DNA of 21,554 nt from positions 1 through 21,554 of the forward strand of contig CAZBPC010000059.1 of the NCBI GenBank assembly GCA_964493715.1, written 5' to 3'. Numbering within the stretch: the stretch's first letter is position 1; each line of letters begins with the position of its first letter. Shown here piece after piece: positions 1-21,554 of this stretch. The notes beneath the pieces were generated by a model. That model saw nothing but the letters and a program-made list of their open reading frames with translations. It made no database searches and was not told where the DNA came from. A program made the position numbers and the translations under genes. This stretch comes from an uncultured archaeon. GTDB lineage: Archaea > Asgardarchaeota > Lokiarchaeia > Sigyniarchaeales > SOKP01.

Positions 1-216
1 AGATGCCATAATTAAATGAAGACTCAAGGTAGATGGTTGATCTAATGAATTCTCCGTTTCGATATCTTTTAATAATGAGAATGCAGCATTATAATCACCT
101 TCATTGATCAAAGATTCTATTTTAATCAGTTCATCAGGTTTTCGTTGTGGGATCAAGATTTCCCTTAATTTAGTATAAATTATATTTCCAATCCAGTCTT
201 TTTTTTCTTCACTCAT
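1..216 (-). CDS. 5' part of a helical, probably TPR-repeat protein (runs off the window start)
   Basis: ATG at 216-214 opens a frame with no stop to base 1: MSEEKKDWIGNIIYTKLREILIPQRKPDELIKIESLINEGDYNAAFSLLKDIETENSLDQPSTLSLHLIMAS. GDYNAAFSLL resembles a TPR helix. Confidence 0.55.
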   Translation of the reverse strand, partial: MSEEKKDWIGNIIYTKLREILIPQRKPDELIKIESLINEGDYNAAFSLLKDIETENSLDQPSTLSLHLIMAS

Positions 217-892
217 TTAAATCATAATATATATTCAATACGTATTTGACAAATTCAATTTTCTTATCATAAATGCCTCATATAATTTTTATATATTTAA
301 CGTTTATAAAACTATTCTGAACAGCTTTCAGTATGATAGGAATAAATAATTTTATTATTTTAGAAGAAAAAGATTTTTTGATCCTTTGATTCATTATAGA
401 AAAAATAATAAATTAATATTATAAATTTTTATCCAATCAAATTCAGAGGTCTTTATCTTAAATCTCAATCTTCTTTTCGCTCACACTAGTTCATTCTTTC
501 CCAAATGAGAAGTTCCTCCTGCTTTGGAAATTCAATAAAAAATTTAAATTGTACTTTTTTTTCTTCAAATTCTCTCACTAATTTCATCTATCTCTCTCAT
601 AATGCTCACGTTCATTAAGGATTATAAAGATTATAATCTTTAGTCTCAATCAATTCCATTAAAAGAGTGTTTATCTATGCTAATAAGTTTAACACGTACA
701 TTACTCATTACCTTTTTGAATAAACGTAAAACTTCCTCTATATATGTCTACGCCAAAGGGACTATTAATAAAAGCCCTATCCCCAATAAATTTAACCCAA
801 CTTAAACTACTTATGGATCATTTGATATTTCAACCTTAATTAATAGGTTCAACTCTACTCGCACAAAGAAATCCGATAGGTGGCAACATAAT

Positions 893-1144
893 ATGATTCA
901 AGATTTGGCTGAATATGATACCATCAAGTATGAATTTAAAGCCAATTTGAAATGGTTTGAAGAAGAATTCGATGAATTATTTTTTCCGAAGGTTTATCAT
1001 TTATCATCAATGGATATTAAGTTAGCAAATGAAATTTTAGATTTCATTTCACAAATGATAAACGAGTATCGTGACGAAGAGCTTCTTTTTGAATTAGTAG
1101 TAACTTTGAATAACATTGAGCGTAAACATCCAAATCTTATTTAA
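893..1144 (+). CDS. Small acidic helical hypothetical protein (83 aa)
   Basis: ORF track; protein-like composition; GGTGG upstream; no recognised motif. Confidence 0.6.
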   Translation: MIQDLAEYDTIKYEFKANLKWFEEEFDELFFPKVYHLSSMDIKLANEILDFISQMINEYRDEELLFELVVTLNNIERKHPNLI

Positions 1145-1179
1145 CTCTTATACAACGCTCATTTGCATTAATGAACATC

Positions 1180-1262
1180 CTATATAAACAGTTGTTCCAA
1201 AAAAGGAGCTCTAATGGAATCAAGTTTAAAGATTGTATTATCATAAATTTGGAGTTTTTTTC
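1180..1262 (-). pseudogene. Remnant of a small GTPase C-terminus (second copy)
   Basis: Translates KKLQIYDNTIFKLDSIRAPFLEQLFI*. 1190-1251 matches 1849-1910 at 55/62 nt (hand count). Confidence 0.6.
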
Positions 1263-1320
1263 CGTAGCTACTTACCTCAATTCTCTATGCCTATAAAACT
1301 GATTTCCATAGGTAAATCAT

Positions 1321-1575
1321 TTAAGGGATGTTCATGGGAGGACGAATATTAGAAACCACACTAAGCACAATACTCGCAATAACTATCGCAGATATACAGT
1401 ATAGGATCATAATAAGTATAGAGTAAATCTTTAATTGTCTAATATTCTCGAGCGAGATTTTTGCTCCGCAATAGGGACAATTGGAGGGAATTTCCCCAAC
1501 TAGCCAATCAATATTCCATCCTTTCGCTATACGACGAATCTTTCTTCCGCAGTTATCACATCTCGGTCTTGCCAT
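1321..1575 (-). CDS. Small zinc-ribbon membrane protein
   Basis: CDNC and CPYC pairs followed by a long hydrophobic C-terminal segment. Confidence 0.7.
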   Translation of the reverse strand: MARPRCDNCGRKIRRIAKGWNIDWLVGEIPSNCPYCGAKISLENIRQLKIYSILIMILYCISAIVIASIVLSVVSNIRPPMNIP

Positions 1576-1844
1576 AAGATCAATTTGTATAATTTTTGTA
1601 ATTTTGACAAAGAAATATTAGAAAATTTAATATATAACTTTTATCCTCAGCATCTGAGATAAGGACTTGAGCATATGAGCTTGAGTTTCATGGAAGCTTC
1701 AAGATCTAATACGTCAGAGATATTAGTTGTAATAACGAATTTAACATTAGTTTCACCAGTTTTAATAAGATCGAGAAGAACAATCCCGCTCTTTTTTAGA
1801 TCCTTTAAACAAGTAGTTTGGGCAATTTGAACATTAACTTATGT

Positions 1845-2122
1845 TTATAGTTGTTCTATAAAAGGAGCCCTAATGCTATCAAGTTTAAAGATGGTAGTAT
1901 CATAAATTTGTATTTTTATCTCGTGGGTACTTATTGTTGGCTCAATACGTTCTAAAGAATCCTTTTTCAGGTTCTTTTGAAGAAGGTCAAAATTGGGATC
2001 CATTTTATGAAAAAGAAAGATTAATTTAGCATTTGGACTATGACTTTTAATTAAATTAAATAATTCTGTAAAATACATGACTGAAGGAAATATTCTATAG
2101 GGATCCTGAACGTCAACAACAC
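1845..2122 (-). pseudogene. Truncated Rag/Gtr-like (Arf/Rag-type) small GTPase fragment
   Basis: Frame reads VVDVQDPYRIFPSVMYF...LIFLFHKMDP (G4 HKMD)...YDTTIF (G5-like). An in-frame TAA lies just upstream, so G1-G3 are missing. Confidence 0.65.
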
Positions 2123-2332
2123 AGCTCGCTATTTAAACAGTTGATTTTAATTGTAGATCTTGTATTTATGATATTTCCTTTATAATCTTGTTCTGGATTG
2201 TATAAAAAGAAATAAAAATCCTTTTAGTTATTTCCAAGATATAATTTACAAAATAATCTAAAATGATTTGAATCGTTTTTAATTTAAATATAAACAAATA
2301 AAAGATATTATAAAAAAGATAATAGATAAAAA

Positions 2333-3472
2333 TTAGGTTTTTTCTAACTCCATTTGACTAATGGCACGACCTGATCTAAAAGGAATGTCGTCCATGCTAT
2401 CTCCCGAAGCATACCCAAATTTCTCTTTAAATGCATCGTTTAATGATTGGAAGTATAGTGAAAGCGGTAAGTGTTGAGGACAGTTATTATCGCAATTTCC
2501 ACATTCGACGCAACGATCTGCTACGTGTGCAATGCGTGTTAGCTGGTACGTCTCTTTATTTATGGACTTTTCTTTACGCTTCTTCTGCACAATGCAATCT
2601 ACACAATAACAAACCGGACAACCTCTAATGCATGTATTACACATAGTACACGCTTGAAGTTTATCGATCTTTTCTGCTTGAGGTAATTTGTCCCATTCTT
2701 CTAGATCTTTTACTCTTTTTGCAAGTGCATTTTCTTTAATCTCTTTAATCTTATCCGAGAGTTTTGTCTTGAGATCACCTGAAAGTGGTTTCTTATCGAT
2801 CTTCGATCTTTCAACAAGTTCATTACCTTTATCAGAATAGACTTTTAAAATAATTTCATCCGAATCGATTGACATTGTTAATTCATTGAGACCTAAATCC
2901 GCAACAACAGGGATTTTACGAGTGCACCTACTGCAATTTTCAGCAATATCTAATGCTACATCAATAACACTTCCATCCTCCATTTTAAACATTAATCCCT
3001 TATCACCGATTTTTTCTCTAACAATTTTAGTCTTATCGATGTCTGGGAAATTTCTCATCTCTCGAGATACGTTAATAATCATTCCTCTATCTTCAAAAGC
3101 GATAATAAATAAATTCTCTAAACTAATTTGCTTTATTTTAGCAAGCTCAATTATAGCTCTGGTATCGCAAGGACGTGCAATAAGTCCGATTTTTTCATGT
3201 AAGGCCCCTTGTAGTGTTTTATGAAGGTATTTTGCTGCTGAATCAGTTCTTGCATATCCATAAGCTAACAAATTTGTTAGTGGAAATGAAGTTATATCCT
3301 CTACCTTTTCATATACTATGGGCTGAACGGTAAATCGATCTTCCACATTAGTTTTTTTATCGATTTTTGTCTCTGCTCCCAAAATCTTGTCTACAACTTT
3401 CTCTTTAAGGAGAGTTTGCAAGAGTTTTGGAAAGTCATCAATTTTAATTAGATATTCTGCAATTGAATCCAT
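2333..3472 (-). CDS. FdhB/FrhB-family F420-oxidoreductase beta-like subunit with C-terminal 2x[4Fe-4S]
   Basis: KIGLIARPCDTRAIIEL, NCSRC, CTMCNTCIRGCPVCYCVDC and CVECGNCDNNCP are typical of FdhB-like proteins. Confidence 0.85.
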   Translation of the reverse strand: MDSIAEYLIKIDDFPKLLQTLLKEKVVDKILGAETKIDKKTNVEDRFTVQPIVYEKVEDITSFPLTNLLAYGYARTDSAAKYLHKTLQGALHEKIGLIARPCDTRAIIELAKIKQISLENLFIIAFEDRGMIINVSREMRNFPDIDKTKIVREKIGDKGLMFKMEDGSVIDVALDIAENCSRCTRKIPVVADLGLNELTMSIDSDEIILKVYSDKGNELVERSKIDKKPLSGDLKTKLSDKIKEIKENALAKRVKDLEEWDKLPQAEKIDKLQACTMCNTCIRGCPVCYCVDCIVQKKRKEKSINKETYQLTRIAHVADRCVECGNCDNNCPQHLPLSLYFQSLNDAFKEKFGYASGDSMDDIPFRSGRAISQMELEKT

Positions 3473-3602
3473 GTATTTCCATCTCAGAGTTATTAAATTA
3501 TATTATACTTTTTTTAGTAATTTTCATAAACACTTATTTTTTATTCTTATGTTTTAAAATTTTATACTTTAAGGTAATATAAAACCTATGTGTTGTATGG
3601 TG

Positions 3603-3660
3603 CATGCCATTTCTTCGACCGAGTTCTCATTTTTTTAACTCGGTTTCATTAGATAACACG
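3603..3660 (-). promoter_or_regulatory. Eukaryote-like SECIS element 3' of mvhD
   Basis: Minus-strand RNA CGUGUUAU-CUA-AUGAA-ACCGAGUU-AAAAAAAUGAG-AACUCGGU-CGAA-GAA-AUGGCAUG. It has helix I, an AUGA/GA core, a perfect 8-bp helix II and an A-rich apical loop, directly downstream of UGA-containing genes. Confidence 0.88.
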
Positions 3661-3668
3661 TTAATTAT

Positions 3669-4142
3669 TCACGTTTTGGCTTTTTTCTTTGTGTCGCCCT
3701 TAGATCTTAAGGGACTTGGGCCTAATTCTCGTATGACTTTATCAAATGCAGTAGCCTCTTGTTGGAACTTTTGGCCTTCTGCTGCGGTGCACCATCCCAT
3801 ATGAATTCGATTTTCACTAATACCCATTGATCTGAGTACTTCTTTTACATACTCAACTTCCCGGTATGCAAAATAATTCCCAGTTTCATAATCGCATTCT
3901 TTTGGATATCATCCAATAATCATGACACCATCAGCTCCTCGCCCAAACGACCTCATTATTAGATCGGATCCCACTCTTCCTGAACATGGTACGAGTACGG
4001 TCCTAATTGAAGAGGGATATTGAGCTCGAATAGTTCCTGCCATATCTGCACTGCCATATCCTCATTTTTGTGTGACTTTCGTATTAAAAGCCTCATTCCA
4101 ACAGAGGAAGGCAATTATTTTTATATCAATATCTTCTATCAT
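3669..4142 (-). CDS. mvhD: MvhD/VhuD [2Fe-2S] hydrogenase delta subunit, selenoprotein (UGA at 4062-4064 and 3909-3911)
   Basis: MIEDIDIKIIAFLC...U27GYGSADMAGTIRAQYPSSIRTVLVPCSGRVGSDLIMRSFGRGADGVMIIGU78YPKECDYETGN...WCTAAEGQKFQ...ELGPSPL. Both UGAs are at conserved Cys positions. GAGG upstream of the ATG. Confidence 0.92.
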
Positions 4143-4155
4143 TTTATTTACCTCT

Positions 4156-6123
4156 TTACTCTTCTATAGGAAGTAATTCATCAATTAATGCCATGTATTG
4201 GACATCCCTAAAGTACGTCAGTTCGATTGCTTGTGATGGACAGATAGCGGCACACGTACCACAACCTCGACATTTAATTAAATCCACGACGATATTTCCA
4301 TTTTCATTGATTGAGATTGCACTATATGGACATGCTTCGATGCATTTATAACATTTAGCACATCGCTCATCAGAGGGGGTAGCTCGAATTAATTCCATGG
4401 TGTATTTACCTTTACCCATTGGAATACCTGCAGCTGATGCTGCACCTCGAGCTTGTCCGACAGCGTACGCAATTCCTTTTTGTCCTTGACATGAACCTGC
4501 GAGATATATTCCTGGAACTTTAGTGCTAATCGGATCTAATCTAGGATGGTATTCCTTGAGAAACCCATCAGGACTTTTTTCCATATTTAACACTTGTGCA
4601 ATTTCATTAGTACCTTGAGACGGAAGGGATGCTGATGAGAGAATCACCATGTGATATTCTTGTTGCACCACTGTATCAGCTCCAACGATTTCCATTTGAA
4701 CTTTTAGATTTTTCGTTAAAGGATCTTCTTCAATTTTTCCTACAAGTCCTTTAGTGAAAATGATTCCAGCATCTCGAGCTCTCCTGTAGTATTCCTCGTA
4801 ATCTTTTCCGCAATTCCTCATATCTATATAAGATACCATGATCTGGGTTTCAGGATGTTCAGATATTATTAGCTTAGAATTTTTTACTGATAAATTACAA
4901 CAAACTACTGAACAATATGGATTAGTCTTCACATCACGAGATCCAACGCAATTAATGAACAATATTTTTGTAGGTCGTTTTTTATCAGATGGTCTAATTA
5001 GATGACCATAGGTTGGTCCATTAGGCGCTAAAATTCTTTCAAGCTGAATTTGTGTCAGGACATTTTCGAACTTGCCATATCCATAATCAGGTCCCTGGTA
5101 GATATCCCAACCAGTAGCTACTATGATTGTGCCCACATCAAGTTCCACAATCTCATCTTGCATGCTAAAATCTATTGATTCTTGATCACATGCATCTACA
5201 CATCCGAAGCATTCGACACAGGAATCTCTTACGATATCATAGATTGCGGGTACTGCTTGAGCGAATGCAATATCAATGACCTTACGAGCCGAAAGATTCT
5301 CGTCAAAGAAGTTTGGGACATAAATCGGACAAGCATCAGTGCATTGTCCACACCCAGTGCACGTTTTTTCACTTACAAATCGTGCTTTTCTTCTCACTTT
5401 TACTTTGAAATTGCCAATATAACCATCAATAGAATCAACTTCTGAATATGTCATTAAATTGATTTTTGAGTGTCTATTGGCTTCAAGCATCTTTGGCCCA
5501 AGTATTCAAATGCTGCAATCATCGGTAGGAAATGTTCGATCTAACTGGCTCATCCTTCCTCCTATCGTGCTCTTTTTCTCCACTAAATAAACTTGATAAC
5601 CAGCATCACCTAGATCGATAGCAGTACTTAGTCCCGCAATTCCTCCTCCAACCACTAAAGCGGCTTTTGTGACTGGAACTGTTTTTGTAGGCACGTCTTC
5701 CAATAATCTTGCTCGTGCTATTCCTGCTCTAATTAGATCAATAGCTTTCAGGAGTGCTTTATCTCGCTCACCTTGATGCACAAATGAACAATGTTCTCTA
5801 ATGTTTACAAACTCTAAATATCGTGGAGGTAAACCTGCTTCAGCTAAAATTGCATGAAAGACGGGTTGATGCGTCTTTGGGGTGCACGCTGCAACCACGA
5901 TTCGATCCAATTTGGCTTCTATGATTTGTTCTTTTATGTAGGTAGATCCCCCTTCAGTACACATCGATAAATATTCGAATGCTTTGACGCCGGGATACGT
6001 ATTAAGTACTTCAACGATTTTAGGAACATCCAAAATACCAGCGATATTGATACCTCAGCGACACACGAAAACGCCAACGATAGATAATTCGTTTTTTAAA
6101 TCTTTGGTCTGTTTTCCAGACAA
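4156..6123 (-). CDS. hdrA: Heterodisulfide reductase subunit A, selenoprotein (UGA at 6055-6057 and 5506-5508), 655 aa
   Basis: One frame from TTG 6123 (AAGGTG upstream): VGVFVCRU23GINIAGILDV...GGGIAG...FPTDDCSIU206ILGPKM...CVGSRD...YCSVVCC...C-terminal ferredoxin. It joins track ORFs 5506-6033 and 4156-5490. Confidence 0.93.
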
Positions 6124-6585
6124 ATTTTACACCTTGACTGTTAAATCCTCCTAATTATTTGAGATTTTTTAATATTGTTTTATCTCATTAATAGTAAAAT
6201 CTTACAATTAATTTATTGATCTCTTAAATTAAGCTTTTTATTAAAGTTCAATTGTTATGATGATTGTGTTTTAAAATCTGATTAAATGAGAATTATTGAA
6301 AAAATTATATTCATAAATAATAAGGTAATAAAAAAAATTATTTATAAACGTGAATTCAAAATATGGAATGTTGATGAAAAAATACTATTTCCTCATAAAT
6401 TGAATTCTTTACATCGTTCCGATATTGGTAATTTAACAACCTCATAGACCCAAGTAAACAAAAATCTAATTGAAAGATGAAATTATGCGATTATCTTATT
6501 CTGAAAATAATAATATAATCATTGAAGTTTTTTTTTATAATCAAAAACAATTTCACTGTTAGATAATTTTTTTACGTGAATACAA

Positions 6586-7395
6586 ATGGATTTAACTGAC
6601 GAACAAATTAATAGGTATTCACGGCAGATTATACTAAAAGAAGTTGGTGGAATCGGGCAAAAGAAGTTGCTAGATTCGAAAATTTCATTGGTTGGATTAG
6701 GAGCTCTCGGATCGTCAACTGCTTACTATTTAGCTGCTGCGGGTATAGGAACATTACAGATAATTGATTTTGATACTGTAGAAATCTCAAATTTGCATAG
6801 GCAAATACTTCATTTTACAAAGGATATTAACAGTAAAAAAACTACTAGTGCTGCAGATAAGCTAAGCTCGTTGAATCCAGATTGTACTATTGAAATTGTT
6901 AACGATCATATTACTCCTAAAAATTCTAAAGTTTTACTTAAGGATTCTGACTTTGTTATTGAAGGATCTGATAACCTTCCAACCAAAATGCTCGTAAACG
7001 ATACATGCATTAATTTAAAAATTCCATTTACGATTGCTGGTGTATTGAGATTTCACGGACAAATTATGACTGTTGTTCCAGAAAATATGACTTCATGTTA
7101 TAGGTGCGTGTTCGGTGATATTACCGAGGGGGATTCAAGTATGTCGTGTTCTCAAGCGGGAGTAATTGGTTTCGTTCCTGGAGTTTTAGGTTGCTTGGAA
7201 GCCAATGAAGCGCTAAAATACATATTAAATATAGGCGAATTATTAACAAATAAGATAATGTACGTGGATCTTTTAAAAAACAGATTTGATTTTATTGAAG
7301 TACACAGAAATAATAAATGTATAGCTTGTGGGGATGATGCCAAGGATTTAGTTGGAGAAGTGAATTATGGGGGTTTGAATTCTTGCTATGAGTAG
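6586..7395 (+). CDS. moeB: MoeB/ThiF/UbaA-family E1-like adenylyltransferase
   Basis: RYSRQI, GLGALGS, DFDTVEISNLHRQ, Zn motifs CYRC and CIAC, catalytic SCSQAG. Confidence 0.92.
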   Translation: MDLTDEQINRYSRQIILKEVGGIGQKKLLDSKISLVGLGALGSSTAYYLAAAGIGTLQIIDFDTVEISNLHRQILHFTKDINSKKTTSAADKLSSLNPDCTIEIVNDHITPKNSKVLLKDSDFVIEGSDNLPTKMLVNDTCINLKIPFTIAGVLRFHGQIMTVVPENMTSCYRCVFGDITEGDSSMSCSQAGVIGFVPGVLGCLEANEALKYILNIGELLTNKIMYVDLLKNRFDFIEVHRNNKCIACGDDAKDLVGEVNYGGLNSCYE

Positions 7396-7651
7396 TATAG
7401 GTGAACCAAATTATAAAGGTAGCATTCATTTAGATATTCGAGGTAAAACTTGTCCATTAACCTTTGTATATACAAAATTAGCACTCGAGGAACTGCCGAA
7501 AGGTAAGATTTTAGAAGTTTATTTAGATTTTCCTGCAGCTCTTAAGAATATTCCCGAAAGTTGTAAAACACAAAATATTGCTGAATTATTAGAGATAAAG
7601 GAACTTCATTCTGATAAACCAGAATGGATAATGCTATTGAAAAAAATGTGA
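7388..7651 (+). CDS. tusA: TusA/SirA-family sulfurtransferase
   Basis: LDIRGKTCPLTFVYTKLALEEL...GKILEVYLD; overlaps the moeB stop. Confidence 0.88.
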   Translation: MSSIGEPNYKGSIHLDIRGKTCPLTFVYTKLALEELPKGKILEVYLDFPAALKNIPESCKTQNIAELLEIKELHSDKPEWIMLLKKM

Positions 7652-7702
7652 ATGGGTGAGGCTATTTCTTGGATGATGTTAATGATGATCCCCAAATTTT
7701 CT

Positions 7703-7990
7703 TTATCCTCCAGCTATTGCAGGTAATATCATAATCTCATCGTGATGGTTGACAATTGTATCTAAATTTTCAAGAGTTCGTATGTCTTTACCGTTTAAAC
7801 CTAATACTATATATTTACTTATAGAATCCGGTGAATCAAAAATCTTTGTTTCGAAGTCCATTCCAAATTTAGAATTAAGTATTTTTAAAATCTCTTTAAT
7901 TGAAGATTTGTCTTTAACTGTTAAATTTAATTCTTTAATTTTTGTAATATCTGCTAATAACGATAAAAAATATATTTTTATATCCATCAT
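7703..7990 (-). CDS. moaD: MoaD/ThiS/SAMP ubiquitin-like sulfur carrier
   Basis: Beta-grasp pattern LNGKDI...DEIMILPAIAGG with a C-terminal Gly-Gly. Confidence 0.9.
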   Translation of the reverse strand: MMDIKIYFLSLLADITKIKELNLTVKDKSSIKEILKILNSKFGMDFETKIFDSPDSISKYIVLGLNGKDIRTLENLDTIVNHHDEIMILPAIAGG

Positions 7991-8121
7991 TTGGAATGTG
8001 TTAGGTTTTTTAGGAATATCAATATTATATTCAAAACATAAAAAAATTAAAAGAAATTAACTATTTTGGTTATAAATTCTCAATTATAAAAACTTAATTC
8101 TAATATCAAATAATCTTGTAG

Positions 8122-9084
8122 GTGCTTTTAATTAGAAAAGATAAATTACTGATTGGGCATCTTTCTACAGCTTACCATGCAAATTTCATATTAATGGGAA
8201 ATAAGGATCTAAATGATGATTTTAATATGAGGATTAGATGGAAATTGTTTGGTACCGGACCATCGATGATCAAGGCATTTCAAAACAAGAAGTTAGATAT
8301 TGGTTATATGGGATTACCCCCAGCTATTATAGGAATAGATAAAGGAGTTCCTATTAAATGTGTTGCTGGTGGTCATGTAGAAGGCACTATAATGGTAGCT
8401 CACAAAGAACTTAAAACAATGGATCAACTTAATAACAATCTCTCTGATGTTTTTTCTCAATTTAAGGGACATGCTGTTGGAGTTCCAAGTAAAGGATCAA
8501 TCCATGATGTAATACTAAATTTCTATTTAAAAAAATTCAAACTATTAGACGATGTTGAAGTAAAACATTATAAACAAGCAGAATTTATAGCTTTAGATAT
8601 GCAAAAGAGAATTTTAGAAGGAGGAGTTGGTACTCCAGCTTTAGCGGTTTTTTCTTCAACAATTTTTGATTCACATTTGATAATTCCTCCAGAATTTTTA
8701 TGGAAGGATAACCCAAGCTATGGAATCTTCTTTCATGAAGATGTTATAGACAAAGAGCCCGAAATAATCTTGAAGTTTTTAAATTATAATAAAGATGCTT
8801 CTTTAATGCTTAGAAAATCTCCTGCCAAGGCAGCTAAAATAATATCAACCACTTTTGGGATTTTAACTGAAAGATATGTTTCAGAAGTCCTAAAAATTTC
8901 ACCTAAATATTGTATAGCTCTTTCAGATGGATATGTAAAATCATCAATGGAATTCGTTAGTATACTTAAAGACTTAGGCTATATTAAAAATGATTTTAGA
9001 ATTAATGATATTTTTGATTTTAAATTTATAGAAAAAGTGCATCCTGAAACAGAACACTATTCTAAACAGGAAACCCACTATTAA
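8122..9084 (+). CDS. SsuA/NMT1/Thi5-like substrate-binding-fold protein, no signal peptide
   Basis: FGTGPSMIKAF...LDIGYMGLPPAI, VGVPSKGSIHDVIL; no hydrophobic N-terminus. Confidence 0.8.
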   Translation: MLLIRKDKLLIGHLSTAYHANFILMGNKDLNDDFNMRIRWKLFGTGPSMIKAFQNKKLDIGYMGLPPAIIGIDKGVPIKCVAGGHVEGTIMVAHKELKTMDQLNNNLSDVFSQFKGHAVGVPSKGSIHDVILNFYLKKFKLLDDVEVKHYKQAEFIALDMQKRILEGGVGTPALAVFSSTIFDSHLIIPPEFLWKDNPSYGIFFHEDVIDKEPEIILKFLNYNKDASLMLRKSPAKAAKIISTTFGILTERYVSEVLKISPKYCIALSDGYVKSSMEFVSILKDLGYIKNDFRINDIFDFKFIEKVHPETEHYSKQETHY

Positions 9085-9250
9085 TTATGAATATTTCTCT
9101 AGCTAATATCAAAATACCTTCTGAATCCCTCAGTTTATAAGATATAACCTTTAATATCTGATTATATATGATTTTTGAGAGAAATAAAATTCATATTAAA
9201 TTTCTGCATAATATTCATATTTCAAGTAATTTTCCATCTTATGAAAGACA

Positions 9251-10420
9251 ATGGATAGATTTCCAAAAGAAAGTGTGAATCATTATATATTAGAAAAACT
9301 TCACCTCACAAATGATTCTAAAGTCGATGATATACTAAAAATTACGAATGATTTATGTGGTTTGCAAGCTACAGGGACTTTTGAACCATATGTGTATCTC
9401 TTTAGCAGAAAAAAAGGATTTCGAAAGGAGGAATTAGATAAAGAATTATATAAAACAAAATCCCTCTTAAAAGTCAGAGGGATGCGCAATACCATGTTCA
9501 TTGTACCTAAAATAGACGCTCCTCTTATACATAAAGCGACAAACTACCTAAAAGAAAATAGATTTGAGGGTTTTTTCAATTATTCTGATTTTATCAGAAA
9601 AGAATACGACGAATTGGAATCAAAAGTTCTTCAAGTTCTGAAAAACGAATCTTTAACCGCGGCAGAAATTAAAAAAAGGATCGATTCGGATAGAAACATA
9701 TCTATAATCATATCGTTGATGTGCGATAAACTACTTTTAGTGAGAGACAAGGCTCCAAATGGATGGAAAGACAGAAGAAATACATATACTCTAATGAAAA
9801 ATAATTTTCCCGATCTGAATTTTCAAGATGCAGAAGAAATTAAGGCAATTCAAAGTCTTCTTCTAAGATATATAAAGTCATATGGTCCAGTTACCGAGCA
9901 AGATATCGCGTGGTGGACAGGACTGACAAAAACTAAAGTTAAAAATGCCATAGATAGCATTCAACCTCATATTGAAAGAATTAATCTTTTTGACGAGATT
10001 CACTATATTGAGAAATCTGACTTAGAATCTTTTAAAAACATAAGTCCTCAAAAGACTCCAATCATAAATCTGCTAGCAAACTTGGATCCATACTTGATGG
10101 GATATAAGAACAGAAAACGCTTCATTCATGATGCTATTTATGATTTTGTGTTCGATCGGTCTGGAAACGCCACCACTACAATCCTATTGGATGGAATCGT
10201 GATTGGTATATGGGATTTTCAGAGTAAACCAGACCCTATCGTAAAAATCTTATTATTCGAAAGCCAAACAAAAGAAATTTTAAATGATATAAAAAAGCAA
10301 GCCAAATTAATTGGGGAATTCATTCTTGAACAAGACGTAAAGGTTCAAAAATGTAGTAATCCTGAACCTTTAACAAAAAGGAGTGCTGGAACATTCATGA
10401 GACCTCTCAAAAATTGTTAA
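9251..10420 (+). CDS. AlkZ/YcaQ-like (HTH_42) winged-helix protein, putative crosslink DNA glycosylase
   Basis: GLQAT, MRNTMF, YGPVTEQDIAWWTGL, LDPYLMGYKNR, ILLDGIVIGIW. Confidence 0.8.
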   Translation: MDRFPKESVNHYILEKLHLTNDSKVDDILKITNDLCGLQATGTFEPYVYLFSRKKGFRKEELDKELYKTKSLLKVRGMRNTMFIVPKIDAPLIHKATNYLKENRFEGFFNYSDFIRKEYDELESKVLQVLKNESLTAAEIKKRIDSDRNISIIISLMCDKLLLVRDKAPNGWKDRRNTYTLMKNNFPDLNFQDAEEIKAIQSLLLRYIKSYGPVTEQDIAWWTGLTKTKVKNAIDSIQPHIERINLFDEIHYIEKSDLESFKNISPQKTPIINLLANLDPYLMGYKNRKRFIHDAIYDFVFDRSGNATTTILLDGIVIGIWDFQSKPDPIVKILLFESQTKEILNDIKKQAKLIGEFILEQDVKVQKCSNPEPLTKRSAGTFMRPLKNC

Positions 10421-10447
10421 TCTTATTTAAAGATTATATATAAAGAT

Positions 10448-11263
10448 TTAAACTTCTAAAAATGATTTCACTTGAATCATAAAAGCTTCAAAATTATCTC
10501 TCCGTATATTATGACCTGCGTTTTGCACTATTACAAGTTTTGCATCTCCGAATTCTGAAATAATGCTATTTGCCTCTTTTTTCCTCAATATACCCTTAGT
10601 TGATACTATTATTAATGTTGGGGCATTAATTTTTTGGAATGTTTCGTGCCAATCAACACTGATTTTTAGATTTTCAAAAGTAGTAATTGGGGCATTTAAT
10701 GAATATTCTTTTTGACCAGCCGCCCAAGTGTCGTTATCCATATCGTCCCATTTTGGGTTCATTTTCTTGCTTGATTTCCTCAATTTCTCTTCTGTCTTCT
10801 TCCTGTTCCTCTTTATCATAAATTTAAATATCATAACAAGGAATCTTGCTTTAAATGATTTATTATTAAAAATATAAGCTGGATCTTCTAAAATTATTTT
10901 AGAGATCAATTCTGGATGGTTTGAAGCGACTAATGTTGCTATCTGTGCCCCCATTGAATGCCCCATCAGGATTGGTTTTTCGAGCGAAAGAGAGTTGATT
11001 AAATTTACGATGTCTTCCGAAATTGTTTCTAAGGAGAAATTTACTTTCTTTGCAATTGACTTTCCATGATCACGAATATCAGGTATGATGATGTCAAAAT
11101 TTTTTTCCAACATGCTTGCAACCCGTGCCCAACATAAACCATTGTCAGTAAAACCATGAAGTAGAATCATCTTTGGTTTTTCTCCGCCTGTTCTATAATA
11201 ATGCAGAGTTACATCATTATAATCGATAATTTCTTCCTTCCATTTTGCTAGAATTTTAATAAT
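10448..11263 (-). CDS. Alpha/beta hydrolase (start probably upstream of the track's 11170, possibly ATT 11263)
   Basis: HGFTD, GHSMG nucleophile motif, AGHNI. The frame extends upstream as WKEEIIDYNDVTLHYYRTGGEKPK, a typical family N-terminus. Confidence 0.85.
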   Translation of the reverse strand: MIKILAKWKEEIIDYNDVTLHYYRTGGEKPKMILLHGFTDNGLCWARVASMLEKNFDIIIPDIRDHGKSIAKKVNFSLETISEDIVNLINSLSLEKPILMGHSMGAQIATLVASNHPELISKIILEDPAYIFNNKSFKARFLVMIFKFMIKRNRKKTEEKLRKSSKKMNPKWDDMDNDTWAAGQKEYSLNAPITTFENLKISVDWHETFQKINAPTLIIVSTKGILRKKEANSIISEFGDAKLVIVQNAGHNIRRDNFEAFMIQVKSFLEV

Positions 11264-11345
11264 GGCATACTCACCTTGAAAATATTAAAAACAGCTATAA
11301 AATAAAATATAAGAAAAAAGTAAAATAAAAGAATAAAATAGTTTA

Positions 11346-11885
11346 TTATTTATTTCCAAACTCGGTAACATCACCAAAAAGACGCCTGATCGAATCAATA
11401 CGCTTCTCTTCACCGATTTGTTCGACATTCTTGAGTGAAATCGCTTCTTTGGGACATACTGCTATGCATTGGGGCTCTCTCTTACCAATTTCGGGGTCGA
11501 TGAAATCTTCTTTCATGTTTTCGCACAAATCACACACCAAGGCTTTTTGGGAGACTATATGCATCGTCATCACTCCAAAATCGCATGCTCTTGCACAAAA
11601 ACCGCAACCATTGCATTTATCTTCATCTACAAGGATGGAACCATCTTCAGCTTTATCTAATGCTTTTTCTGGACATGCAGTCACGCAAGGTGCATCTTCG
11701 CACTTCTGGCATGCTAAGGCAATGTTAAACACGGGTTCAATTCTAACTCGATGAATTCGCGTGTTAATTGGATTGAATTCTCCATCATGAACAAAGGAAC
11801 AAACAGATTCACACGTTTCACAACCCGTACAGAGGTCTGGATCGACGATGATAAATTGGTGAATCCTTTTTTTCCGTGCTGCCAT
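11346..11885 (-). CDS. 4x[4Fe-4S] electron-transfer subunit (DmsB/HycB/AorB-like) partnered with AOR
   Basis: CTGCETCESVC, CQKCEDAPCVTACP, CNGCGFCARAC, CDLC...PQCIAVCP; start overlaps the aor stop. Confidence 0.9.
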   Translation of the reverse strand: MAARKKRIHQFIIVDPDLCTGCETCESVCSFVHDGEFNPINTRIHRVRIEPVFNIALACQKCEDAPCVTACPEKALDKAEDGSILVDEDKCNGCGFCARACDFGVMTMHIVSQKALVCDLCENMKEDFIDPEIGKREPQCIAVCPKEAISLKNVEQIGEEKRIDSIRRLFGDVTEFGNK

Positions 11886-13819
11886 TATTTTTTACCTCCC
11901 TTTGTCGCTGCTGGTTTTAGTTTTCCAATAACAAAATCTAATCCCAATCTCTTCAACGTGTCATCAGTAGGAATTCCGGTTTCTTTATCCCAACCTCTCG
12001 CTTCATAATAGCCACTTAGAAGTGTTTGGTATCCATCTTCCTTGAGAGTTACACCTTTAGCAGGACCTTTTGTATGTGCATCCTTGAAGAACTTCTCGGG
12101 TGGGTGATCATCTGCTCGTGTCCATCCTTCTCTAATGTTGAAACACTTGGAAAGGTTTACTATTGCTTCTCCACGTTTCAGGATTGATTCTTCAGTGTGT
12201 GGAATGCCAGTAACGAGTTCATATACTTTTGCCATTTCTGCATCGTTTTCATATATGCCTCGTGTGAACTTGCAGATGATATAAGAATCGATGATGGCAT
12301 ACACGTCCTCAGTTTCTATAATCTTCTTTCCTCTTTCAAGAGGTTTTTCATATCCAAAGCGGTCAAAAGTCCCTTTTGCATCCAATCCATATGATCCATT
12401 ACGCAAATGGCAAGCACCACGAATGGATACGCTCTCTCCGACCGCGAAGGAGGTCATGCCATGTAAATCGAACGCGGGCATTTCTAGGCCTTTGATCTGC
12501 ATGCCATAATAACTTGCATTTTTGCGACCCATTTCCTCCAAACGAATTCCAGCTTGTTTGCATCCATCACCGAAAATTTTGCCTGCGAACCCGGTACCCA
12601 TACAGATTTCTTCAGTAAATTTCACTAAATTAGTAGTAGATCCAAATGGAAGTTCATAACCGAGATCTTTTTTGGTAATTAATCCGACGTCATAAAGCTC
12701 GCACGCCATGCTGGCCGTTACTCCTCCACTGATTGCGTCAATCCCTAAATTATCGCATAATTCAATACACTTAAATACAGTGGGCCAATCTGAGTTACCA
12801 GTATTCGTGCCGAATGAATAACACATTTCCACATCCACAGAAGCTATCAAGTTAGGATATTCAGGATGAGTTTTTGGGACTCTTGCTATATGATCACAGG
12901 CGATGGAACATTGTGAACATGCCACTTTCTTCACGATCCAATCTTGATTAAGTGTATCTCCTGTGAATGCTCCATTATCAATTTCTTCCCAAGTTCCTTC
13001 TCGATAATTCCTGGTAGGCATCATTCCAAGTTTGTTATAACTTGTTAATCCTGATGGTGTTCCTAAATCTCGATATTTAGATGTTGCTGGTCCATTTGCT
13101 ACTTTAATAAGTTTTTTTGCGGCTTTGTAAAATTCTACTGGTTGCGCTACTTTGATGCTTTGGGTGCCCCTAAAACAGATAGCTTTTAAATTCTTACTTC
13201 CCATTACAGCCCCCATCCCTGTTCGACCAGCTTGTCTGTTTCGATCATTAGTAATGCATCCCATACGGCTCATGCGTTCACCAGAAGGACCTATTGACAT
13301 CACAGCTAATCTATGATCTTGAAAATCTTCCCGTATGAGTTCCTCAGTTTCGAAATTCCCTTTTCCCCAAACAGTTTTTTCACATGGCACAAGGTAGTAA
13401 TCACCATCGTCTACAACCAAATAGACTGGTTCAGAAGATTTACCTTTGATAACTATCGTGTTGATGCCTGCCCTTCGAGCTTGAGCTCCAACAGAACCCG
13501 AGGAAATAGCCATTCCAAACATTCCAGTTAGCGGAGATTTAGCAAATACACCGTATTTTGAACTTGTAGGTAAAATTGTTGATGGAAAAGGACCAATTGC
13601 CCAAACAAATACATTTTCGGGACTTAAAGGATCCGCCCCGGGCTTCAATTCATCCCATAGGATTTTAGCGCCAAAACCGTACCCCCCAATCCAGTCTCGA
13701 ACGAATTCATTCGATAATGTTGATTTGTCAATTTTTCCATTAGTTAAATCCACATCCAGCCTAACTTGAGAATAGCCAGTTATCGTGTCTGGTATGGGGA
13801 TATCCTTAGATTTACTCAT
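11885..13819 (-). CDS. aor: Tungsten-dependent aldehyde:ferredoxin oxidoreductase family protein
   Basis: KSPLTG, AGRTGMGAVMGSKNLKAI, CSQCSIAC, DNLGIDAISG, RGACH, YYEARGWD..G.PT. Confidence 0.93.
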   Translation of the reverse strand: MSKSKDIPIPDTITGYSQVRLDVDLTNGKIDKSTLSNEFVRDWIGGYGFGAKILWDELKPGADPLSPENVFVWAIGPFPSTILPTSSKYGVFAKSPLTGMFGMAISSGSVGAQARRAGINTIVIKGKSSEPVYLVVDDGDYYLVPCEKTVWGKGNFETEELIREDFQDHRLAVMSIGPSGERMSRMGCITNDRNRQAGRTGMGAVMGSKNLKAICFRGTQSIKVAQPVEFYKAAKKLIKVANGPATSKYRDLGTPSGLTSYNKLGMMPTRNYREGTWEEIDNGAFTGDTLNQDWIVKKVACSQCSIACDHIARVPKTHPEYPNLIASVDVEMCYSFGTNTGNSDWPTVFKCIELCDNLGIDAISGGVTASMACELYDVGLITKKDLGYELPFGSTTNLVKFTEEICMGTGFAGKIFGDGCKQAGIRLEEMGRKNASYYGMQIKGLEMPAFDLHGMTSFAVGESVSIRGACHLRNGSYGLDAKGTFDRFGYEKPLERGKKIIETEDVYAIIDSYIICKFTRGIYENDAEMAKVYELVTGIPHTEESILKRGEAIVNLSKCFNIREGWTRADDHPPEKFFKDAHTKGPAKGVTLKEDGYQTLLSGYYEARGWDKETGIPTDDTLKRLGLDFVIGKLKPAATKGGKK

Positions 13820-13879
13820 TTTTTATTAATCACTTGTTCTATCTTATTATTTTGAATTTTTTTTATTAAACAATTTATA

Positions 13880-13984
13880 ATAGAGAACTACTATTTATTA
13901 GGTTACCTCTTAAACTAAGATTCTAATGTAATCCCAAGTTCTCTATCCTCAGCCTTTTAGAACTATTTATTTGGTTGAGGGATA
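13880..13984. promoter_or_regulatory. Inverted and direct repeats in the divergent aor / hdrD-like intergenic region
   Basis: ATAGAGAACT (13880-13889) pairs with AGTTCTCTAT (13937-13946); CCTCAGCC pairs with GGTTGAGG. Direct repeat AGAACT(ACT)ATTTATTWGGTT at 13884-13904 and 13959-13976. Confidence 0.4.
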
Positions 13985-14132
13985 ATTCTTACTTTGTTTT
14001 TATTTTATTTAAATTTCGATATGATGAAAAGAGTCACTTTTAGCATAAAAATTGCTTTCTTTCTATAATCAAACTATATAAAAATGTTCTACATCTATAT
14101 TTATCAACAATAAACAATTAATTTGATTTATA

Positions 14133-16886
14133 ATGACTGAATCAAAAGGTATTGAGAGCACTAAAAAAGAACAAACTAAACTTCCAAAGGAAGTAATTGA
14201 TAAAGTAAAAGAAGCAGCAAATTATTGTTATAGTTGTAATCGATGTGTTAACGTGTGTCCTCTCTCTCTCATGGGAACCTTTTTTCCCAGACAGTTAATT
14301 ATGGATTTAACTTTCCTAACACCTGAGGAAGCATTAGAACGCAATAATATATGGAGTTGCTTAACATGCGGAAGGTGCATGGAATATTGTCCCATGTTTT
14401 CAGAGAAAAAAGGCGTTAACTTTCTTGATATAATCTTAAATCTCAGAACTCTTGTTTCAGATTATGAACCATTAGAAGTAGAAAAAGTAAATGCTCATCA
14501 TGATCGAGAATATTCAAGTTTACCTTATCTTATGGCAAATGATTTAATTGATACCCATAAAAAGCTTGGTTTTTTAGAAAACACTAATTTAAAAATTGCT
14601 AATAATGGTGAGATAGCATACTTTATGGGATGTTTACCTTTTATGAATTCCATTGCGCCCTGTACTAATGCTTGTCCTGCCGGAATTGATGTTCAAGGTT
14701 ATATCGCATTAATAGCAGAAGGCAAATTTCAAGAAGCTATTGATTTAATTAGAGAAAAAAATCCATTCCCCATGATATGTGCTCGTATCTGCACAGAACC
14801 GTGTGCACTAGCTTGTAATAGAAAAGAGATTGATGATCCAATTGCAATCCGGGGACTAAAACGATTTATCTCAGATTGGGAATTAAATAATAACCTAGAA
14901 TCAAAGATCCAACCCGTCGAGCAAAATAAAGAAAAAGTTGCTATAATAGGTGCTGGTCCAGGAGGTTTATCAGCAGCCTATTTCTTAGCTAGAAAAGGAT
15001 ATAAACCCAGTGTATTTGAAGCAGAAATTTATAAGGGCGGTACATTAAGATCGGGAATCCCTAGATATCGATTGCCTGCTTATATCTTAGATTATGAAAT
15101 TGAATTTATTGAAAAGATGGGAGTTACAATTAAAACTAATACAGCCATAGGACCAAGTTTAAACTTTGAAAAGTTAGAAAAGCAAGGGTTTAAAGCATTT
15201 TTTATATCAATTGGTCAACAAACTTGTTTAGAGATGAAAATTGAGGGTGCTGACCTTAAAAATGTATTATGTGGTCTTAATTTTCTCAAACAAAAAAATC
15301 TAACTAAAAAACAATTCGAATTTAAAGATAAAATTATTGGTGTGATTGGTGGAGGAAATGTAGCCATGGATTCCGCAAGAACTGCTTTGAGGTTAGGTGC
15401 TAAAAAAGTAATTGTAATTTATCGGCGCTCTGAGAAAGAGATGCCTGCTTCAGAAGAAGAAATCGAAATGGCTAAGGAAGAGGATATAGATTTTCAATTC
15501 TTGACTAATCCCATAAGAGTAATTGGAGACAAAGATGGACATATTAAAGAAGTAGAATGCATGAGGATGAAGCTTGGTGAACCAGATCCTTCTGGACGAA
15601 GACGACCCCTCCCAATTGAGGGATCAGAATTTAAAATGAATATTGATGTCATGATCCTTGCAATAGGACAGGGTACTGATTTGACTTTATTAGAAGCTGC
15701 TAATGATCAATTAAAAACAGATAGATGGGGTAAAATAGAAGCTGATGACGTAACGCTACAAACAACGATTCCCAATATTTTTGCGGGAGGAGATGTAATT
15801 GAAGGTGAAGGAATCGCTATTAGAGCAATTGCTCATGGATATGACGCAGCAGAATCTATTGACCGATACCTTAGAGGTATTGATCTGAAAAAAAATAGAA
15901 CCTTAAGAAAATATGCAAAGATTGCCCCTATCCCTAAAAAGAATGCCCATGAAATGTCAAAAGAAACTTTAGATATTTTACCCTTAGAAAAGCGATTACG
16001 AGGATTTGACGAAATTGAGTTAGGGATGACAGAAGAACGGGCAATTCAAGAAGCAAGCAGATGTTTAAATTGTAACATTTGTAGTAGCACCGATCAAAAA
16101 CTTGAAGCCTATGACAATGCGTGTGATGAGTCTAACATTCAAGAATGTTCTTATGGATTTCAACCGACTATTCAATGTTACAATGCCTTGGATTTCTTAG
16201 AGATTCCAAAAACAGTAATAGGTTTATTAAATCAGAAAGATATAGTGCCCGTAGTTCTTTCAAGTGAAAAATGTTGTGGTCATGATAGTTTATGGCAAGG
16301 AGATACCAACTCATTCGAGAGTTTAGCAAAATATAATGTGAAACTATTTAAAGATGCCGGAGTAAAGACAATAGTATTCAGTTGTGCTGAAGGTTATTAT
16401 ACTTGGAAACATGAATATCCAAAATTATTTAAGAACCCTCAAGAGTTCGATTTTGAGATATACCACATTACAGAATACATCTTAAAAAAGGATTTATTAG
16501 AGGATTTAAAATTCCCAATCATGGATAAAATTAAAGTTACTTATCATGATGCTTGCAGGCTTGGTCGCATGAGTAATGTTTATGATGCTCCACGCGAAAT
16601 ACTTGAAAAAATCCCTTTCATTGAAATGGTTGAAATGAAAAGCAATAAAAGCGATGCATTATGTTGTGGTGTATCCTCATATATTAGTTGTAATGAGGAT
16701 TCAAGAATGATACAAGCCGAACGCATTAAAGAGGCTATCGATACTGGTGCGGATTACTTAATCGTTAGTTGCCCTAAATGTTTAGCTCATCTCAATTGTT
16801 ACTTGAATGAAAATAAGGAACAAAAGAACAAAATAAAAATAATGGATTTAACCACGTTCCTGGGAAAATTACTCTTTCTTAACTAA
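14133..16886 (+). CDS. HdrD-like (2x[4Fe-4S] + 2 CCG) protein with an inserted GltD/NfnB-type FAD/NAD(P)H module
   Basis: CYSCNRCVNVCP and CLTCGRCMEYCP; AYFMGC167; insert APCTNACPAG...GAGPGG...GGGNVAMD...YRRS...EASRCLNCNICS; then CCGHD, FSCAEG, YHDACRLGR, CCGV, SCPKC. Confidence 0.88.
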   Translation: MTESKGIESTKKEQTKLPKEVIDKVKEAANYCYSCNRCVNVCPLSLMGTFFPRQLIMDLTFLTPEEALERNNIWSCLTCGRCMEYCPMFSEKKGVNFLDIILNLRTLVSDYEPLEVEKVNAHHDREYSSLPYLMANDLIDTHKKLGFLENTNLKIANNGEIAYFMGCLPFMNSIAPCTNACPAGIDVQGYIALIAEGKFQEAIDLIREKNPFPMICARICTEPCALACNRKEIDDPIAIRGLKRFISDWELNNNLESKIQPVEQNKEKVAIIGAGPGGLSAAYFLARKGYKPSVFEAEIYKGGTLRSGIPRYRLPAYILDYEIEFIEKMGVTIKTNTAIGPSLNFEKLEKQGFKAFFISIGQQTCLEMKIEGADLKNVLCGLNFLKQKNLTKKQFEFKDKIIGVIGGGNVAMDSARTALRLGAKKVIVIYRRSEKEMPASEEEIEMAKEEDIDFQFLTNPIRVIGDKDGHIKEVECMRMKLGEPDPSGRRRPLPIEGSEFKMNIDVMILAIGQGTDLTLLEAANDQLKTDRWGKIEADDVTLQTTIPNIFAGGDVIEGEGIAIRAIAHGYDAAESIDRYLRGIDLKKNRTLRKYAKIAPIPKKNAHEMSKETLDILPLEKRLRGFDEIELGMTEERAIQEASRCLNCNICSSTDQKLEAYDNACDESNIQECSYGFQPTIQCYNALDFLEIPKTVIGLLNQKDIVPVVLSSEKCCGHDSLWQGDTNSFESLAKYNVKLFKDAGVKTIVFSCAEGYYTWKHEYPKLFKNPQEFDFEIYHITEYILKKDLLEDLKFPIMDKIKVTYHDACRLGRMSNVYDAPREILEKIPFIEMVEMKSNKSDALCCGVSSYISCNEDSRMIQAERIKEAIDTGADYLIVSCPKCLAHLNCYLNENKEQKNKIKIMDLTTFLGKLLFLN

Positions 16887-17046
16887 TTTTTATTATTCTC
16901 TGCTTTAAAGGGTTAAGTAATAAAATATATAATCAATTAATCTCGTTTCACTTTTTTATAATCATCAATTTAAAAATAATTGATTAATTTAGAATGCTTA
17001 AGGATAGTCATTTTAATATTAAATATTACAAAATTGTTGTGCTATA

Positions 17047-17931
17047 ATGCCTTATAAAATTTTAGAGAAAAACGAGCTCGGAAAAAGTGGAGTATTGTTT
17101 GAGATGATGATATCTACTCCATTAATTGCGAAAAAAGCTCATGCTGGGAATTTTATACTCCTTCGCATAAATGAAACTGGAGAAAGATTTCCCCTAACTA
17201 TTGCTGATTATGATCGAGACGAAGGAACTATAACAATTGTATTCCAAGTTGTTGGTAAGAGTACAAAGCAACTATCAAGCCTAAATATTGGTGATGAGAT
17301 TCTTGATGTTGTAGGTCCTTTAGGTAATAAAATTCACATCCAAAAGTATGAACATCCAGTGATACTCATCGGTGGAGGCGTCGGAATAGCTCCCGTTTAT
17401 CCCCAAGCAAAAGAATTGAAGGAAGTTGGAAATACTATAATCTGTATATTAGGTGCTAGAAATACGGATTTATTATTTTGGCGTGAGAAGTTAAGAAGCG
17501 TAAGTGATGAATTAATAATATGCACTGATGATGGAACTGAAGGTATTAAAGGAGTAGTAACAGAACCACTGAAAGATATAATTATTCATCGAAAAATTAG
17601 TATTGTCGTTGCAATTGGACCATTGATAATGATGAAATATGTCGCACTCACAACTGATGGATCTAGAGATTTACCCAAGGTTAAAACCTTTGCTTCTTTA
17701 AATACTATCATGATTGATGGAACTGGGATGTGTGGTGGATGCCGATTTACCACTCGGGATGGAGAAATTTATCATTCTTGTGTAGATGGCCCAGATGTTG
17801 ATGCCCATATGGTAGATTTTGATAATTTATTAAATCGTGCAAAGAGATTTAATGAACAAGAAAAACAATCATTAGAAAAATATGATAATGAATGTAGAGC
17901 ATTAAATAAATTTAACAGTGAGGCACACTAA
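17047..17931 (+). CDS. nfnA: NfnA/SudB-type FAD/NAD-binding [2Fe-2S] small subunit
   Basis: GERFPLTIAD, VGPLG, GGGVGIAP, DGTGMCGGCR, CVDGPD. Confidence 0.92.
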   Translation: MPYKILEKNELGKSGVLFEMMISTPLIAKKAHAGNFILLRINETGERFPLTIADYDRDEGTITIVFQVVGKSTKQLSSLNIGDEILDVVGPLGNKIHIQKYEHPVILIGGGVGIAPVYPQAKELKEVGNTIICILGARNTDLLFWREKLRSVSDELIICTDDGTEGIKGVVTEPLKDIIIHRKISIVVAIGPLIMMKYVALTTDGSRDLPKVKTFASLNTIMIDGTGMCGGCRFTTRDGEIYHSCVDGPDVDAHMVDFDNLLNRAKRFNEQEKQSLEKYDNECRALNKFNSEAH

Positions 17932-17932
17932 A

Positions 17933-20668
17933 ATGGAAAACCCATCACCTTTAATCAAAATTTTAAATGATAATGAATCTAAAATTTTAACAAATGGTAA
18001 ATATAATAAAAATCAATTCGATTATTTAATACGTTCATTAACCCAAGCGGAAAGTTTACGATTCCAAATCTTAGAAAAAATTAAAGAAACAGGTAAAGTT
18101 GATGTTGAAAAAATTAAGTTGGAACTGGGGCTTTCAGATGAGATTGTAGAAATAAACATTGATTATTTAAGAGAATTAGGATTGTTAGGTTTTATAAATG
18201 AACATCCCAGATTTTTCCGAGAGATTATTGAAAATTCTGATCATCCTGGGATATTTCCAAGTACCCAACTAATTAAAGACAGAAATCTTTGTTGTGGATG
18301 TGGATTATGTGTAGCAATTTGCCCAGTTAATGCAATAGACTATTTAGAGGGAACTTTCAAAATTAATGAGGATAAATGTATAAAATGTGGCTTATGTTAT
18401 TCAGCTTGTCCGAGATCATTTTTTCCACAGCAATTAAATGAATTAGAGCAAAAAAATGATCAAAACGTTCAGTTTTCTGAACAATTTAAATATTATCGTA
18501 TGCTATGTACCGCCCAAACGACCGAAGAGAGAATTAAATCGGTGGCACAAGATGGAGGCATAGTTACAACATTATTAAAAACAGCATTTAAACAAGGTTA
18601 TATAGATGGTTCTTTTGCAGTTACTTTAGGGGACCAACCATTAAAACCCTTACCAATTTTTGTTGAAAACGAAGAATCTCTTTTAAAAACAGCTGGAACT
18701 AAGTACACCAATGTTCCATTATTAAAAATATTTTATGATGCGAAAGATCATAAAAAAATTGCAGTAGTAGGAACACCTTGCATAATGAAAGCGCTCAAAA
18801 AAATCTCAGCCCTTCCTTTAAATAAGCCTTTCTTTGACAATATAGCATTAAAGATTGGAGTTTTTTGTATGGAATCATTTGATTATCATAAAATTGAAGA
18901 GCTGTTAAAAAACGAGTTTAACGTGTATCCCTCTGATATAAAAAAGATGGATATAGATAAAGGTAAATTTATCATTTATGATCAAGATAGTAACATCTCT
19001 AAAATCCCTATTAAAAGTATTAAGAAATATGGACGATTTGGGTGTTTTTTTTGCGATGATTTAACAGCAGAACATGCTGATATTTCAGTAGGATCAATCG
19101 GTTCAGAACCTGGGTGGTCAACTGTAATAATTAGGACAAAAAAAGGCGAAGAATTTTGTCATAAAGCTTTTGATATGAAGTTAATTAGAAAAAAGGAAAT
19201 TGGAGAAGGAGACAAGAGTTTTGAAGATTTAAGTAAAATTGCTAAGTCAAAACAAAAGAAATTTATTGAATTTCGAAGGGTTAAGATGCTTCAACAAGAA
19301 CCCAGTGAAAGAATTAAAAATTTTGAAGAAGTTCCTTTTGGATTATCTGATGAAATGATGGAACGTGAAGTTCAACGATGTTTGCAGTGCGGTCTCCCGT
19401 TATGCGTTACGGGTTGCCCCGTTAATATCAGAATACCTGAATTTATTAAACTTCTTAAAGAAGAAAAATACATATCCGCTCTTTATAAAATTAAAAGTAG
19501 TAATCTTTTACCTGCTATCTGTGGACGCGTTTGTCCACAAGAAGTGCAATGTGAAAATTCATGTCTACTAGGATCTCTTGGAGAACCCATTGCTATTGGT
19601 TATTTGGAAAGGTACATTGCAGATTGGGAAAGAAGAAATAAATTAAAGGAATGCCCTGATTGTGCTGCTCCTACGGGAATAAAAGTTGCAGTAATTGGTT
19701 CTGGACCTGCTGGATTAGCATGTGCCGGAGAACTTGCAATGAGGGGATATGACGTAACTATATTTGAAGCATTTCATGCTGGAGGAGGTGTATTGACTTA
19801 TGGAATTCCCGAATTTAGATTGCCGAAGGAGATTGTCAAAGATGAGATAGAAACTCTCAAAATGATTGGTGTTAAAGTAAATTATAATGCAATCATTGGA
19901 AAAATCTTAACGATTGAAGATTTACAGGAAATGGACTTTAAAGCGTTTTTCATTGGAGTTGGAGCAGGATTACCAACCTTCTTAAATGTTTCTGGGTTGA
20001 ACTTAAATGGTGTTCTTTCAGCCAATGAATTCTTAACTCGTTCTAATCTAATGAAAGCTTATAGATTCCCCGAATATGATACACCAGTTAAAGTTGGTAA
20101 AATTGTTACGGTAATTGGTGGAGGGAATGTAGCTTTAGATTCAGCTCGAACTGCTTTAAGATTGGGTGCTGAACGAGTTATTATTGTATATAGGAGATCA
20201 GAAGCAGAAATGCCTGCCAGAAGGGAAGAATATCACCATGCTTTAGAGGAAGGAATAGATTTTCAATTTTTGACTAATCCTGTGAGATTTGTGGGTGATG
20301 AAGAAGGAAATGTAAGAAAAATGGAAGTTTTAAAGATGAAATTAGGTGAACCGGATCAATCTGGGCGTAGAAGCCCAATACCTATCGAAAATTCAGAATA
20401 CGCAATAGACACTGATATGATAATAGTCGCTGTAGGAACTAAAGCAAATCCAGTTCTTACGAAATCTATACCAGAATTAAAGATCAATAAATGGGGATAC
20501 ATTGAGACTAATGATGATGGTCAAACTAACATTGAGCATATTTTCGCAGGAGGAGATATTGTTACTGGATCTGCCACGGTGATTTCTGCCATGGGTGCTG
20601 GGAAAAAAGCTGCAAAAGCAATGGATGAATACTTAAGAAGAAAATATATCCCGGAAGAAAAAGACTAA
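17933..20668 (+). CDS. Fusion: winged-HTH-like segment + ferredoxin + FrhB-type F420-binding domain + NfnB/SudA large subunit
   Basis: Likely start ATG 17933 (GTGAGG upstream). CCGCGLCVAICP, CIKCGLCYSACP, AQDGGIVT, VGTPC, GVFCMESF, GCFFCDD..ADISVGS; then RCLQC..PLCVTGCPV, CGRVCPQEVQCE, YGIPEFRLP, AGGDIVTGSATVISAMGAG. Confidence 0.9.
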   Translation: MENPSPLIKILNDNESKILTNGKYNKNQFDYLIRSLTQAESLRFQILEKIKETGKVDVEKIKLELGLSDEIVEINIDYLRELGLLGFINEHPRFFREIIENSDHPGIFPSTQLIKDRNLCCGCGLCVAICPVNAIDYLEGTFKINEDKCIKCGLCYSACPRSFFPQQLNELEQKNDQNVQFSEQFKYYRMLCTAQTTEERIKSVAQDGGIVTTLLKTAFKQGYIDGSFAVTLGDQPLKPLPIFVENEESLLKTAGTKYTNVPLLKIFYDAKDHKKIAVVGTPCIMKALKKISALPLNKPFFDNIALKIGVFCMESFDYHKIEELLKNEFNVYPSDIKKMDIDKGKFIIYDQDSNISKIPIKSIKKYGRFGCFFCDDLTAEHADISVGSIGSEPGWSTVIIRTKKGEEFCHKAFDMKLIRKKEIGEGDKSFEDLSKIAKSKQKKFIEFRRVKMLQQEPSERIKNFEEVPFGLSDEMMEREVQRCLQCGLPLCVTGCPVNIRIPEFIKLLKEEKYISALYKIKSSNLLPAICGRVCPQEVQCENSCLLGSLGEPIAIGYLERYIADWERRNKLKECPDCAAPTGIKVAVIGSGPAGLACAGELAMRGYDVTIFEAFHAGGGVLTYGIPEFRLPKEIVKDEIETLKMIGVKVNYNAIIGKILTIEDLQEMDFKAFFIGVGAGLPTFLNVSGLNLNGVLSANEFLTRSNLMKAYRFPEYDTPVKVGKIVTVIGGGNVALDSARTALRLGAERVIIVYRRSEAEMPARREEYHHALEEGIDFQFLTNPVRFVGDEEGNVRKMEVLKMKLGEPDQSGRRSPIPIENSEYAIDTDMIIVAVGTKANPVLTKSIPELKINKWGYIETNDDGQTNIEHIFAGGDIVTGSATVISAMGAGKKAAKAMDEYLRRKYIPEEKD

Positions 20669-20824
20669 TCCACATTTCTTCATACTATTTTTGTTGTAAA
20701 AAAAACTACTTATTTTTTTGAAATTACTTCTAATAAGATTCTGATACATATTTAAGAACCTTTATCTAATAAGAAAACCTAACTTATCTTGCAAACAACC
20801 AACACAGTCAGAATTGAAAATTTA

Positions 20825-21554
20825 ATGAAACAAAAACATTCTCTCACAGCCAAGATGGGTCCATCCATTGGATCTTCAATACGAGATTGGATGAGATTGA
20901 CATTATCTAATGGATCTGTTGCACTGAAGTATTATCCACGCGTATTTTTAATTGATCTTTTAAGTACTTTTGGCATACCTTTCCGGGTTTATGAGAGATG
21001 GAGGTTTGATAAGATAGTAGAACAAATTGAACTGAAAAAACCTCCGATATTTATTTTAGGTCATTGGAGAAGTGGAACTACACACTTACATAATTTAATG
21101 GTTCAAGATCCTCAATTTGGATATGTTACAATGTTCCAAGCAGCCTTTCCAAAATCTTTTTTAGCAAATAAATTTTTTGAGAACTTTATGAAAATTTTTT
21201 TACCAGATAAAAGACCCATGGATAATATGAGATTGGGTTTGGATTTTGCTCAAGAAGAGGAGATGGCATTAGGCAACCTCTTTCCATACTCCTTTTATAA
21301 TGGATTCTACTTTCCAAGAAAATTAAAAGAATTTTATTATAAATATATCCGATTTGAAAACGTACCTAGTAGAATTAGGCAAAAATGGAACAAAGTTTAC
21401 AATTCTCTATTAAGAAAAGCCACACTTAACATGCATGGGAAACGTCTAATCTTAAAAAATCCCGCTAATACAGCTCGAATAAAATTTCTATTGGAACTAT
21501 ATCCCGAAGCCCAATTCATTCATATTTATCGCAACCCATATATCGTCTACATGT
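20825..21554 (+). CDS. Sulfotransferase family protein (partial, runs off the window end)
   Basis: Open frame from ATG 20825: PPIFILGHWRSGTTHLHNL (PAPS-binding loop), LKNPANTARI, FIHIYRNPY. Confidence 0.88.
   Translation, partial: MKQKHSLTAKMGPSIGSSIRDWMRLTLSNGSVALKYYPRVFLIDLLSTFGIPFRVYERWRFDKIVEQIELKKPPIFILGHWRSGTTHLHNLMVQDPQFGYVTMFQAAFPKSFLANKFFENFMKIFLPDKRPMDNMRLGLDFAQEEEMALGNLFPYSFYNGFYFPRKLKEFYYKYIRFENVPSRIRQKWNKVYNSLLRKATLNMHGKRLILKNPANTARIKFLLELYPEAQFIHIYRNPYIVYM

Follow-up and report, generated by a model that had tools for sequence, protein, structure and literature searches.

A predicted bulge-helix-bulge mRNA intron of 30 nt in the coding sequence of mvhD, a selenoprotein gene of an Asgard archaeon

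The window that we have analysed, a 21,554-nt stretch of DNA from an uncultured archaeon of the Lokiarchaeia, carries an mvhD gene in which the two halves of the conserved Cys-x-x-Sec motif are set apart: 12 residues (WNEAFNTKVTQK) separate the cysteine C14 (TGT, 4103-4101) from the selenocysteine U27 (TGA, 4064-4062), and the unspliced protein reads M..KIIAFLC14-WNEAFNTKVTQK-U27-GYGSADMAG. The question raised by this locus is whether the additional 30 nt are translated, passed over by the ribosome, used as a signal for selenocysteine, tolerated as an insertion in the DNA, or removed from the message. We consider it probable, at roughly 85%, that the 30 nt at 4066-4095 are a bulge-helix-bulge (BHB, tRNA-type) mRNA intron within the mvhD coding sequence, predicted to be spliced by EndA and RtcB; we infer that cutting and joining take place on the mvhD mRNA and that the unspliced form is not a functional message. 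A small BHB intron in the mRNA at these same positions had been the leading option of an earlier, sequence-only reading of this DNA, and it is supported here by orthologues that lack the insert and read C-W-K-U, by variants of the insert that contain a stop codon or measure 31 nt, by covariation, and by the fit of the predicted cut sites.

The mvhD gene and its interrupted motif

The unspliced reading of mvhD runs over 157 codons (4142..3672) to the stop codon TGA at 3671-3669. The Pfam family PF02662 matches the translation with an E-value of 7.5e-40 and 136.2 bits (cut-off 22.3), the match starting at residue 24, i.e. after the insert, while the solved MvhD chains 9sw2_D and 5odc_D align only from query residue 25-26 onward. 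The first selenocysteine codon encodes U27 in the unspliced reading and would encode residue 17 after the predicted splicing. The gene is the middle member of a three-gene run on the minus strand, located between hdrA and a gene that resembles FrhB (Table 1), the three corresponding to a Sec-HdrA/MvhD/FrhB trio; 11 MvhD-like matches occur in the same genome. Downstream of the stop codon, the 3'UTR contains a hairpin with AUGA and GA motifs (3603-3660, minus strand; -15.6 kcal/mol, z = -3.19) that looks like the eukaryote-like selenocysteine insertion element, SECIS, described for Lokiarchaeota in the available text of PMC4989117, according to which these archaea place the SECIS in the 3'UTR. 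A search of Rfam with positions 3450-4300, at an E-value of up to 1, returned no match.

The insert is real DNA: in a DNA run of a further sample from the same habitat, the summed depth at position 4066 is 76.2 and none of the contigs is without the 30 nt, and variants of the insert occur on two independent metagenome contigs. With up to 3 mismatches allowed, the 30-mer has no second copy in the genome; at this level of similarity, it therefore does not qualify as a dispersed repeat.

Table 1. Positions of the mvhD features discussed in the text, of the parts of its predicted BHB structure, and of similar inserts in the same genome
Feature	Position	Strand	Basis
mvhD/vhuD (FlpD family), two Sec codons	3669..4142	minus	Pfam PF02662, translation
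hdrA with two in-frame TGA codons	4156..6123	minus	flanks mvhD
FrhB-like gene with Fe-S domains, downstream	2333..3472	minus	flanks mvhD
First Sec codon (UGA)	4062..4064	minus	aligned with TGA (printed W) of all homologues
Second Sec codon, U78 in the unspliced reading	3909..3911	minus	sequence, homologue alignment
Predicted exon 1 (47 nt), ATG ... TGT TGG AA	4096..4142	minus	sequence; boundary from homologue alignment
Predicted BHB intron, 30 nt, U GAGGCUUUU AAUAC GAAAGUCAC ACAA AA	4066..4095	minus	missing in 30/32 related loci; stop-bearing and 31-nt variants; pairing
Predicted exon 2, A TGA GGA TAT ... to stop	3669..4065	minus	sequence, homologue alignment
Central 4-nt helix, 5' strand UUGG, in exon 1	4098..4101	minus	pairs with ACAA 4071-4068
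Central helix, 3' strand ACAA, in the intron	4068..4071	minus	variant alignment, pairing counts
5' bulge AAU, predicted cut between 4096 and 4095	4095..4097	minus	invariant in 6/6 variants
3' bulge AAA, predicted cut between 4066 and 4065	4065..4067	minus	invariant in 6/6 variants
Intron hairpin h', 9-position stem GAGGCUUUU/GAAAGUCAC, one A.A mismatch, loop AAUAC	4072..4094	minus	fold, pairing counts
Exon-exon helices, 5' halves AUUGCC and UCCUC	4104..4115	minus	minimum-energy folds
Exon-exon helices, 3' halves GAGGA and GGCAGU	4050..4063	minus	minimum-energy folds, pairing counts
rtcB insert, 29 nt, between PGGVGY and DINCGV	G000:C2:12134-12162	minus	loci L099, L105
NAD synthase gene	Pfam 6-143 and 144-242		profile continuity over predicted junction
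Thiolase-like gene 1	Pfam 1-48 and 51-143		profile continuity over predicted junction
Thiolase-like gene 2	Pfam 14-49 and 52-143		profile continuity over predicted junction
Class-I aminoacyl-tRNA synthetase gene	Pfam 4-46 and 48-135		profile continuity over predicted junction
AMP-binding enzyme gene	Pfam 91-208 and 222-312		profile continuity over predicted junction

The elements that the sequence-only reading had described around the insert are all present. The hairpin GGCUUUU-AAUAC-GAAAGUC is located at 4092-4074, the flanking stems pair UCCUC (4108-4104) with GAGGA (4063-4059) and AUUGCC (4115-4110) with GGCAGU (4055-4050), all of them occurring in the minimum-energy fold, and the direct repeat AATGAGG is found at 4097-4091 and 4066-4060, with a period of 31. 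Deletion of 4066-4095 yields TGT TGG AAA TGA, i.e. C-W-K-U, as the homologues read; due to an AA microhomology, three 30-nt deletions are equivalent in their result. The predicted spliced junction consists of TGTTGGAA joined directly to ATGAGGATAT, and the predicted 3' cut falls one base ahead of the first selenocysteine codon. The 73-nt region has a folding energy of -20.8 kcal/mol (z = -3.28), a stability that none of 200 shuffled sequences reaches. As a separate observation, the AATGAGG repeat is kept, with at least 6 of its 7 bases, in the four 30-nt variants of the insert and is not kept in the 31-nt ones; it is possibly a chance occurrence, a folding competitor for UCCUC, or the footprint of an insertion.

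Database relatives at an E-value of up to 0.001 number 175, of which 120 were listed and 24 of those aligned. The insert is missing in all 24 aligned homologues, which read C-W/L-K-U (FLCW-K-W-GYG as deposited, where the second W is the database rendering of TGA); among the 120 listed homologues, exactly two residues lie between Cys and Sec in all 118 that are informative, the remaining 2 being N-terminally truncated and therefore uninformative for the spacing. A close match is found in 40 of 60 related genomes, and 32 loci that were fetched show the U-G-Y-G motif; the insert is missing in 30 of these 32, its only carriers being the window and a genome of the same genus, G023. The nearest genome copy that lacks the insert belongs to G006, with 87.9% nucleotide identity over 1 kb. 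The serine codon that pairs with AUUGCC is AGT only in the two insert-bearing loci of the window group, the other loci of that group having TCN.

Three RNA runs (X19, X20 and X21) were compared at the junction, and they contain only contigs that are diverged from the strain of the window. In X20, a contig of 1000 nt lacks exactly the 30 nt, but 54 of its 1000 bases differ from the window (5.4%); over the same stretch, the insert-bearing L096 is 9.0% and the insert-less G006 is 9.5% diverged, and since insert-less relatives of similar distance exist, the source of this contig could be of either kind and it proves nothing about splicing. A contig of X19 continues into a G006-like junction and comes from an insert-less relative, while the contigs of X21 are diverged and leave the site uncovered.

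Insert variants, their common fold and the predicted cut

An insert at the same site is present in five other sequences, i.e. G023, G121, G143 and the metagenome loci L090 and L096. In G023, the insert has 30 nt at the identical position and contains an in-frame TAA. In G121 and G143, which belong to another genus and whose mvhD is of the other subgroup, 31 nt are located between TGT TGG AA and A TGA, so that MTGNN..KILAFLCW and KUGYGAGDMAG.. do not share a frame. In the window, L090 and L096, the latter two being 30-nt variants, the insert preserves the frame and contains no stop codon. All six insert-bearing genes are otherwise full length and have both of their selenocysteine codons.

G121 and G143 came from searching the 133 family genomes with a sequence pattern, and L090 and L096 from a scan of metagenomes, which also returned a copy of the G023 sequence; the patterns required TGGAA before the insert and AAR TGA GGN TAY GG after it, and mvhD inserts with other flanks are missed by them. 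A scan of one genome per prokaryote species, a set that may omit the window's own genome, found G023, G121 and G143 only. The remaining 18 stretches returned by that scan (17 bacterial ones and L085) are chance matches; the loci L052, L060, L064, L091, L092, L094 and L095 match the pattern and are not mvhD, and most of the 46 matches of the family scan come from insert-less genes that contain a TGGAA in their N-terminal coding region.

The insert has a patchy distribution, with carriers in 4 of the 133 family genomes. When placed on a protein tree with 35 copies, the six rows that bear the insert require three changes of state, at least two of which are forced by well-supported branches; the insert has thus been gained, lost or transferred more than once. 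The exon-1 end of the 31-nt genes, which belong to the other subgroup (L054 and L056), reads GCCTTCCTCTGTTGGAA, the same as in the window (4096-4112), while insert-less members of that subgroup read TTYATGTGYTGGAA. Two readings would agree with this shared end: the intron may have been transferred along with adjoining exon sequence, or selection may have favoured the exon-exon helix.

Divergence proceeds faster in the insert than in the surrounding exons. Between the window and L090, the divergence is 10% in the insert and 2.1% in the exons, between the window and L096 it is 16.7% and 8.1%, and between G121 and G143 it is 25.8% and 8.9%, respectively. The insert codons of the window and L096 differ by 0 synonymous and 3 non-synonymous changes, which are small numbers, and the exon codon changes comprise 23 synonymous and 12 non-synonymous ones. 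The TAA in G023, the frame shifts of the 31-nt variants and the faster, mostly non-synonymous change together point to an insert that is not under protein-coding constraint.

The six variants were aligned in 74 columns, and they have a common layout: the exon-exon helices, UUGG, AAU, a stem of 9 positions with a loop of 5-6 nt, ACAA (CUAA in G023), AAA and UGA. With the BHB model, 89.3% of 150 alignment cells are paired, a share that drops to 37-47% once the 3' partners are shifted by 1-3 columns. Four pairs vary on both sides across the variants, one of them in the exon-exon helix, where pair 5-67 is U-A in the 30-nt and C-G in the 31-nt variants; in the intron hairpin (helix 4), 90.7% of the cells are paired and three of the nine pairs have changes on both sides. 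The covariation score is 0.213, compared with a shuffled mean of 0.156, and is reached by none of 500 shuffles, although the six variants are related to one another and these pairing statistics overstate their independence. Folding gives z-scores of -3.28 in the window and -4.16 in G023, compared with -0.60 for the same-sized region of the insert-less G006. The sequence-only reading had held that inserts of variable or non-triplet length with conserved pairing among Asgard orthologues would speak for an intron; the comparison has yielded both, in the form of the 31-nt inserts and the covarying helices.

The pairs of the central helix UUGG/ACAA are U-A, U-A, G-C and G.A, all four positions being paired in G023 (UUGG/CUAA). 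The canonical hBHBh' motif, with two 3-nt bulges and exactly 4 bp between them, is therefore departed from, since G.A stands as the fourth pair in five of the six variants, including the window; what is found is a relaxed BHB with the helices h and h', the type that is accepted by (alpha-beta)2 EndA. In energetic terms, the strict BHB fold is 6-8 kcal/mol less stable than the minimum-energy fold and is never itself the minimum-energy fold among the variants, although it nearly is in G023; the predicted probability of the central pairs is about 0.2 in the window and 0.7-0.8 in G023, and RNAalifold prefers a 4x4 internal loop over the strict BHB. This thermodynamic measure is not discriminating, because inserts of the same genome that are confirmed by Pfam or homology behave alike: the central-pair probabilities of the five Pfam-continuous inserts and the rtcB insert presented below span 0.02-0.87, so that the low value in mvhD is no argument against a BHB. 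In one fixed register, a central helix of at least 3 pairs combined with a stem of at least 8 of 9 pairs is found at 4,937 of the 7,337,260 genome positions, a frequency of 6.7e-4.

The predicted cuts of the cbf5 intron lie between residues two and three of each bulge, as stated in the available text of PMC2738675. When this rule from the same text is applied to mvhD, i.e. after AA in both AAU and AAA, it removes 4095-4066 and leaves UGU UGG AAA UGA, and the cut that it predicts coincides with one of the three deletion boundaries permitted by homology.

Splicing enzymes and similar inserts in the same genome

The EndA family PF01974 is found twice in the genome, on two separate genes that are located on the contigs C5 and C58. 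One of them is closest to the catalytic subunits of solved two-subunit enzymes (3p1z_B, 3ajv_B, 2cv8_A and 2zyz_B) and corresponds by alignment to the C-terminal half of two-domain EndA; the second gene aligns with the N-terminal, structural half. The pair is predicted, from these alignments, to form an (alpha-beta)2 arrangement, and PMC5829648, in the portion available, describes Asgard archaea as having a broad-specificity (alpha-beta)2 EndA that is linked to the cleavage of relaxed motifs.

The ligase family PF01139 (rtcB) is found once, and this gene, too, is interrupted by an insert, of 29 nt, that forms a perfect BHB: UUGG is followed by the bulge AUA, cut after AU, an 8-bp stem, CCAA and the bulge AGA, cut after AG. 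The same cut rule restores GGVGYDINCG, with Pfam coordinates 1-47 and 48-426 on the two sides, and the insert is present in 5 of the 133 family genomes. This rtcB gene is the only one of the genome, and RtcB would be needed to ligate the very mRNA that encodes it.

In all, at least six further inserts of 29-31 nt with the layout of the mvhD insert split conserved genes of the genome, including rtcB. Five of them, with 30-31 nt, are located at the loci L106 (contig C44), L107 (C39), L108 (C19), L109 (C120) and L110 (C28) of the genome (G000), and in each of these five genes a single Pfam family continues over the predicted junction (Table 1); beside its 5' bulge, the insert in the AMP-binding gene shows the mismatch that is also seen in mvhD. 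Further candidate inserts were noted on the contigs C28 (start 34406), C70 and C40. A scanner for BHB motifs gave 1520 candidates across the genome with a loose filter, compared with 1498-1623 in frame-shifted controls, and 44 with a strict filter, compared with 37-41 in the controls; since the scanner is unspecific, it yields no count of introns in the genome, and only matches that were checked individually have been used, the five Pfam-continuous inserts being among its best ones.

With these components, the proposed mechanism would proceed as follows. In the hdrA-mvhD transcript, the exons would pair with each other through AUUGCC/GGCAGU and UCCUC/GAGGA, the intron would fold into a 9-bp hairpin, and the short central helix UUGG/ACAA would set out the 3-nt bulges AAU and AAA; the two-subunit EndA would cleave after the second base of each bulge, RtcB would ligate the exons into UGU UGG AAA UGA, and the ribosome would read the C-W-K-Sec motif that is usual for the family, giving an MvhD of 147 residues.

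Alternative explanations and related systems

Translation of the insert would give an MvhD with the 10-residue loop NEAFNTKVTQ between Cys and Sec, either as the sole product or beside the spliced form. In archaea, transcription and translation are coupled, and coupled ribosomes could reach the insert, located 47 nt into the gene, before it is excised; the 30 nt are, moreover, in frame and stop-free in the window, L090 and L096, even though three open inserts out of four, at 10 codons each, are about what chance would give in AT-rich sequence by a rough estimate. The in-frame TAA of G023 and the frame shift of the 31-nt versions stand against this explanation, as do the mostly non-synonymous changes of the insert next to the mostly synonymous ones of the exons, the preservation of RNA pairing by those insert changes that do occur, the two-residue spacing that all 118 informative homologues show, out of 120 listed, and the break of the Pfam and solved-structure alignments at the insert; the plain 10-residue loop that the sequence-only reading had retained is thus unlikely, and we judge a translated product of this kind to be quite improbable. 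The same reading had also considered a recoding structure, i.e. that the hairpin, which ends one base ahead of UGA27, aids the readthrough of this codon as selenocysteine; the hairpin is situated upstream of the UGA, however, and is missing in all 118 informative Sec-type homologues among the 120 listed, which decode the same UGA without it, a search of Rfam gave no match, and a separate structured hairpin with AUGA and GA motifs already occupies the 3'UTR, the usual place of a SECIS according to the available text of PMC4989117. A role of the hairpin in recoding is, on this evidence, hardly conceivable.

Ribosomes that hop over the 30 nt, as in the translational bypassing of phage T4 gene 60 or the yeast mitochondrial byp elements, would account for a compact hairpin within a coding gap that must be skipped for the conserved protein to be made, and for a gap that is bracketed by the 7-nt direct repeat AAUGAGG. 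In the bypassing of gene 60, the peptidyl-tRNA must re-pair with a matching landing codon. In mvhD, the take-off codon would be UGG (tRNA-Trp), while the codon before AAA UGA is CAA (UAA in G023), so that the take-off and landing codons which this option of the sequence-only reading calls for do not match; a landing guided by the direct repeat would be out of frame, due to its period of 31 nt, and the repeat is not retained in the 31-nt variants. Bypassing would, in addition, leave the conserved exon-exon helices and the bulge geometry without a role, and the same genome has sister inserts with perfect BHB motifs; we therefore attach very little probability to it. Equally little is attached to a neutral or damaging insertion in the DNA, such as a small repeat or the footprint of a mobile element, in genes that are decaying or are tolerated through paralogues: one copy might be dispensable among 11 MvhD-like matches in the genome, and the distribution over 4 of 133 family genomes is patchy, but the six insert-bearing genes are otherwise intact with both selenocysteine codons, their exon changes are mostly synonymous, the copy of the window keeps its structured 3'UTR hairpin, one fold is kept by six sequences of two lengths at an identical site, and the 30-mer is unique in the genome at up to 3 mismatches.

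Several known systems are close to the predicted mvhD intron. For Crenarchaeota (Desulfurococcales and Sulfolobales), the available text of PMC2738675 describes a BHB intron in the pre-mRNA of cbf5, whose splicing was demonstrated by cDNA; as presented there, this intron shares with the mvhD insert a short length within a protein gene, a fold that is often a relaxed, BHB-like one, a cut that is predicted to fall between bulge residues 2 and 3 and to be made by a hetero-oligomeric EndA, and a patchy gain and loss among relatives. The mvhD insert differs from it in that its host is an Asgard archaeon and its gene encodes an electron-transfer subunit that is a selenoprotein, in that it interrupts a Cys-x-x-Sec motif at a point one base ahead of the UGA while being in frame and stop-free in the strain of the window, and in that it is one of at least seven look-alike inserts of 29-31 nt in its genome; spliced cDNA is known for cbf5, whereas the mvhD intron is predicted here from sequence comparison. 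The BHB introns of archaeal tRNA and rRNA have in common with it the 3-nt bulges, the 4-bp helix, the flanking helices, the size range and the encoded enzymes (EndA and RtcB); in mvhD, however, the host RNA is an mRNA, and codons must therefore supply the exon-exon helix. The bypassing elements (T4 gene 60 and the mitochondrial byps) are likewise short structured coding gaps that are missing from the protein, but mvhD is without matched take-off and landing codons and without a stop codon after the take-off site. In HAC1 and XBP1, the mRNA is cut by Ire1 and joined by tRNA ligase or RtcB, under regulation by stress. These two resemble the predicted mvhD intron in the protein-only, spliceosome-free removal of a short mRNA intron followed by RtcB-type ligation, and differ from it in the endonuclease, in the recognition motif and in their regulation by stress.

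Among the papers that full-text searches returned, protein-only splicing of archaeal mRNA is described for cbf5 of Crenarchaeota only. A word search in the main text of papers on Asgard selenoproteins gave no mention of an interrupted vhuD or mvhD, and mRNA goes unmentioned in a preprint of 2026 that deals with Asgard tRNA introns. If the mvhD insert is spliced, Asgard archaea, the closest known relatives of eukaryotes, would routinely need RNA splicing for metabolic genes, for translation genes and even for the genes of splicing itself; gene callers and selenoprotein surveys would mis-read such genes, an apparent 12-residue spacer hiding a normal CxxU, and the patchy distribution would provide a system for the study of intron gain and loss in protein genes.

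A wider reading combines three parts, and as a whole we regard it as rather doubtful. The near-uniform mini-introns of 29-31 nt, with a 9-bp stem, a loop of 5-6 nt and often a 3' bulge of AA plus any base, cut after AA, may move between Asgard genes and paralogues together with flanking exon sequence; the mvhD insert, whose retention would give a loop-bearing MvhD because it is in frame, may act as a switch, with retention leading to a loop-bearing, probably cluster-defective MvhD and splicing to the active selenoprotein; and the intron in rtcB would tie the outputs to ligase activity. If true, the mvhD switch would amount to alternative splicing of a primitive kind in an organism closely related to eukaryotes, and the intron in rtcB would make the output of all such genes depend on the ligase activity that already exists.

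A last observation concerns the first cysteine of the motif. At G152:C9:30210-30269, the string that matched the pattern, taken by itself, reads ...GGG ATT TGA TTT AAG TGA GGC TAT GG in frame with U-G-Y-G; this is possibly an mvhD in which the codon of the first motif cysteine is also TGA, i.e. U-F-K-U.

Follow-up and report, generated by a model that had tools for sequence, protein, structure and literature searches.

What reaction is to be expected when a small Nfn subunit is paired with a large subunit to whose N-terminus ferredoxin and F420-reductase domains are fused? The question is raised by two adjoining genes in the 21,554-nucleotide stretch of DNA analysed here (the window), which comes from an uncultured Asgard archaeon of the Lokiarchaeia type. 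Flavin-based electron bifurcation by a transhydrogenase has its textbook example in Nfn, and the low-potential outlet of NfnAB normally passes electrons to free ferredoxin; to our knowledge, all characterised Nfn forms have free ferredoxin on the low-potential side. We hold, with a little better than even confidence, that the products of the two genes assemble into an iron-sulfur flavoenzyme of the Nfn type, in which a covalent extension joins the low-potential outlet to an FrhB-type F420 module. If true, such an F420-hard-wired Nfn would be a new coupling of the three main soluble hydride carriers in anaerobic archaea.

The two genes and the domains of the fusion protein

The first gene, nfnA, encodes a protein that scores well above the threshold of PRK06222 (355 bits; cut-off 220) and matches the Pfam families PF10418, PF00175 and PF00970. 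Its solved relatives include the small subunit of Pyrococcus furiosus NfnI (5jca_S, 295 bits) and 4ylf_A (248 bits); it is closer to the NfnI small subunit than to the Xfn small subunit (150 bits), and its cluster motif DGTGMCGGC...C aligns with that of the P. furiosus NfnI protein. The nfnA stop codon (17929-17931) is separated by a single base from the ATG of the second gene, in agreement with an earlier, sequence-only reading in which nfnA abuts a gene of 911 codons. The open reading frame on the forward strand extends further upstream, from 17918 to 20668, and gives a protein of 916 residues if read from a GTG at 17918. The ATG at 17933 is the likelier start, judged from the sequence, because at least 90% of the 54 homologues in the alignment share the corresponding methionine, because the reading frames of relatives begin directly past the nfnA stop, and because the GTGAGG that starts at 17918 itself resembles a ribosome-binding site. 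Residues are numbered here according to the 916-residue version, in which this methionine is M6. Upstream of nfnA, the AT-rich spacer is possibly a promoter belonging to the gene pair itself.

Table 1. Features of the nfnA-fusion locus (window coordinates)
Feature	Coordinates	Strand	Basis or remarks
AT-rich spacer, 160 bp, with TATA-like runs	16887..17046	+	Upstream of nfnA; read from sequence
nfnA, small Nfn subunit (FAD, NAD(H) site, [2Fe-2S])	17047..17931	+	294 aa; PRK06222, Pfam and PDB matches
GTGAGG, putative ribosome-binding-site-like motif	17918..17923	+	Within the 3' end of nfnA, 9 nt upstream of the ATG; inferred from sequence
Fusion gene (N-domain, ferredoxin domain, FrhB, NfnB)	17933..20668	+	911 aa from the ATG
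Helical N-terminal domain (residues 6-115)	17933..18262	+	pLDDT >90, all-helical (AlphaFold); conserved
2x[4Fe-4S] ferredoxin domain (residues 119-167)	18272..18418	+	Fer4 families (Pfam)
FrhB-type F420-reductase domain (residues 189-448; FAD, one [4Fe-4S], putative F420 pocket)	18482..19261	+	Pfam, PDB
NfnB module, complete (residues 453-916; two [4Fe-4S], bifurcating-type FAD, NADPH site)	19274..20668	+	PDB, Foldseek, TIGR01316

The domains of the fusion protein follow one another in the order helical N-domain, 2x[4Fe-4S] ferredoxin domain, FrhB and NfnB. The last of these is a full NfnB, as had been read from about position 19270: the alignment with Thermotoga maritima NfnB (4ylf_B) begins at residue 453, that is, at nucleotide 19274. 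The half is 56% identical to this biochemically characterised protein, with all cluster motifs intact, and the C-x2-C-x4-C-x3-CP and CGRVCPQEVQCExxC motifs are the same in the two. Its PDB scores are 563 bits for 4ylf_B, 518 for 5jca_L and 491 for 5vj7_A; Foldseek returns target-normalised TM-scores of 0.87-0.88 at 53-56% identity, and Pfam places Fer4_20 (PF14691) at residues 465-575 (129 bits) and Pyr_redox_2 (PF07992) at 589-895 (138 bits). Among 54 fusion proteins C488, C491, C496, C500, C539, C545 and C549 are invariant, as are E542 and E546; the glutamate of the Fer4_20 motif is presumably a ligand of one [4Fe-4S] cluster. The locus therefore presents what marks an NfnAB, namely a large subunit with two [4Fe-4S] motifs and FAD and NADPH Rossmann domains, next to a gene for NfnA.

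Public databases name such proteins quite differently, as 'glutamate synthase (NADPH/NADH) small chain' or 'NADPH-dependent glutamate synthase', and TIGR01316, entitled 'gltA', is indeed passed (585 bits; cut-off 471.75). It is extremely improbable that the fusion serves an NADPH-dependent glutamate synthase as small subunit: its best solved relatives are NfnB chains at 518-563 bits, against 281 bits for GltD, and its partner gene is nfnA. No GltB domain was found in any open reading frame of the window, and for want of a GltB-type large subunit there this assignment was rejected. As a label, 'glutamate synthase' is misleading for metabolic reconstructions of Lokiarchaeia.

The N-terminal half consists, as the sequence-only reading had it, of a ferredoxin and an FrhB-type domain, preceded by the helical domain. 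Within the latter L90, F113 and P114 are invariant among aligned homologues; the sole Pfam match for residues 1-115 is a sub-threshold one to the Mga HTH family (E 0.014), and the best Atlas score, 0.82, is likewise sub-threshold and a weak winged-helix lead. Eight invariant cysteines (C125, C128, C131, C135, C154, C157, C160 and C164) mark the ferredoxin domain, and its counterparts in 8riu_B, Fsr and FrhG can be aligned to it. FrhB_FdhB_N (PF04422) matches residues 198-271 with 67 bits and FrhB_FdhB_C (PF04432) residues 279-428 with 152 bits. [quoted passage not shown]

The reference motifs of FrhB, in Methanothermobacter marburgensis numbering, are those named in PMC3591093. In the alignment to 3zfs_C, all four of the cysteines 104, 134, 192 and 195 are matched in the fusion, where they correspond to the invariant C288, C317, C376 and C379 (PC...C...CxxC). 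The AQDGGIVT helix at the FAD and the GTKYT loop are retained, while the IGKGK loop reads IDKGK and Ser209-Val210 reads Ser-Ile. Throughout the 54 fusion proteins every one of these positions is either invariant, as G349 and S393 are, or, like K348, conserved to at least 90%. The best solved matches to this half are 8riu_B (190 bits), 6qgr_B (182 bits) and 3zfs_C (166 bits), and the ten best are all F420-dependent enzymes or chains named F420 hydrogenase/dehydrogenase beta. Because the iron-sulfur, FAD and F420-loop motifs are kept and the best solved matches are F420 enzymes, an F420 site in the FrhB half is plausible. It might be argued that the module works without F420, binding FAD and a cluster and either serving some other acceptor or donor or only storing electrons. 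The FrhB family does occur in F420-free organisms, the control genomes of Synechococcus and Bacteroides giving matches, and the scores below the FrhB and FpoF cut-offs point the same way; the conservation of F420-loop and pocket positions in 54 proteins and the identity of the ten best solved relatives argue against it, and we regard it as improbable.

An AlphaFold model of the fusion has a mean pLDDT of 82.3 and a pTM of 0.78. When residues 1-452 and 453-916 were predicted as a complex from our own alignment, the ipSAE values were 0.00 and 0.01 (mark 0.32), a result that is neutral on binding.

Distribution of the fused and unfused forms

Of the 133 genomes of a single Asgard family, at least 58 have the fusion, and nfnA lies directly upstream of the fusion gene in all 11 relatives' loci that were checked. 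Among the 120 protein clusters listed, 90 are 855-935 residues long, have the same Pfam set and are 58-95% identical. No indels were found in any of the four metagenome runs aligned to the stretch, and independent contigs from two of these four runs bridge the junction between FrhB and NfnB. Among 22 runs listed, no RNA data set containing the stretch appeared. An assembly chimera is ruled out by the occurrence of the fusion in many genomes of the family together with the bridging contigs, which also answers the concern that the fusion might be peculiar to one assembly. The architecture had been thought undescribed, and our literature search, with the supplementary gene tables of papers on Asgard metabolism outside its scope, likewise turned up no description of an NfnA with an FrhB-NfnB fusion.

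In relatives from the same genus, this locus holds an unfused nfnB in unchanged synteny, and the tree requires at least three switches between the fused and the unfused state. The F420 module is therefore an exchangeable, optional adaptor that the enzyme can dispense with. The unfused nfnB at the same synteny within the genus and the repeated switching are new, and fused and unfused orthologues at one synteny offer a natural experimental contrast.

The same facts bear on the possibility that the enzyme is still a ferredoxin-dependent Nfn, in which the ferredoxin/FrhB module is an optional extra port; the low-potential branch could then be served by either free ferredoxin or F420, and the complex would be a hub of four pools. 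Unfused orthologues in the same synteny and repeated switches suggest a similar core role for both forms. Moreover, the fused protein is the only NfnB of its genome (the next best is 44% identical), and both the window and the genome encode ferredoxin-reducing enzymes, for instance an AOR at 11885-13819; the link between ferredoxin and NADP would therefore otherwise be missing. Against this, the attached ferredoxin domain most likely fills the docking site at the distal cluster, by analogy with what the description of 8RIU conveys. We judge a ferredoxin-dependent Nfn of this kind unlikely.

F420 in the host and the proposed reaction

The sequence-only reading had called for a check on the genes of F420 biosynthesis, and the pathway is present: the genome encodes cofG (376 bits), cofH (462), cofD (310) and cofE (267), all above their cut-offs, and a cofC-like gene below it (83 bits; cut-off 105). 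F420-dependent Mtd is encoded as well (356 bits). In this genome, which is 100% complete, Fno gave no match, the best match to FrhA (146 bits; cut-off 392.5) leaves it with no F420-reducing hydrogenase, and no canonical Mer was found (best match 139 bits; cut-off 348.7). An F420-coupled Nfn would, if true, help to explain the F420-dependent steps of the H4MPT Wood-Ljungdahl pathway in Asgard archaea, represented here by Mtd in a genome with neither F420-reducing hydrogenase nor Fno.

Across the family, none of the 133 genomes has a canonical Fno above cut-off, although 54 of them contain Fno-like genes that score sub-threshold, mostly in genus g12, which also has fusions; a complementary distribution of fusion and Fno was considered and rejected on these counts. 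Enrichment of cofH with the fusion was not seen (51 of 58 fusion genomes against 63 of the 75 others). Four fusion-bearing genomes (G168, G145, G146 and G229) match neither cofG nor cofH, as might be expected of a module that dispenses with F420, yet cofD is present in all four. The five cofH-less fusion genomes tested all have cofD, three times above cut-off and twice cut by contig ends, and this, with the cof genes of the host itself, speaks for F420. Other FrhB paralogues in the genome adjoin NfnA-like genes (C41 and C65) and could be equal candidates for the link between F420 and NAD(P). We propose tentatively, and with rather less than even confidence, that the fusion enzyme bifurcates or confurcates among three hydride carriers, NADPH, NADH and F420, through the Nfn flavin and without free ferredoxin, and that it is the main F420-NAD(P) link in a large Lokiarchaeia family that has no canonical Fno.

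For this enzyme we infer F420 binding, wiring between the domains, a direction of reaction and bifurcation, as follows. NADPH would reduce the bifurcating FAD of the NfnB module, from which the first electron would pass through the [2Fe-2S] cluster and the FAD of NfnA to NAD+. The second would travel along the two [4Fe-4S] clusters of NfnB, then the pair in the ferredoxin domain and lastly the single cluster of FrhB. From there it would reach the FAD of FrhB, which would gather two electrons and reduce F420. The net reaction would be 2 NADPH + NAD+ + F420 = 2 NADP+ + NADH + F420H2. Under standard conditions it should lie near equilibrium, and a high NADPH/NADP ratio in the cell probably drives it toward F420H2. 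The enzyme would feed or deplete the F420 pool on which Mtd draws.

The potential of NAD(P) is -320 mV. That of F420 is given in the literature as about -340 to -350 mV. If F420 replaces ferredoxin, the overall reaction is nearly isopotential, and 'bifurcation' would therefore conserve little energy; compared with a simple Fno, a bifurcating architecture with F420 has no obvious advantage in energy. The F420-coupled Nfn joining NADPH, NADH and F420 that had been read from the sequence is partly supported: the architecture, the F420 biosynthesis genes and the conserved F420 motifs make the coupling plausible, with the qualifications that bifurcation would conserve little energy and that the module is optional.

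A reaction so near to isopotential has no need of bifurcation, and the protein could instead be a plain F420H2:NAD(P)+ wire, or an input module for a partner, the NfnB FAD merely oxidising or reducing NADPH. A candidate partner, an HdrC-GltD-HdrB fusion protein, is encoded upstream at 14133-16886, and an Hdr-like gene precedes nfnA in this window, in 4 of the 11 fusion loci (whose flanks are short) and in all six unfused loci of the same genus. That gene, however, carries a GltD-like NAD(P)H module of its own (Pfam) and is set apart from nfnA by the AT-rich spacer; moreover, NfnA is retained, no residue of the NfnAB cluster chain has been lost, and the NfnB half shares 56% identity with an enzyme proven to bifurcate. 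We give little weight to a non-bifurcating wire or input module.

Comparison with characterised enzymes

The locus resembles characterised NfnAB in its two-gene nfnA-nfnB operon, in an NfnB module of 53-56% identity that has both [4Fe-4S] motifs as well as the FAD and NADPH domains in common with it, and in an NfnA that keeps the Asp-plus-three-Cys [2Fe-2S] motif. It differs in the N-terminal extension of 452 residues on NfnB (helical domain, 2x[4Fe-4S] ferredoxin and FrhB), and since this extension bears an FrhB domain, the low-potential partner is probably F420, instead of or besides free ferredoxin.

An NfnB/GltD-like module is joined to another redox module also in the HdrA-NfnB insertions of ANME-1 (HdrA9-11), as outlined in PMC9012536, and in the Bfu-type NfnABC/StnABC transhydrogenases (9N5U, 9BOV, 8OH5). 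Their partners are HdrA, or formate-dehydrogenase-like together with NuoEF-like modules, FrhB being found in none, and they are only 36-41% identical to the NfnB half of the fusion. Fsr (7NP8/7NPA) and FpoF/FqoF likewise begin with a 2x[4Fe-4S] ferredoxin domain and go on to an F420H2 oxidase of the FrhB type, and Fsr continues into a fused catalytic module; that module is a sulfite reductase, however, where the fusion has NfnB. FpoF has no C-terminal module, and the fusion falls far below its NCBIfam cut-off (147 against 475).

The F420-reducing CO dehydrogenase of ethane-oxidising archaea offers a parallel in its zeta subunit (8RIU), described in bioRxiv 10.1101/2024.01.23.576903 as having ferredoxin and F420-reductase domains anchored to an otherwise ferredoxin-dependent enzyme. 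This subunit and its counterpart in the F420-reducing formylmethanofuran dehydrogenase (Fwd; 8RJA) of such archaea are the best solved matches to the N-terminal half (190 and 163 bits, with both domains covered). In each, a ferredoxin-plus-FrhB module is hard-wired to an enzyme that uses free ferredoxin elsewhere. Their module is a separate subunit on CODH or Fwd, while in the fusion it forms one chain with NfnB and an extra helical N-domain. The locus would thus extend to Nfn a principle that was solved only recently, by which an FrhB module turns the ferredoxin-dependent CODH and Fwd into F420-dependent enzymes.

Gene layout and the NfnB half

The sequence-only reading, in which nfnA abuts a 911-aa gene with an NfnB C-terminal half from about 19270 and an N-terminal half of ferredoxin and FrhB type, was confirmed by the open reading frames, by Pfam and by alignment to T. 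maritima NfnB, which starts at residue 453 (nt 19274; residues are counted from GTG 17918). ATG 17933 is the likelier start of the fusion gene, because it lies one base past the nfnA stop codon, is preceded by GTGAGG, marks the point at which the ORFs of relatives start, and encodes M6, which is at least 90% conserved among 54 homologues. An AlphaFold model of the fusion protein had a mean pLDDT of 82.3 and a pTM of 0.78; its N-terminal helical domain (residues 1-115, pLDDT >90) is conserved in the family, and resembles winged-helix folds only below threshold.

Features of the window and related loci in other contigs
Feature	Position	Strand	Description
nfnA	17047-17931	+	294 aa; NfnA by PRK06222 (355 bits, cut-off 220)
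Fusion gene	17918 (GTG) or 17933 (ATG) to 20668	+	916 aa from GTG, 911 aa from ATG
All-helical domain of fusion	residues 6-115 (17933-18262)	+	Conserved, confidently folded
Fer4 families	residues 119-167		Pfam
FrhB_FdhB_N	residues 198-271		Pfam, 67 bits
FrhB_FdhB_C	residues 279-428		Pfam, 152 bits
Fer4_20	residues 465-575		Pfam, 129 bits
Pyr_redox_2	residues 589-895		Pfam, 138 bits
Metagenome contig X3	18706-20055		Bridges FrhB/NfnB junction; 0 differences
Metagenome contig X6 (different study)	19042-19447		Bridges FrhB/NfnB junction; 3 differences
Hdr-like gene	14133-16886	+	917-aa fusion: HdrC-like 2x[4Fe-4S], GltD/NfnB-like NAD(P)H flavoprotein, two CCG (HdrB-like) domains
Aldehyde:ferredoxin oxidoreductase	11885-13819	-	AFOR_N 220 bits, AFOR_C 329 bits
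4Fe-4S protein	11346-11885	-	Adjoins the preceding gene
HdrA-like gene	4156-6033	-	Two adjacent ORFs, a single frame broken by one in-frame TGA (5506-5508)
FrhB_C/Fer4_8 gene	2333-3472	-	379 aa; same strand as the HdrA-like gene and downstream of it; FrhB_C match weak, at 25.8 bits
FrhB paralogues, own genome	C65:1-1203; C41:4611-6429		Adjoin NfnA/PyrK-like genes that share 28-32% identity with NfnA
FrhB-like, then GltD-like stretch, own genome	C117:5591-7405		
Tandem fusion genes, a relative	G175:C211:65366-70870		Two full-length FrhB-NfnB fusion genes

The nfnA product matched the small subunits of P. furiosus NfnI (5jca_S, 295 bits) and T. maritima NfnA (4ylf_A, 248 bits), and that of Xfn with only 150 bits; its [2Fe-2S] motif DGTGMCGGC...C aligned with the P. 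furiosus NfnI small subunit. Judged by sequence, the C-terminal half is a bona fide NfnB. It scored 563 bits with 4ylf_B, 518 with NfnI-L (5jca_L) and 491 with Xfn (5vj7_A); Foldseek with its predicted model gave 53-56% identity and target-normalised TM scores of 0.87-0.88; and its cluster motifs, C-x2-C-x4-C-x3-CP and CGRVCPQEVQCExxC, have identical letters in T. maritima NfnB and are invariant among 54 fusion proteins. Beside these matches the database name, glutamate synthase, is scarcely credible. In its own genome (3.68 Mb, 160 contigs, 100% complete, about 33% G+C, the window being the whole of the 21,554-bp contig C59) both genes stood alone in tblastn searches: the next best nfnA match was 32% identical, and the fused gene was the sole true NfnB, followed by the GltD/NfnB-like module of the upstream Hdr-like gene at 44% identity to the NfnB half.

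That 917-aa Hdr-like protein is possibly, from its domains, an NAD(P)H-dependent (hetero)disulfide reductase. Its gene precedes nfnA in the window, in four of 11 short-flanked fusion loci, and in all six unfused nfnAB loci of the same genus. The fusion might be an input module for this neighbouring Hdr-like protein, or else a non-bifurcating wire, a reading to which we attach little likelihood. Elsewhere on the contig, the aldehyde:ferredoxin oxidoreductase gene would supply a ferredoxin-reducing enzyme. With the TGA read as selenocysteine, the HdrA-like frame yields a 625-aa protein containing '...DDCSIU-ILGPK...', whose U sits where HdrA carries a conserved Cys or Sec. The frame is thus a candidate for an HdrA selenoprotein of an Asgard archaeon.

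The FrhB half and F420 in the family

The ten best solved matches of the N-terminal half were F420-dependent enzymes or chains named F420 hydrogenase/dehydrogenase beta. They included 8riu_B (190 bits, spanning both the ferredoxin and FrhB domains), M. barkeri FrhB (6qgr_B, 182 bits), M. marburgensis FrhB (3zfs_C, 166 bits), an F420-reducing Fwd subunit (8rja_E, 163 bits) and Fsr (7npa_A, 161 bits). Key residues of M. marburgensis FrhB are named in PMC3591093, and in alignment the fusion matches all four cluster cysteines (104, 134, 192, 195) and retains the FAD helix start AQDGGIVT and the Lys75-Tyr76 loop (GTKYT); the F420-facing turn 163-IGKGK becomes IDKGK, and Ser209-Val210 becomes Ser-Ile. 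The NCBIfam cut-offs for FrhB/FpoF were not reached (257 against 269, 231 against 331.5, 147 against 475), so these models do not make the N-terminal half an equivalog of FrhB or FpoF. That shortfall would accord with an FrhB module working without F420, a reading that we consider improbable beside the retained residues around the F420 site.

The sequence-only reading had called for a check of cof genes, and the genome holds cofG (376 bits), cofH (462), cofD (310) and cofE (267), all over cut-off, with a cofC-like gene below it (83 against 105). Mtd (PF01993, 356 bits) is present, as are 12 FrhB_C matches, seven at 124 bits or more; in this 100% complete genome Fno (TIGR01915) had no match, and the best FrhA and Mer scores were 146 against 392.5 and 139 against 348.7. 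Since the genome lacks Fno, the FrhB paralogues on contigs C65 and C41 are of note as additional candidates for linking F420 to NAD(P). Across the window's own family, canonical Fno over cut-off occurs in 0 of 133 genomes and a sub-threshold Fno-like gene in 54, while cofH occurs in 114, without enrichment alongside the fusion (51 of 58 fusion genomes, 63 of 75 others). Five of the seven fusion genomes lacking a cofH match were tested for cofD and cofG: cofD was found in all five (three over cut-off, two cut by contig ends) and cofG in one. From these counts, F420 use is a family-wide trait, which is consistent with the F420 reading of the fusion without discriminating in its favour.

Distribution and repeated change between fused and unfused nfnB

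The fusion is not unique to this assembly. Among 398 genomes of the phylum (best two candidates per genome scored, best ~150 of 727 matches listed), the full-length matches listed were confined to the window's own family and those outside spanned the NfnB half only; at least 58 of the 133 family genomes carry the fusion (55 near full length, two split at contig ends and one divergent short variant, in G147). Five genomes had two copies among the matches listed, one in tandem and four on separate contigs. The gene immediately upstream was nfnA at each of the 11 loci of relatives that were compared. In a collection of 5.8 billion proteins, 90 of 120 clusters listed had the same Pfam set (855-935 aa, 58-95% identical), and close relatives bear the labels Lokiarchaeota, Promethearchaeota or Hermodarchaeota in the source databases. 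The FrhB half alone (candidate lengths 503-1603 aa) found 143 proteins at E<=1e-10; among the 120 matches listed, all FrhB-NfnB fusions came from the same group, followed in relatedness by Fd-FrhB proteins that stand alone (about 506 aa, 43-46% identity). Logan contigs matched the stretch without indels in four of four metagenome runs compared with it, and those from two bridged the FrhB/NfnB junction; no RNA run appeared among the 22 runs listed for the stretch. The relatives and these indel-free, junction-bridging contigs rule out misassembly as the source of the fusion.

Ordinary unfused nfnB occurs in six genomes of the same genus (G255, G244, G243, G247, G235, G248), in the window's own synteny of HdrC-GltD-HdrB gene, nfnA and nfnB, and in two of another genus (G184, G200). 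The same-genus unfused proteins share 76-78% identity with the fused NfnB half; for NfnA of these genomes the identity is 70-72%. On an IQ-TREE phylogeny of 77 NfnB modules (55 fused, nine unfused and 13 others, namely nine stand-alone or otherwise fused relatives and four fragments of ~630 aa) the label changes four times, at least three changes being forced by well-supported branches; 0 of 200 bootstrap trees needed only a single change. A single clade of the eight unfused family sequences was rejected by the AU test (delta lnL 119.4, p 4e-9). Gain and loss are formally indistinguishable because the tree is unrooted; a single gain followed by several losses would be the simpler account, since the N-terminal halves are homologous throughout. 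What is new here, as these comparisons suggest, is that the F420 module is exchangeable.

Proposed mechanism and known F420-reducing complexes

The best-supported reading, which we favour by a little over even chances, is an Nfn whose low-potential branch would end at an F420 site. NADPH would reduce the FAD of NfnB; one electron would reach NAD+ by way of the [2Fe-2S] cluster and FAD of NfnA, and the other would travel through five [4Fe-4S] clusters to the FrhB FAD, which would reduce F420. The cofactor chain is shown at the level of motifs; we infer the order of electron transfer from NfnAB and by analogy with Fsr. NAD(P) has a potential of -320 mV. For F420 the literature gives about -340 to -350 mV; at these potentials the net reaction would be close to equilibrium, running towards F420H2 when the NADP pool is reduced. 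Little energy would be conserved beside what the ferredoxin form yields, and here lies the chief conceptual objection to the label 'bifurcating'. A dual port, in which the low-potential branch serves ferredoxin or F420, is possible and on balance unlikely.

The suggestion that such an FrhB-NfnB fusion has not been described agrees with the full-text literature search, in which no description was met; supplementary gene tables, which may list it, and subscription journals lay outside its scope. Passages of PMC9012536, PMC10116835, PMC11237513 and PMC10667645 describe none, those of the first reporting an HdrA-NfnB insertion in ANME-1. The closest parallels come from bioRxiv 10.1101/2024.01.23.576903, where 8RIU is an F420-reducing CO dehydrogenase component whose zeta subunit (ferredoxin domain 1-83, F420-reductase domain 84-349) is held on the enzyme via its ferredoxin domain, and 8RJA is an F420-reducing formylmethanofuran dehydrogenase. 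The fusion would be NfnAB equipped with an FrhB-type adaptor, on the same principle as 8RIU and 8RJA.
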